Shown piece after piece: positions 1 to 64,000 of a DNA stretch of 64,000 nucleotides. A model generated the notes under the pieces. It was not told the DNA's origin. It was given only the letters and a program-made list of their open reading frames with translations, and ran no database searches. Location: assembly GCA_963782915.1 (NCBI GenBank), contig CAWALK010000019.1, forward strand, positions 96,001-160,000, in the 5' to 3' direction. Every line of letters starts with the position of its first letter. The first letter of the stretch is position 1. Position numbers and translations under genes: made by a program. This DNA is from an uncultured archaeon (lineage in GTDB: Archaea; Thermoproteota; Bathyarchaeia; Bathyarchaeales; Bathycorpusculaceae).

Positions 1-63
1 GCAAACTTGCGCGGAAACAACCCTAAAACAACAAAATTATGCTATTTCTTAATATCCCCTTAC

Positions 64-303
64 TCAAGGGAAGCAAATAAAAAGCAAAACGGCGGTGTGA
101 CGGAAAAGTAAAGGCGAAATGGCGACGCTAGACGCCAAAGTACCAAGCCCCGTGAAAAAAGTGATGCCGCTGATTATGAGCGCATCGAGAACCGCACTAG
201 CCCAATCGAACTTCCCCTGCTTATCTCTAAGACCCCGCATACTGAGATTAATCTCGCAGAAGAACGCCTCATAGTTCAGTTTGAGCATCGCTGCACCAAA
301 CAA
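64..303 (-). CDS. Small membrane protein, possibly holin-like/proviral; 3' end probably frameshifted
   Basis: ORF with basic N-terminus and hydrophobic segment (FDWASAVLDALIISGITFFTGLG); function is a guess. Confidence 0.35.
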   Translation of the reverse strand: MFGAAMLKLNYEAFFCEINLSMRGLRDKQGKFDWASAVLDALIISGITFFTGLGTLASSVAISPLLFRHTAVLLFICFP

Positions 304-512
304 TCCCTTCTTAGTATAGCCAATATAACGATTAACATGTAAGCTATTGGGATTTGCTCAATTGGCTAATGACAGACCATTTCCGCCACCTTTTACCCTC
401 TCTCAAAATTATTCCAGGCAAGTTAAAGAAGAACACATATTCCAAAAATACTCTGCTATCGTATCAAGTTTTATTCTGAAGTCTACCCTCAGTTTTGTAA
501 TGCTAAGTGCTA

Positions 513-887
513 CTAAAGTGGGGTGAAAATACCAAAAGCTGCTCCTTGTGGATCTCTCAGGACCGCTGCTCGTCCAAACCCTGGAACCTCAGTAGGCGGA
601 AGCAGAATCTTACCTCCCAACTCCTCAGCTTTTGTGACAGCTGCATTAACGTCTTCCACCCCAAAATAGGCAATCCAATGTGCATCCGGACCCCCTGATG
701 GCCACCCAGAGCCCTCCGCTCTTGGTCCTACTAAGCCAGCTAATAGTTGGGCCCCATCCATGAGTGTTGGATAAGGTCCAGAAGTCGCTGTCAGCCCTGT
801 GACCTTCTGGTAGAACTCCTTGGCCTTCTCGACATTGGTTGTCATCAACTCGTGAAATACAAATCCCTTTTTTGAAAATTGACTCAA
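513..887 (-). CDS. VOC/glyoxalase-bleomycin resistance family protein
   Basis: FHELMTTNVEKAKEFY...WIAYFGVEDV...GG...GRAAVLRDPQGAAFGI motif pattern. Confidence 0.9.
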   Translation of the reverse strand: MSQFSKKGFVFHELMTTNVEKAKEFYQKVTGLTATSGPYPTLMDGAQLLAGLVGPRAEGSGWPSGGPDAHWIAYFGVEDVNAAVTKAEELGGKILLPPTEVPGFGRAAVLRDPQGAAFGIFTPL

Positions 888-1384
888 AGACCTTCAGCTA
901 TATTCGTTAAAACATTAATTTTCGTAAATTGATAAATATTATGGTTGATGTATTCAATTTAGCGATAGATTTTTTGTAAGAATTTTTCTTTTAGGAGAAA
1001 CTTTTCAATTACTAGTTAAGTGATGAGTATGCCTGACGAGTATGCCCAGAAGCTACCCGACGCCGATTTGACCAAACATGACGAAACGGAACCTTCAAAA
1101 CCTCGCCTTTGCCTAACCCAACGCTTTTCAGTAACGCCGACTCGAACTTGGCGCTTTCCATTTGAATATGCGCTGGTATGCAGAAAAGTAGTTTTCGCCC
1201 GAAACTCTCACTAATCCATCTTGTACGCCAGAAAGAACCTTCACGGGATAAATGCCCTTAAGGTAAAACTCCCGTTGTTGGGAATCAACCGTAGAAGTTA
1301 TGGGGAATCCCTCCCTTCTGGGTTCAGAAATTAAAAAAAAATACGAAATTGAAGTAAGAAAAACAGTATAGATTCGTAAATATT

Positions 1385-1402
1385 ATGCCGCCGCCGAAAG
1401 GA
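1385..1402. repeat. Putative att site: direct repeat of the tRNA-Asn 3' end
   Basis: ATGCCGCCGCCGAAAGGA matches ATGGCGCCGCCGAAAGGA at 20042-20059 (17/18, same orientation). Confidence 0.65.
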
Positions 1403-1559
1403 TGCGACGCTTTATAACGGGAAGAAACCGCCAGTTATTTTTTTATTTTATCCTAAAACGCCTAATTTAGGCATTAGCGAAGCTGCTGTTTGTTATTTAC
1501 GCCCCTTTCTTCAAAAGCTACCGTTAGCTATCCTTGACTGTGGAGTTAGGAGTTGATTT

Positions 1560-2537
1560 TTGGTGCCGTCTGATCGAACCGTTGAACCCGCTTCACGTAA
1601 AGGAGTTCAACAGTTCAAGGGCAAAAATGAACTCTTAGGGTTTTCACAGCGGGGTCTGCGGATTCTTCGGGTTTTAGGTACGCCTGATTGCACTGCAAGC
1701 GATGCCTCCAAGATTGTTGGATGCTCCAAGAGCTTGGTTTCTCATTGGAAAGACCATGCCATAAAAGTTGGCGCCCTACGGTTGCAGACAGACGGGATAG
1801 TGAAGTATTATGAGCTCACACCTTTTGGGGCTAAATTTCTTGCGTGTTCAACCGATTTCACTACGGGTGAGCACTGTAATGCGATGGGTGCGGTTCATGT
1901 CTTGGAGGATCACGCGGTCAAATTTGAGATTCTCAAAGAAGAAGACAAGACGCATCCTATCGATTGGAAAAAGCTTGGTCAACCTCGTAACTGGGTTAAG
2001 CTGGGCTTTAAGCTGGGAGACGTCCGGGTGGTCAAAACTTCGCGGCATATTATTATTCATCCAGGTAAGCTTCGGGATTTTAACGCTGATTGTCTTCTGG
2101 TTATGGCTGGTGAGATTGTTGGTCGAGTCCGCTTGGAGCTTATGACGCGTTTTGGTATGGTTCTTAGCGAGGAGGGCACTCCGCTGCATGATCCTGTCTG
2201 GGAAGTTTTCACTCCAGAGGCCGAGGCGCTAAATGGCGCTGGAACATTTAAAGTCCATATGGCAGATGGCGCCATAGGCGGGTTGGATAATAGTCCACCT
2301 GATCGCAAACGTCATTTCGAGTATAACCGAAAGGAGTTGGCGGTGGCGGCTGTGCGGAGCCCGGAGCTTTTTGTAGAGTTAGCCCAAAAAGTGGATGTGC
2401 TGATTCAGACTGTAAATGGGTTGGTTACAGTTAACGAGAAACTGGTTGGTTTACTTACCGAATCTTTGGGTTTACCGGGGAAAGACGGCAACAAAGCCGT
2501 CAAGATTGGAAGCGGAGGGAACAGCTATGTCAGCTAA
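1560..2537 (+). CDS. Mobile-element protein with N-terminal winged HTH (possible replication/regulatory protein)
   Basis: TASDASKIVGCSKSLVSHW...YELTPFG wHTH; remainder of unknown function. Confidence 0.7.
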   Translation: MVPSDRTVEPASRKGVQQFKGKNELLGFSQRGLRILRVLGTPDCTASDASKIVGCSKSLVSHWKDHAIKVGALRLQTDGIVKYYELTPFGAKFLACSTDFTTGEHCNAMGAVHVLEDHAVKFEILKEEDKTHPIDWKKLGQPRNWVKLGFKLGDVRVVKTSRHIIIHPGKLRDFNADCLLVMAGEIVGRVRLELMTRFGMVLSEEGTPLHDPVWEVFTPEAEALNGAGTFKVHMADGAIGGLDNSPPDRKRHFEYNRKELAVAAVRSPELFVELAQKVDVLIQTVNGLVTVNEKLVGLLTESLGLPGKDGNKAVKIGSGGNSYVS

Positions 2538-2721
2538 ATCTAGTCTTGACAATGCGCTGATGGAAGTAAAAAGCTGTTCAAAAGCCGTTTTGGCAGCATG
2601 CTCGTGGGCATGGGAAAAGTCCATGCTTTTCAGGAGTCGCTTTTCTACGGTTGCTTGGTGTAGATGCCAGAGCGTTAAGAGTTGCCTGTGCTGAATGGAG
2701 CGAAAACCTTGGAGTGTGCAC

Positions 2722-3231
2722 TTTGACATGGAAGCAAGTGATGAACCTGTTCAAAACACGGCAATTTCAGCCCAAAAAGCGGCAAAAAAGAAGCGCAGCC
2801 AAGCCGACAAGGTTGGAAAACTCAAGTACCTACTCGCCAAGGACAAGAAACTCGACCGCGACGTAGCCGAAATAAAACTGATACTACGGGTTATCTTTGC
2901 TGGCCTGAAGGATTCCTTGCATTTTGAGAAGTCACTTATCGAAGAGGCAGCCTGCCAAGACGAGATTGACAAAGCCATTCTTCAGTTGCTGTTTGAAGCA
3001 GGCGCTCCAGGGCTGCTGCCCAAAGACATAGCCGCCAAATTGGCTGAATTCAAGATTGCCCGGCATCAGGTCACTCGACGGATTGTACGCATGAATAAGC
3101 GGCTAGCTAAGGAATTGGATTCGGCGGTTGTTGAGCGGCGGGGTTGGTGCTGGGCGATGACAAGTTTTGGCGTAGACGCTTACAAAGCATCAGAGAAGGA
3201 CTTACTAGCCGAAGGAGTGAACTCTACATAG
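2722..3231 (+). CDS. Winged-helix DNA-binding protein (start uncertain, 2695-2728)
   Basis: DEIDKAILQLL...LLPKDIAAKL...RHQVTRRIVRMNKRL...RGWCWAMT. Confidence 0.7.
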   Translation, partial: FDMEASDEPVQNTAISAQKAAKKKRSQADKVGKLKYLLAKDKKLDRDVAEIKLILRVIFAGLKDSLHFEKSLIEEAACQDEIDKAILQLLFEAGAPGLLPKDIAAKLAEFKIARHQVTRRIVRMNKRLAKELDSAVVERRGWCWAMTSFGVDAYKASEKDLLAEGVNST

Positions 3232-3256
3232 TGCTACTGAAGAGGAGACATAGCTT

Positions 3257-3442
3257 ATGGCGTTGACTGAGCGCGAGCGGAAGATTCTGCAGTTGAACGC
3301 CGAGGGGTTAAGTGATTATCAAATTGCAAAGAAGTTAAAGATAGAAACGCCTAACGTTTATCGTGCACGGAAGACCGCACTCAGAAAGCTCGATCGAGCA
3401 AGAGCAGATTTGTCGTTTGCTGATAGCCTTAAAAGAAAATAA
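3257..3442 (+). CDS. Small LuxR/GerE-type HTH protein
   Basis: LTERERKILQL..EGLSDYQIAKKL; GAGGAG SD-like motif upstream. Confidence 0.8.
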   Translation: MALTERERKILQLNAEGLSDYQIAKKLKIETPNVYRARKTALRKLDRARADLSFADSLKRK

Positions 3443-3595
3443 GTTAGAAAGCAGCGTAATGGCTAAGACCAAACAATTTAGTACAAAAATTCTTTTCCAA
3501 CTTCATTTCTTAGCGAATTCTAATCCGTACAGCCTTTTGTATAGATAGCCAACAACTTGAATCTGGCAGACCCGCTTTTTTCCAAGTTTTCTTTG

Positions 3596-4588
3596 TCAGG
3601 TACTGTTACTATGCTCCAAAGTTATTACAATTTTTCCTCGTGGATGTCCTTCTTCAAAATACTGGAAAGCTTCAGCAGCCTCATTTAGCGGGTAACGTCT
3701 ATCTATGACAGGAACTAATTTGCCGGATTCTATAAGATCTTTTATAAAATCCAAATCTTCTTTATTATTCGGTTTCCAAGCCATAAGACTCATTTTCTTA
3801 CTACCAACCAAGGAAATTAATGGACCTAGAAACAAAGTTTGGAAAATTGTAAATCTGGAACCCCCAACTAAAGAATAAATTCCATTGGAACTTAATGCAC
3901 GCCTATAATCGAAAATCATATGATATCCTGCAATATCAAGAATCAGGTCATAATGTTGCCCATTTTTTGTGAAATCTTCCTGAGTGTAATCGATAACATG
4001 GTCTGCACCAATCGAACGAAGCATGTCAAATTTTTTTGAATTGTCCACACCAGTTACTTCAGCTCCAAAGTACTTCGCAATTTGGACCGCAAATGGACCT
4101 ACGCCACCACCAGCACCATTAATCAAAACCTTTTGTCCTGACTGAATCCGTCTTTTATTGCGAAGACCTTGGAGGGCAATGATTGCTCTTGAGGGTATTG
4201 TTGCTGCTTCCTCGAATGACAAACTAACCGGTTTCAACGCTAAAGCTTTTTCAGGGGCGCATACAAACTCAGCAAAAGCACCAAAACCATAATTGAATAA
4301 GTCCCCAAATACCTCATCACCCGGATGGAATTGCTTTACGTTTGTACCAACCGCTTCAACCCGACCCGCTATGTCAAATCCGAGTACCTTGTATTTTGGT
4401 TTTAGAGGACCCAAGAAACGAGCAGACCATGCCCTTCCTCTCAGAAAATCCAGGTCTTCTACATTTAGGGATGCCGCATATACTTTTATTAGTACTTCGT
4501 TGTCTTTTGGAGTTGGTTTTTCTATGTCTTTAAGTTGAAGAACATCTGGCGGCCCGTATTTTGTGCACACAACCGCTTTCATTTTCAT
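3596..4588 (-). CDS. NAD(P)-dependent medium-chain dehydrogenase/reductase (quinone oxidoreductase/RTN4IP1-like)
   Basis: MKAVVCTKYGPPDVL, GAGGGVG Rossmann motif, GKIVI C-terminus. Confidence 0.92.
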   Translation of the reverse strand: MKMKAVVCTKYGPPDVLQLKDIEKPTPKDNEVLIKVYAASLNVEDLDFLRGRAWSARFLGPLKPKYKVLGFDIAGRVEAVGTNVKQFHPGDEVFGDLFNYGFGAFAEFVCAPEKALALKPVSLSFEEAATIPSRAIIALQGLRNKRRIQSGQKVLINGAGGGVGPFAVQIAKYFGAEVTGVDNSKKFDMLRSIGADHVIDYTQEDFTKNGQHYDLILDIAGYHMIFDYRRALSSNGIYSLVGGSRFTIFQTLFLGPLISLVGSKKMSLMAWKPNNKEDLDFIKDLIESGKLVPVIDRRYPLNEAAEAFQYFEEGHPRGKIVITLEHSNST

Positions 4589-4831
4589 GCATTCAATTTA
4601 CTCTTAAGGTGTATAAAAATTCTCTTTGGCATATGAGATTGAAGTATACATCTAACATAGTGTGTCAAACGTAACACCATTAAGTCTATTGTCGCACCCG
4701 CATTCTTAATCCAAAAATTGAAAATGTCAGTTAATTTAGCGCAAAATGTTACATTATCCTGTTTTTGATATTATCGTGTTTAGGCTCTCAAGCCATTAAT
4801 CTTTAGTCACGGCTTATTTTTGCGATTAGTT

Positions 4832-4996
4832 ATGTCTCAGGATGGCTCTGGCGGTAAGGATTGTAAGCATGTTCGTGAGCGTATAGCTTCGCTTTCATCG
4901 ATTAAGGTTCTTAAGGCTGCCTCATGTATGCCGTTGAGTATCTCTGGTGTATTTGGCTGTATAGTTAGGGCTTTTCTGGTGGGGAAAAAACAATGA
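4832..4996 (+). CDS. 54-aa hypothetical ORF coupled (ATGA) to the next gene
   Basis: Manual translation MSQDGSGGKD...FLVGKKQ*; stop overlaps the start of 4993. Confidence 0.35.
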   Translation: MSQDGSGGKDCKHVRERIASLSSIKVLKAASCMPLSISGVFGCIVRAFLVGKKQ

Positions 4997-5451
4997 ATGG
5001 AAAAGTTTGGACACCTGAGCAAGAAAAACAACTAAAGAAGTTAATTGAGGAACATGCATCTTTGCCGGCTATTGCTAAGACTTTAGGTAAATCTTTGGAG
5101 GCTGTACGTTCAAAGGCTAAGCGTCTTGGCTTAGTTGATGATGACCAGAAGAAAAAAAATCAGCGGTCATCATCATCTATTACTGCTGAGCTTGTTTTGC
5201 CCCAGGAGCTGTTTAGTGTTGAGGAGGTTCTAAAGGAGCTTCATGCTGCTGTATTAGGCTTGAAGGCGCCTGGGCTAGAGAAAACCGAAGTCATCCGACT
5301 ACGAGGGATCATAGCAGGTTGTAAGGTGTACAAGGAGATGCTTACTGACTACATGGACTATCGTGGTCTTGAGGCTGAGTTGATGGAGTGGCGGGAAAAA
5401 TATGATGCCCTATCAAAGACTATGGGAGATTCTACTAAACCAGCTCCTTAA
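4993..5451 (+). CDS. Mobile-element HTH (Myb/GcrA-like N-terminus) protein
   Basis: WTPEQEKQLKKL...IAKTLGKSLEAVRSKAKRLGL followed by a helical region. Confidence 0.75.
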   Translation: MNGKVWTPEQEKQLKKLIEEHASLPAIAKTLGKSLEAVRSKAKRLGLVDDDQKKKNQRSSSSITAELVLPQELFSVEEVLKELHAAVLGLKAPGLEKTEVIRLRGIIAGCKVYKEMLTDYMDYRGLEAELMEWREKYDALSKTMGDSTKPAP

Positions 5452-5492
5452 TGAACGGTATGCTTTGCGTGCTGATTAAGAGTTGGCGGTTA

Positions 5493-6317
5493 TTATTTTA
5501 GTAAGAATTTGTGTGGTTTACTTGATTTATCAATTGTAATTAGCCCTTTGTCTGCTAATCTGTTGAACTCTGCTCGGATGAAGCTTTGTGGCTCCTTGAT
5601 TTCTTGAGCTATGCTTCGGACGGTGTGGTTTCCCTTTTGGATTTGCTTTATTAGCGTTGTTTCAATAATCTTTTGTTCTGCCGTTTTCCTTAGGGGTTTT
5701 TCGATTGGAGATTCAATGCTGTGACGTGCTTTGAGATCCAATAGGTTTTGGTAGAGTGCATCTTCCCAACAAACAGCCGAAACTTTAGACTGGCTCTTGC
5801 ATTCTTGACTTATGATTTCCCAATTAAGACCTGATTGGGCAAGTATTCGCATGTCATCTAAATCAGCTTCTCGCTCAGTGATTCCTTTGAAGAGAAAGAG
5901 GTCTTCTTTTGAAGCTATGCTGACTTTTAGGTGGTTGCCTTGGTAGAGTGAGGTTGCTCTTGTCTGCATTTCGCAAGATAATGTTAGGGCGTTGCAGACT
6001 CTGCGCAAGAATAGATCCCATCTGAAGCCGTCCGGATTTTCTATCATGGCATTGGTTTGCATTTTATTGTATGGTCTAGTGATGAGAACGGGGTTTGGCT
6101 CTTTGTAACCTATTACTTTGAGGGTTGTTTGCAGGTTGTTTAGGTCGCCTTGGCTGGTAAGGATTATGTCTATGTCTTTTGTAGCGGCTTTTAGACCGTA
6201 GAATGCCATGGCGCCTCCGCCTATAAGGTAAAGTGTCATGGACTCTTTTGCTATAGCATCTAATTTGTCGAATTCTTGTTTGAGATAGTCTTTGTCAAAT
6301 GAGCGCCTTTGTGTCAT
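5493..6317 (-). CDS. Pol-beta-superfamily nucleotidyltransferase (DUF6036/AbiEii-like) with C-terminal wHTH
   Basis: LIGGGAM...ATKDIDII motif; K...READLDD. Confidence 0.8.
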   Translation of the reverse strand: MTQRRSFDKDYLKQEFDKLDAIAKESMTLYLIGGGAMAFYGLKAATKDIDIILTSQGDLNNLQTTLKVIGYKEPNPVLITRPYNKMQTNAMIENPDGFRWDLFLRRVCNALTLSCEMQTRATSLYQGNHLKVSIASKEDLFLFKGITEREADLDDMRILAQSGLNWEIISQECKSQSKVSAVCWEDALYQNLLDLKARHSIESPIEKPLRKTAEQKIIETTLIKQIQKGNHTVRSIAQEIKEPQSFIRAEFNRLADKGLITIDKSSKPHKFLLK

Positions 6318-7252
6318 TCAGTCATTACCCCATATTCTTTTGCTTTGATAACGAACTCTTCCCAAGCAGGTAGAGCGTGATCTGGGAGGCGTTTATGACT
6401 TTCTAAGAATTGCAGCATCGCGAATAAATCATCGTTGAGCCCTAGCCGTTGAGCCTCTTGCTGCAGATAGAGTCTATCAATACATCCTTCAGTTTTCTTA
6501 AGCAGTAGGAGCGCATAAGTAACATAGCGAACGTTTTTTGGCTCTATGAGTAGCGTATGCAAAACGACGTCTTCTAGTCGTATAGACTGTTTGTTGACCG
6601 AATAGAAGTACACATCAAAGTCGGTAAAAAGGGGCAAGCCATATTCTCCAAACATGGAGATCGATGTCTTGTGGAAATTTTGAGGGATTTCCTTTACTTC
6701 TTTTGGGCCTCTTACTAAAAATTCCATGTCCTGTTGCCAGAGAATTACAGAGTTATCAGAGATTGTGCTTGCAGCTTTCTTGGCAAAGAAGCCTTGGTAC
6801 TCTTCTAAAAATTCTGAGAGACCCTTGAACTGAGAATTAATTGTGCCTTCTTGTGTAATTATTCCTCTTGATTTTAGGTTTCTGCTGTATCGCCAAAGGG
6901 TGTTTCGGGGAATGCTCGTAAACTTGCCATGACCTGTTAGGAACTGAAACAGGATCTCTATCCCCTTACCGCTCAGCAGGTTATCCCAATCAACATACTC
7001 GTAGATCGATAATAAACTCTTCAGAAGTATGGCATGTTTCGCGTTGCTAAATGATATTTGTTTTTTTGCACCCTTATGAGTGAGCTTTATCAGACCTTTG
7101 CTTTGCAATTTTTTGAGGTTGTATGTTAGGAGTGAGGGCTTAACCGAGAGCTTCTCTTGAATTGATGATAGCTCATAGTTTCCTCTGGTCATTTCTTTCA
7201 GTATCTGTAGTTCCGCTTTGCTGAATGCGTACTCGCCGGCGGATGTTTTCAT
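6314..7252 (-). CDS. Winged-HTH protein coupled to the nucleotidyltransferase (putative antitoxin/regulator)
   Basis: N-terminal ArsR/MarR-like wHTH; ATGA overlap with the downstream gene. Confidence 0.75.
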   Translation of the reverse strand: MKTSAGEYAFSKAELQILKEMTRGNYELSSIQEKLSVKPSLLTYNLKKLQSKGLIKLTHKGAKKQISFSNAKHAILLKSLLSIYEYVDWDNLLSGKGIEILFQFLTGHGKFTSIPRNTLWRYSRNLKSRGIITQEGTINSQFKGLSEFLEEYQGFFAKKAASTISDNSVILWQQDMEFLVRGPKEVKEIPQNFHKTSISMFGEYGLPLFTDFDVYFYSVNKQSIRLEDVVLHTLLIEPKNVRYVTYALLLLKKTEGCIDRLYLQQEAQRLGLNDDLFAMLQFLESHKRLPDHALPAWEEFVIKAKEYGVMTE

Positions 7253-8059
7253 AGCTGTTCCATTATATTGAAATTATATTTAAGTTTTTCAGTTTAATGG
7301 AACATAAAAAGTGATTGATCAATTAATCACCAAATTTTCAAGGTAGGATAGAGACGGCTTGAAAGTAGCCACTGGTTTTCCCTCAAAGGTTCTGGTTAGT
7401 TTGACTCGAATATGGCTGTGTCGTTTGGTGTATCTTGGTATGTACAGTCTGCTTTTTCTATGGGTTCGGCGCGTGTGGTTACTTTGTAAACTTGGTCTTC
7501 TGGGCTGTTTGGGTATCTTTGTCTTTGGTTGATCCGCTGTCCTGATAGGGTACTGCTCCATCCTGGTAAGTTAAATGCTATGATTACTTGCTTACTAAAG
7601 GTCGGGTAAATAACTTCGCTAACATGGGAAAGGCAATTATTGCCATTAGCTAAGAGGTTGAGGCGTCGCATGCTTTTGAAATGCAGGCGTTGCCTCTTAC
7701 CGCAAGGCTAATTCTCAAAGTTAAGAATACTTAGACGTAGTCGACGGTAACGCCCATAGAACTACTGCTTCTATTTGAAAGAGAGATAGTCATCTTAGAT
7801 GATAATAACCAGAAGAAAATTCGTTGTTCATTATCATCTACTACTGCTGGCTCCCACCCAAAATTTTACGGCGTTCTTGCGGAACTCCTCAGCGCGGACT
7901 ACTCAGCAACAGACCCGAAATCTCGGTCAACCCATGGGAAAAACAGCAAGCCCGCAGCCCCGGGGAGAGGTCTAAGCTTACCGCTTTCCCCAGAGCTGCC
8001 TACACAAAATAGCCCTATCATCGAGTCAGTTTATAAGAATTAACATATAGCCTATGTTC

Positions 8060-8283
8060 GAATCCCACATGAGGCGGGCTCTACAGGTCTGTTGCCCAAA
8101 GACATACAGATTGAACTTGAGCGCTTTCAAGTCACTCGCCACCAGATAAGCAGAAGAATCTTGAGAATGAACAAACGCCTGGAAAAAGAAATCGGAGAAC
8201 ACATAGCTGAGAAAAGAGGCTGGCATTGGGCACTGACCAGTTTTGCGCTTGATGCCTGGGGCAAGGCTGAAAACGAGAATTAG
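8060..8283 (+). pseudogene. 5'-truncated paralogue of the wHTH gene at 2722-3231
   Basis: EAGSTGLLPKDI...RHQISRRILRMNKRL...RGWHWALTSF aligns with EAGAPGLLPKDI...RHQVTRRIVRMNKRL...RGWCWAMTSF. Confidence 0.75.
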
Positions 8284-8359
8284 AAACCTTATATTTAGGT
8301 ACAAACCCGAATTCTTTATTTTAATTAAGAAAAAGGCTTTTAGTATTAATGGTATAAGG

Positions 8360-11300
8360 ATGACTTCATTGCGGAACTTGGTGGATTCTTTGCCTGAAAG
8401 TGAAGAAATTAATGCTGCAAGCCTTGAAAACCAGCCGACAAAGTTAGAGCTTGACCTGTTTTTCGACTACTCTTTGGATTTGCTGGTTCTTGTCGGATTT
8501 GACAATTGCTTCAAGCAAGTTAGTCCCTCCTTCGAAAGAATTTTAGGTTGGACAAAAGAAGAAGTAATCTCAAAGTCATTTTATAAAATTTCTTCATCCA
8601 GACGACATTCAAAAAACCCAGACTGAAGTTAAAGCTCACGAAACAGGCAAGAATACAATTCTCTTCGAAAATAGATACCGCTGCAAAGACGGCTCATACA
8701 AATGGATATCATGGAACTCCCATCCGTTACCAGAAAAACAAATAATCATTGGCATAGGACGAGATATAACAGACCGTAAACAAGCTGAAGAAGCGTTTCG
8801 TCTTAGTGAGGAGCGTTTCTCTAAAGTATTTCGCTTAAGTCCGTTTGCAGTGATTATAACGCGTTACAGTGACGGTACCTATATTGATGTTAACGATACC
8901 TTCCTGAAAATGTTTGAGTTCTCCCGAAATGAAGTGATAGGTCATACAGCAAATGAAATCAAAATCTACGCTAACCCTAACGGAAGAGCGGCTTATTTGG
9001 CTGCTTTCAAGAACGGGCGTGTCACCGATTTTGAGGTAGATTTGAAAACAAAAAATGGTAAACCAATTAAAGCTTTGGGTTTTGCAGAGATTATTAACAT
9101 TAATGGTCAAGACCTAACTATTGGTACACTAGTTGATATTACTGAACGCAAGAAAGCTGAAGACGATTTAAAAGAACAGTCTTGGCCGTGAACATTTCCT
9201 TGCTCAGCTTGTTAGAGATGCTTCGGTTGCTGTCGGCGTGGGTTACCCTGATGGTCGATTAGGCTTAGTTAATGATGCCTTTGAAAAGCTTACAGGATAC
9301 AGCAAGGAAGAGTTGCAGAAAATTAGTTGGAACGTTATTTTGACGCCTTCTGAATATAGAGAGTATGAGAAAGCAAAGTTAGCTGAAGTAAACCAAACAA
9401 AAAAGCCAGTTCGTTATGAGAAAGAATACATACGTAAAGATGGCTCAAGGGTTCCAATAGAGCTAACGGTACATCCATTCCTTGATGAAGAAGGAAACGT
9501 AACCTCGTATTTCTCATTCATAATGGACATATCGGATCGCAAGAAAGCCGAAGAGAAACTGCGGCAAAGTGAGGAACGGTTCCGTTTTGCACTTAAGAAT
9601 GCGCCCGTGTCTGTGGCGGTGCAAGATTGTGAGCTTAGGTATATTTGGGCGTATAATCAAAAGACGGCAAATCCTGAACAAATTCTAGGCCGACGGGACA
9701 GCGAAATCTTCACCCCAGAAGAAGCTGCGCATTTAGACGTCGTTAAGCGTAGGGTTCTAAAAGAAGGCGTTGAATTACGTGAACAACAGTGGTTTAATAG
9801 GCCGTCTGGTCCAATCTTTTTGGACGTAACCTGGTCACCTCTCCATGATTCGAAAGATCAAATAATTGGTGTTTCGAGCGCAACTGTTGACCTAACAGAT
9901 ATGAAACGCGCGGAGATCGGGTTGCAAGAGAGTGAGCAGCGTTGGTCGACAACGCTGTCTAGTATTGGCGATGCAGTAATCGCAACAGACACAGCAGGCA
10001 AAACAATGTTCATGAACCGCGTGGCTGAAGAATTAACCGGTTGGACATTGAGCGAAAGTCTGCGGAAACCGGTGAAAGAGGTCTTCAATATCGTAAACGA
10101 GCAAACTCGTTTGGAGGTTGAAAACCCCATCGCTAAAGTTCTCAGGGATGGTATAGTTGTAGGCTTGGCTAACCATACCGTTTTGATACGAAAAGATGGG
10201 TCGGAAATTCCAATTGACGATAGCGGAGCTCCTATAAAAGATAAAGACGGCAAAACTACTGGGGTAGTGCTAATTTTTAGAGATATTACTGAGCGCAAGA
10301 AAGCAGAAGAAACCTTGGAAAGAGAGCGGTTTGAATTCAGAAGCATACTTGACTTTGCTCCAGTGATGATTGCTTACAAAAGCAAAGATGACCATTTTCT
10401 ACAAGTTAACTCGGCATTTGCCGATTTTGTAGGTTTGCCTAAAGAAAAAATAATTGGTAAGACGACCTTCGACTTAGTTAAGGAAAAAGATGTAGCCCAG
10501 CAAGGTCGAGACAGTGACCTGCAAGTTATGCGAACTGGGGTGTCTGTTCTAAACCAGATGATAAAATGGTCAGGTTTGTTTAGCCAAAAGCAGATTTGGG
10601 CGCTCTATTCAAAAATGCCTTTTCATGACTCTGACGGCAACGTCGTTGGAACAGTTAGTTATGTCTTAGATGTGGATGAAACTAAGAAAGCAGAAAGAAG
10701 CTCTAAGAGCGAGTGAGGAACGTTTAAGATTCCAGGTTGAAAACACTCCGGTCTAGCCGTGGTTGAATGGGACAATAATTTTGTGATTACACGTTGGGCT
10801 GGCGATGCAGAGAAAATGTTTGGTTGGACCGCCGCTGAGACTATTGGTAAGCCGATAATGGATTTGCACATGATTTACGAACCAGACATCCCTATAGTGG
10901 AACAGACCATGAAGAGGCTGACTAGCGGTGAGATTAAAGTTGTGTCTTCAAACCGCAACATAACCAAAGACGGTCGAGTAATCTATTGCACATGGTATAA
11001 TTCGGTGTTGCTTGACGATGAAAGCAAGAGGATGACCTCAGTGTTTTCTTTAATTGAGGACGAAACTGAAAAAGCTAAAGCGAAAAAAGAGCTTGAGAAA
11101 ATTAATATAAACTTGGAGAAGCTTATTGAAGAGCGAACCAGGAAACTGGAACTTAGTTCTTTGTATGCAAGAAATCTCATTGAGGCAAGTCTTGACCCTC
11201 TGGTAACAATTAGCGCTGAAGGGAAAATTACCGACGTTAACATAGCTACTGAACAGGTCACAGGAACTTCTAGAGAAGAATTGATTGGCAGTGACTTCTC

Positions 11301-12222
11301 GGATTACTTTACGGAACCTGAAAAAGCTAAGATTGGGTACAAGAGAGTTTTCTCTGAAGGATTTGTAACCGATTATCCTTTGGCGATCAAGCATAAGTCT
11401 GGAAAAGTCACGGAAGTGCATGTATAATGCTACTGTTTATAGAAATGCCGCCGGAGAAATACAGGGTGTTTTTGCAGCTGCAAGAGATATTACTGAGCGC
11501 AAGAAGGCTGAAGAACAAGCTCAGGAGGCTGCTAAGAAACTAAAAGATTCTGAACGTTTAGCGGCCATCGGTGCCACAGCGGGTATGGTTGGACATGATA
11601 TTCGCAATCCATTACAAGCTATAACGAGTGATGTTTACTTAGCGAAAACGGAATTAGCTTCGACTCTGGATAGTAAAGAGAAAGAGAATGCTTTAGAAAG
11701 CCTGACAGAGATCGAAAAGAACATTGATTACATTAACAAAATCGTGCAAGACCTGCAAGATTATGCCCGACCTCTTAGCCCAAAAACAGAAGAAATTGAC
11801 CTTAAACTGATAATTGCATGATCTATTGGCAAAGCAGAGGATGCCGGATAACATTGAACTGAGCCTTAAAATAGAAAATAAAGCTGAAAAAATCAATGCT
11901 GATTCCTATTACATAAATCGTATTATGTATAACCTAGTTACCAATGCCGTGCAGGCCATGCCAGATGGCGGCAAACTAACCATACATGCCCTCCGAGAAC
12001 AAAACAACTTGGTGATTTACTGTCAAAGACACTGGCGTAGGCATCCCTAAAGATATTCAAGGTAAGATGTTTACTCTGATGTTTACGACAAAAGCGAAGG
12101 GTCAGGGCTTTGGTTTGCCCGTTGTTAAGCGAATGATTGAGGCATTGGGTGGAATGATCTCATTTGAGAGCCAAGAGGGCAAAGGAACCACTTTCACAGT
12201 TAGTTTGCCTCTAAATAAATGA
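8360..12222 (+). CDS. Multi-PAS sensor histidine kinase, split by several frameshifts
   Basis: Consecutive PAS/PAC fragments (8243-8626, 8850-9191, 9238-10716, 10759-11427), H-box AGMVGHDIRNPLQ, N-box NLVTNAVQAM, G2 TTKAKGQGFGL in shifting frames. Confidence 0.85.
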
Positions 12223-12349
12223 GCGGTCACCCATTAGCCCTTATGCATTTGCCTATGTAGGCATAGTTCTTGAGTATTAAGTGATAATAGAATTTTGAAT
12301 TAAATAGTCTTTTATAATGCATTTGCGCTAAAATTTATTAGGGATTTTT

Positions 12350-12622
12350 TTGAAGCGCGAAGAAGCAATATTGGTTTTAAAGGAGCTTTTTGAAAAGTGC
12401 ACCAATTTGGATGGCCACTATTTAGAATTGTTACCGCCTAACGCCTCCACTAGAATGAGCGGTGGATATAAGATACAAATTAAGGCGACTCTTGATGAAG
12501 AAACAAGAAACTGCATGCAAGATGTTCTAATGAAAAATCGCCTTACCATAAAAATCGAAGAAGCAGATAGTTTCACAATTTACAAACCTCACAAAGAGTT
12601 TACCACTGCCCACCAAATGTAG
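12350..12622 (+). CDS. Small hypothetical protein (paralogue of 34079-34315)
   Basis: MKREEAILVLKELFEKC vs MNRNEAVTYLKELLNQC; both end in a similar I(Y/F)xP motif. Confidence 0.7.
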   Translation: MKREEAILVLKELFEKCTNLDGHYLELLPPNASTRMSGGYKIQIKATLDEETRNCMQDVLMKNRLTIKIEEADSFTIYKPHKEFTTAHQM

Positions 12623-12789
12623 AGTGTTGTTGAGCAAGGAAAAACCTTCATCATACGTTTGCTCTCCCCAAGAGCTAAACGGTAAATGGACCTACAAATA
12701 AAACCATCTCGCCCCGATTATTCTGACTAAGATCATCTTAATCGAAACAGCTATTAAATTCAAAATTGATTCTCAGTTAGGTTTGCCTT

Positions 12790-12864
12790 ATGATTTTTGA
12801 AGAAGAAGACGATGACTGCGGTTGCGATGACGATTGCGACTGCGAAGACTCTGAAGAAGAATAA
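12790..12864 (+). CDS. 24-aa acidic Cys-rich micropeptide MIFEEEDDDCGCDDDCDCEDSEEE
   Basis: Manual translation; followed by a T-tract terminator-like sequence. Confidence 0.5.
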   Translation: MIFEEEDDDCGCDDDCDCEDSEEE

Positions 12865-13081
12865 GCAAATCTCTAACCTTTTTTTGGTCCTGTTTTGTTT
12901 GCCCGATCACTGTATACAATGTAAATTTACGCCAGAAATTTTCCAGGAAATTTTGGGAAGTGCCGTGTGCTCAGGCCAAACGGTTCCACGGATTCAACAT
13001 TTCTGCCCAAGTGGAGCTTCAATGAACGGATTTTAGATATTTCTCACCACGGCGATGCGGCCGTTGCCGTATTCGGGCGTT

Positions 13082-13123
13082 AAGGTCTTCCATTAATTGG
13101 CTCCAGAAAGAGCTTAAAGTCAT
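13082..13123. repeat. Degenerate/partial copy of the cassette repeat
   Basis: AAGGTCTTC core followed by ATTGG...AAAGTCATC resembling the repeat arms. Confidence 0.45.
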
Positions 13124-13186
13124 CGCTGGGAAAGTTTCATTTACTTTGGGCTCATATACTACGACCTGTCCTGAGATGCATTAACG

Positions 13187-13420
13187 ATGAACATGTCTGA
13201 GGCAATGCGGTACAAAACAAAAATCCAAACCAATTGCGCCATAGCCGTTAAAATGCTTGACACTGCCGAAGACGGCATCATTTTGTACATTGAGCGAAAA
13301 AGTCTTGACTCCGCTTCATACAAACTCTTGGTCGATTTTGCCGCCGAAAACCAGTTAAATCTGCAACTGAGCAGTGGCAACTTCATCATTTCAACCCATG
13401 CCCTATCGGCTCAAGGGTGA
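13187..13420 (+). CDS. 77-aa hypothetical protein (paralogue of 55103-55360); cassette 1
   Basis: MNMSEAM..K..IQ..C.I..KM...SYKLL.D..AEN.LNLQL shared with 55103-55360. Confidence 0.8.
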   Translation: MNMSEAMRYKTKIQTNCAIAVKMLDTAEDGIILYIERKSLDSASYKLLVDFAAENQLNLQLSSGNFIISTHALSAQG

Positions 13421-13423
13421 ACC

Positions 13424-13561
13424 AAGGCCTTCAATAAATCGGGGGGTATAGAGGGAAGCTGGCAGGTCTTCGGTCTAAAGACTAATCATCAGAACCTATA
13501 AAAAATAAGACCCAATTTATGGCTTGACTTATCTTATGGCGTCCAATCGGCGGAAGACCTT
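13424..13561. repeat. Cassette repeat copy 1 (138 bp, inverted ends)
   Basis: AAGGCCTTC...GGGGTATAGAG...TCATCAGAACCTATAAAA...GAAGACCTT. Confidence 0.9.
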
Positions 13562-13703
13562 ACTGCGGCTGCTTCGATTCTTTTTGCTCTTTCTTTGAGC
13601 CGAAGTTAACGTTGATTACGATATTATTGTAAATGACAAGGCTTGCTTGAGCCGAAGGGCTAAGAAGTCTTGCCTCTTTTTCTTTTGTTTCCGATGTCGA
13701 CAT
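13560..13703 (-). CDS. 47-aa hypothetical protein MSTSETKEKEARLL...KQPQ; cassette 2
   Basis: Manual translation; TAA stop overlaps the end of repeat 1. Confidence 0.55.
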   Translation of the reverse strand: MSTSETKEKEARLLSPSAQASLVIYNNIVINVNFGSKKEQKESKQPQ

Positions 13704-13774
13704 AGCTATCTTGCTACTGGAACCGAATGAATGATAAAATGGTTTGCTGGTTACAGACTGAAATACATCGACGA

Positions 13775-13910
13775 AAGGCCTTCAATTTTCTGGAGGGGTA
13801 TAGAGGGAGAAAGGCTTGTCTGAGTTTTACCTTATCATCAGAACATATAAAATACAAAAGATAAAACGGAGGCTGACTTATCCTATGGGATCCAATCTTT
13901 AGAAGGCCTT
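13775..13910. repeat. Cassette repeat copy 2 (136 bp)
   Basis: AAGGCCTTC...GGGGTATAGAG...TCATCAGAACATATAAAA...GAAGGCCTT. Confidence 0.9.
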
Positions 13911-14063
13911 ATCGGATGCCCCGGTCCATTTACCGTTTAGCTCTTTGGTGGGCAAACGTATCATTGCGCCCGCTAATACTTACCGCAGTCAATATTCTGT
14001 GGTGCTATAACTATTAATACTCTAATTTCGAATTAATTGCATCACAACTTGGGTTTCTCGCAT

Positions 14064-15712
14064 ATGCCTACAAACAAAGCGCTAGTAGAAGAGATTGAAT
14101 CATCGATTGCACGGGACTTCACTTTATCCTACGCTGAATTAAAGAAGCTCCACTCACAGATGCTGGACCAGATCACGTCTACAGCAAGCCGCTCACCCGC
14201 ATACTCCAAAATAGAGCATATCACCGACCTCTCGCAGCTAAGCAAGCTTCCAATGACGTCTTTTGACCAGATTCAGGTGCTCTTCGACAAGCTCGGAACC
14301 GAGAAGGTGCTACTCAAGAAACCCGCAATATTCTGGTACACCTCAGGCTCCACCGGCAAACAAAAGAAAGTCTACTATGGCGAAGCAGACGAAGACATCA
14401 TCGCACAGGGCTTCATGCAACTACTATACCTAAGCGGCGTACGAGTCACAGACAGCGCCTTTGTCTTCACCTCAACCGGCGGCGACACCCTCTTTGGGCT
14501 TGTCCTCAAAAAATATGATTTACCCGGCCTAATTTCGACTCTTACCAACGAAATCGACGTCATCAAAGCGTTGCGAAACGCGTCAAAGTTGGAACGGATC
14601 GACGTCACCGTAGGCGTCACGTGGCTTTACCTCGTCATCAACAAGATAGCGCACCACCCCGAAGAGTTCGAGAAGATAGTGCAAAAGATGGTGAAGGACA
14701 AAGTCAAGATACCCGGTTTGCCATGGCTTATTCGCAAGTATCTGATGCGGGGCATCGACTACCAGAACCTCGCAAAAACCCTCTCTGAAACCAGATTGGG
14801 CTTCTCGCACGCTGAAGCACTCGCACCCTACATCCCCAAGATACATGAGGTATATCCGAAGATGGAGCTGCATGACGTGTTCGGCGCAACCGAGCAGTGG
14901 GTGCAGGCATACAGGTTTCAACCGAGCATAACTGGCTCAGCTTCTTCCTACGTTACTCCATCCCCGAACTGGCAGATCCAGAAGAAGTCCTTAAAGCTAA
15001 ACAGGACCCAACCTACATACCCAAAACCACTCCATGGTACGAATGGAAAAAGGGCATGCGCGGCGAACTCATCTTAACCCGCCCCGGCGAATGCTTGCCC
15101 TTGATCAGGTACCCGACTGGCGACATGATTGAAATCATGGACCCCGCCTACAAGTTCATAGTCAAACTCGAAACCACCACACTTGACATAACACTACCCG
15201 CGATTATGTCCCTTGGAAGATCAACAGACTCAGTGGATTACGACTCAGGAGACCAAAACGGCAACTTTTTCGGCTTCAAAGTCTACTCGCGGCAAATAAA
15301 CGACGCACTCTTCAAAATCCAGAACATTCGCTGGTGGGAACTCTACCACGTCCGCGGCAGCCCCGGCAGATTCATCTTCCTAGTAATCCCAGAAGCCCCA
15401 GTGCAGGATATGGTAGCCTTTAAAGCAGAAATACACGCATTGCTTACCAAAACCTTTGTGGAGTATTACGCAGTAGATACAGGAAGGCAATTCATACTCG
15501 ACGGCTCAGCGGCCAACGGAAACGGCGTAATTCACAAGGAACTCATCGAGGTCATAGTCACGCGCCCCGAGGCTTACAACGTCGTAGACCGCGAGGTAAA
15601 GCGCCGCCTAAAGGAAGGCCGAGCGATGGGGCGCCAGAAGCCCAAGCGGATCTTCAAGGTTGAGAACGAAGCCGAATTCAAGCGGCTTGTTGATGAGAAA
15701 CTGAAGGCATAG
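14064..15712 (+). CDS. GH3/phenylacetate-CoA-ligase-like adenylate-forming enzyme, one frameshift near 14905; cassette 3
   Basis: YTSGSTGKQK P-loop, DVFGATE, GELILT..GECLPLIRYPTGD across ORFs 14037-15077 and 14897-15712. Confidence 0.8.
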
Positions 15713-15756
15713 GACCTACCTACCTCAGCGGTGCCTCCCCTGCCTTATATAAAGAA

Positions 15757-15892
15757 AAGGCCTTCACGAAATTAGGGGGTATAGAGAGAAGAGAAGGCTT
15801 GACGGGTTTAAGCTAATCATCACAACATATAAAACAACAATAGAATAAATCAAACAAACTATCTCCATACCCATCCGTCGGCGGAAGACCTT
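15757..15892. repeat. Cassette repeat copy 3 (136 bp)
   Basis: AAGGCCTTC...GGGGTATAGAG...TCATCACAACATATAAAA...GGCGGAAGACCTT. Confidence 0.9.
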
Positions 15893-16059
15893 TACCAGTA
15901 TAAGTAAATATGCATTATCTGTAAAATCTTAGACTCGCCGTAGCCAGCTTTGACCAACCCACGAATCGTTTCCTTTATCAGCTGGACGAATTCGGAGTCT
16001 GCAGCAATATAGGCAGCCAAACCGACGAGCAATATGCCACCGACAATAATAGTCAGCAT
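15892..16059 (-). CDS. Small single-pass membrane protein (55 aa from ATG); cassette 4
   Basis: MLTIIVGGILLVGLAAYIA hydrophobic helix; TAA overlaps the end of repeat 3. Confidence 0.6.
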   Translation of the reverse strand: MLTIIVGGILLVGLAAYIAADSEFVQLIKETIRGLVKAGYGESKILQIMHIYLYW

Positions 16060-16156
16060 TCTCTCGAACCTAAGCCAAAAATGCAAGCTCAAACTAATAT
16101 GTATTACGATTCACTTCATTACCGTTAAAGCAGTTGTGATTTGAGCCGCAAATTTT

Positions 16157-16240
16157 GAAGGCCTTCGCCGATTTGCCCCCATAGAGAGAAATGCCAAGCT
16201 ATTCTTCACAACATTCAAGAATTTCTTCGGGATCCATCCA
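16157..16240. repeat. Degenerate shortened cassette repeat copy
   Basis: GAAGGCCTTC...ATAGAGAGAA...AAGCTATTCTTCACAACAT (copy 3: AAGCTAATCATCACAACAT)...GGGATCCA. Confidence 0.65.
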
Positions 16241-16413
16241 GCTTTAACTTGAACTATCAACGTTCATTGCGCTGCCGCTTGAAAGCCAAAGACAAAAAAG
16301 CGCATGGAGAACTTTCTTTGCTTAACGCTACGGAAAACTGCAGTAACGTTGCTGAATTCTGCAGCGTCGGACAAAGCCAAAAACAAGACTATACAATGAA
16401 TCAGGTGCAAGAT

Positions 16414-16459
16414 TGGAGCCTTCGGCGGGATTTGGACCCGCGACCATTACCTTACCAAG
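16414..16459 (-). pseudogene. 3' half of tRNA-Thr(GGT) with CCA; att-like relic
   Basis: Reverse complement CTTGGTAAGGTAATGGTCGCGGGTCCAAATCCCGCCGAAGGCTCCA: anticodon loop, T-arm, acceptor strand; no D-arm or 5' half. Confidence 0.8.
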
Positions 16460-16629
16460 AACCTGCCCTTGTAATATAAGTAGTAGTACAAAACATTTTT
16501 TCTGTGTTTTTCGACCTGCTGGTTGTTTGTTTGGGTTTGATTGAAAGAAGAAAGAAAAGGAATTGCGTTTCTTCTTCTACTAAAGAACTCCAACAGGTTA
16601 ATAGTCAACTATTGCAATAGGCATTAAGC

Positions 16630-16872
16630 TTACGTGCGCAGGTCAATACTATAGTAGGTTTTCAAGTATTTGCTGTTCAGGAGTGCTTCTAGTATTGTTT
16701 GGCACTCTTCTGGATAGAATGCAGCTACTACTGTGCAGAGGTCATCTTCACTTATCCGCTGATTATTCTTCAACCCTACCTCGCGAATTAGTCTGAGAGC
16801 AGCTTGATTTTTTGTTTCATTACTTGCTTTCTTAATTGACTCTGCTTTTTTCAGCTCAGGCACCCCATACAA
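16630..16872 (-). CDS. 80-aa hypothetical protein
   Basis: ORF only; possibly wHTH-like. Confidence 0.45.
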   Translation of the reverse strand: MYGVPELKKAESIKKASNETKNQAALRLIREVGLKNNQRISEDDLCTVVAAFYPEECQTILEALLNSKYLKTYYSIDLRT

Positions 16873-17065
16873 GTTGATCCTAATATTATTTTTAATACAG
16901 CCTTAAGGTATTGAATGAAGTAGAAAAAATTTGTACTTCTTCTACTGAGAAATTCTAATTGGTAGTAGTCGTCGATGTACTAGTACCGTCGACTACTTCT
17001 ATGCTAATACATTGTAGAGTTGAGAAGTTTTCAACTGCACATTTGACCTTTGTAGCCAAAGTGAC

Positions 17066-17952
17066 TTATGGAATGCCCCATAGCCTATTATCGTCATAAT
17101 ACAAATCCATAGACCAATATACAAGGCCCTTAAAGACAGCTAGTGGCGGTTCTTTTCGTAGTTTAGGTGCCATACGTGCCCATTCTTCTTCAGAGATGCG
17201 TGACTGATCTTTCCATCTTTGCAATCCCATTTCGAACAGGTCTTCAAGCGCTTTGCCTAAACACTTGTATCTACCATAAAGGCTGCTGCCGGTCGTATTA
17301 GAGATTCCTAAGAGCTTCCAGCCGAACATTAACAAAATCATGCGTTCCTCATGCTTCTCCGATTGAGACAACCCTGTATCAGCATACAAGTTTTAATTCA
17401 ATGTCGCCAAGCCGTTCATAATTCTGTAGATGCAGTGGAATCTACGCATCGCCAATATTCGGGGTCGAATTCATTATAATCGATTTTTAACTCTCGGGTT
17501 TTAGTGATAACCAGCTTGCCGGGCAGTTTGTAATATTTTAGCTCATCGATTTCTTCTTTTTTCTTGTAAAATTCAACTTCATTGAGTAGCCATTGCTGCT
17601 TATCGACGTCTAACTTGGTGAACAACTCCACGTTCTTGATTCTTTGCAGCTCTGCCTTTAGCTCAGCTCTTATTTTTTCTGGGATAAGGTAAAAAACGCT
17701 TTGGTGACCGAGGTTTTGCCTCTCAAGTAATCCTTCTGAGCGTAAGGCTGCTTTGGCTCTGGAGAAGGCAACATCGAAGCTTTCAAGGTCATAGTGTTTG
17801 GGAACATATCGTGCGTTTAAGGCTTTTTGGATTTCTTTGCTTTGTAGCCGGCAATTGGGTGCCTCTATAGTTGTCGTTAAGATGTCTAGCCGTAGAGCAT
17901 TATTTCTTGTTTCGGCGCTTAACTGCATAAGGCACACTGTAGTTACTAACAA
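17066..17952 (-). CDS. wHTH-containing protein, probably one gene broken by frameshifts (ORFs 17416-17952 and 17066-17389)
   Basis: FSRAKAALRSEGLLERQNLGHQSVFYLI wHTH; an intermediate frame (IPLHLQNYERLGDIELK) bridges the two ORFs. Confidence 0.55.
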
Positions 17953-18012
17953 GTTGTTAGCTATAATATGTCTTACTGTACTCCTTACTTACAGAATCAA
18001 CGGGTGAAGCGA

Positions 18013-18156
18013 ATGGATGAAAAAGTCACAGTACGCATCCCTGATGGCCAAAGAGAAAAAATTGAGCGAATAATCAAACGGGAATACCCTAAAATGAAAA
18101 CCATCAGCGACGTCGTCAGACACGCACTAAGTCAATTCCTCGAAAAAGAGGCCTGA
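18013..18156 (+). CDS. Ribbon-helix-helix (CopG/Arc/MetJ) protein
   Basis: KVTVRIP...IERII...TISDVVRHALSQFL; GGTGA SD upstream. Confidence 0.8.
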   Translation: MDEKVTVRIPDGQREKIERIIKREYPKMKTISDVVRHALSQFLEKEA

Positions 18157-18158
18157 TC

Positions 18159-18575
18159 TTGGCAAGCCGCAGCAGCATCTTAGAAACAATCGGCACCCAA
18201 CAGAACCCTCTCCAACAATTCATTTACGTCCGCTATCAAGATCACGTTTTGTATAATCGAAGTTCTGCTCTATTGATGCAGCCGCAGGTTAGAGAAGCTG
18301 TAGGCTGGCTAGTCTATGAAGCCGAGCAGTACATTATACTTTCTTGGGATAGAGATGCTGCTCCGCCGACGCTACATGGTGGCGACCCGAAAGCATCCGG
18401 GTTGGTACTTCTAAAAACGGACATTTTGGACCTGCAGAAGCTAAAAGCTCACTACTTACAACGGAATTTTGAGTTTAATTTAAATCGCAAACCAGCTAAA
18501 CAAGAGAATGAGTCTGCGTTCCGACGACCATCGGAGCGAAAAACTCACTCCTCAAAAGGAGAAAAAACAAAATGA
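18159..18575 (+). CDS. Hypothetical protein coupled to the integrase
   Basis: ORF between the RHH gene and the integrase with ATGA overlap. Confidence 0.65.
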   Translation: MASRSSILETIGTQQNPLQQFIYVRYQDHVLYNRSSALLMQPQVREAVGWLVYEAEQYIILSWDRDAAPPTLHGGDPKASGLVLLKTDILDLQKLKAHYLQRNFEFNLNRKPAKQENESAFRRPSERKTHSSKGEKTK

Positions 18576-20006
18576 TAGAAAAGACTACCATAGCCCCCGC
18601 TATAACCCGCAACCGTCAACTTTCCCTTGAAGAACTAAAAAGCCTCAATCTCCCCATGACATTCCAAGGCGACCAAGTCGTAATCAGCACAAGCTTAACC
18701 GGCTGGAAACTCAAAAAACCCGTAATCATAGAACTAAAAAACATCTTAGATGCCAAAGAAAAAGGCCTCGTCGACTACATCATCAGATCCTGCCTAAACG
18801 ACAGCCCAAGCGTAATTGCCTTCATATTCGAAAACCAGAGCATGCTAAAACTCGCCCGCCACTTCCTACGCCACCTCTCAGGCTCCTACAGAAGCTGCTT
18901 AACCTACTCTGTTAACGTCAAACGATACGCAATTTGGCTTGGCCATAAGCCCGACTTAATTATCCAAGACGTCAAACCAGTCGGCGCAATCCCCGACCCA
19001 ATAAAAGTGCAGAGCCACTGCGGATTCTTAAACGATTATCTTGCTGAGCTCCAGGACAACGACCTCAAACCAGCCGCCGTCAACAACTGCATAAAAGCCG
19101 TCAAAACCTTCTACCACGTAAACGGCATAGACGTCAAACTCTCTGAGCGCCTAAGCCGAAAAGTCGCTTACAAAGACCGAGCACCAAAGCCCGAAGAACT
19201 CACAAAAATGCTTAGATAAATCCGCTGTCCGAGAAGCCTTTATCATAGCCGCTTTAGCCACAGGCTGGATTCCGGGAAGGAACATTCTGTAAACTAAAAT
19301 ACCGACACGTCAAAGAAGACCTAGAAGCCAGACAGAATACCTATACACGTCCACGTAGAAGCAGAAATCACCAAAGGAAAATACCATGACTACGACACCT
19401 TCATCAACACTGAAGCAAGTTCAATCTACTGAAAATGTACATTGCTGACAGAAGACGAGGCAGCATATACACTCCGCCCGAAGAAATCACCGACGACTCA
19501 CCTCTAATCCGAAGCGACCACAATGCACACAAAATATTGGGCATTAGCGAAAAAACCACTGCGTAAAATCGTGCACACAATCGCCGTTGAAGCTGACGTC
19601 TCAAAGAAACTGCCCGACAGCTGGATGTACAGTGTTAGAACCCATAGCCTACGAAAATACTTCAGAACCCAAATGAGCGCCTCAAAAATCGATAGTGAAA
19701 TCATCAAATATTTTATGGGCAAAACCATCGACACCTACGAAGACGTCCAGAGCTTAGGTATTGAAACGCTAAGAAACCTCTACACATCTGCAGGACTAGC
19801 CATTAGACCAAAGACTCAGGTCAATAGGATTGAGCAGTTTAAAGAAATCTTACGTGCCATGGGGAGAGAACCCAGAAGAAGTCCTATCAAAAGATGCTTT
19901 GATGCGGGGAAACATTACTGAGCTCCCAGAACTATACCAGAATCATCAGTTATCTGTTCTGGCTGAGCAGCTTAAGCAGCTGATTAGACGGGAGGTCAGG
20001 GTTTAG
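18572..20006 (+). CDS. Tyrosine recombinase/integrase, several frameshifts
   Basis: SAM-like domain (YLAELQ..LKPAAVNNCIKAVKTFY), catalytic R (FREGT), K (ITKGK), HSLRKYF, FMGK..DTY in successive frames. Confidence 0.88.
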
Positions 20007-20042
20007 TGAACGAAAAAACTGGTAGTTTCTTCGTGTTAGTAA

Positions 20043-20119
20043 TGGCGCCGCCGAAAGGACTCGAACCTTTGACCTACTGATTAACAGTCAGTTGCACTAC
20101 CGGGCTGTGCAACGGCGGC
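20043..20119 (-). tRNA. tRNA-Asn (GTT), CCA encoded
   Basis: Reverse complement GCCGCCGTTGCACAGCCCGGTAGTGCAACTGACTGTTAATCAGTAGGTCAAAGGTTCGAGTCCTTTCGGCGGCGCCA folds as a cloverleaf. Confidence 0.96.
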
Positions 20120-20184
20120 AATCCACCGGTACTACTGCACTTTAGGTTCCACAAAAGTATTTAAGGCTACTTATTCCAACTGCC

Positions 20185-21663
20185 CTATTCTATTTGCCTA
20201 ACCTTACGCTTTGCCATAGCTGAGAAGCCTTTGTAGAATTCTTTCATGATGCGCTGGTACCATTTACCCTGGAAAGACCAATCCAGCAAGTTATCAACCC
20301 AATAGAAGTCATGTTCCGCACATTGAATGAGCAGTTCCTTGTGGCGTTCGCTTAGTTTAGTTTTGGTAAACCAGTCTTCACTGGTTAAATGACCCAGGGG
20401 CACAAAAAACAATGGCACAATTAAACTGCGCATGCCTTTGAGGTCATCGACGAGGTCCATTGTTTTGGTTATGTCTTCTTCTTTCTCGTCGGGTAACCCA
20501 ACGATTAGGGTGCATGCGGGAACCAGCTTATTATCATGCGCCAACCCCATACCATCCACGACAACGTCATGCCATTTATCAGCGCTAAACGGATGCGCCT
20601 TCGCGGGCATGATTTTTTTCGCAATCTCGGATGAACCGGTTTCTATGCCGATTTCCACGCCCCACCAAGTTTGTTTTTGTTGAATAATTTCTGAAAGTTG
20701 ATGGAAAAGTTTAGGGGCGGAAGCGATTGCAGCGAGTGAGCAGTGGCTCCAGCTGATGCTTTCGCATCTTTTCATCACTAATTCATGGAGTTGTAACAGT
20801 TTTTCGTCGTTTGGTATGGTGTTTTTTGAGCCATATAACATGACATCTTCTGAATGAATACACGCGCCTTTTACTCTGCCGGATTCCAAATTTACGGTTA
20901 ATTCACGTTCTATTTTCTCTATTGGATACCATCTTAGCGGGCGTAGTGTGACGTTGCAGAATTGGCAGCCTCGACAGCAGCCTCTTCCAATCTCAAGTAA
21001 ACCGTTGATGGATGGTCCCCTAATGTCGGGGATTTCGTCTAAGCTGGGTACTTCTCCGGCGCCTACTTCATAGTGGCTCGGTAAATCTTGGCCTTCTACT
21101 GCTGCTTTGAAGAGTTTTCCAACAACATTCTCTCCTTCCCCTTCCACAACACAGTCAATGCCCAGGTCTTTGACTGCTTTTTCTCGGTACTGGAATTGCC
21201 ATGCGCCGGGGCCTCCGACGATGATTTTTAAGCCGTTTTGTTTTGCTTTTCGGATTTCGGGGCTTATTAGTAAGTTGTGGAAGTGTTTGGCGAGGTAGGG
21301 TTCTTTTTTGAATAATGACGCGAGTGTGGTTGATGCCGGGCCTAAACCAAACGGGTCCATTGTGTGTATGCCTAGAACTTTGGCGTTTTCAAGGTGATTT
21401 TTTAGCTTTTTTGGGCTTACTGTGTCTACGTTAAATCCTTCTTTTAATAGTTGGGCTTCGGTTTTTCTCAAGCCATAGGGTGCAGTCCATGGTAGCCCAT
21501 TTGTTGTTTTTAGAGGTGGAAAGAACAGGTAGCTAAAGAGCCACTCAGGAATAAAATTGGGTGGCGCGCATGTGCCGAAACCGAGGAACTCGTTTTGATG
21601 GTAATTACTCATTAACGTTCTATCTGCGGTTAAAAGAACCTCTGTATTTTGCTTTCCTTCCAT
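20185..21663 (-). CDS. B12-binding-domain radical SAM protein
   Basis: RGCCRGCQFC (CxxxCxxC), IIVGGPG, VVEGEGE, GIETGS. Confidence 0.9.
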   Translation of the reverse strand: MEGKQNTEVLLTADRTLMSNYHQNEFLGFGTCAPPNFIPEWLFSYLFFPPLKTTNGLPWTAPYGLRKTEAQLLKEGFNVDTVSPKKLKNHLENAKVLGIHTMDPFGLGPASTTLASLFKKEPYLAKHFHNLLISPEIRKAKQNGLKIIVGGPGAWQFQYREKAVKDLGIDCVVEGEGENVVGKLFKAAVEGQDLPSHYEVGAGEVPSLDEIPDIRGPSINGLLEIGRGCCRGCQFCNVTLRPLRWYPIEKIERELTVNLESGRVKGACIHSEDVMLYGSKNTIPNDEKLLQLHELVMKRCESISWSHCSLAAIASAPKLFHQLSEIIQQKQTWWGVEIGIETGSSEIAKKIMPAKAHPFSADKWHDVVVDGMGLAHDNKLVPACTLIVGLPDEKEEDITKTMDLVDDLKGMRSLIVPLFFVPLGHLTSEDWFTKTKLSERHKELLIQCAEHDFYWVDNLLDWSFQGKWYQRIMKEFYKGFSAMAKRKVRQIE

Positions 21664-21941
21664 CAGCCTTTCGCCCTAAAACTTGCCTTTTGAAGTAAAA
21701 TTGAGTCATTGTAAAGATGGATATAACTGTATTGCTCGCTTGCTGAACCCAAAACTTTTTTATGATTCAAAAAACCCCCGCAGAGTCAATCAAATCCCCG
21801 CTCGAGCGCACTTTTGTCAAGTATAAATCCCGTAAATTTTACACTCAAACGGCATGTTTTTGATAATTCACTAGAAAAATGTATATGAAGGGAGTAACAA
21901 TTTTACTTATAACTAACTATACTTAGTGAAGGGACTGCACT

Positions 21942-22505
21942 TTGAAAACTATGGTAGAGTTTAGATGGCATGGTAGAGGCGGACAGGGTGCTTGGACGGC
22001 CAGTGAATTGTTGGCTCGTACGGCCCTTGACGAAGGCAAATACATTCAATCTTTCCCCGAATTCGGGCCTGAGCGAATGGGTGCCCCAGTAACAGCCTTT
22101 ACCCGAATCAGCACTGAACCAATAAGGTTACATTGCGCAATCTATGATCCAGATGTCGTGGTAGTTTTAGATAATACGTTACTAAAATCTGTACCAGTGA
22201 CAAATGGATTAAACCGTGACGAAGACTGTTTAATAATAAATTCAAGCGATGAACCGGCTAAACTCAAGGAAAGCCTTCATGTAGTGAAAGGCAAAGTTTG
22301 GACTGTTCCGGCAACCGAAATCGCCCTAAGAATCCTGGGTGCCCCCATCACAAACACAGCCCTGTTAGGTGTCGTGGCAAAAGCCACTAACATAGTCACC
22401 TTAGAAGGCATTCAAAAAACCCTCAAAGGCAAATTCAGACCCGACCTAGCAGAGAAAAACTTCGCTGTTATCGAAGAAGCATACAAGGAGGCAAAAGTGG
22501 AATGA
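21942..22505 (+). CDS. porC: Pyruvate/2-oxoacid:ferredoxin oxidoreductase gamma subunit
   Basis: FRWHGRGGQGA, FPEFGPERMGAPV. Confidence 0.93.
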   Translation: MKTMVEFRWHGRGGQGAWTASELLARTALDEGKYIQSFPEFGPERMGAPVTAFTRISTEPIRLHCAIYDPDVVVVLDNTLLKSVPVTNGLNRDEDCLIINSSDEPAKLKESLHVVKGKVWTVPATEIALRILGAPITNTALLGVVAKATNIVTLEGIQKTLKGKFRPDLAEKNFAVIEEAYKEAKVE

Positions 22506-22786
22506 GTCGCAAAGAGAAAACTTGGAAAGAAATCTCAATCGCAGGTGTTCCACCTAAATCAAGCATAGGCTTCATGACCGGCGACTGGAAAACTTACATG
22601 CCAATCCGTGACCTAGAAAAATGCACCACCTGCCTAACCTGTGTGATGTTTTGCCCGGAAGGAGCAATCCGTTACCGCCCGGAAGCAGGGAAAATCGAGT
22701 TTGACTTCAGCTTCTGCAAAGGATGCGGAATATGCGCTAACGAATGCCCAACTAAAGCAATAACAATGAAGATGCCCGAGGAATAA
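22502..22786 (+). CDS. porD: Pyruvate/2-oxoacid:ferredoxin oxidoreductase delta subunit
   Basis: TGDWK, two 4Fe-4S motifs CxxCxxCxxxCP. Confidence 0.93.
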   Translation: MSRKEKTWKEISIAGVPPKSSIGFMTGDWKTYMPIRDLEKCTTCLTCVMFCPEGAIRYRPEAGKIEFDFSFCKGCGICANECPTKAITMKMPEE

Positions 22787-22788
22787 GT

Positions 22789-24024
22789 ATGGCTGCACAA
22801 AAAACTAAACAAGAAATTGTTGCTATGAACGGGGACGAAGCAGTCGCGTTTGCAGTTAAACAATGCGACGTTGACGTAGTTGCCGCTTACCCCATTACAC
22901 CACAAACTATCATTGTGGAAAAATTCAGTGAGTATGTTGCCAACGGTGAAGTTCAAACACAGTATGTTTGCACTGAATCTGAACACAGCGCTATGACTGC
23001 TTGTATTGCAGCCGCCGCAACGGGTGCACGAACCTTCACAGCAAGCGCCTCCGCAGGTTTAGCTTTGATGCATGAAATGCTCTTCGTCGCTTCAGGTTCA
23101 CGTGTTCCAATCGTTATGGCAGTAGCAAACCGTGCATTATCTGCGCCGCTGAACATTCATGGTGACCAATCAGACGCTATGGCAGAGCGGGATAGCGGAT
23201 GGATACAAATCTACGCTGAAAACGCTCAAGAAGCCTACGACTCAATCATACAAGCCTTCAAAATCGCCGAAGACCTCAACATCAACTTACCCGTCATAGT
23301 AGGTATCGACGGCTTCACCATCAGCCACACGCTTGAACGCGTTGATGTGCTCTCTGAAGAGGATGTCAGAGGCTATGTCGGTGAACGCATGTATCCATTA
23401 GTGCTTACTCACGAAGGCAAAACAGTGCCCTTCAAACTGGACCCAGCTAACCCAATGACTATGGGACCCAACGCCTTACAGAACTACTACTTCGAATTCA
23501 AACGCCAACAAGAAGAAGGCATGAGAGTTGCCTTAAAGAAGATACAAGAAGTCAACACTGAATACGCTAAACTAAGCGGCAGAAGCTACGGCAACGGCTT
23601 AATCGATGCCTACAAACTCGACGATGCAGAAGTCGCAATCGTTGTTATCGGCTCTACCGCCGGAACCTTAAAGGTCATAGTTGACGAACTTCGCGAAGAA
23701 GGCATCAAAGCGGGTGTTCTTAGAATCCGCTCCTTTAGACCCTTCCCAGCAGAAGACATAAAGAATGCACTCAAAAACGCCAAAGCAGTCGCAGTTATGG
23801 ACAAAAGCATGTGTCCCGGCGGCTTAGGCGCAGCAGTCTACAACGAAGTGCGAAACGCCCTCTATGATGTGAAACAGCGCCCATTAATGGTTAATTACAT
23901 ATTCGGTTTAGGCGGCAGAGACTACAGCCCCCATGAACTACGCAGAATCTACGAAGACCTCCTCAAGATAGCTAAAACAGGGCAAGCTGAGAAACAAATT
24001 AACTATTTAGGATTAAGGGAGTAA
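22789..24024 (+). CDS. porA: Pyruvate/2-oxoacid:ferredoxin oxidoreductase alpha subunit
   Basis: AAYPITPQT, ESEHSAM, NRALSAPLNIH. Confidence 0.95.
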   Translation: MAAQKTKQEIVAMNGDEAVAFAVKQCDVDVVAAYPITPQTIIVEKFSEYVANGEVQTQYVCTESEHSAMTACIAAAATGARTFTASASAGLALMHEMLFVASGSRVPIVMAVANRALSAPLNIHGDQSDAMAERDSGWIQIYAENAQEAYDSIIQAFKIAEDLNINLPVIVGIDGFTISHTLERVDVLSEEDVRGYVGERMYPLVLTHEGKTVPFKLDPANPMTMGPNALQNYYFEFKRQQEEGMRVALKKIQEVNTEYAKLSGRSYGNGLIDAYKLDDAEVAIVVIGSTAGTLKVIVDELREEGIKAGVLRIRSFRPFPAEDIKNALKNAKAVAVMDKSMCPGGLGAAVYNEVRNALYDVKQRPLMVNYIFGLGGRDYSPHELRRIYEDLLKIAKTGQAEKQINYLGLRE

Positions 24025-24030
24025 ACGAAA

Positions 24031-25002
24031 ATGACGACTCAAGAATGGAAATTCACAGCAAAAGACATTGCAGCAAAACCAGACTTATTCATGTCCGGTC
24101 ACCGCGCATGCGCAGGCTGCGGACCAGTATCCGTGCTACGCCTCGTCATGAAAGCCACCCGTGGACCAACCATCGTTACGCAAGCAACAGGCTGCATGGA
24201 AATCGTCGGCTCCATCTATCCCTACACATCCTGGGGCTTACCCTGGCTTCACACCGCTTTCGAGAATGCAGCTGCAAACGCTTCAGGCATCGATGCAGCA
24301 ATAAAAATCATGCGCAAAAAGGGCAAAATAAAAGATGAACACGTCGACATCATCGCCATTGCAGGCGACGGTGGAACATACGACATCGGTTTACAAGCAC
24401 TCTCAGGCGCAGTTGAACGCGGACACGACTTCCTCTTCGTACTCTACGATAACGAAGGTTACATGAACACCGGCATCCAAAGAAGCAGCTCAACCCCAAT
24501 CGGTGCAGCAACAACCACAAGCCCCGCAGGCTCCGTAATACCCGGCAAACTGGAAAAGAAGAAACCCATCACCGAAATCATGCTTGCACACGAAATGGAA
24601 TACGTCGCCACAGCAACACCCTACTACTGGAAAGACCTCCTAACCAAAGTCCGCAAAGGACTCGAAGTTGAAGGTCCAGCGTTTCTGCATGTGTTCGCGC
24701 CATGCCCAAGAGGCTGGAGAAGCGACCCCGCAAAAACCATGGAGTACTCAAAACTCTCAGTTGAAAGCTGCGTCTTCCCAATCTGGGAAGCAGTCAACGG
24801 CAAACGCCAACTATCAACACCAAGCAAAGTCATCTCGCTAGCACCACAGAAAAAGAAACCAGTCAAAGCTTACCTTGAAGGACAAGGCAGATTCCGCCAC
24901 CTCTTCACACCACAGAACCAGCATATCATCGATGAGATTCAGCAGTCAACTGATGCGCGCTGGGCTAAACTGCTCCAGAAATGCGAAACAGGCACAAACT
25001 AA
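24031..25002 (+). CDS. porB: Pyruvate/2-oxoacid:ferredoxin oxidoreductase beta subunit
   Basis: GHRACAGCG, GDGGTYDIG...DNEGYMNTG TPP motif. Confidence 0.95.
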   Translation: MTTQEWKFTAKDIAAKPDLFMSGHRACAGCGPVSVLRLVMKATRGPTIVTQATGCMEIVGSIYPYTSWGLPWLHTAFENAAANASGIDAAIKIMRKKGKIKDEHVDIIAIAGDGGTYDIGLQALSGAVERGHDFLFVLYDNEGYMNTGIQRSSSTPIGAATTTSPAGSVIPGKLEKKKPITEIMLAHEMEYVATATPYYWKDLLTKVRKGLEVEGPAFLHVFAPCPRGWRSDPAKTMEYSKLSVESCVFPIWEAVNGKRQLSTPSKVISLAPQKKKPVKAYLEGQGRFRHLFTPQNQHIIDEIQQSTDARWAKLLQKCETGTN

Positions 25003-25143
25003 ACAACCCCTTTTCCTTTCCCTAAATTTTAGATATCAAATTAGCAAATCTTTTTTTTAATCAGGCTCTTGATAAGTCGCCTCTAAAGAAATGTTTTTAT
25101 CTTTTCAAGCGTTGACCTAGTTAGTAATAGGTCGGATCTTTTT

Positions 25144-27030
25144 TTGCCTAAGTTTTTTGCAATAGTATTGACTGCAATTTTGTTTCTTGGCTTAGTGTTT
25201 GTAGGTGGAGTTGACCTAATAACGGGTCAAAGCGGTTCAGCCGTCGAGGGGATAATTAACAAAGATACAACCTGGACAAAAGAAAGTAGCCCCTGCAACC
25301 TGACTGGGAACGTTCTTATCAACAATGAGGTTACCTTAACTGTTGAAGCAGGTGTTACCGTTAATCTTAATGGTTATTATATTGAAGTAAACGGTAGTTT
25401 CATAGCCAAAGGGACTGGTATTGACCCGATTTTCTTTAAAAACGGTTATGAATCTAATCAGGGTATAATTTTTGATCCAGCAAGCATCAGTTGGAACCAA
25501 AGCACAGGCATTGGATCAATCATTGAAAACGCAGCACTTGATTCTGTAGGAATATTTTGCTATGGTGCGACCCCTAGGATTAACCACAACTTGTTTTACA
25601 ATTCAGGTAATTACATTCAAGCGCAATATGCAATTCTGTTTATAGGACCGTATAGCAAACCCTCTATGGTTATTTCTAACAATACCTTTGTCTCAAACTA
25701 CTCCCAAGCTGCAATAGAAATTAACTCCGCAGGCGTCTCACCCCCAATAATTATAAACAATAATTTCGTCGGTACCAATCGCTATAATGTTCAATCTGGC
25801 TTTGATACACCATTAATTAATGCGACGTACAATTGGTGGGGCTCAACTGATTCACAAGCTATAAACCAGACAATTTTTGATTATAAAAATAATTTCCAAA
25901 TTGGAACAGTTGACTTTGTGCCTTTCCTAACCGTACCAAACTCTCAAGCCCCAACTTATATAATTTCTTCCGCTGGTTACGGAGGTTCTATCGATCCATT
26001 CGGTTATGTTCCAGTAAGTTTTGGCAGCAACAAAACATTCAGCATTACAGCGAACAACGGGTATCGCATACTTGACGTTAAGATAAATGGGACTTCAGTT
26101 GGTATAGTTAGCTCTTATACTTTGCAAAACATTCAGGGAGCAACATCCATCTCCGCTACTTTTATACTCAATCCAACCGTAACACCAATACCTTCGCCAA
26201 CTCCTACCGTAACTCTAACTCCAACCCCAACAGGTACTACAACACCCACTTCTACTCCCAAACCTACAATTCCACCGATTCCAATCCCATCGCCCACAGC
26301 GAAATTGACGCCTTATCTAGAGGTTTCCTGCAAAAGTTCAGCTACTTACTCCCACTTTAAAGTGGACATTAATGGCCTTTTGACCGCAAATGACACAAGC
26401 CTACCCGATTTACCAGTTTTGCTTTCTTATAGTGTTGACGGAGGCAACTCTTGGGAGCCTCTTACACTTGTAAACACAGACAACTATGGCGGGTTTTCAG
26501 CTGAATGGATGCCCTCAGTCACCGGTAATTATTTTCTCAAAGCAGTTTACGCTGGCAATTCAGACTATTCCCAAGTTACAACTATAGTTAACTTTGCAGT
26601 TTTGCCATTTGAAGAGAAAAATGTTTTCTCTATCGCTTCCAACTCAACTGTAACAGCGTTTGTTTTCAACTCAACAAACGAGGAATTAAGCTTCAGGGTT
26701 AGTGGCGAATCAGGGACAACTGGATATGTTAATGTTTTCATTCCGAAATCGCTTCTGAGTGACACTTCGGGCATGAATGTTTACATGGATGATAACAAAT
26801 TGACTCCATCGATTGAGTCTCAAGGCGATCTGTGGCTTGTGTCTTTTACTTATCACCACAGTACCCATCAAGTAACAATAAATATTGGTAATGAACCATC
26901 ACCTCCATTTTTCGATAGCCAACTTGGACAATTAGCCATCGTTGGATTAGCGACGATTGCTATAGCAATTGTTGTAGTTGTAATTGTTCTTAAAAAACGC
27001 AAGGGTGCAGAGACCTACAGAGAGAAGTAG
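25144..27030 (+). CDS. Cell-surface protein: signal peptide, beta-helix, Ig-like repeat, PT linker, C-terminal TM anchor
   Basis: N-terminal hydrophobic segment, INATYNWWG, PT repeats, TM plus KKRK tail. Confidence 0.85.
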   Translation: MPKFFAIVLTAILFLGLVFVGGVDLITGQSGSAVEGIINKDTTWTKESSPCNLTGNVLINNEVTLTVEAGVTVNLNGYYIEVNGSFIAKGTGIDPIFFKNGYESNQGIIFDPASISWNQSTGIGSIIENAALDSVGIFCYGATPRINHNLFYNSGNYIQAQYAILFIGPYSKPSMVISNNTFVSNYSQAAIEINSAGVSPPIIINNNFVGTNRYNVQSGFDTPLINATYNWWGSTDSQAINQTIFDYKNNFQIGTVDFVPFLTVPNSQAPTYIISSAGYGGSIDPFGYVPVSFGSNKTFSITANNGYRILDVKINGTSVGIVSSYTLQNIQGATSISATFILNPTVTPIPSPTPTVTLTPTPTGTTTPTSTPKPTIPPIPIPSPTAKLTPYLEVSCKSSATYSHFKVDINGLLTANDTSLPDLPVLLSYSVDGGNSWEPLTLVNTDNYGGFSAEWMPSVTGNYFLKAVYAGNSDYSQVTTIVNFAVLPFEEKNVFSIASNSTVTAFVFNSTNEELSFRVSGESGTTGYVNVFIPKSLLSDTSGMNVYMDDNKLTPSIESQGDLWLVSFTYHHSTHQVTINIGNEPSPPFFDSQLGQLAIVGLATIAIAIVVVVIVLKKRKGAETYREK

Positions 27031-27119
27031 AACCCCTAAGAGGGAAATTCGGTTGGCGGTTTTCAGAGTAATTAACACTCAGTCTCTTTATAGGCGAATG
27101 GGGTCCTCTGAGAGCAGCA

Positions 27120-27310
27120 GCGGCTTTTCAACTTAGCAGTTTTGCTTGGTTTGTCGGCGTTTGCGGCTCTATCGTATACGAGTGTGGCTTTGTTTGGAGT
27201 TGGAGCTGCGGCGCTGTTGCTGCTTTTCATCGGCATTCACAACGCCTGGGATAGCATAGTTTACCTTGCACTCTTCAGCAAACAGAATAAGAAGACAAAC
27301 GGCGCTGATT
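27120..27310 (+). pseudogene. C-terminal fragment of a membrane protein
   Basis: ...LFGVGAAALLLLFIGIHNAWDSIVYLA... reading frame with no start. Confidence 0.4.
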
Positions 27311-27451
27311 GAATGCAAACTCAATTGCCCATGTCAATACGAAATGAGTTATGTCGAAGATGCATTAGCTCCACTTCAATGGCGGCTTGTGACTTCAAAA
27401 GTAACAAGTTCATGCTTTCACATCCACACCGCGGCGGTTTCAAAATGTTAA

Positions 27452-27673
27452 TCAGAGTAATTCTATAAATTCTTCCTTAGATAGCCCTGTGTCTTTGATG
27501 ATTTTTAGGAGTAAGCCTGAACCTATCTCTTCTCCTGAATGAACTGGGACAACGGTGAGGCGACCATCTGGATGTTTTAGAACCACATGGCTGCCGTGTT
27601 TTCTGGCTATTTCAAAACCCAATTTAGATAGAGCTTTAATTATTTTGGCTGCTGGTTGTGGTCTTAGGCTCAT
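27452..27673 (-). CDS. hicA: HicA family toxin (mRNA interferase)
   Basis: LGF...GSHVVLKHPDGR..VVPVH. Confidence 0.92.
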   Translation of the reverse strand: MSLRPQPAAKIIKALSKLGFEIARKHGSHVVLKHPDGRLTVVPVHSGEEIGSGLLLKIIKDTGLSKEEFIELL

Positions 27674-27886
27674 TTATGCTTGGACCTCTACAAACTGAAC
27701 GCCAACAAGTTCGGTTCGACCAGAGCTTTTTTGTCCTTCTGTGGCTAAGCATGCTTGGATGGCTTCCTTTATTCGTTCCATCACTTTATCAAGCGTTTTT
27801 GCTTGAGTGTGGCAACCGGGCAGTTCAGGAACAGAGGCAACATAGTAGCCCTCTTCGTCTTTCTCAACTACTACACCGAATTTCAC
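27674..27886 (-). CDS. hicB: HicB family antitoxin (short form)
   Basis: YVASVPELPGCHTQAKTLDKVMERIKEAI. Confidence 0.92.
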   Translation of the reverse strand: MKFGVVVEKDEEGYYVASVPELPGCHTQAKTLDKVMERIKEAIQACLATEGQKSSGRTELVGVQFVEVQA

Positions 27887-28234
27887 GATTAATCACCAAG
27901 TCAATATCTTGTATGGTATAGGGTAACTAAACCTTTTCGCAGAATACAATAGGATAGGGCACAAAGAAGGTTCTATAGCATGAAAATAAATGCAAGCAAC
28001 ACATGCTTCCACATCCACATGGGGACGATTTCAACATGGCGCTATGTTGGGCGTGTGGTGTAAATCAGTTATCCCACACCCTAACGGGCGTTGGAAAACG
28101 TTGCACTGACAAAACGGGACTTGCTTCTCAAGCTGTCTTGTGGAAAATTAAAAGTCGCCACACCCACATAAAGAGAAAAAATCAATTAGCCTTTTTATAA
28201 GGGAGGGGTCTGCTGCGAGAGCAACAAAACATGC

Positions 28235-28666
28235 CTAAGTTTTGTGTAGCCAGCCGCGTCCACCCTTCTTAGGTTGCTGACTAACCTTCTTTTCGGGTAG
28301 GTACTCGCTTTGGCGCCTGCTCTTTTGAGGATTAATTTCGGTCTTAACGAATTTAGTCCAGCCACCAACATTAACATCCGGTTGGACAAAGGTTTCTGGA
28401 TTTTCAACTTTATGTTGCTCAAGTATTTCTTTAAAATTGAGGGGCTTGTAATCCCTCGATGCGTGGATGATTGTTCCGCGTTCCACATGAAGAGAATCGT
28501 AGTTGCTGTTGGAGATGTCTTCTGCGCGAACCTTATCGTTTAAGCGTTCGCTCCAAAGCTGTTTCCATTGGACTCTAAGTTCCTCAACCAGCTTCTTTTG
28601 AGCTTGAATTCTGCCTTCGACGGTTTGGTCTGCAGAGTCTTTGGTTGAGTCACCACTAACCTGCAA
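28235..28666 (-). CDS. Hypothetical protein
   Basis: 143-aa ORF with protein-like composition. Confidence 0.7.
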   Translation of the reverse strand: MQVSGDSTKDSADQTVEGRIQAQKKLVEELRVQWKQLWSERLNDKVRAEDISNSNYDSLHVERGTIIHASRDYKPLNFKEILEQHKVENPETFVQPDVNVGGWTKFVKTEINPQKSRRQSEYLPEKKVSQQPKKGGRGWLHKT

Positions 28667-28756
28667 GTTGCCCTCTCTTCCTCTGTCTGCTACACTTATT
28701 TGTGTCGAATATTTAACCTTATTAACGGCAACCGCGAAAAATGCCCTAATGAAGGG

Positions 28757-29251
28757 TTATGCTGAGCCTGTTATTACGATATTCATGCCGAAACTTGTTA
28801 CTGAGCCTGTATCGGCTGCTACTGTTAGGGTCAATGTTGCTGGAACAATGTTGCCTGCGGTTAAACTGGTGGCTTCCTTGTTCCATGATAGGGTTAAGAC
28901 TGTGCTTGCTGCTGTTGGGTTCCACTCAGTGGCGTACATGCTTAAGGTTTGAGCGGTGTTGCCGGTGTTTTTAATGTAGATTGTTCTTGAGATAGTTTGG
29001 CCTGGTTGGATGGTTCCCCATTCTATGCTTGTGCATTTAGTTGTTGCATCTGCGTTTGTGTAGATGTCTAGGTTGGTTGTGCCGGTTATGGGCGCTTGAG
29101 TTGGGTCTGGTTCGTTATTGCCGGGTGCCTGAATGGTTCCGCTTGAAGGTAAATTCTGCGAGCTTAACACTGCTGCTGTTACCGCTGTTAAGACAACGGC
29201 TAAAGTGACAAGTGCAACCAGCGGTACGAGGAGTTTTTTGTTTAGGTTCAG
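28757..29251 (-). CDS. Secreted Ig-like protein; frame extends upstream to a CTG, adding a signal peptide
   Basis: In-frame LNLNKKLLVPLVALVTLAVVLTAVTAA upstream of the called GTG; IEWGTIQPG..IYIKNTGN. Confidence 0.7.
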   Translation of the reverse strand: MNLNKKLLVPLVALVTLAVVLTAVTAAVLSSQNLPSSGTIQAPGNNEPDPTQAPITGTTNLDIYTNADATTKCTSIEWGTIQPGQTISRTIYIKNTGNTAQTLSMYATEWNPTAASTVLTLSWNKEATSLTAGNIVPATLTLTVAADTGSVTSFGMNIVITGSA

Positions 29252-29402
29252 TTTGTTCGCCCCTACAAAATAAAATGGTGTATAGCATCTTAATAAACAC
29301 TATACACGATTCATATTAAAAACTGAACTGTACAACAATCCTACAAAAATGAATTACACAAACATATTCATAATATGAATAAAAAATGGTCCCATAGCTA
29401 AC

Positions 29403-32400
29403 CTATTTAGCGCCACCCGCAACTGGCAATTCTACCGTAAAAGTCGCACCCCTACCCTGCTCACTCCTAAACGTAATCGAGCTGTTCTGTGCCTCCATAA
29501 GCCGTTTACACACCGCTAACCCAAAACCCTGACCCTTAGCTTTGGTAGTAAAGAGCGGCTTGAAAATTAGGTCTTTTTGCCCTTCAGGAATACCAACACC
29601 CGTATCTTGAACGTTAACCTCTATTTTGCCATCTTTAGGCTCAACGCTTATAGTAATTTTGCCTCCGTTTGGCATAGCTTGGACACTGTTTGTAAACAGG
29701 TTCAGAAGGGTACGTTGAAGATATGATCGGTCAGTCAATACTTTCGGTGAAGCCTCAGGAATTCGAATGGAAACCTGGACGTTTTGTGGGATTTTAAGGG
29801 TTTTTAACGCCATGTCTATTATCTCTCTAATATTGGAACTTTTTATTTCTGGACAAAGCGGCTTTGCATAATCCTGAAGGTCTGCGGCTATTTTGCTAAT
29901 GTATTCAGTCTGTTGTTCGATGAGGTCTATGCTTTCTTTAAGGCTATTTTTTGATTCTCCTTCAGGCAAATTATCTATCTCTACCTTAGCTAAATACACC
30001 GTTCCAGTAATGCTCTGCAACGGATTGCGGATGTCATGCCCAATCATGCCCGCGGTTTCACCGATGCCTGCCATGCGTTCAGCTTTTTTTAGTTCAATGG
30101 TTCGTTCACGAACAATTTCTTCAAGCTTTATCGTTTGCTGTTTCAGACTATTTTCCAATTTTTTGAGTTCGGTGATTTCGCTTATTATGCCCACTGCGAA
30201 GTTGACTTCGCCTTTTTTGGTGGTTTCAGGGGCTATGTTGTATTGGATAATTTTTATCGCTTTTTTGGTTTTTAGTTCAAACTCGCCCTTTTCAGCTTTT
30301 TTGCCTTCAAAAACCTTGCTTAAGGAGTCAATTAATTGCTGAGAAGGTCCCTTTAGGATATCTACTTCGTTGATTGTTTTGCCAACTGCTTCTTTCGGTT
30401 GTATATCCAGAATTTTTTTTGCAGATGGGCTTAGATAAATAAATTGTAACTTGCTGCTGAACCGTACAATGACCTCTGGCGAGTTTTCGGCGAGTGCACG
30501 ATATTTCTCTGCATCTTGCTGGATTCTGGTTTGCGCCTGCTTAATATCGTCAATATCAATGAAAGCAATCACTGCGCCATCGATTTTCTTTTGCTCGGTA
30601 ACATATGGGCGGATACGTAGTTCATACCATCGCCCTTTCGGGTCTTGCAAATCTAATTTAACAATGGTAAGGCGAGTAACCACGGAAGTTATCATATTTT
30701 CTAAGTCGTTAACGGGAATATTTAGCCGAATATTCATGATTGAGCGTCCAACATCCGTTGGGATGAGGCCCAAAATTTCCTGTGATAGAAGTGTAAATTT
30801 CCTGATTTTTAGGTCATTGTCAACCATGATTATAGGCATATCTATGTTTTTGATAAGGTTTGTTAAGTCGTCGTTTGAACGTGCCAAGTCAGCGTTTCTA
30901 ATCTGTAATTCATCGTTTAAGGTTTTTAATTCTTCATTGCTTGACTGAAGTTCCTCGCGAGCTGTTTCTAATTCTTCGTTTGTGCTTTGGAGTTCTTCGT
31001 TGCTTGATTGGACTTCCTCCATGGCGGCACGTAATTCTTCGTTGGTTCCTTCTTCTTCCTCAATGATTGTTTGTAGCGATTGTTTAGTTGAATCAAGCTC
31101 TTCTCTGAGCTCTTGCATTTGTTTGTCTCTGCTTAACGTTTCGGGAGCAGTTTCAGCAGCAAGTGTTTGAGCAGTGTTGGTCGACTCTTTGAATAATATT
31201 AGGTAAAAGGTGTCATTGAAGTCTTTGGAGGTTACCGGCAATATGTCTAGATTTATTGTTTTGCAGACACCGTTGATTTCGAAAGCCAAATTTTCTATAG
31301 TTACTGGCTTATTTTCTCTTTTAACTCGGTAAATGCCTGCTTGCGCTTCCAGTTTTATTTCTTCGCGAAGCATCTTGCTGATGTTTAGACTTGCTTCCCC
31401 TGATTCCGGAAGAATATACGGTGACAAGTTACCTCGGAAAAGCAGGATATTCAAGTTCTGGTTTACCAGAAGCATGGCTGGAACATACTTGGAAATTACG
31501 ATTTTATCGACTTCTTCCCGAATAGTTGCTAACCTGTCCTTTTTGGGTAATTGAATGGTTGCTGTTTTAGGGGTGGGAATTTGGAAGCTTTCAAATCCAA
31601 GTGTGACTTGAGAGGGCGATTTCTTCTTTATAAAAACTGCCCCTTTCTTCTCTATCGGCGAGAAAAGATCGGTGAATTTTCCGATACTTTCCGATTCTCC
31701 CAACATCAAATACCCATTGGGTTTAAGTGCGTAGCTAAGGATTGGAATCACTCTTTCCTGCAGGGTGGCGTCTAGGTAAATCAGTACGTTTCTGCAACTA
31801 ACTAAATCTATGTTTGAAAAAGGCGGGTCCCTTGTAAGGTCTTGACGTGCGAACACGCATCTTTCTCGGATATATTTGGCAATTTGGTAGCTGCCATTTA
31901 TTCTCTCAAAATATTTTCTTAGCCTATTTTCTGAAACGTCTGTTTCTATGGTTTTAGGGTAAACCGCTTGGCGTGCTTTTTCTATATTTTTCTCGTTAAT
32001 GTCAGTTGCAAAAATTTGAACCAATTGATGAGTCGAGCTTGTTAGCTCCAAAAACTCTTGAAGGGCAATAGCGATTGAATACACTTCTTCGCCTGTGGAG
32101 CAACCCGAAACCCAAATGCGAATTGCAGCATCAGGGGTTTTAGTTCTTAAGATTTCGGGGAATATCCTTTCTTTGAGTACATCAAAGGTGTGTGGTTCTC
32201 GGAAAAAATTTGTGACTCCAATTAGCATATCGCTAAATAACGCTTGGAGTTCTTTTGGATTTGACTGTAAAAAGTTAATGTAGTTTTGAATGTCGTCTGT
32301 GTGGTTGATAACCATGCGTCTGGTGATTCTGCGGCTAATTGTTGCTTCTTTATAGTGGGTGAAATCAACATTGAACGCTGATTTGAGCATGCTAAATATT

Positions 32401-33101
32401 GCTTTATAGTGCTCTTCAGAAGGGGTCTTTGTTGTTTCCCTTTTGGTTATTTCACCGTGGATAATCTGGGGGTGTTCTGAAATTCGGGTTAATTCCTTGG
32501 CAATTGCTTCTGGAGATAAAACGAAATACGCTACTTCTGCTGATATGGCGCTCTGCGGCATACCCGTGTATTGCGCGGTTTGGGGGTCCTGGACAAATGT
32601 TATGCCGCCTTCGTTTTTGATGGCTTTTAATCCTTCTGTTCCATCGGTGCCTGTTCCGCTAAGTACAACTCCGATTGCCTGAATTTTACGTGCGACGGCT
32701 AATGAAACAAGAAAATCATCGATACTTCTTAGGAGTTGCTCCCTTGGATGGAGCTGAAGAGTATTTCCCTCGAAAGTCATTGTTGTGTCTGGTGGAATAA
32801 CGTAGACTTTGTTGGGTTCAACCGTTATGCCGTTGGTTACTTTGTGGACTGGCATGGTTGCGGAGCGGGATAGGATTTCGGTTAGCATGCTTACTTGGCC
32901 TGTTGCGAGGTGTTGGATTATTACGTAGGCGAATCCTGTGTTGGGTGAGAGGTTTTCCAGTAGGGTTTTTAGGGCTTCTAAGCCGCCCGCGGAGGAGCCT
33001 ATGCCGACTATGGGGAAACTATTGATGGTTTTTTCTGCCGTTTCAGGCACCTTTTCGTCTAGTTTGATTTGCCCCTTTGGCTGTGCTGGTTGATTTATCA
33101 A
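29403..33101 (-). CDS. CheB-CheR fusion PAS histidine kinase
   Basis: GIGSSAGG and LSGTGTDG (CheB), GCSTGEE and SCRNVLIY (CheR), coiled coil, PAS, H-box GHDIRNPL, HATPase. Confidence 0.95.
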   Translation of the reverse strand: MINQPAQPKGQIKLDEKVPETAEKTINSFPIVGIGSSAGGLEALKTLLENLSPNTGFAYVIIQHLATGQVSMLTEILSRSATMPVHKVTNGITVEPNKVYVIPPDTTMTFEGNTLQLHPREQLLRSIDDFLVSLAVARKIQAIGVVLSGTGTDGTEGLKAIKNEGGITFVQDPQTAQYTGMPQSAISAEVAYFVLSPEAIAKELTRISEHPQIIHGEITKRETTKTPSEEHYKAIFSMLKSAFNVDFTHYKEATISRRITRRMVINHTDDIQNYINFLQSNPKELQALFSDMLIGVTNFFREPHTFDVLKERIFPEILRTKTPDAAIRIWVSGCSTGEEVYSIAIALQEFLELTSSTHQLVQIFATDINEKNIEKARQAVYPKTIETDVSENRLRKYFERINGSYQIAKYIRERCVFARQDLTRDPPFSNIDLVSCRNVLIYLDATLQERVIPILSYALKPNGYLMLGESESIGKFTDLFSPIEKKGAVFIKKKSPSQVTLGFESFQIPTPKTATIQLPKKDRLATIREEVDKIVISKYVPAMLLVNQNLNILLFRGNLSPYILPESGEASLNISKMLREEIKLEAQAGIYRVKRENKPVTIENLAFEINGVCKTINLDILPVTSKDFNDTFYLILFKESTNTAQTLAAETAPETLSRDKQMQELREELDSTKQSLQTIIEEEEGTNEELRAAMEEVQSSNEELQSTNEELETAREELQSSNEELKTLNDELQIRNADLARSNDDLTNLIKNIDMPIIMVDNDLKIRKFTLLSQEILGLIPTDVGRSIMNIRLNIPVNDLENMITSVVTRLTIVKLDLQDPKGRWYELRIRPYVTEQKKIDGAVIAFIDIDDIKQAQTRIQQDAEKYRALAENSPEVIVRFSSKLQFIYLSPSAKKILDIQPKEAVGKTINEVDILKGPSQQLIDSLSKVFEGKKAEKGEFELKTKKAIKIIQYNIAPETTKKGEVNFAVGIISEITELKKLENSLKQQTIKLEEIVRERTIELKKAERMAGIGETAGMIGHDIRNPLQSITGTVYLAKVEIDNLPEGESKNSLKESIDLIEQQTEYISKIAADLQDYAKPLCPEIKSSNIREIIDMALKTLKIPQNVQVSIRIPEASPKVLTDRSYLQRTLLNLFTNSVQAMPNGGKITISVEPKDGKIEVNVQDTGVGIPEGQKDLIFKPLFTTKAKGQGFGLAVCKRLMEAQNSSITFRSEQGRGATFTVELPVAGGAK

Positions 33102-34078
33102 CTGTTTTCCCCAAGAAAATTACTCCTTATCCTCTTAACCTGCAATGGTTAGATACATCTGTATCAGATACAAAATGTATTTGGGTTACTCCTTAAAGAT
33201 TTATTGGATTTTAATTAAAAGCGTTTGCTCCACAACCAGTCTAAAACCTCCAATAAACGCCGAAATCAAAAGCGACCGCCAACAAGCCCACAGGAAGAAA
33301 ATGAATAAAGTGGGGTCACTCAAATTATCTAATACTAAAACAAACCCCACACGGTCCCAAACCCGCGAATCTAGTCGCCTCTAAAACAACTGCAGACAGA
33401 ACCGCCTTAAAACCCAACAAACCCATAGACGCCCAAACAGAACGATTACAAACGTACACTCCCCAAGCGCCCGCTAGGCAATTGTGGAGACTATAAATAA
33501 GGGGGTAGGGCCCTTAGAGCAAGCTAAAGACCTCACTCCTTTGAGTTGCCTGATGAAAGAAAAAACCTGATTAAGGTTGGTTCGGATTAGGCTAATTTAT
33601 GGTATAGCTGAATCGATAAGGCATAAACAAAATAAAGAAGCCCTTTCAAGTATCTAACAAGTAAGAGGGGCAAAAAGTTTAGCTAGGCGATCCTAACCCT
33701 GCGCTGCGCAAAGCAGAGGCTTAAAATAAGCAGGTGGGCATGAGCCTTCTCCTTCACCAGCAGTTGAACCGCCCAACTTGTTGGCTATCCCTTGCATTCC
33801 TATCAACAGCTAACCCGATTTAGGGATATAAAGAAATGTGGTTACACCCTGATGCAACAAACATTCGCACATCAGGCATGGAATAGCTGTAAAAGATGGT
33901 TACATAACGCTTAAAATAGAAACAAACAACAGCAAACTTTGAGTCAATAAGCGCAATCTCAACCATCCAAAACCAAAATATCTTTCTCCATTTTAAAGAG
34001 ACATGTTAGTGCAAACTATAAATAAAAACACAAGACACAGCATTACATACAGAAACAATTTTTTTGGGGAGCCCACCC

Positions 34079-34315
34079 ATGAACAGAAATGAGGCAGTCA
34101 CTTATCTAAAAGAACTTCTAAACCAATGTAACGATATGTCACCAAACGCTGTATCGTTTGACCAGCTAAGAACCAACGGCTCCATAGATTACAGTGTACA
34201 CATCCGAGGCAGCATCGCCGAATCCGACAGGCAAATTGTGCGTGATATAGCTAAAAAGCAGGGTTTCGCAGTGAAGGATAACTCGGATGGCGTAATAATT
34301 TTTAACCCTACATGA
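34079..34315 (+). CDS. Small hypothetical protein (paralogue of 12350-12622)
   Basis: See 12350; GGGAG SD upstream. Confidence 0.7.
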   Translation: MNRNEAVTYLKELLNQCNDMSPNAVSFDQLRTNGSIDYSVHIRGSIAESDRQIVRDIAKKQGFAVKDNSDGVIIFNPT

Positions 34316-34433
34316 AACGCTTAAACGCTGTGCCACATTGGGGGCACTTGTAGAGTTCGATGCAGAACGCTGAATTCTCGATTTTCCGTTCGGGCGAGGA
34401 TATGGAGCGACCGCAGTGGGGACAATTTACCAT
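34308..34433 (-). CDS. 41-aa CPxCG zinc-finger microprotein
   Basis: MVNCPHCG...YKCPQCG. Confidence 0.7.
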   Translation of the reverse strand: MVNCPHCGRSISSPERKIENSAFCIELYKCPQCGTAFKRFM

Positions 34434-34528
34434 GCAAACAACACTTTTCAAAAATGAGCGCACCTGATGAGATAAAAGGGTATGTTGTAACTTTGTAGTA
34501 ATCACAAATCTTTAACAAAAACTGCCGT

Positions 34529-35122
34529 TTAGGCTTTGGCGGTTTTTAGCCACTCCAAAAAGCCCTCACGAACCGCAGCTGGATTCTCAAATACTCTTAC
34601 ATCTTCGGTTGCCATTAATTTGCGCACTTGATCAGCCTCTTCTTTGCGTACCCGCAGCTTCATCTCTTTACCATTGGGCAATTTAGTGTAGATTATGCTC
34701 TCTTTAAAATCCACCGGCATAATCCAAACAGGAACAAAGGCTTTGAGGCTCATAAGCGCCGCATTCGTAAGCAACGTATCGCTGATACTGTTAACAATCT
34801 TAGCAACAGTATTCGACGAAGCAGGCATAATCAGCAAAAACTCGTACTTGTGACTCTGCACCATACCTGCCAGAAAAGGCGAATTAGAATTCTGCTCCAC
34901 CCAAACCTTAGCAAAACTCTTCTTAAGATCCTCATCCAAACGGTAAAACTTGAGCATAATATCCGCAGCTTTAGAAAGATAAACATCGAATTCCACGACA
35001 CCCTCAGTTTGCTTCTGCAGCTCCTTCATGGTTTCAACGATTTCTTGAATCTTATCGCCGGCACCCGTGATGCCCCAGGCAATTTTCAGTTTTTTAGGTT
35101 TAACTTCACTCATACTATTCAC
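34529..35122 (-). CDS. afpA: Archaeal flavoprotein AfpA family
   Basis: IAWGITGAG, PASSNTVAKIVNSISDTLLTNA, LRVRKEE. Confidence 0.85.
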   Translation of the reverse strand: MNSMSEVKPKKLKIAWGITGAGDKIQEIVETMKELQKQTEGVVEFDVYLSKAADIMLKFYRLDEDLKKSFAKVWVEQNSNSPFLAGMVQSHKYEFLLIMPASSNTVAKIVNSISDTLLTNAALMSLKAFVPVWIMPVDFKESIIYTKLPNGKEMKLRVRKEEADQVRKLMATEDVRVFENPAAVREGFLEWLKTAKA

Positions 35123-35131
35123 CAGTTACCG

Positions 35132-35725
35132 TTACTTTTTGCAGTAAAGCTCCATGTACTCAGCAAAATGCTTCACAGTCTTTTTGAGGCCACGTGCACC
35201 TTCCTCATCCAACTTTACTCCCTCAAGCGTATCTTTACTCCAATAGTTCGCGCCTAAATTTGCGCCGAAAGGTCCGCCCCCGACGGGTATCATGCCGTTG
35301 ATGAGATAGAAAGTGTGGATTTGCCACTGCGCCAACTCTTGACCGCCAGCCCTATCGCCGCCGACGGTGATGCCCATGCCGATTTTGCCCTTGAAAAAGT
35401 TTTTATCAGCTGCTGAGAGTGAGCGCGTTCGGTCCATAACGGTTTTGATTTGTGCACTGACTCCACCATTGTAGACTGGCGACGCAAAAATTATGCCTTT
35501 TGCTTTGGCCAGTAATTCGTAGAGTTCTTCCATGTCATCTTGGATTTGACAATTCTTCTCCTTTAAACAAAAGTCACAATGCGTACAATATTCAAGCCAT
35601 TTACCCCGAACAGTCCAAAGCGCTGTTTCAAAGCCTTTCTCCTTCAACATTGCGAGTGCTTGTTCAAGGACATATTCGGTGGCTTGTTTGCGTGGACTAC
35701 CGCATATACCAACAATCAAGGTCAT
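35132..35725 (-). CDS. Iron-sulfur flavoprotein / multimeric flavodoxin
   Basis: GSPRK, CxxCxxC-x5-C, ASPVYNG, RAGGQE. Confidence 0.9.
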   Translation of the reverse strand: MTLIVGICGSPRKQATEYVLEQALAMLKEKGFETALWTVRGKWLEYCTHCDFCLKEKNCQIQDDMEELYELLAKAKGIIFASPVYNGGVSAQIKTVMDRTRSLSAADKNFFKGKIGMGITVGGDRAGGQELAQWQIHTFYLINGMIPVGGGPFGANLGANYWSKDTLEGVKLDEEGARGLKKTVKHFAEYMELYCKK

Positions 35726-35880
35726 AAAGCAACCACTAAATCTTAAGCATCAATACCCATTAAAGCCTTACCCCACTGCACCACCGAAAGTAACTGTGAG
35801 TAAGCAGTCACACAACTTTATGTTACCCAAATAAGCAACTAAACATGTTTAGGCGTTTCTTTCTTTTAGGAGGTGAATTT

Positions 35881-36231
35881 TTGGTTAAAATCTACGGTAA
35901 GGATGGTAAAGAAACAAAGTTTGACAGAAAAGACGTCGAGGACAACCTTAAAGCGGCTGGTTTACCAGAACGGGTCGCTCAAGAAGTAGCCGAACGTGTG
36001 GAAATGAGAATGGCAGACGGTTGGACAACTGAGAAATTAAATGAGGAAATCGATGTTGAATTAAGACGCCTCCAAGAAGACATCGACCGAGCACATGCCA
36101 CCTACAAAGGCTCGACTTCTATGGGTGCGTATAATGTTGGTGAAACGCGAACTTGGCGGGATAGCGACAATTCTCCAAATGCGCAGCCACGTTCAGAGAC
36201 TAAGGTTGAATGCAGAAATGTCGAGGGATAA
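35881..36231 (+). CDS. Small ATP-cone-like protein
   Basis: KDGKETKFDRKDV...AG...VAQEVA; GGAGGTG SD before TTG at 35881. Confidence 0.65.
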   Translation: MVKIYGKDGKETKFDRKDVEDNLKAAGLPERVAQEVAERVEMRMADGWTTEKLNEEIDVELRRLQEDIDRAHATYKGSTSMGAYNVGETRTWRDSDNSPNAQPRSETKVECRNVEG

Positions 36232-36319
36232 AATTAAAGCTAAAAGCGAAAACAGAGCTTTAATTGATCTTTTTTAAAATAAAAACAAAAAATAAAATGT
36301 TAGGGAAGAGAAGAGTGGA

Positions 36320-38535
36320 TTACTCGTTCTCGAAGTATTCTTCTGCCTTTGGCGCAACTGGTGGTAAGCCTCTGCGCTCGCGAATCTTTTTGATTGTGTC
36401 TGCTTGCATCTGTTCTGGAACGTATGCCCATCTGCTGAACTGTGTTGCCCAGAAAGCTCTGCCTGAAGTTGAACCACGAAGTTCATCAGCAATGCCGAAG
36501 CTTTCGGAAACTGGCATTTCAGCTTTCACAGTGATTATGTCATCTTCTGAGGGCATGTCGAGGATTTTTCCGCGGCGTTTGTTTAGCATTGTAATGACGG
36601 AGCTGACGTATTCGCTTGGAACTTTGCATTCGAAACTCATCAGTGGCTCAAGCAGTTTTGGATTGCTAAGTAGGATTGCGCAGTAGATTGGTCTCCAGGT
36701 CATTGGGATGGCTTGTGCGGGGCCCCGGTGGACTGGGTCTTCGTGGAGGGTAATGTCTTCTAGGTTGATTTTTAGTCCGTAAGCTGGCTCTTTGGCAAGG
36801 GTGAAGTGTGTACTGCTTCTCGGAAACCGCCTTTTATGTGGTCGATGATTTCTTCTACGTATTGGCGTCCACGGATACGGTTGCAGAGTATACAGTTTTC
36901 TTCTACTGCAACTGCTCCTTTGGCATCGTCTGGATCCCAACCCATGGTGCGGAGAATTTTTGTGCGTTCGTCTTTGCTTTGCATGTCGTTAATTTTGTCG
37001 GATTTTATGGCTTCGATGACTTCGTCAGATAGCTTATCGATGGTTATCCAGAGTTTGTTATGTTTGTTGGGGCTTTTACCCATGATTGCTGGACCCTTGT
37101 AGTCATGGCTGATGGTTTCTCTGAAGATGACGATTGGTTTGCTGAGTTTGACTTTGAGGCCTGCTTCTTGCATTCGGTAAGCGGTGATTTCAAGGTGGAG
37201 TTCGCCCATGCCTGAGAGTAGGAATTCGCCTGATTCTTTGTTCATAGTGAAGTGCAAGTTGGGGTCTTCGGTGGTGAGTTTGTGCATGACTTTGTCGAAG
37301 AGTGGTAGGTCTTTGACGTCTTCTGGTTCTACTGCTACGGTGACGACTGGGTCAGAGACATAGCGTAGGCCTTCGAAAGAGTGAACTTCGATTCCTGCTT
37401 CAGCGATGGTTTCGCCGACGTGTAATGCGGGTAAGCCTGAGATAGCGCCGATGTTGCCTGCTGGGACACGGTCGATGAAGACTCGGTCAGTTGCCATGGA
37501 CATGAAGACCTGTTGGATTGTGCCTTTTGAGTTGCCGCTGACTAGTTGGACTTCTTTGCCTTTGGTGATTGCGCCGCTAAAGATTCTGCCGATGGCTACT
37601 GTGCCGCTGTGTGGGTCTACTTCGATGGTGGATATGCACATGAGTAGTGGTGCTTCTGGGTCGACTTTTGCCATGCCGATACCGGTTGCAGATGTTACGT
37701 CGCCTGGCCAAATCTGTGGCTGTCTGTATGGTTGTGCTTGGTATGGGTTGGGTAAGTGTTGGCAGAACATGTCAAGGATTGGTTCTGGAAGGGGTGCTTT
37801 CTTGCTGAGTTCGTCGACTTTGCGTCCAACGTCAATTGGGTCACCAGTGTAGGCGTCGATGATGTCTTGGAAGCTGACTTTCTTCATCTTCATGTGGTCA
37901 AGGTTTAAACCCCACTTGTGCAGGGCTGAACCGAAAGCAACACGACTGTCTTCGATGCGTACTTGCCAGTCTTGTTTGTGTTCTGCTGGAGCGTACTTCT
38001 CGATTAGAGTGTTAACTCTTAGGAGAATCTTTGCGAATTTCTTCTGAATCTCAGCTGGTGTTAATTTGATTTCTTTGATTAAGCGGTCAACTTTGTTGAT
38101 GAATAGAATTGGTTTAACACGTTCTCGTAGAGCTTGCATAAGGACGGTTTCTGTTTGGGTCATTGGTCCTTCTACTGCGTCTACTACGACGAGTGCGCCG
38201 TCGACTGCTCTTAGGCTTCTGGTAACTGCGCCTGAGAAGTCGATGTGGCCGGGTGTGTCGATTAGGTTAATGAGGTAATCTTGTCCGTTGAAAGTGTGGA
38301 CTAAGCTGACGTTTGAGGCGAAAACGGTCATTTGACGTTTTTGCTCAAGATCCCATGAGTCAAGGAATAGTTTTTGTCCTGCAGTCTGTGTGCTAATGAT
38401 GCCTGCATGAGCCAAAAGACTGTCTGATAGGGTTGTTTTTCCGTGGTCAACGTGTGCGATGATGCTGGTGTTGCGAATAATCGTTGGGTTATTCATCAGT
38501 TTAACTATTTCGTCTGTTTGTCTATAACGCGCCAT
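36320..38535 (-). CDS. Elongation factor 2 homologue, probably the aEF-2p paralogue; one frameshift near 36800
   Basis: AHVDHGKTT, DTPGH, NKVD, GMGELHLE, HEDPVHRGPAQ; RQMTV in place of RGITI; no rpsL/rpsG/EF-1A neighbours. Confidence 0.9.
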
Positions 38536-39168
38536 AATTATGCGTTCTCCATTTTGTATGAAATTTTACTTTTAAATGCTTGTTTTTTGATTATTTGAAG
38601 CATTATTTGATCTCTCATGAAAGTGGTAAACTACAGGGAAATTGAGTTTGTAGCCTATTAACTTTATGGCAATAATTTTTGAAACAATTGGGCACAAAAC
38701 ACCCCCTAAAACCAAGCCGAAAAGGGTTTTTCGATAGCAACTTAACTATAGAACGCACGTTTTATCAAGCAAGATAGCGATTGAGTGGACTTTGCAAGAT
38801 GGCAAAGCCTAATTCGCAAAAAGGAATAAATCTACTTTGATTTTCTATAGACAAAGAAAAAGTGTTGTTTAAGGAGAAAAAAACAGTTGCACAGCCAAGC
38901 TCTTGCAGTTAATGCATGTTTAAAGTTGTCTTTTTCGCGGTTAAAGGAGCCTTTGTCCCCGATTAGTTTAAATGCAACATTGCCCAATAACCAAAAATTA
39001 ATCCTTAAAAAATTGACTATGTAAACGCTGAGGATATGAATGCGCCCTAATACAGTTTCAGTGCATGGGAATAATAAATTCTTTAATTACCCCTTAACTC
39101 CAACCGTTGTATTTATCATTGGAGTTATTCATAACTCGCCGGTTTTCTGAGGTTTTGGCGGAATAAGT

Positions 39169-41937
39169 TTGGAAAAAGCAGCATCTAAGCCGATTGAAGG
39201 GGTTTTCGAGGACCTACAAACATCACCCGAAGGTCTGTCAAGTCAAGAGGCTAAACTACGTCTCAAAAAATATGGTTATAACAAATTGTCTGAACGCAGA
39301 CAACTTCCATTCATAAACAAATTCATCAAGCATCTTCGAGATCTCTTTGGTATACTATTGATTTTCGCAGCTATACTATCATTCGCTAGCGATAGCCCTC
39401 AACTGGGTATCATTATTTTGGCAGTAGTTTTCGTTAACATTTTAGTTAGCATGTTCCAAGAATCCCGTGCAGAAAAAGCCATGGCGTCCCTAAAGAGTTG
39501 GATGCCGGAGTACGCTAAAGTTGTCCGCGACGGGCAATTAATAAAGATTCAAGTAAAAGAAATCGTTCCAGGGGACATCATCTCTCTAGAAGAGGGTGAT
39601 CGTGTTCCAGCAGATGCAAGATTAATTGAAGCATTTGACTTATGGACTAACAACGTTCCCTTAACAGGCGAATCTGAGCCGCAACCCCGTGTTGCTGAAG
39701 CAGTTAAAACGGTTGAGAAAGCCTACCTGTACTCTCCTAACTTAGTCTTTATGAGTACCAGTGTGGCAAAAGGTCAGGGTAAAGCTGTTGCTTACGCCAC
39801 AGGTATGGGTACACAGTTTGGTAAAATTGCCAGTTTAACCCAGACAATACAAGAGGAAGATAGCCCACTACAGAAAGAAATTGCGTCTACAGCTAAATTC
39901 GACTTCATAATCGCGGTTGTTGTCGGCGTTGTTTTCTTCGCTGTAAATGCTGTGTTTTTACAGGTTTCTCTCGCTACAAGTTTTCTATTCATGATCGGTG
40001 TAATGGTTGCTTGTGTTCCAGAAGGCTTGCAAGTCACAGTTTCAAGCGCCTTAGCCATTAACGTTCTCAAAATGGTCAAACAGCATGTTCTGGTCAAACG
40101 GTTATCTGCCGTACAAACACTTGGCAGCGTAACCGTAATTTGCACTGATAAAACAGGCACTATCACCAAAGGAGAAATGACAGTTAACAAGCTCTGGGTT
40201 AAAGACAGAGTTGTTGAAGTTTCAGGTTTAGGTTACATGCCAGTGGGCGACTTCACCATAAACGGCCAGTCTCTCCGTGAAGGGGAAACAAAATCGCTTG
40301 ATAAACTCCTTGAAATTGCCGCGTTATGCAACGGCGCAAAAGTTGAGCCTCCATCCGACCGCAACAAGAATTGGAGTGTTATCGGTGACCCAACTGATGG
40401 TGCATTGTTTGTTGCAGCACTAAAGTATGGCCAAGTTGTCGATGAACTAGTTGAAGAGAAACCAACCATCGACATTTTACCGTTTAGCTTTGAACGCAAA
40501 CGCATGAGTACTGTTCACCAAGTTAACGGAAACGTTCTAATCTACACTAAAGGTGCGCCGAGGAACATCCTTGATTTATGCACTCAAATCTATGTTGACG
40601 GCAAAATTGAGCCTCTAACACAGGAATACTTGGATAGCACAGAGAATCGTATCCTTGAATTCGCTAATGAAGGCTTACGCGTTATCGCAATGGCCTTCAA
40701 AGAGATGCCCAAAGATCAATACCACAAGGGCGAAGACGTAGAAAACAACCTCATATTCGTCGGTTTAGCCGGCATGCGTGATCCACCTCGCGTCGAAGTT
40801 AAAGATGCGGTGGAGAAAGCATTTCAGGCTGGTATCCGAACAGTCATAATCACTGGTGACTATGGCCCAACCGCGCAGGTTATCGCACAAGAAGTAGGCA
40901 TCGTGGACAAAATAAGCGGGCATGTAATCCGCGGCGTAGACCTAGACGAATTAGACGATAAAGCCATAGTTGACGAAGTCAAAAAGGGCAATGTAATATT
41001 TGCCAGAGTTGCTCCTGAACAAAAACTCCGCATAGTCAAAGCTCTTAAGAAAAGCGGTGAAATCGTTGCAGTTACGGGCGATGGAGCCAACGATGCCCCC
41101 TCACTCAAAGAAGCAAACATCGGAGTTGCCATGGGTGCTTCAGGAACCGATGTTGCAAGAGAAGCAGCCGACATAGTCCTACTTAATGACAGTTTTGCTT
41201 CAATCGTTAAAGCCGTCGAATCCGGCCGCGCAATCTATGAGAACATCCGCAAATTCATCGTTTACGTATTCGCACATAACTGGGCCGAACTCATCCCCTT
41301 CGTGCTCTACGCATTATTGGGCATTCCTTTGCCGTTGTTGGTGGTGCAGGTTTTAGCTATCGACTTAGCAATCGACGTCATACCCAGTTTAGCTTTGAGC
41401 CGTGAACCACCGGAAGCAGGAATCATGTTGGAACCGCCCAGAAGCATCAAAGAACGCCTCTTTACGCCCAAAGTCTTTGGTCGTTCACTCTACATTGGCA
41501 TAATCATAGCTATAGGCGCAATGATTGGCTGCTTGAATGTTTGGATGGCCGGCGGCTGGCATTATGGCTTGACCCTTGCACCAAACGATCCCATCTACAT
41601 CAAAGGAGTAACCATGACCTTTGCAGGCATAGTTGTTGCTCAAGCAGGAAACGTCTTAGCATGCCGAACCAGCAAACAATCCATCTTCAAAACCAGCTTA
41701 GCCAAGAACAAATGGATAATCTGGGGCATGATTGCACAGCTTTCCATCTTAGCAGTCATCGTCTATGTGCCTCTACTGCAGGGGGTATTCGGAACCACAG
41801 GTTTAGGTTACATGGATTGGTTGTATCTGCTGGGCTTGGCGGTTGCTGTAATTGTAGCTGAGGAAGCAAGAAAACTTATTGTGCGCCGATTCTTCACGCG
41901 AACAGGTGAAGACATCGTCAAACATGACCATACCTAA
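39169..41937 (+). CDS. P-type cation-transporting ATPase (type II, Ca2+/Na+-like)
   Basis: TGES, PEGL, DKTGT, KGAP, DPPR, GDGANDAP. Confidence 0.96.
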   Translation: MEKAASKPIEGVFEDLQTSPEGLSSQEAKLRLKKYGYNKLSERRQLPFINKFIKHLRDLFGILLIFAAILSFASDSPQLGIIILAVVFVNILVSMFQESRAEKAMASLKSWMPEYAKVVRDGQLIKIQVKEIVPGDIISLEEGDRVPADARLIEAFDLWTNNVPLTGESEPQPRVAEAVKTVEKAYLYSPNLVFMSTSVAKGQGKAVAYATGMGTQFGKIASLTQTIQEEDSPLQKEIASTAKFDFIIAVVVGVVFFAVNAVFLQVSLATSFLFMIGVMVACVPEGLQVTVSSALAINVLKMVKQHVLVKRLSAVQTLGSVTVICTDKTGTITKGEMTVNKLWVKDRVVEVSGLGYMPVGDFTINGQSLREGETKSLDKLLEIAALCNGAKVEPPSDRNKNWSVIGDPTDGALFVAALKYGQVVDELVEEKPTIDILPFSFERKRMSTVHQVNGNVLIYTKGAPRNILDLCTQIYVDGKIEPLTQEYLDSTENRILEFANEGLRVIAMAFKEMPKDQYHKGEDVENNLIFVGLAGMRDPPRVEVKDAVEKAFQAGIRTVIITGDYGPTAQVIAQEVGIVDKISGHVIRGVDLDELDDKAIVDEVKKGNVIFARVAPEQKLRIVKALKKSGEIVAVTGDGANDAPSLKEANIGVAMGASGTDVAREAADIVLLNDSFASIVKAVESGRAIYENIRKFIVYVFAHNWAELIPFVLYALLGIPLPLLVVQVLAIDLAIDVIPSLALSREPPEAGIMLEPPRSIKERLFTPKVFGRSLYIGIIIAIGAMIGCLNVWMAGGWHYGLTLAPNDPIYIKGVTMTFAGIVVAQAGNVLACRTSKQSIFKTSLAKNKWIIWGMIAQLSILAVIVYVPLLQGVFGTTGLGYMDWLYLLGLAVAVIVAEEARKLIVRRFFTRTGEDIVKHDHT

Positions 41938-41986
41938 GTTTTTTATTCTTGGGTTTTTTAAAGAAAAGAATGGGTTCCTTATTTCC

Positions 41987-43120
41987 TCAGAATTTAAATT
42001 TTTTGAAAGTGAGGAATAAGGTGGATAGGGTGCCTAAAACTAGGCCGCTTAAGCCAATGTTTGCTGCTGAGTTATCGGCAAATGAGCTTGCACTTGGTGA
42101 TACTGATGGTTCTGGCCCAACGTATTGTGTTGCAGCTACAGCGCCGCCGCAGTACCACACGACTGGTTGATCAGCTGTGATTCCGCCGCCGATTGAAACG
42201 TGATCTATGCCTGCGTTTGCATTGTTTGTTAAGCCTGTAGCACTGAGTGTTTCAACGTTGTCTAAGTAGAAGTGTACTTCGCCGTCGCCTCCGCCTTGTA
42301 TTGCTTTTATTTCGACGAGATACCATTTGTCCGCTGAAACCGTAGAAGACGATGTTAAGTTGTATGATGCGCTATTGTTTGCGAATCCGAAGTTCCAGTA
42401 GCAAGCGCCGTTTTGGTGAACCACACTTAAACCGCAGACTGAGTTAGCTGCGTTATAGTTGGCTTCGATCATTGAATTGTATATGCCTCCTGCGCCGATT
42501 ATATTGCCGTCAGTAGTTGGTAGATTGTCGAAGTAGACGTACCATCGCCAGTAGATTGAGGTGTAGTTTTTGTCAAGCCACTTGTAGAGGTAACCCCAGT
42601 TTCCGTTTGAAGCGGTGTCTGTTGAGCATTGTAGCAGTGAAGAGTTGGTTACTTTTAATTCTACGTCGCTTGCGTCTGTGTGTGTCCATGCGCTCATGTC
42701 TCCTGATTGGAATTTGTCGCTAAATAGGACTGATGTGTTTGGGTCGGGGGATGGCATTGGGCTGGGTGTTGGGATTGGGGTGGTTGTTGGTGTTGGAGTG
42801 GCGGTTGGGTCAGGTGTCGGAGTTGGTGTGGCTGTGGGGGTTGGTGTTGGTGTTTCGGTTGGTTGCGGAGTTGCTGTTGGAGCAACTGTGGGAGCTGGTG
42901 TGGTTTTTGGGGTGGGTTTAGGTGTTGCCGTTGGGGTTGCGGTTGGTTCAGTGGATGGTGTGGAAGTTGGAGTCGAGGTTGGAGTAGGCGTTGGGTCTGG
43001 GTTTGTGTTATTGTTTGTTGATAGTAAACCCATGTTTGATATGACTGCGGCTAAACCGATTGCAACGAATAAAATAACTATGATGCCGATAGCTAGAATA
43101 GATTTCTTTTTTTGTGCCAT
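41987..43120 (-). CDS. Surface protein with PT linker and lectin/LamG-like domain
   Basis: N-terminal TM, long PT repeat, LFSDKFQSG beta-sandwich, C-terminal hydrophobic tail. Confidence 0.8.
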
Positions 43121-43288
43121 TTTTTTTTATCTTCCTAAAAAATAGATTAAAAGATAAGGTTAGCAAGCCTTTCTTTTCTAGAAAAATATTGGCAATCGCT
43201 CACTTATTATACTATGTGACAGGCGCATGCCACCAGCAAACGCCCAGTTCACCCAAACTTTTCAGCGCAAACAGGGCAATTGCTAGCG

Positions 43289-43945
43289 TTAAGTTGCTTC
43301 TTTATGGTCTTTTTCTGAGAAGCTAAAGCTTCCGTCCTTGGGATAATACACTATGCCTGGGCAAACCTGCACCTGCGGAAACTCTTTGTATTTACCCTTG
43401 TACTGCGCAACCGTGCCCTCAATCTCTTTCTCCGCTTTCGATAGTTCCTCGTCGCTGCATGTTAGCTTCAATTCACCCAGCAACCCATCCTTAGAATGAG
43501 TACCAATCATCTTGCGACGAAGTGCCCCGCCAGCCATCTTGCGGTAACTATAGCCTTCATAGAGGTAAGGGTCATCTGCAAAGCCCATGGGTCGGAGGGC
43601 TTCTGCGACTGCACTTGGAAGTACCTCCCAATCTGGGTAAGACAGGAACTCGTAGGGTTCGGGTACATCGCCTTTTCGTTTAGGTTTGGGAGTTCGCCAA
43701 ACCCAAGGTTTATGATCAGGAAGTCCACCCGGTCCTAAGGTGGATTGTTCGGTTTCTGGCTCTGCAGAAGATTTTACCATACCCGCCTGCGGCTCAAATA
43801 CATCACCCGACCGCAGGAGAAAACGCAGTGCGCCTTGATCAGGGACATTTGCGGATTCAACCATGCCTAAACCGTTTGCCTTTTGCTCTTTCTGAATCCA
43901 CTTTAATGTTTCTTTTGCCCGTTCAGAGATTGGTTTTTCTGACAT
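43289..43945 (-). CDS. Hypothetical protein
   Basis: 218-aa ORF; no family recognised. Confidence 0.6.
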   Translation of the reverse strand: MSEKPISERAKETLKWIQKEQKANGLGMVESANVPDQGALRFLLRSGDVFEPQAGMVKSSAEPETEQSTLGPGGLPDHKPWVWRTPKPKRKGDVPEPYEFLSYPDWEVLPSAVAEALRPMGFADDPYLYEGYSYRKMAGGALRRKMIGTHSKDGLLGELKLTCSDEELSKAEKEIEGTVAQYKGKYKEFPQVQVCPGIVYYPKDGSFSFSEKDHKEAT

Positions 43946-44000
43946 TTGGTTGCCCCGCGTGCTTTCTTTGCTATGTTGAGTCTTTTGTGGATTTGATTAT

Positions 44001-45119
44001 CTAAAAGTTTCCTTTACTAGAAGGCAAGGTAGGGGCTGCTTCTTTGTTTTTTCTAAGATATAGCACTAAAATCACAACGGCTACTACTATGATAAAGATT
44101 AGAGTTGCAAGTGGTGCCAAGGCGCTTAAAAGTAAGGGCAAAAGCAGAAAATCTAAGGGGTCAAAATTCAGAGGGTACGCATAATTATACGCTCCCACGA
44201 CTGCGCCATCGTTCGCCCATACCCAGACTCCGACGCCCTGCAGTCCAGGCGTAGGCATGTTACTTATGTTGAATTGGATGTTCCAGAGTGGATAGAGCGT
44301 ATTATTTTCTTTAACGGTGGTCTGCAATGCGGTTTGGTATACGCCTGTAACGTTTAGGTTTGAGACCCTTACGGTTGTTCCGTTACCGAAGGTGGTGTTG
44401 AATGAGTAGTTTTTTAGGTATTTTTCGGCGATGCCTATGGCTTGCTCCTTGGAGACGTTAATGTTGACGTCTCCGATTTTTTGGGATTGCCGATTGTCAT
44501 TGAAATTAAAGTTCTCTATTTTGTTACCATATGAAATGGTTATGCCGGTGTATTGGGCTCCGTTGAAAGTGTTGAGGAAACTGTAGGTTGTTATGATGTC
44601 GGTGGATTGAATTGTTAATGTCAAATTGTCTGAGGCTTCGGTGGCGTTTTTTTCTGAGCCTACCTTCTCCAGCAGCGTTATCATTTCTTGGACTTGAGGG
44701 TCATTTGTGTAACTCTGGTATCGCTCCATAAAACCCAAAGTTGCATTGAACTGGTTTGTGCCGGGCGCTGCATAAGGTAAACCGGCTGATCCGGGTGATA
44801 GACTGCAATACCGTACGCTGTTATTGTAGAAGTTGAAGCCTGCGATGATGTGGTATATTGAGTCAGAGAATGATGCGTTTTTAGCATCAAGGTTCAAACT
44901 TATGTGGTTCCCTGAAGTGTACTGTTGATTTACACTTACTGCATAGGTTGTTAAATCCAGTTGAACAACATCGGTAAGAAAAGCTAAAGCCTTATCCTTT
45001 AAAGAAGATTCTACCGCCTGAGCCTTCGAGGTTTGCATAAAAACCGGAGCAGATAATAGAAGAACCAACAAGATAACGGATAGTTGTTTGTATCGGCACA
45101 TATTTACTGTATTTTTCAT
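44001..45119 (-). CDS. Secreted/membrane-anchored hypothetical protein (PepSY-like segment)
   Basis: Signal peptide, VSKEQAIGIAE...WVWANDG, C-terminal TM. Confidence 0.8.
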   Translation of the reverse strand: MKNTVNMCRYKQLSVILLVLLLSAPVFMQTSKAQAVESSLKDKALAFLTDVVQLDLTTYAVSVNQQYTSGNHISLNLDAKNASFSDSIYHIIAGFNFYNNSVRYCSLSPGSAGLPYAAPGTNQFNATLGFMERYQSYTNDPQVQEMITLLEKVGSEKNATEASDNLTLTIQSTDIITTYSFLNTFNGAQYTGITISYGNKIENFNFNDNRQSQKIGDVNINVSKEQAIGIAEKYLKNYSFNTTFGNGTTVRVSNLNVTGVYQTALQTTVKENNTLYPLWNIQFNISNMPTPGLQGVGVWVWANDGAVVGAYNYAYPLNFDPLDFLLLPLLLSALAPLATLIFIIVVAVVILVLYLRKNKEAAPTLPSSKGNF

Positions 45120-45218
45120 TCCAACCCTGCCCGGACTTCTGTTATGCCTGCAAGAAGGATTTAAGATTTAAGATTATAGCTAGCAACCCCTCTAATACGC
45201 CGATTAAAAAACAAGCCA

Positions 45219-45824
45219 TTATAGTCCGTTTATGTTTGAGTCTTTAAGGTTAAATTCTATGGTATAGGTTTGATTTTCGAAAGCGGTAGTATAGACAATT
45301 CTTAGGGGCCACTGAAGATCTTTGTCTATATAGTAGGTGGCGTTTATTGCTTCGTTAGTGTAATCGTAGGCTATGCAGTCTCGATCTCCAATGCTTTTGA
45401 CATTTATTGTCGTGTTGTAGGTTTTTGCTAGGGTTTCGCCTTTGGGTTGAAAGTTTATGTTTGTTTTGTTAACCCAATAGGTGGTTTGGTCGGTTAATGT
45501 TGGCGCGAAGGATGTTGCGATTGTTGAGTCGGTCTGGATTTGTATGTGGGTGGCGTTTAAGTCAGTAACTTGTATTTTTGCATCAATGCTGCAAGGTATA
45601 GAAAGAGATTCTATTTGGCCTTCGTATGTGGCATAGGCGCCTTTAAACATCCAAGACTCAGGCATGCTTTGCTGATTACCCTCAATAGGTCGGTATCCAT
45701 ATATCAGAACCAATAATGCAATAACTAGAACGATTGTGCACCCAACAATAATCCGGCTTTTTCCCATACTAAGCATGGATTGAATTGTGTTAAAAGAGTT
45801 TTCGCGTTTTTGACTGTTCTTCAT
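45219..45824 (-). CDS. Membrane-anchored hypothetical protein
   Basis: N-terminal TM; WMFKGAYATY, YYIDK. Confidence 0.75.
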   Translation of the reverse strand: MKNSQKRENSFNTIQSMLSMGKSRIIVGCTIVLVIALLVLIYGYRPIEGNQQSMPESWMFKGAYATYEGQIESLSIPCSIDAKIQVTDLNATHIQIQTDSTIATSFAPTLTDQTTYWVNKTNINFQPKGETLAKTYNTTINVKSIGDRDCIAYDYTNEAINATYYIDKDLQWPLRIVYTTAFENQTYTIEFNLKDSNINGL

Positions 45825-46021
45825 CCAAGTTTTATTTGAGCAAAAACGCCTTACATGTCAATCTGTTATGTTAATCGCTTAAACAAATACAAGTAACAAG
45901 AGAAAAAGCATTACCCTTGTTACTACACGAAGAGTTCACAACCCTTTTTATTTTCGCATCTTCTGTTAACCTCTGCCAGCATTCCAAGTGTTCATATACA
46001 ACCACCCCAAGGGGCGAAATC

Positions 46022-46738
46022 ATGGTTGGAAAAATACTTGTAGATTTACTCCTTCTAACAATCGTGGTTTCATTGACTCTTCCAACAGTTCAGGACTTTT
46101 CCAATTTCGTTAACGATGCTTCAAAACAAATACAAACATTCACAAACGGAGTCTACAATTGGGCAAACGATGTCTATAATGAAATAGCTAAAAAAACACC
46201 GATAACCCCTACGCCGCATCCAACACCTACTCCAACAATAAAACCTACCCCAACTCCTACGGTAAAACCAACTCCCAAACCGACCTTTTCCCCAACACCC
46301 ACTCCAACAATTAATCCAAGCCCTTCTACCATACCGGCTATTCCACCTGACGTCGTTGCAACGGGCACTCCTACACCGACGTCAAAACCCCCAGCGTCTC
46401 CTACTCCAAATTCCTCACCAACCCCAACCCCAATTACAGAACCACAAATCACTCCAACCGTACCCACACCATCGCCAACAGAGACAACAACGCCAACTCA
46501 AACACCAACCCAACAAACAACTCCCAAACCCCCAACCAATACCCCTAACCCATCGATTTCTAACCCAACACCAAATGAAACTCAACCCCCACTGCCTAAC
46601 AGAGGAATAACTGACTTGCAGACAGCGCTAGTAATTGCTGTAACTATGATTATTGGCGTAACAATAGCACTTACTTTTTTCCTAAAGAGTCGTCAAAAAA
46701 CAGAGGACCCGTCAATTCCTGATGGTATTGAAGTTTAG
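46022..46738 (+). CDS. Pro/Thr-rich membrane-anchored surface protein
   Basis: Signal/TM, long PT-rich stalk, C-terminal TM. Confidence 0.75.
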   Translation: MVGKILVDLLLLTIVVSLTLPTVQDFSNFVNDASKQIQTFTNGVYNWANDVYNEIAKKTPITPTPHPTPTPTIKPTPTPTVKPTPKPTFSPTPTPTINPSPSTIPAIPPDVVATGTPTPTSKPPASPTPNSSPTPTPITEPQITPTVPTPSPTETTTPTQTPTQQTTPKPPTNTPNPSISNPTPNETQPPLPNRGITDLQTALVIAVTMIIGVTIALTFFLKSRQKTEDPSIPDGIEV

Positions 46739-46980
46739 AATTGGTTGAAAAGAAAAATCAGGGACAAAATGTTACGGTTATGCATTGTGGGTGTATACGG
46801 GAGCGTTTTTAGACAGATTCCAAGCGGTTCGATGGGCTTAGGAGGCAAAGAACCTGTGGTTTTAGTAAAAATGCTAAATTGCTATGGAAATACCTAATTA
46901 AAATGCAATAAACTCTAGCTCCTATTTGGTGTATTTATCGGTAAGTATTTATAGTTGTATCTACCCAAGAATTACCTTAT

Positions 46981-47099
46981 GGTAGATGCCTAAGAACAAG
47001 GGCAATGAGGGATAAACTTGGCGTAACTGACTCTTCTTAGAGTCACTTTAGCTTTTTATCTCCGACCTGCGAAGTCTTGCCCCCTCTTAGGCTTCTATC
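46981..47099 (+). ncRNA. Candidate structured non-coding RNA
   Basis: Five nested stems plus a side hairpin; TTTATA at 46948-46953; no ORF. Confidence 0.55.
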
Positions 47100-47315
47100 G
47101 CTTTAGCCCTTCTTCCGCCATTTAGCTATTTAAGAATTATTAACATGAACATGATTAGTGCTCTTGGGCGTGGCGTTGCTGACAAAAAAGCATTGCCAAT
47201 CGAAAATGATAGGAAAAAGGCAATAAAAGTGACTAAAGGATAGAACTAATTATCGCAGTATTTCCCAAAATAATTATTAAAAAACCTTGAAAATATCCCG
47301 ATCATATTAAGTTTG

Positions 47316-48081
47316 TCAACTTGTCTTTTCAATCTCTAAAGTAGCAACGTACTCCATATTTTTCGGTGGACTTTTGAGGTTTGAACGGTCAAAGACGAAC
47401 TTGGTCTTTAAACCCTTTCGTTTCTGCTGCAAGATGAAGATGGCAAAGAGCAATGCCCATATTGACTGGATAGTAACTTCCGCCCAACATAGTTCTAAGA
47501 AAGCCAGATTTAGCGGAGTAGGCATGAATTTCATTCCGGTTGCCTGTAAAGTACCAGTTCTGTACGTTAACGGCAGATGGAGCAAGACGAACTGGCTCTA
47601 ACAATTCGTCGGCACCGTCAATGTCTGTTATATCCGAAAGGGATTGTCTTTTGAACTCGGTAGCGGCGGTTCTGTATAATGTTTCCTTGGCCTTCCCGAA
47701 CGACATTAGAATTACAAATTCTAGGTTCGAAGATTCTGTTACTTCTTTGGTTGGTTGTGGAATGCCCAGCCAACAGCTGCCCAATCCAATGGCTGAAAAG
47801 TAGAGATCCATTTGTTGAAGCATATACCCAATGTTAACTTTGTAGAATTCTTTGGCTTCTGCGAAAGCTGCAATGTAATGGGGTGCATTGATTCTGAGTT
47901 TTCTTGTTACCTGATTTGGCGAAAGAATCTTGAACTCTGTCTTGATTCCAGTTAACATCGGATTTAATGAGTTTAGGTTTTCTGAAATCTGTTTTAGGAG
48001 GTTTTGATCGATTGTAGCTGAATCATAATTTCTGATTGACTTTCGTTTAAAAATAGCTTCATAAAGATTATCCCCTTTCAT
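47316..48081 (-). CDS. Nitroreductase family protein (C-terminal frameshift near 47410)
   Basis: AIFKRKSIRNY, GLGSCWLG, RLAPSAVNVQNW, MGIALCH. Confidence 0.88.
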
Positions 48082-48230
48082 TTTCTTACTCTCAAATAAT
48101 TGTCAAGTTAGCAATGGTAAAAGCTTTGCCTATCTGACGGCGCCGAAAATTCCCTTATAATTACAGCCCAATTCACCATAGGCAAAAAAGTTAAGTCGCC
48201 TAAAAAGAAATTTAGTTAATAGTGATAATT

Positions 48231-48635
48231 ATGGCAAAGAGCAATTTGGCGAAAGATAGATCCCCCTCAGAGCTAATTGATGCGAGAATCAAAGAATTGG
48301 GCGACTGGCGTGGAGAGACGTTAGCAAAAGTGCGCCAGTTCATCAAGGAGGCGGACCCGGAGGTAGTTGAAGAATGGAAGTGGGTAAAACCAACCAATCC
48401 CGGGACTCCAGTTTGGTCCCATAACGGCGGCATCTGTACAGGAGAGACCTACAAAAGTGCGGTTAAGTTCACTTTCTTCAAAGGTGCTTCACTGGCGGAT
48501 CCTTCTCATCTGTTTGATCAGCCTGGGACCGTCAGACGCGCAATTGACATACATGAAGGGGACAAGATTGACGAGGCCGCTTTTAAGAACCTCATTCGTG
48601 CCGCTGTGGAATTAAACACTCACAAGACTCCATAG
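48231..48635 (+). CDS. DUF1801 (YdhG-like) protein
   Basis: DWRGETL...ADPEVVEEWKW..GTPVWSH...FFKGASLADP. Confidence 0.88.
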   Translation: MAKSNLAKDRSPSELIDARIKELGDWRGETLAKVRQFIKEADPEVVEEWKWVKPTNPGTPVWSHNGGICTGETYKSAVKFTFFKGASLADPSHLFDQPGTVRRAIDIHEGDKIDEAAFKNLIRAAVELNTHKTP

Positions 48636-48806
48636 CGCTAAACCCGTTACTATTCTCAATTTTCTCAGGGTTTTCTAAAGATCGTTTTGACTTTAAGACC
48701 GCGCTATTAGTCATTTGTTGAGACTATTCAGAGTGGGATAGAGATAAAATCACACACGCGATGGCTCAAGATATAAGGTTGAACGCACAAGGAGAACAAG
48801 AAAACC

Positions 48807-49799
48807 ATGCCCAACCCATCCGCGCAAACCATCTGGAACCTGAACGCACCCCAACTTATGGCGCTGCTTGATTCAGGCAGCCTCAAACCGCTTAGCAGCA
48901 CAATCCGCTTCTATGCGCCAAGCTTTAGCTACTACAAAACCAAACATTTCTGTTCTTCAACCAAAGCGTTCCCGACAATCTCAGTCACGGGCAACAGTTG
49001 CGCTTTGAACTGCAAACATTGCGGCGGAAAAGTCCTTGAAACCATGCATCCTGCGCTCTCTCCATCAGAATTGTTCGATTTAGGCTCAAAACTCAAAGAT
49101 GAAGGCGCAAAAGGAGTGCTAGTAAGCGGCGGATGCACCCCTGATGGTTCCGTGCCAATCGAGGGGTTCTTGCCTGTTTTGGCTCAGTTCAAGCGTGAAC
49201 TCGGCTTGACCGTTTTTATCCATACGGGAATAATAGGCAAGAAAGTCGCTGTTGGGCTCAAGGAAGCGGGGGTTGATGCGGCTTTGATTGATGTTATCGG
49301 TTCAGAAGCGACTTTGCATAGAACCCTTAACCTTAACGTCGGCGTGGAAGATTATGGCAAATCACTGCAAGCATTAAGCGCAGCTAAACTCAACGTTGTC
49401 CCCCATGTCATCGTGGGATTAAACGATGGCAAACTCGACGGCGAACTCCAAGCCCTCCAAACCATCGCCGACATATCCGCACCCTCTGCACTTGTGATCA
49501 TCGCCTTCATGCCCATTCACGGAACAGAAATGGAAAACATCCCACCGCCCAAACCCATAGACATCGCAAAAGTAGCCGCGACCGCACGAACCATGTTCCC
49601 CAATGTCCCGCTGCTGCTTGGGTGCATGCGGCCAAAAGGAAAAAACCGCAGCCAAACCGACGTTTATGCGCTAAAAGCGGGTGTGGACGGCATAGCTTTT
49701 CCAAGCGATGAGGCGGTTGAATATGCCAAAAACAAGGGGTACCAAACGGCTTATTCCTCCTATTGCTGTGCCCAGATGTGCCTTGATTTTATCGAGTAA
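48807..49799 (+). CDS. Radical SAM protein, LipS1-type lipoyl synthase subunit
   Basis: ISVTGNSCALNCKHCG, GCMR and C-terminal CC motifs. Confidence 0.75.
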   Translation: MPNPSAQTIWNLNAPQLMALLDSGSLKPLSSTIRFYAPSFSYYKTKHFCSSTKAFPTISVTGNSCALNCKHCGGKVLETMHPALSPSELFDLGSKLKDEGAKGVLVSGGCTPDGSVPIEGFLPVLAQFKRELGLTVFIHTGIIGKKVAVGLKEAGVDAALIDVIGSEATLHRTLNLNVGVEDYGKSLQALSAAKLNVVPHVIVGLNDGKLDGELQALQTIADISAPSALVIIAFMPIHGTEMENIPPPKPIDIAKVAATARTMFPNVPLLLGCMRPKGKNRSQTDVYALKAGVDGIAFPSDEAVEYAKNKGYQTAYSSYCCAQMCLDFIE

Positions 49800-49815
49800 A
49801 CATTTCAACCGAAGA

Positions 49816-50415
49816 TTAAGCGTTTTTTGTCTTGAGCATTTTTGTGGCAAGCACAATTGCCCAAACAGAAACAGCCAAATCAGACACGGTTTCAGGAATG
49901 GCCACATCAGGCACATAGTAGAGCGTGAATTCCAGTATCCACGGCAAAGCCGCTACCACACCGATTGCAACCGTGAAAGCTGCCAAACCATGTTGACTTT
50001 TGAGATAGAACGCGCATGTTAAGATGAAAAGGGCAATTGGCCCCAAAGTAAAGAATGCGACTGAAACCAAATAGTGGGTGGGTGAATAGTTTTCGTTGAA
50101 GATGGCGATGCAGACAAGAGCTATGGTTGCGGCGCCAAAGACTGCGGAGCCCAACTTGCCAACACAACTTTCACTGAAAAGACAGCGCAAGCCGGCGATT
50201 GCAAATATTAGCCCCAAAAACCCCGCTGTGAAGAGCCCAAAATTGAAGATTAAGCGTGTAGCTCCTGGAACAATGCCGAGGTCACTTAAGGCGTTGTTAG
50301 CCCAGCTAAACTCATTGTATGAAGCGATGGCTGAGAAGATGCAGATGAATGCAACGATTGGCGCTAAAAATCCGGCGGCTGCTCCAATCCGCAATAAAGT
50401 CGGCATAGTTACCAT
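49816..50415 (-). CDS. DUF998 membrane protein
   Basis: FSWANNALSDLG, IFNFGL, H..VS..FF, AIPE. Confidence 0.85.
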   Translation of the reverse strand: MVTMPTLLRIGAAAGFLAPIVAFICIFSAIASYNEFSWANNALSDLGIVPGATRLIFNFGLFTAGFLGLIFAIAGLRCLFSESCVGKLGSAVFGAATIALVCIAIFNENYSPTHYLVSVAFFTLGPIALFILTCAFYLKSQHGLAAFTVAIGVVAALPWILEFTLYYVPDVAIPETVSDLAVSVWAIVLATKMLKTKNA

Positions 50416-50438
50416 TAACTGTGAAGTGGCTTGTTGCT

Positions 50439-51581
50439 TTAAGAATTTGTGTTCTCAGGCACAAACCGCCTGAGATTCTGCAGCGAACGCAACTTTTCTT
50501 TTTCGCCAATTCTGGAAGCTTCCACAGTGGATTTCAATATCTGGATTGATTCATCCATGGCTTTGCGGTTTACAGGGAATGGTACGCCGTCTTTTCCGCC
50601 GTAGGCAAAACTGAATTTAACTGGGTCTTCCCAGCTAGGTTCCTCACCATACAATAGTTCGGCGACGAGTGCCAATCCTCGCACAGTTGCCGGTCCGACG
50701 CCTTTGATGCTCAATAGTTCCTCGTAGTTATTGGGTTGGAACTCGTAGATTCTGCTGAGTGTGTCCCAGTTGATGTTTCTTGACATGTTTAGTGTGGTTT
50801 GGGTTTGTGTCCATGGGTTGTCGGTTTTGGGTAGCCATGTTTGGAGGGATGCTTGGTTTTGGGGTCGGTTGGTAGATTGGATTAGTTGTATGAGTTTTTT
50901 GGTAGGTTCTTTTGATAGGTCAACTGAGGCTTTTCTGACTGCTTGACTTTCTTTGGCAACCATGTTTAGGGCTTTATCTCGTTTAATATTACATGCAATC
51001 GCGTTATGCGGTTCCTCTACAAAGCTCGTGGTGTTAGTGCTCAGCCAATGGTAGCGTCTTGCACTGCGTTCCACATCACTCATGCCTTGCTGAATAACCG
51101 CCCACTTCTTATCCTCTGTAACCAAAAAAGCATGATGGTAGAGTTGGTAGCCGGCTTGGATGGCGGTGTTGTCAACTTTTGCGGTTATTCGGCTAGTATA
51201 GGTTAGTTTATCGATGGTTTCTTGCGAAAAACCCCATTTCTCACCCACCGCTTGGATGTCGCTGGGAGTTTTACGGGATGTTTTTCCTTTTCCGCCGCAG
51301 ACAACAACACCATGCTCAACAGGCGACAGCACCGTCTTAAGCACACCCGTGACCACCGTGGTTACGCCGCTGCTATGCCAATCATACGCCAACACGCAGC
51401 CCAAAGCTTGAAACCAGTACGGATCAGACAGGCGTGCAATGAATTTTGCGGTGCCATACTCGTCTATCATTATGTTGGCGATTTCGCGGGCGAGCCCACG
51501 CATGCGGCCTGTTAGCCATTGGGGTGCTTTTCCGCCGTGGAGCGGAAGATTTGCGGTGCCGGTCCGATACATGTTACTCAT
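50439..51581 (-). CDS. DUF763 family protein
   Basis: LPLHGGKAP, DWHSSGVTT, AKVDNTAIQAGYQLYHH, GGKDGVPFPV. Confidence 0.92.
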   Translation of the reverse strand: MSNMYRTGTANLPLHGGKAPQWLTGRMRGLAREIANIMIDEYGTAKFIARLSDPYWFQALGCVLAYDWHSSGVTTVVTGVLKTVLSPVEHGVVVCGGKGKTSRKTPSDIQAVGEKWGFSQETIDKLTYTSRITAKVDNTAIQAGYQLYHHAFLVTEDKKWAVIQQGMSDVERSARRYHWLSTNTTSFVEEPHNAIACNIKRDKALNMVAKESQAVRKASVDLSKEPTKKLIQLIQSTNRPQNQASLQTWLPKTDNPWTQTQTTLNMSRNINWDTLSRIYEFQPNNYEELLSIKGVGPATVRGLALVAELLYGEEPSWEDPVKFSFAYGGKDGVPFPVNRKAMDESIQILKSTVEASRIGEKEKLRSLQNLRRFVPENTNS

Positions 51582-51842
51582 GGGTGGATGATGATTGTTT
51601 GGATTTATGGGTTATTGCATCGGAGCCCTCAATTTTCAGGTGCCTGCGGCTCTCCAACGGAGATTTCAACCACAAGTTAAAGATTCAAGCGCAGTATAGG
51701 CACCTCTGTCACTTGAGTTTTATTAAATATTGGCGATGTTTATTTCAAATCTATATAGGCTAACCATAATATTCTTCTTTGCAGTCAATTCAGAAGAAAT
51801 ATATTCAGATATTGATTATTTCACTTCTGAAGTTGATTTAAA

Positions 51843-52205
51843 ATGGCAGGTTTCCAAATAGTAACCCATAAAGGAAAAAACATCTCAATCGTCGACCTAT
51901 CAAACACAAAAGTCCCACAACAAATAGACATACTAAAAGACGCTCAAAAAACCATATCAGCGATGGCACCAAAGAGCGCACTTATACTAACCGATGAGAG
52001 CAACGCTGAAGTCAATAAAGAAGCCATGGCTGTAGTCATGAATTTCGCAAAGAATAACACACCCTATGTTAGGGCTTCAGCGGCTGTAGGTGCCGAGAAA
52101 CTCAAAAGCGTAATTTTAACAAACATTTCAACTAGCGTCGGCAGGGAAATCAAGAACTTTGACAACCGAACTCTAGCAATGGATTGGCTGGTAAACCAGC
52201 CCTAA
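51843..52205 (+). CDS. SpoIIAA/STAS-SEC14-like protein
   Basis: ILTD...ASAAVG...KNFDNRTLAMDWL. Confidence 0.7.
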   Translation: MAGFQIVTHKGKNISIVDLSNTKVPQQIDILKDAQKTISAMAPKSALILTDESNAEVNKEAMAVVMNFAKNNTPYVRASAAVGAEKLKSVILTNISTSVGREIKNFDNRTLAMDWLVNQP

Positions 52206-52262
52206 TCAATGTAGCGGAAGGCAACCCATGCATACATCGGCGTGAATTGATGATTTGTTTAA

Positions 52263-54068
52263 TTATGGATTAATGGGCAGTTGCACAATGAATTTTGTCC
52301 CTTTGTTAACTTCGCTCTCAAGGCTGATTGTGCCGTTCAAGGCTTCAATTAACCGCTTAGTAACTGCCAATCCAAACCCTTGCCCCTTAGCTTTTGTAGT
52401 CATCATCGGAGTAAACAGTTTAGGTTTGATTTCATCCGGTATTCCTACACCTGTATCGGCGACTGTAATAACAACCTGATTATTTTTTTGTTGACCATTT
52501 ATCTCTAACTTACCCCCATCAGGCATTGCTTGAATAGCATTAGTAACTAGGTTGGTAATGGCTCTTTGAAGCAACATTGGGTCTGTTCTTATTTTTTCGG
52601 CATCTTTAATGTTGATTGAAAGCTTGATTGTATTGGGAAGGCTGACTATATCAAAGATGTTTATGACCACATCAGACAATTTAACTTCAGAATACTCAGG
52701 TATTATTGATCTTGAGTAATCTTGTAAATCCTGCACTATCTTGTTTATGTAGACAACGCTTTTCTCGATATTGTCGATGCTTTCATTTACACCCTCTTTG
52801 GTTTTGCTTTCAGGCATAGCAGTTAATTCCTCCTTGAGCAGGTAAGTGTCACTCATGATTGCCTGCAATGGATTGCGAATATCATGACCAACCATACCCG
52901 CCGTAGAGCCAATAGTTGCCAACCTTTCTTTGACCTGCAGCTGTTTCTCCAGTTCTCTGCGGTCCGTTATATCTTCGCAATTAGCAATTAGGTTACCATC
53001 AGGTAATTTGGTAGCTGTTAAAATAACGAAAACAAAACAACCATCTTTTCTTCTTAAGCAAGTGTCACTACGACTTCTACCTGTTTCCTTGACCTCTCTG
53101 AATTTTTCAAGGCCTTGATTCAGTGAGTCTATACAAAGTATGTCTGGAATGCGCATGTTTAGTAATTCATCTTTTGAATATCCCAGCAAGTTGCATGCTG
53201 CTTCATTCACATAAATGTACTTTCCATCAGGATTTGCAACAAAAACAGCTGCAGGAGTGCTTTCAAGGTAAACTCTAAGCCTCGCCTCGCTTTCTTTTAG
53301 AGACAATTCGGTTTTCTTGCGCTCGGTGATGTCTCTGGTAATTCCTCGAAATCCACGCAGTTTACCTTTGTTATCAAAAAAAGGAACACCGTTTATTTCC
53401 AAAAAAATTAGGCGACCCTTGCAATCATAAGAAGTTGTCTGCATTCCGCTAATCGGTTTAGGAGAATTGATTGTTGTCATAAAAGCCGATAAAGCTTTCT
53501 CTTTATCGGCTGGGGGCATCATGTCAAAAGGGGTTTTCCCAATCATTTCAGCTGGGTTAATTCCCCACAGTTTTCCCATCTGGGGACTACAGTAGGTGTA
53601 TCTTCCTTGTGGGTCGATTTCCCATACGAAATCGTTGGCGGTCTCTATCAAGTCCCTGTATTTCTTCTGGCTTTTTCTAAGAGCATTTTCCATCTTCTTT
53701 TGTTCTGTAATGTCTATTACTATGCCTCTTAAACCAACAGGATGGTTGTTAACGCCAATGACGCTGGTAATGATTATAGCAGGGAATGTTGTGCCGTCTT
53801 TTCTAATAACTGTAAACTCATTATCGCTTGAGGGCTGATTGTTTATAGTTTTCTTAAAATGTTCAATAGCCTTTTGTCTATCTTGTGGGGCGATCAGGTT
53901 AAAAATTTCAATGCCTTTTTCAAAGTCCTTTTCAGTGTATCCGGTCTTTTCAAACCCGTTTTTGTTAGCGAAAATTACCTTGCCGTTGATGCTAGACTCA
54001 AATACAATTTCAGGTAGGGAGTTGGCGAGATTTCTATATCGCTCTTCGCTTTCTTGGAGTGACTTCAA
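52263..54068 (-). CDS. Triple-PAS sensor histidine kinase
   Basis: Three PAS/PAC, AGMVGHDIRNPLQ, NLVTNAIQAM, TTKAKGQGFGL. Confidence 0.93.
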   Translation of the reverse strand: MKSLQESEERYRNLANSLPEIVFESSINGKVIFANKNGFEKTGYTEKDFEKGIEIFNLIAPQDRQKAIEHFKKTINNQPSSDNEFTVIRKDGTTFPAIIITSVIGVNNHPVGLRGIVIDITEQKKMENALRKSQKKYRDLIETANDFVWEIDPQGRYTYCSPQMGKLWGINPAEMIGKTPFDMMPPADKEKALSAFMTTINSPKPISGMQTTSYDCKGRLIFLEINGVPFFDNKGKLRGFRGITRDITERKKTELSLKESEARLRVYLESTPAAVFVANPDGKYIYVNEAACNLLGYSKDELLNMRIPDILCIDSLNQGLEKFREVKETGRSRSDTCLRRKDGCFVFVILTATKLPDGNLIANCEDITDRRELEKQLQVKERLATIGSTAGMVGHDIRNPLQAIMSDTYLLKEELTAMPESKTKEGVNESIDNIEKSVVYINKIVQDLQDYSRSIIPEYSEVKLSDVVINIFDIVSLPNTIKLSINIKDAEKIRTDPMLLQRAITNLVTNAIQAMPDGGKLEINGQQKNNQVVITVADTGVGIPDEIKPKLFTPMMTTKAKGQGFGLAVTKRLIEALNGTISLESEVNKGTKFIVQLPINP

Positions 54069-54324
54069 AGTTTGTCCGCTAACTTTAGTTTCTGCTCTCT
54101 CTTTTCTTTTGGCAACCGTAATTGGTACCCTATAATAATTAATTCAAAATTCTTTTTTAAATTAATTGGTAAAATTGGGCGCTGGCATGGATGATGGGGA
54201 TAGCGATTTGTCATTGTTCTGGCATTTTGAGAGTAGCTAACCTTATTCTTTGAAAAGCTAACGTTGCAATAAGTTAAATCTGGGAAGCTAACATACTACC
54301 CGTTTGCTAGTTCTGTCCGCGATT

Positions 54325-54879
54325 TTAGGCTTTGTAGTTTTTTGGGTCTAATGTGGCGAAGTTGTTTCCGCCTTGGTGGTAGAGGTGGTGTGCACGTTTT
54401 AAGTCCCAACCGGCATCTGTCCATGCGCCCTGGTCGGCGTAGGCTTCCACGATTTTACCGACGAAGATTGTATGGTCGCCGGTTGTCATTTGCCCGTCCA
54501 CTTCACATTCTACATGGGCGATGCATTCGCGGATAGCTGGAGCCTTTACTTTTTTGCCTGGTGTGGGTGTTAGCGAGCATTTTTTGAACTTGTCGAAGCT
54601 TCTACCTGAGAGGTTGCCACAGGTATAGACCGCCTGTAACGTCTCGAGGGTGGGTATGTTTACTATGAATTCGCCCGACTGCTCAATTAGGGTGTGGCTG
54701 TGGCGTCCGGGTGCGATGCTAATCGCTACTAGTGGTGGATTAGAGGACGTTGGCATTGCCCAGGCGAGGGTGGTTATGTTTGGTTTAGCTGAATTGCCCA
54801 TGCAACTGACTAGCACGGTGTGCATTGGGTGCAGAAGCCGATAGGCCTGATTAGTGTTAACTGGGATTTTTGCGGACAT
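54325..54879 (-). CDS. Flavin reductase / flavoredoxin family protein
   Basis: PPLVAISI, GEFIVNIP, APAIRECIAHVEC, GDHTIFVG. Confidence 0.92.
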   Translation of the reverse strand: MSAKIPVNTNQAYRLLHPMHTVLVSCMGNSAKPNITTLAWAMPTSSNPPLVAISIAPGRHSHTLIEQSGEFIVNIPTLETLQAVYTCGNLSGRSFDKFKKCSLTPTPGKKVKAPAIRECIAHVECEVDGQMTTGDHTIFVGKIVEAYADQGAWTDAGWDLKRAHHLYHQGGNNFATLDPKNYKA

Positions 54880-55102
54880 ATCTTTCCCTGTTGTTTAGCT
54901 GGGTTGGGTGCTTATTTTCTTTTTGTTTGTGAGGTGTTAGTAAGCATCCTGCATGGAAAATAGCCCTGTCATAGAGGAAAAATAGTTCCTATGTTATTGG
55001 AATGATCACCGAAAAAAAGTTCTGCCCGGAATTAAGCTGTTGTTGGTAACTTTATTTTATAAATATGAGATGAAGCAGAAAGAATTAGAAAATGGAAAAG
55101 AC

Positions 55103-55360
55103 TTAAAATTGGCGCTCAACCCCAAAAGACTTTGCAGACGGCAGGCCCATGTTAGAAATGACGAACCTGCCCATTTCCAGCTGTAGATTCAGGTTATTTT
55201 CGGCGGTATAATCCGCTAGAAGCTTGTATGAACCCTGCTCGAGCGCGCTTTTTTCGACAGTTAAGACAAGGCCAACTTCGGGCATGTCAAACATTTTTGT
55301 TTCTATTCCGCAGCAGTCTTGTATTTGGCGCTTTATTTTCATGGCTTCGGACATGTTCAT
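55103..55360 (-). CDS. 85-aa hypothetical protein (paralogue of 13187-13420)
   Basis: Sequence similarity to the cassette 1 gene. Confidence 0.8.
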   Translation of the reverse strand: MNMSEAMKIKRQIQDCCGIETKMFDMPEVGLVLTVEKSALEQGSYKLLADYTAENNLNLQLEMGRFVISNMGLPSAKSFGVERQF

Positions 55361-55429
55361 GTCAGGTCTTGCGTATATTGGCCTAAAGCTAAATGAATCT
55401 TGCCGTGAAAGTCCCTCTTCAATTAGATG

Positions 55430-56677
55430 CTACTTTAGATCATTTTCCGGTGGCATACAGTAATGGCAGCCGTCATACCCTATATCGATGGCCTCCGCCA
55501 GGGTATTCTTAAACGTGCCCTTCTTGGGAAATAGGACCATGTTTTTGTAACGCATACGCTTCAGCATCCGGCAATGCAAATTGTGGAGTTCTTTAGTTCT
55601 CTTATTGCCAACGAGACCTCCAAATTCAGCGTTATCTTCTAGTTTTGAAATTACTGAGAAAGCATACGATTTAGCTCCCGCCAAGTTCGGATGACCAACA
55701 GAAGCTAAACGACCCTCTTGTAAATCAAAATCTTTTAGTTGCGCAGCTTCACAGGCAATCATACGCTCTTTCACCACTGAATCTATCGGTTCAATATGGT
55801 CCAAAGGATTAAGCGCAAAAGAGAACACTTCAACTTTTATTCCCCATAGCAATGAATTGTTCGCTAATATTGCACTATTCTCCTCAAAATAGGGAAACGC
55901 TGCAATAACTGAGCGACCTGCGGTTTCTGTAGCATTGTGTTCTTCAACGGCGGTCTGTAGGTCTGCAGCGGATTGAGTTGCAAAAAGCTTACAATTCGAG
56001 ATTATCTGTCCTAGTTTATCATCTAAAATGACCCCGCCAGTTATTGAGCCTACCAGATAAACTAGAGCGAGTGGGAATATTGCTCCGATTGTGGCCTCTA
56101 AGATACCCCCGACTCCATTCAATAATGGACCAAGCTGCAACAAAAGGGGCAGTATTACATCAAAGCTCGTTGCTTTGGTTATGATTGGGTAATAGCCTGT
56201 CACTACGATGTTGGCGTTGGGGAACTTTATTCTGATTTTATCAAGAACTTTAAGACCGTTAGCATAGAAATGCTGACGGGTTAAATCAGACAACTGCTGG
56301 CTAGAAGAGTCAGGATCAAGAATTGTCTCAATGGAAACATCGTTGATGCCAAAATCCATGAGGACTAAATCCACCGTTTCAGGATCGGACACAGCTTCGC
56401 TTTCCTGAATCAGAGTTGGGAGTTTGTTGGGTACTTCGCCGACAAAATCTACCATTAATGGTTCTTGCGTTGAATTGATTTCATCGCCATTTACGTTAAA
56501 GCCGCTAATAGCGCCTGAATGTGCATAAATCTCCAAGTCAACTTTAGCCTTGTGTCTTTCTTCAATCATTTTTGCAATGATGTAACCGATTTTCTCGGTG
56601 TTTTTGAGCCCTTGTCCCCATTGGATTGAATCCCCCAAAACAACCATGCGCATTCGATTTTTCCACATATAATTCAC
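55430..56677 (-). CDS. SGNH/GDSL hydrolase with C-terminal Ada-like metal-binding domain
   Basis: LGDSIQWG, AHSGA, GIND, HPN; GNKRTKELH..HC...GYDGCHYC. Confidence 0.82.
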   Translation of the reverse strand: MNYMWKNRMRMVVLGDSIQWGQGLKNTEKIGYIIAKMIEERHKAKVDLEIYAHSGAISGFNVNGDEINSTQEPLMVDFVGEVPNKLPTLIQESEAVSDPETVDLVLMDFGINDVSIETILDPDSSSQQLSDLTRQHFYANGLKVLDKIRIKFPNANIVVTGYYPIITKATSFDVILPLLLQLGPLLNGVGGILEATIGAIFPLALVYLVGSITGGVILDDKLGQIISNCKLFATQSAADLQTAVEEHNATETAGRSVIAAFPYFEENSAILANNSLLWGIKVEVFSFALNPLDHIEPIDSVVKERMIACEAAQLKDFDLQEGRLASVGHPNLAGAKSYAFSVISKLEDNAEFGGLVGNKRTKELHNLHCRMLKRMRYKNMVLFPKKGTFKNTLAEAIDIGYDGCHYCMPPENDLK

Positions 56678-56847
56678 CGTTTAAGCGCTGTTTAATCAAC
56701 CATTAGACATTAACCATGTATTAAAGAGGGTGGCGTTTTTTCTCGATTAGCGGTTATAACCTAAACGAGAACTCTGGCTAAATGCGCTGTTGTGCAAGAA
56801 AAAACATTTAAACAAAATGCACACAAAAGCTAAACTGGACTTAACCT

Positions 56848-57192
56848 ATGACTGATAAAAAAACTTCTGAAATGACTTTTAGGGAGTTCATAGATACATC
56901 CAGAGCAGCCAACAACCCAACTATCAATGAATTTGAAGCAGAAACATTAACAAGGATGAGCCTCGAAGGGTTTTCTAACGAAGAAATCTACAATATGCCT
57001 ATGCCTAAGCTATGGGGCTTGTACCTCGAAGTTATAGGTAACGAAATAGAGAAAACCTTTTCACAACTGACTCCGGTCATAATGGCTAATCCTAATTCTG
57101 CTGATCTTCTAACGCTCCAGCCTCTTCAAAAACAGTTAGAGGGTTCTCTAAATATGCTTGAGAAGCTTGAAAAGGATAGAAAAAAGCCTTAG
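56848..57192 (+). CDS. Hypothetical protein
   Basis: 114-aa ORF. Confidence 0.6.
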   Translation: MTDKKTSEMTFREFIDTSRAANNPTINEFEAETLTRMSLEGFSNEEIYNMPMPKLWGLYLEVIGNEIEKTFSQLTPVIMANPNSADLLTLQPLQKQLEGSLNMLEKLEKDRKKP

Positions 57193-57374
57193 AGTTTTGG
57201 GTAAGGCAGTAATAACCAAACGCTTTAACGTTGATCGGGCTTACTTCAAAGTTCCAAACAGCCATTTCTAAAGGTCTACTCTGAAGTGTTCAAATTTCGT
57301 AGAAGTTAACTAACTTATTCGCTCTTGAATTACTGAGAAACCCAAGAAGAAAATATTGGGTGTTGAACTGTAAA

Positions 57375-57704
57375 CTACATTATCGAGCGTTTCGTCTCAA
57401 TCTGGTCACGAAGCGATTCGACGTCACTAATTTTTTCGTTTAAGTAAATGGTATCTCCTTCTATTGGTCCCATGAGGTTTCCTGGCAATGGTACTATTGA
57501 TTTTTTCATAATTCCGCTTTTTTCGCCATAGAGTTTTGCAACGTTATCTTCTAGCTTAACGTCGACTGTTGTTATTGCCCATGTGCTATCGTTTAATTCT
57601 ACGTCCTCGACCTTACCAATCATCATTCCATTTTTAGCAATTACCTTTTTTCCTTTTATTTTTTCAATATTAACCAAATTTTTCACCGTTGTATGGTTGT
57701 CCAC
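57375..57704 (-). CDS. PRC-barrel domain protein
   Basis: GKKVIAKNGMMIGKVEDVELN. Confidence 0.85.
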   Translation of the reverse strand: MDNHTTVKNLVNIEKIKGKKVIAKNGMMIGKVEDVELNDSTWAITTVDVKLEDNVAKLYGEKSGIMKKSIVPLPGNLMGPIEGDTIYLNEKISDVESLRDQIETKRSIM

Positions 57705-58097
57705 CCCTTTTTAAAAACTTTCGTGGTATCGTTAGAGCTGTAACAGATTAAGACCTAAATATTCAATGAATCGCACATCAATGCCAATATTGTTATCAGT
57801 TCAAACAAATCAGCCCTATATTATTGTGTGTGATTGGCTGTTCGGCAATATTGCTGGTTTTTTTGGGTAAACGTTGATATTCATTCTGAATAAGTTACTT
57901 GTTTTTACAGCTATACAGCGATGAAAATCCACAAAAAAAACTCAAAAAATCTGTTTTTTAATCAAAAATAGCGGGAAATCGCAAAAAAGTTATCGATAAA
58001 AAGTTAAATGTTAAAAAAATGTTACTGCAAGAATACACCAACGCAAACTTTTATTGCCACCATCGTTTAGAACTTGGAATTTTTTCGGGTGTTTTTT

Positions 58098-60437
58098 GTG
58101 AGTAAGAATTTTAAAGGAACAGTAAACATCGATATTAGGGATTCTGTGCCTGATTGGGTTCCCTATGAGGCGCCTAAAGCCCCTGAAAGCGCACCTAATG
58201 TTCTCTACATTGTTTGGGATGACGTTGGATTTGGGGCTTTTGACATCTATGGCGGTTTAATCAATGTTCCAAACATGAAACGAATAGCAGATATGGGATT
58301 ACTCTACACCCAATTTCACACAACCGCATTATGTTCACCCACACGGTCCTGTCTGCTAACAGGCCGAAACGCCACAAGCAACGCCATGGCATGCATCACC
58401 GAAGCCTCAACTGGTTTTCCCGGGTCCAGCGCACGCATCCCCCCAGAAAACGCGTTCATCTCAGAAGTTCTGGTGGAACGCGGGTGGAATACCTACGCCC
58501 TTGGCAAATGGCATCTAACACCCGGTGAAGAAACAAACATGGCAAGCCCCAAACGCCTTTGGCCACTTGCAAGAGGATTTGAACGCTACTACGGATTTCT
58601 AGGCGGAGAATCAGACCAATACTATCCAGATTTAATATACGATAACCATCCTGTTGAACCGCCTTATGGGCCAAAAGAAGGCTATCATCTTTGCAAAGAT
58701 TTGGCGGATAAAGCAATCCAGTTCATACGCGACGCCAAAGTCATAGCACCCGACAAGCCCTGGCTAATGTATTATGCCCCTGGCTGCGCCCATGCACCTC
58801 ATCACGTCTGGAAAGACTGGGCTGACAAATACAAGGGCAAATTTGACATGGGATATGAGAAATATCGTGAAATAGTGCTTGATAATCAAAAGAAAATGGG
58901 ATTAATGCCCGAGAATACCCAACTGCCCCAGATCAATCCATATGCTGACCTTAAAAGCCCCGATGGGAAGCCTTGGCCAATTCTGGATACAGTTCGACCT
59001 TGGGACTCGCTTTCCGAAGATGAAAAGAAACTGTTTCGTAGAATGGCAGAAGTCTACGCTGGATTCATAAGCTATAATGATTTTCAGGTTGGAAGAATTC
59101 TTGATTATCTTCAAGAGTCCGGACAGTTAGAAAATACCCTTATCGTGGTTGTTTCAGATAACGGCGCAAGCGCTGAAGGTGGCCCCAACGGTTCAGTTAA
59201 CGAAAACAAACTCTTCAACGGTATCCCTGATAAGATTGAAGAAAACATGAAGTATCTTGATGTTCTTGGCTCAGACAAAACCTACAATCACTACTGCTCA
59301 GGCTGGGCTATGGCTTTTGATACACCCTTTAAGTTATGGAAGCGCTATGCCAACTATGAGGGCGGCATTGCAGATGCTTGCCTTGTAGCTTGGCCTAAAG
59401 GCATCAAAGCCCGAGGTGAAATCCGCCATCAATACATCCAAGCAATCGATATTGTGCCAACCATTTATGATTGCCTAGGAATAGAACCGCCAGCGGTTGT
59501 TAAGGGCTATACTCAAAGCCCCATTGCAGGCATTAGCTTCAAGAAGACTTTCGATGATGGTAAGGCCACTACTGGAAAAGAGACTCAGTTTTATGTTATG
59601 CTTGGAACACGTGGTATATGGCATAAGGGTTGGTTTGCTAACGCTATTCACCCAGCGACTAGTGGATGGAGCAACTTCACTTTGGACAAATGGGAACTAT
59701 ACAATTTAGAGGAAGATCGCAATCAGACACACGACTTGGCGGATAAGTACCCTGAGAAGCTTGAAGAACTAAAGGGCTTATGGTTCTATGAAGCAGGCAA
59801 ATACAACGGATTACCCCTTGAAGACAGAACACCAATTGAAGTCCTAACCACTCCTCGACCTCAACCGTCCAAACTACGCCAACGATATATCTACTACCCA
59901 GACTGCGCCGAAGTACCAGAATCAGTTGCCGTAAACATTCGCGGGCGGTCTTACAATATTGCAGCAGAGGTTGAAGTTAAATCAGACAAGGCTCAAGGGG
60001 TTTTGTTTTCGCATGGAGGCCGATTTGGCGGACACTCTCTTTACATAAAAGACGGCAAATTACACTATGTTTACAATTGGCTTGGCGAAAAAGAACAAAA
60101 GTTAACCTCAAACACTAACGTTCCAAATGGTAAGTGCATTCTGGGTTTGCGTTTTCGAAAAGAAGGCCAGGAAGGCTTAAGCGCAGTGGGTATGGCAGCG
60201 CTCTACATAAACAACGAGAACGTAGCTGAGGCAAAGATTCAAACACAACCGGGCAACTTTTCGCTGGTCGGTGAAGGACTCAACATTGGTAAAGACGCTG
60301 GTCAACCAGTTTCAAGCGATTACGAATCACCCTTTGAGTTTACTGGCGGCATTATTAAGCAAGTAATTGTGGATGTGAGCGGTGAGCCTTTCCGAGACTT
60401 GGAGAAAGAACTGCAAGGGATGTTAATGCGTGACTAA
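58098..60437 (+). CDS. Arylsulfatase (Cys-type, C-terminal LamG-like domain)
   Basis: NVLYIVWDDVG, CSPTRSCLLTGR, GKWHL, SDNG. Confidence 0.93.
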   Translation: MSKNFKGTVNIDIRDSVPDWVPYEAPKAPESAPNVLYIVWDDVGFGAFDIYGGLINVPNMKRIADMGLLYTQFHTTALCSPTRSCLLTGRNATSNAMACITEASTGFPGSSARIPPENAFISEVLVERGWNTYALGKWHLTPGEETNMASPKRLWPLARGFERYYGFLGGESDQYYPDLIYDNHPVEPPYGPKEGYHLCKDLADKAIQFIRDAKVIAPDKPWLMYYAPGCAHAPHHVWKDWADKYKGKFDMGYEKYREIVLDNQKKMGLMPENTQLPQINPYADLKSPDGKPWPILDTVRPWDSLSEDEKKLFRRMAEVYAGFISYNDFQVGRILDYLQESGQLENTLIVVVSDNGASAEGGPNGSVNENKLFNGIPDKIEENMKYLDVLGSDKTYNHYCSGWAMAFDTPFKLWKRYANYEGGIADACLVAWPKGIKARGEIRHQYIQAIDIVPTIYDCLGIEPPAVVKGYTQSPIAGISFKKTFDDGKATTGKETQFYVMLGTRGIWHKGWFANAIHPATSGWSNFTLDKWELYNLEEDRNQTHDLADKYPEKLEELKGLWFYEAGKYNGLPLEDRTPIEVLTTPRPQPSKLRQRYIYYPDCAEVPESVAVNIRGRSYNIAAEVEVKSDKAQGVLFSHGGRFGGHSLYIKDGKLHYVYNWLGEKEQKLTSNTNVPNGKCILGLRFRKEGQEGLSAVGMAALYINNENVAEAKIQTQPGNFSLVGEGLNIGKDAGQPVSSDYESPFEFTGGIIKQVIVDVSGEPFRDLEKELQGMLMRD

Positions 60438-60442
60438 GCTCC

Positions 60443-60823
60443 CTATTTCTTTTCTTTAGTCAGGAGATCTTCAAAAAGAGTATCAATCAAGCTTGATTTT
60501 CCGATAACTTCAAGTTGGCGTTGGCGTATTCGGCTCTGGACACTTCTTGTATCTTTCAATTTATAAAACGAATTTATCGACATCCAGACACCATAGCAGG
60601 TTATTATGATTAGGAAAATGTACACAATAATGCTGATGTAATAATTTTTTGGGAGGAAATCAAACGCATAAGCTAAGGTTGCGGCTGCCGGTGGAGTAAT
60701 CAATGATAAGGTTAAACCTGTTCTCAGCTGGGCTAATTGCGTTCGCTCGATGGACAAGTAATTGCGTTCATATGCCATTAAGGTTCGAACAACGGCTAAA
60801 ACCTCTTGTTCATCCATGGCCAT
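60443..60823 (-). CDS. DUF202 (YidH-like) membrane protein
   Basis: LSIERTQLAQLRTGL. Confidence 0.8.
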   Translation of the reverse strand: MAMDEQEVLAVVRTLMAYERNYLSIERTQLAQLRTGLTLSLITPPAAATLAYAFDFLPKNYYISIIVYIFLIIITCYGVWMSINSFYKLKDTRSVQSRIRQRQLEVIGKSSLIDTLFEDLLTKEKK

Positions 60824-60912
60824 AAAACACTTCCACTTAAAGAGTCACTTAGGAAATTATTAAGCTCTGCATTTTTTCTCAAAAATTAGCCTATCATCAA
60901 GCATAGGCGATG

Positions 60913-62931
60913 CTAGTTATCGATTAGTTTTACCTGCGGTGGTTTCCAACCCATCTTTATTTTCTCCAAGTCGGGAACATACAAGCGCAATAGTACGTCT
61001 AGGTCTCTATCTTCACGGTTTATGGGTAACCAGTTCTCCTCAGGAAGAGCCGCAGGTTTTTTAGCACTTATAAAAATCTCGATATCACCCTCTACATTTT
61101 CTTTAATGCCAGTCGAATGCTTGTTTTTATCGTTAGGGACCAACAAACCGTTTTTCAAATCATATAACGTAACTGACCATGCCTTGGCAGGGGGTAATTC
61201 ATCCTTGCTTATATGCAAAGAATAATCATGCAACGCATTGAAGGGTTTTTCATCCGTCACCAAAAGTGGAAAATACAACATTTCCTCTGAGGGCAAACCA
61301 ATAGGGCTTATTATTGATTGAACATACTCGGTTTCCAAGTCAATTTCTCCTTTAGATCTATATTGCTGAAAAAACATGCGCTCCTGTGTCTGCAAATCTT
61401 TTTGTTTAATTTTCGCTTCATTAATTATCTGTTGAGCTACCTCACGGAAATATGGTAAATCGATTTTGGGAACTCTGGTTGGGTCAAAATCTTTTCCCGG
61501 AACTATACCCAACGGTTCATAAGCCGCTAAAAAGGCCCTGTCCATCTCGATGCTAGGATCAAACGTTGTATGATTCATTATGAACTGTATGACTTCGAGT
61601 AGGTTAGTTCCAAAGACTTCAACCTGTGTTTTACCAAATGCGGGAAAATGTGGGTCCACACTATCTTTTGCAGATTCGCCAAGCCATTGACTCATTGATC
61701 TCAAGCTGGTCGGCTCCACCTCTGAAAAAAGTTGTTCCTTAGAGTCAACTGTTTTAGGAAGAACCCGTAGTAGAGCAATTATAAAGTCACAATCAACCTC
61801 AATATACCAGTCGACGCCCTTAACTGATTGTCCAGTATAATCTTCTGTGCGCTTCGAATAAAACAGAAGGGTAGTTGCTTTCTTGAAATCGCCTTTCGTT
61901 GTTGAAAGCGGTACTTTGCAGTAATGATCAAACCCAGAAATTTCTAACGACACATATCTTGCACTGATCGCGGGATACTGAATTATTATAGGTTCTTTTC
62001 GCAAGTCGAGTAGGGCTAACTGAATTAAGAGATCATTTTCAAAACGGGGAATTGCGTTAAAGTCATTTGTTGGAGGCATGAACGTTTTTGTTTGATTCCA
62101 ACCGCCTAAAGCATCAGCTTCATCCAAGGCAAGTTTGTTTATGAAGTTATACAACGCCACATATTGCTCCGAACGCATAACGATGTTTCGAATCTGGGTA
62201 TAGGTAAGAACTTTTTTCTTTTCACTGGGTTCTTTTTCTGCTGGCAAAATTTTCGCTTTTTCTCCAGTCTTGCGGTATCGTCCGAAAGCATCAGTTAGAA
62301 GCTTTAAAACGTTGGAACTACGCGGGACTTCCATGATCTGACCAACACCGGGTTCGCCTTCTTCTGTTGTAACAGGTTTTTTGGTTGGCGTCGGAGCTTT
62401 GTTGGTTAATCCCAAAAGCAAGCTTTCTCCACCTAATATTAAGAAAACTATTGCCATTAGGTACGCTAAAAGATAAAAAAGGCCTGTTGGCGAAGCAATG
62501 GCTGCAATCGCTAAACCAATCAGGGTAATTCCTATGGTAATTGTCAAAATTCTACGCCAACGTGAAAGACCTTCCGAAAACCCTCCGTTGGCTATCCTTG
62601 TTGCACCGAAAATAAACAAGCCTATTATGATAGGTATGACCAGCACACGGACAATTAATGTAGGAATCGCTATCATAATTATGCCGACTGCAATCGCAAG
62701 TGAGTCAAAAGCAACATTGGTTTCTCTGAGTCTTTTTTGAGGACCGCTCAACCTGATATCGGCAACAAGCTTGAGGAGATGTACAATTAAAAGGTCAAGT
62801 CCAAATATTATCGCAAGTGTTATGAGGCCAGCTTCAGGGTTAGCAAATGCAACGATGGCAAAAATAATGAAGACCATCCCCTTGGATATTTCAAAGGCGC
62901 GTGCTCTACCGTGAGCTTTCTGATAAGTCAA
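60913..62931 (-). CDS. HdeD/DUF308 membrane domain fused to DUF1254/DUF1214-like soluble domain
   Basis: Six N-terminal TM helices; PPAKAWSVTLYD, NWLP, LRLYVP. Confidence 0.75.
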   Translation of the reverse strand: MTYQKAHGRARAFEISKGMVFIIFAIVAFANPEAGLITLAIIFGLDLLIVHLLKLVADIRLSGPQKRLRETNVAFDSLAIAVGIIMIAIPTLIVRVLVIPIIIGLFIFGATRIANGGFSEGLSRWRRILTITIGITLIGLAIAAIASPTGLFYLLAYLMAIVFLILGGESLLLGLTNKAPTPTKKPVTTEEGEPGVGQIMEVPRSSNVLKLLTDAFGRYRKTGEKAKILPAEKEPSEKKKVLTYTQIRNIVMRSEQYVALYNFINKLALDEADALGGWNQTKTFMPPTNDFNAIPRFENDLLIQLALLDLRKEPIIIQYPAISARYVSLEISGFDHYCKVPLSTTKGDFKKATTLLFYSKRTEDYTGQSVKGVDWYIEVDCDFIIALLRVLPKTVDSKEQLFSEVEPTSLRSMSQWLGESAKDSVDPHFPAFGKTQVEVFGTNLLEVIQFIMNHTTFDPSIEMDRAFLAAYEPLGIVPGKDFDPTRVPKIDLPYFREVAQQIINEAKIKQKDLQTQERMFFQQYRSKGEIDLETEYVQSIISPIGLPSEEMLYFPLLVTDEKPFNALHDYSLHISKDELPPAKAWSVTLYDLKNGLLVPNDKNKHSTGIKENVEGDIEIFISAKKPAALPEENWLPINREDRDLDVLLRLYVPDLEKIKMGWKPPQVKLIDN

Positions 62932-63187
62932 GCAAAAACCTCTTTGTGTTAGCCTAAAAAGAGTTTACTTATCGAAGAATACATAAACTATTGTGGTTGC
63001 GAAAGAACAGCAAATAAGCAGCTTATACTTTTTTTCACTTCATAGCTGTATAGACCACTTTAGGGTTTTTTCAATCAACCCCATAAACAATCTGTTAGTG
63101 ACCACAGCGCTAACGGCTTTAACGGATTTCTACCGCAAACGATAAACCCCTCGCAACCAGCAAAACTGGCTAAAGAGGCCACATTTG

Positions 63188-64000
63188 ATGAGTAACGCCG
63201 CAGATATTGCAAAGGTTTCAGCTAAAGGCGGATTCAACGTCCTTTGGGGTCTGGTTTTCTCAGCGATTATTTCATCTGTCGGCGTAATCTTCATCGCTCG
63301 CCTGCTCGGCTCGGATGCGTATGGTCTATACACTATCGCACTAACTGCCCCTAATTTATTTTTGATTTTTAGGGATTGGGGTATGACTTATGCGATGATC
63401 CGGTTCACTGCTAAGTATCGTGCTGAGGGTCGGATGGATGAAGTTAGAAGTGTTTTACTGTCGGGCTTAATTTTTGAGTTAGCGTCCGGTTTAGTGCTTT
63501 GTTTAGTGTCCTTTGGGTTGTCCGATTATTTGGCGGGCACTGATTTTTAATCGCCCAATGTTGGCGCCATTAATGCAAATTGCTTCATTCTATATTTTGG
63601 CCAGTGCAGTGGTCAGTGCTGTCTCAGCTGCTTTCACGGGTTTAGAGCGTATGGCCTTAAACAGTGTAATGACTATTTGTCAATCGATCATTAAGACGGT
63701 CCTAATTATTTCGCTTGTTCTCTTGGGGTTCGGTACTTCAGGGGCAGTCATCGGCTTGACTACAGCAGTTTTTATCGCTGGATTGATTGGCGTAGCGTTT
63801 CTCTTAGTGATCTATAAGTCGCTGCCAAAACCAATCAGCTTCAAACTTGAAATCAAAGAATACCTAAAAGAGATGCTCATCTACGGCATCCCCCTCTCGC
63901 TTGCTGTTTTAGTTGCTAGCTTTATGGCGCAATACTATGCGTTTCTGTTGCCAATATACTACGTTTCGGATAACAGCGTGATTGGCAATTATGGTATAGC
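63188..64000 (+). CDS. Oligosaccharide flippase (Wzx/MOP family), frameshift near 63545, runs off the window
   Basis: ARLLGSDAYGLY, hydrophobic helices continuing in another frame. Confidence 0.85.

Follow-up and report, generated by a model that had tools for sequence, protein, structure and literature searches.

Capture and reshuffling of single genes is known already from integrons and, in a looser form, from the PeSL regions of phages. Among integrons, the VCR sites of the sedentary chromosomal integrons of Vibrio provide the comparison for linker sequences of roughly 130 bp such as those described below. According to the accessible part of PMC9668308, integrons are characterised by IntI, a PF00589 tyrosine recombinase with an IntI-specific additional domain, and by attC sites that have RYYYAAC/GTTRRRY ends and a conserved folded single-strand structure. 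Their cassettes are mostly promoterless, co-oriented and inserted at attI beside intI, and the cassette arrays of bacterial integrons and of their archaeal relatives use IntI and attC (PMC9668308). We analysed an array of repeats and genes in 64,000 nt of archaeal DNA (the whole stretch, hereafter the window), for which a preliminary description had proposed an integron-like cassette system. The comparison with integrons held for architecture and shuffling, but failed for the type of site, the place of crossover, the orientation of genes and the proposed recombinase. The array comprises the following features.

13082-13100, plus strand: left-end motif of 19 nt, read from the sequence; last trace of the array's putative first linker
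13187-13420, plus strand: conserved small ORF of 77 aa (ORF list), cassette gene of unknown function
13424-13561, plus strand: linker copy 1, full, 138 bp; core at 13485-13503
13560-13703, minus strand: ORF of 47 aa, probably not a gene
13775-13910, plus strand: linker copy 2, full, 136 bp; core at 13834-13852
13923-13964, minus strand: inverted copy of 12650-12692 (inverted repeats I1, 26 nt, 96%, and I7, 18 nt, 83%)
13974-15743, plus strand: adenylate-forming-ligase-like gene between linkers 2 and 3, frameshifted at ~14907
15757-15892, plus strand: linker copy 3, full, 136 bp; core at 15816-15834
15892-16092, minus strand: hydrophobic ORF of 66 aa, cassette gene, its stop overlapping the end of linker 3
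16158-16218, plus strand: left half linker, the array's last site, with left arm and decayed core (HMM positions 1-74)
16219-16395, plus strand: conserved region upstream of the integrase start (sequence comparison)
16396-16459, plus strand: Int(N), the first 21 integrase codons, with the 48-nt att at 16412-16459 (sequence match)

The three co-oriented repeats of the preliminary description were recovered with their lengths and positions. The termini AAGGCCTTC...GAAGRCCTT occurred at these three places only (0 expected, 100 shuffles of the window), and the internal blocks GGGGTATAGAG (13443, 13795 and 15776) and ATCATCA(G/C)AAC(A/C)TATAAAA (13485, 13834 and 15816) were likewise found in each. 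As stated earlier, the repeats are not attC sites: their ends are AAGGCCTT, without RYYYAAC/GTTRRRY. Two minus-strand ORFs have stop codons overlapping repeat ends (13560-13562 and 15892-15894), and the stop codon of the 77-aa ORF ends 3 nt before copy 1. The inverted arms are present, but they extend over ~30 nt instead of the 40 first given and lack compensatory changes. Two decayed copies had been thought to close the array. The one at 16157 is real as a left half copy, but not as a whole repeat (E 0.12 genome-wide, 0.008 among loci; its alignment to the consensus stops past the core). The one at 13082 is just the 19-nt left-end motif, undetected by the HMM, although a relative has a half copy at the corresponding place: window positions 12927-13090 align to G023:C5, where the alignment ends at a left half copy. 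The general linker is ~134 bp long, with palindromic AAGGCCTT at both ends, ~30-nt imperfect inverted arms and an A+T-rich middle that contains an almost invariant 22-bp core (CTTATCATCAGAACATATAAAA). In the 3.28-Mb genome to which the window belongs, the only full copies are the window's three, all within 2.5 kb, and AAGGCCTT sites number 25 vs 48 expected from base composition. The linker alignment gave no consensus structure, 75.5% of cells in the terminal stem pairing vs 74.9% in shuffles, and as single-stranded DNA the window copies folded no better than shuffles (z +0.49, -0.33 and -0.19).

The genes between the repeats required several corrections. The 47-aa ORF, previously counted as a gene, had no homologue in its own genome or any fetched locus and no Pfam match. 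The supposed 55-aa membrane protein reads 66 aa from a TTG start and has a homologue, 61% identical, in locus L013; the 77-aa ORF has one, 63% identical, directly after a linker in L010, and a paralogue, 52% identical, at window positions 55136-55360. Neither of these two ORFs matched a Pfam family. For the gene called a GH3-like ligase, the sole Pfam match is a short, sub-threshold AMP-binding motif. Relative to the open 558-aa frame of genome G102, the window copy is one base short at ~14907, and contigs from two DNA runs have one extra base at 14907 compared with the window copy. The segment is 94-97% identical over ~1755 nt to G102, G081, G030 and G078, where it has four different flanks without linkers; it is a segment mobile in its own right that came to sit between linkers 2 and 3. 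The inverted copy at 13923-13964 may be what is left of the 3' end of a kinase cassette that once lay on the minus strand: positions 12636-12701 stand after histidine-kinase genes in the relatives G122 and G023, and minus-strand kinase genes come after linkers in L012 and L026. The region upstream of the integrase start is 89% identical to G023:C1, 75% to G122:C6 adjoining tRNA-Thr, and 74% to metagenome contig L052, in which it leads directly into an intact integrase gene. Given the half copy, the frameshifted ligase-like gene and the loss of the integrase body, the array in the window is a decayed relic of a cassette array and not a working system.

The repeat family itself is widespread. 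It was found in 68 of the 120 genomes of the genus, was almost absent outside it, and came from samples labelled peat, wetland and soil. Fetched loci contained 148 copies, 127 of them full length, and neighbouring repeats were co-oriented in 79 of 80 pairs, with a lone reversed linker in L036. The genus-wide search bore out arrays and variable segments, but these segments (median 675 bp) hold one or two genes each and not always a single one. Across 97 full copies from many species, the core and the 8-bp termini were conserved at 80-99%, while identity between copies outside the core was only ~63-70%; linkers of one array diverge from each other by 25-35%. Cassette ORFs followed the linker direction in 64 cases and opposed it in 59. 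Insertion of a cassette in either orientation, as had been envisaged, is not what the homologous segments indicate, since 83 of 90 pairs keep one orientation relative to the repeats. All seven exceptions were partial homologies of 208-464 nt (69-82% identity), confined to part of the segment, and in every one of them segments carrying HTH_45 genes took part. In 22 of 64 cases a gene started 63-126 nt past a linker, with TATA-like boxes there as judged by eye. The cassettes therefore seem to carry their own promoters, in which case the linker would not be needed as promoter of the cassette gene. Traded accessory genes include nitroreductases, Alba, small regulators and DUF5752. Judged by sequence, the cassettes appear to be self-contained units of one or two genes with an orientation fixed per cassette family, and the repeats are most probably surviving linkers of a family of small integrative elements common in the genus.

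Gene shuffling, part of the original proposal, was evident from the same cassette standing, at 84-97% identity, between different neighbours in different arrays and species. Among repeat pairs from different loci, 99 shared the upstream flank only, 44 the downstream flank only and 5 both; these pairs, like the linkage pairs that follow, are partly non-independent, several coming from related elements. Where the upstream flank was at least 84% identical (25 pairs), excess identity covered repeat positions 1-55 and was zero from ~60, linkage of the left arm with the cassette upstream exceeding baseline by just +0.06 to +0.20; where the downstream flank was at least 84% identical (9 pairs), the excess lay at positions ~75-125. 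Exchange had been placed at the AAGGCCTT ends. Flank linkage instead switches at the invariant central 22-bp block, which half copies retain: 5'-truncated copies start at ~50-66 (L019, L020, L027 twice, L031) and 3'-truncated copies stop at ~69-78 (L020, L040, L042 and the window). One DUF5752 cassette is flanked by a right half copy on one side and a left half copy on the other, and abuts conserved chromosomal flank via a 4-nt CTTA overlap. In 12 junctions aligned pairwise, homology ended outside the linker (4), at ~17-20 (2) or at ~35-58 (6), so that a single fixed crossover would be insufficient unaided. A search for an excision circle or an empty site found neither: 0 of 20 whole contigs had terminal overlaps, and the array was absent from public runs.

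The recombinase 2.3 kb away (18572-19921), initially suggested to serve the array, turned out to be a broken, different integrase adjoining tRNA-Asn, with relatives in a repeat-free genome (e.g., G071). At the start of intact arrays stands the gene of an SSV-type 'suicidal' integrase; its stop codon falls at position 11-13 of the first linker, and its 5' end contains a tRNA-Thr att site, 48 nt of the tRNA-Thr 3' end encoding integrase residues within the reading frame. The array-linked integrase P0001 matched PF16795 (32.1 bits, cut-off 27) as its only Pfam family, with no PF00589 match at E<=1, and the enzyme also matched the PHROG 5127 integrase (E 7.9e-10). No PDB sequence matched it, and its structure model, with a mean pLDDT of 59, was too poor to inform. 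A linker stood directly 3' of the integrase in 11 of 18 metagenome contigs and also in L002, L005, L009, L026, L033, L038 and L039; intact integrase genes with linkers before them were present in L052, L053, L057 and L065. In L009 and L033, att and Int(C) lie on the left, Int(N) and tRNA-Thr on the right. The window retains of this integrase only Int(N) and att. Its 48-nt att is identical to the 3' end of tRNA-Thr(GGT) (G000:C20:10986-11062), and tblastn of P0001 matched residues 14-34 there, with the same integrase start at the right junction of L009. With PF16795, an att within the gene and an Int(N)/Int(C) split beside a tRNA gene, the array element carries a suicidal integrase of the SSV type. 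The predicted co-occurrence with one recombinase clade was seen in one direction: all 19 genomes whose best integrase match was at least 64% identical were repeat-positive, but 27 of the 68 repeat-positive genomes were missing an integrase homologue (E<=1e-10). Many fetched arrays had no integrase within ~4 kb, and the att site showed no significant similarity to the linker (P = 0.34 against shuffles).

We propose that an intact element would read tRNA-Thr att, SSV-type integrase body, linker and cassette in repetition, integrase start, and att/tRNA-Thr. Recombination of two co-oriented linkers at the core would yield a circle of the cassette with one hybrid linker. Run in reverse, the reaction would place this circle at another linker, and rare insertion at a core-like secondary site would leave half linkers behind. 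The arrays, the shuffling, the switch at the core, the half copies that keep the core, the position of the integrase beside the first linker and the co-occurrence with its clade suggest a dedicated site-specific reaction, which we favour as one on double-stranded DNA. The most likely catalyst would be the integrase encoded where intact arrays begin, which would serve arrays without one in trans. The varied junctions, weak left-arm linkage, integrase-less arrays, dissimilarity of att and linker, and the failure to find products count against such a reaction. So does the promoter-like core, which in the plus direction is similar to the tRNA promoters of this organism (39 upstream regions, judged by eye), because its conservation may be regulatory. 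We hold only tentatively, at somewhat short of an even chance, that cassettes are joined and exchanged at linkers by a dedicated site-specific reaction. A fuller picture is possible, though we would not call it probable: an integron-like platform built from unrelated parts, in which a suicidal SSV-type integrase recombines double-stranded 134-bp linkers at the 22-bp core and in doing so excises, takes up and reorders self-expressing cassettes, the array itself being mobile at tRNA-Thr and spread thus proceeding at two levels.

The same architecture might be shuffled by homology-driven exchange as in the PeSLs of T4-type phages, a serious alternative on which we remain rather doubtful. The linker would then be primarily a regulatory or insulating module, with a BRE/TATA-like core and operator-like palindromes, kept between cargo genes, and shuffling a by-product of general recombination or of relaxed-specificity integrase activity between similar linkers. 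The core CAGAAC-ATATAAAA fits, by eye, the (A/G)GAA(A/C)C plus A+T-rich box that precedes the tRNA genes of this genome, and in L009, L057 and L065 the integrase begins 45-90 nt after the final linker. The varying end points of junctions and the persistence of arrays in genomes without the integrase clade point the same way, as do phage PeSLs, which are conserved over ~100 bp around variable ORFs, have recombination points that vary and give rise to mini-circles (PMC2839356, part of the text). Repeat-like pieces in contigs of two RNA libraries are a weak hint, since DNA carry-over is possible. However, linker orientation is independent of gene orientation, cassettes apparently hold their own promoters, and no conserved stem-loop or terminator was found. 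Moreover, the low identity outside the core makes linkers a poor substrate for homologous recombination, and homologous exchange does not produce half copies that end at the core edges beside unrelated DNA.

An origin of the arrays as leftovers of tandem duplication with later divergence, or of tandem integrations long ago, is unlikely; on that view the repeats would be functionless now and the shuffling would reflect only ancient rearrangement. The decayed state of the window array and the divergence among copies of one array would agree with such a history, but the conservation of core and termini, the predominance of full-length copies and the placement of the same cassette between different neighbours in different species speak against it. 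Clustered MITEs inserted in intergenic spaces are highly improbable and close to refuted. A length of ~134 bp, imperfect terminal inverted repeats, an A+T-rich middle and the long hairpin formed by some copies (z -5.1 for the first of L033) resemble MITEs, but the copies are clustered and co-oriented, arms travel with adjoining cassettes, and target-site duplications, whose absence had been remarked before, occurred at 0 of 84 full copies from all loci at k>=5 (k=3-4 at the shuffled level). Hardly credible at all are invertible promoter segments or a shufflon flipping between inverted AAGGCCTT arms: such arms bracket every inter-linker segment, the core is promoter-like and one linker is reversed, yet neighbours are co-oriented across independent assemblies and homologous segments, apart from the partial HTH_45 cases, keep one orientation.

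The novelty lies in the same genome architecture having arisen from another recombinase family and another type of site, and a literature search found no description of such linker arrays, although supplementary element lists may hold relevant ones. The arrays occur in over half of the sampled species genomes of an abundant uncultured archaeal genus. If the reaction is site-specific, it would represent an independent invention of the integron principle and a new activity for suicidal integrases, and might offer a modular DNA assembly tool for archaea. Should homology alone drive the exchange, the linkers would still explain the trade of accessory genes within the genus, and the 22-bp core would be a simple metagenome marker for a variable gene pool.

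Compared with integrons, the arrays share co-oriented, imperfectly palindromic sites of roughly 130 bp between short cassettes of very diverse function, the recurrence of the same cassettes in different arrays, and, in complete arrays, a tyrosine recombinase gene at one end, which many other arrays lack (cf. CALINs). They differ in using an archaeal PF16795-type integrase for which Pfam does not report PF00589, at whose 3' end the array stands; in linkers without conserved single-strand fold or covariation; in exchange that maps to a conserved centre and not to one end; in genes that run in both directions, seemingly from their own promoters; and in that the array as a whole forms an element that integrates at tRNA-Thr. 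PeSLs of T4-type phages (PMC2839356, part of the text) are similar in their conserved intergenic motif of at least ~100 bp flanking small, variable genes of a plastic region, mosaic junctions at somewhat varied points inside the motif, a proposed circle of gene and one hybrid motif, and promoter-like content with G-run/C-run elements. In contrast, the linker element is archaeal and integrative rather than a lytic phage, linker orientation is not tied to gene orientation, a conserved terminator hairpin is lacking, cassettes apparently have their own promoters, and a dedicated integrase adjoins the array. With SSV1, pTN3 and pT26-2, as covered by the accessible parts of PMC8371274 and PMC7253208, the element shares a PF16795 integrase, an att within the integrase gene and tRNA-gene integration that splits the integrase into Int(N)/Int(C); linker-separated cassettes are not mentioned in those parts. 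Unlike SSV1-type elements, the arrays showed no replication or virion family among the 25 commonest Pfam families of 122 cassette ORFs, and they come from peat, wetland and soil, not from hyperthermophile sources. Cargo modules that are shared between genomes are also found in the pdif modules of Acinetobacter plasmids, bounded by 28-bp Xer sites, and tycheposon modules occupy tRNA-linked hotspots and are bounded by tRNA-derived att repeats. The linker arrays resemble Prochlorococcus tycheposons in that cargo modules stand side by side at hotspots and are shared between genomes (bioRxiv 10.1101/2020.12.28.424599, part of the text); they differ from tycheposons and pdif modules in being bounded by a 134-bp linker that is unrelated to att.

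The three repeats claimed in the preliminary description exist, and all of them lie on the plus strand. They belong to a family of ~134 bp, whose members we call linkers:

13424-13561, plus strand, linker copy 1, full length
13775-13910, plus strand, linker copy 2, full length
15757-15892, plus strand, linker copy 3, full length

Within the 64-kb window, the end pattern AAGGCCTTC...GAAGRCCTT was confined to these three linkers and did not occur in any of 100 shuffles. The assembly comprises 3.28 Mb in 25 contigs; searched with an HMM of the three copies, it showed no further linkers at E ≤ 10, and an HMM from 39 copies added a single match, at 16158-16218 (E 0.12), which covers model positions 1-74, the left half of a linker. 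A decayed copy had been proposed near 16157; a linker remnant is indeed present there, but it comprises the left half only. Another one, proposed at 13082, was not detected by any search, although a 19-nt left-end motif is found and the position matches that of a half copy in the related genome G023. No Rfam family was matched at E ≤ 1 when window positions 12000-18000 were scanned.

Alignment of 97 full copies showed that the 8-bp palindrome AAGGCCTT is kept at both linker ends, and that the arms (~30 nt) are imperfect inverted copies of each other. The left arm block GGGGTATAGAG appears as CCCCCATAGAG in some copies. At many loci, left arm positions ~17-24 occur in two forms, the 8-mer TGGGGGTA and its exact reverse complement TACCCCCA (e.g., L009:5202-5333 vs. 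L009:8381-8514, both from one fetched locus), which are mixed within arrays and independent of the flanks. The middle of the linker is A+T-rich and contains a 22-bp block, the core, kept at 80–99%. Some linkers outside the window folded better than shuffles (first copy of L033, z −5.1). However, ssDNA folding of the three window copies was no better than that of shuffles, RNAalifold predicted no pairs, and no covariation was found in the terminal stem formed by the linker ends. Owing to these results, readings of the linker as an attC-like hairpin or as a small RNA were rejected; the arms resemble motifs conserved as double-stranded DNA more than a hairpin under selection. Judged by eye from 39 tRNA upstream regions, the core fits the promoter pattern of the organism, and in a regulatory reading of the linker the ATATAAAA box would be a candidate promoter element.

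A BLAST search with two linker copies against 61 relatives matched 17 genomes (same genus 15/36, elsewhere 1/24). A sequence-only covariance model of 38 copies gave matches in 68 of 120 genomes of the genus, and at least 28 matches in the genome with the highest count. In a 151-genome sample of the order, a single weak match (E 8e-5 to 9e-4) was obtained in each of three further genera of the family, and none in the 11 other families (0/115). The model search of the genome and its relatives proposed in the preliminary description returned arrayed matches; the fetched regions contained 148 linker copies, 127 of them full length, and neighbouring linkers were co-oriented in 79 of 80 pairs. The sole reversed linker (L036:5482-5612, on contig G101:C9 of a relative) follows a forward copy at a distance of 251 nt, with tRNA-Thr ~640 nt away. 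Inter-linker segments span 34–7043 bp (median 675) and cluster around 390 bp. As first reported, target-site duplications are lacking: none of at least 5 nt was found at any of 84 copies. Two linkers queried against phage and plasmid records gave no match, and viral contigs yielded one exact 20-nt match to the core alone, with no linker there. In a relative, L031:9426-9454 (G136:C4), 1.45 kb before an array, matches only the core (model positions 47-75, E 0.003); this may be a bare target site or a chance match.

The cassettes, i.e., the gene segments between linkers, carry diverse genes. Array ORFs of at least 65 aa (n = 123) run with the linker direction in 64 cases and against it in 59. A Pfam scan of 122 array ORFs returned 87 families, the commonest being HTH_45 (6), DUF5752 (5), nitroreductase (4), DUF4177 (3) and ArsR-type HTH_5 (3); Alba, SWIM and histidine-kinase domains as well as hydrolases were found twice each, and no replication or virion family was among the 25 commonest. 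Recurrent cassettes keep a single orientation relative to the linker: nitroreductase cassettes point with it (4/4), and DUF5752 cassettes against it (4/4), with the stop codon overlapping the linker end. Insertion in either orientation, as envisaged earlier, is contradicted by homologous segments, since 83 of 90 pairs with at least 120 nt in common agree in orientation. The seven exceptions are homologies of 208–464 nt, and HTH_45 genes are present in the segments involved in all cases. Among the 64 genes co-directional with the linker, 22 start 63–126 nt past it, and these intervening stretches hold, by eye, their own TATA-like boxes.

When full linker copies from different loci were compared, the 300 nt upstream were shared alone by 99 pairs, the 300 nt downstream alone by 44, and both flanks by 5. 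As flank sharing is mostly one-sided, the same cassette occurs beside different neighbours. Crossover positions were analyzed in linker pairs in which a flank identity of at least 84% extends as far as the linker border. The 25 upstream-homologous pairs showed an excess identity of +0.06 to +0.20 over linker positions 1–55, gone from ~60, and the nine downstream-homologous pairs one of +0.13 to +0.27 over ~75–125, in pairs that are non-independent and over windows picked after the data had been seen. Thus, the left arm tends to go with the preceding cassette and the right arm with the following one, with the switch at the core. Truncated linkers point the same way: those lacking the 5′ part (n = 5) start at ~50–66, those lacking the 3′ part (n = 4, including that of the window) end at ~69–78, and the core is kept in both groups. 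In 12 junctions aligned singly, homology ended outside the linker (4), at ~17–20 (2) or at ~35–58 (6), and the crossover picture is not sharp. In the related genome G002, a DUF5752 cassette has a right half linker on one side and a left half linker on the other, and it meets a conserved chromosomal flank with 4 nt of overlap. No clean empty site was found for the cassette of locus L020, where the conserved flank ends at the point at which all five compared genomes diverge mutually. Duplicated cassette blocks in G016 (L009:6186-7202 and L012:4715-5732) are 97.8% identical; only one border is near a linker, the other being inside a longer segment, so that no simple event can be read from them.

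Upstream of the first linker, several arrays contain an ORF of ~295–315 aa, which is intact in the relatives G085 (P0001) and G084 (P0002); the elements of G085 and G016 are examples of intact arrays. It matches PF16795 (archaeal phage integrase family) above threshold as well as an integrase PHROG. Its stop codon is located in linker positions 1–13, and at its 5′ end the frame runs through 48 nt that copy the tRNA-Thr(GGT) 3′ end (att). In L009 and L033, att and the C-terminal gene part, Int(C), are followed by the array and then by the N-terminal part, Int(N), with tRNA-Thr/tRNA-Leu; L036 and L039 have the same borders, with the integrase distant or partial. The array elements share this split Int(N)/Int(C) arrangement with suicidal-integrase elements, for which it is described in PMC8371274. 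A linker was present 3′ of the integrase in 11 of 18 integrase-carrying metagenome contigs, and four of the 18 (L052, L053, L057, L065) showed a continuous integrase gene preceded by linkers or the conserved upstream region, the state expected of a free or tandem element. An integrase homologue was found in 60 of 120 genomes of the genus; comparison of the two genome lists (n = 120) gave 41 genomes with repeat and homologue, 27 with the repeat only, 19 with the homologue only and 33 with neither. All 19 genomes with a best integrase match of at least 64% identity were repeat-positive. Array ends were also observed beside tRNA-Cys (L008) and tRNA-His (L015). Similarity between att and linker was not significant (best local score 8.5 vs. 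shuffled mean 8.05, P 0.34; linker copy 2 alone, P 0.06). The integrase was unmatched in phage records, nothing was found in the PDB by sequence or profile search, and its structure model (mean pLDDT 59, pTM 0.40) was too poor for a fold search.

Around the linkers, the window contains the following features:

8850-9191, 9238-10716, 10759-11427, 11420-11821, 11814-12050 and 12067-12222, multi-PAS kinase ORFs
16396-16459, plus strand, integrase start and att site, the 48 nt of att matching the contig C20 tRNA-Thr gene exactly
17968-18156, ribbon-helix-helix-like ORF within the 16460-20119 stretch
18572-19219 and 19523-19921, second, different integrase, broken into two ORFs, beside tRNA-Asn

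The segment 16396-16459 is preceded by the conserved upstream region and a half linker; the integrase body is missing, and the DNA past 16459 is unrelated. The stretch 16460-20119 (3.6 kb), delimited by the att copy of tRNA-Thr and by tRNA-Asn (20043-20119), looks like a further degraded integrated element or the product of two elements recombining. The nearby tyrosine recombinase, initially suspected to serve the array, turned out to be this broken, different integrase at tRNA-Asn, with relatives in the repeat-free genome G071; it does not belong to the array. Elsewhere in the same assembly, locus L044 (G000:C20:10986-13371) comprises the genuine tRNA-Thr(GGT) gene and then 2.3 kb of DNA with a 41-aa integrase-like fragment, a partial att copy of 30 nt at the far end and no linkers.

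At 13974-15743, linkers 2 and 3 enclose a ligase-like gene, frameshifted by the loss of one base at ~14907. Four other species of the genus have copies with 94–97% identity to it; the flanks of these copies differ in all four and are unrelated, and no linkers are near them. In the window, the borders of the gene segment (13974 and 15726-15743) are off the linker ends. Because such similar copies have unrelated flanks, this gene, unlike the other cassettes, moves by a route of its own, independently of linkers. The copy in G030 lies between a tRNA and a tRNA-like fragment. Between linker 2 and the ligase-like gene, a 43-nt inverted copy (13923-13964) of 12650-12692 was found; the two copies, which match over 26 nt at 96% and over 18 nt at 83%, enclose the first part of the array. 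The sequence 12650-12692 is that found behind histidine-kinase genes in relatives, and 13923-13964 is read as the putative stump of an earlier kinase cassette. The multi-PAS histidine kinase at 8850-12222 forms a chain of abutting ORFs, which suggests frameshifts or assembly errors. A 90-aa ORF (12350-12622) has at least nine further family copies in the same genome (27–78% identity), and the 77-aa cassette ORF has a 52% identical paralogue 42 kb away (55136-55360, minus strand) with no linker detected nearby.

Circles with one linker could insert at resident linkers, from which co-orientation would follow automatically, whatever the enzyme. We tentatively favour dedicated site-specific exchange at the linkers because linker polarity is independent of gene direction, cassettes seem to carry their own promoters, outside the core linkers have diverged too far for homologous exchange to be efficient, half copies stop at the core beside unrelated DNA, and the first linker is firmly joined to one integrase clade. 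This assignment is weakened by the varying junction points, the absence of the integrase from many arrays, the lack of similarity between att and linker, and the promoter-like core. Furthermore, no direct recombination product was seen: terminal overlaps marking circles were found in none of 20 whole contigs, no public run covered half of the stretch, and the four runs examined, which cover the ligase-like gene and the att site only, showed no joints in the array over these covered parts. Homology-driven exchange between linkers, a possible but less probable mechanism against which the divergence of the linkers weighs, has a precedent in the PeSL motifs of phages, conserved and promoter-bearing sequences that, according to PMC2839356, can do all of it via general recombination. 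Relics, MITEs or inversion systems are unlikely and take up the remaining probability.

The linker-array system works like an integron, yet the array-linked integrase is not IntI by test, and the linkers are not attC by structure tests. Integrase domain, att position and split gene instead place the element among the suicidal-integrase elements. The available portions of PMC8371274 and PMC7253208 do not mention linker-separated cassette cargo for suicidal integrases (0 occurrences of the word 'cassette' in either), and such linker arrays were not found described in the literature searched, supplementary files being outside its scope. Within that literature, the linker-separated cassette cargo sets this element apart among suicidal-integrase elements.
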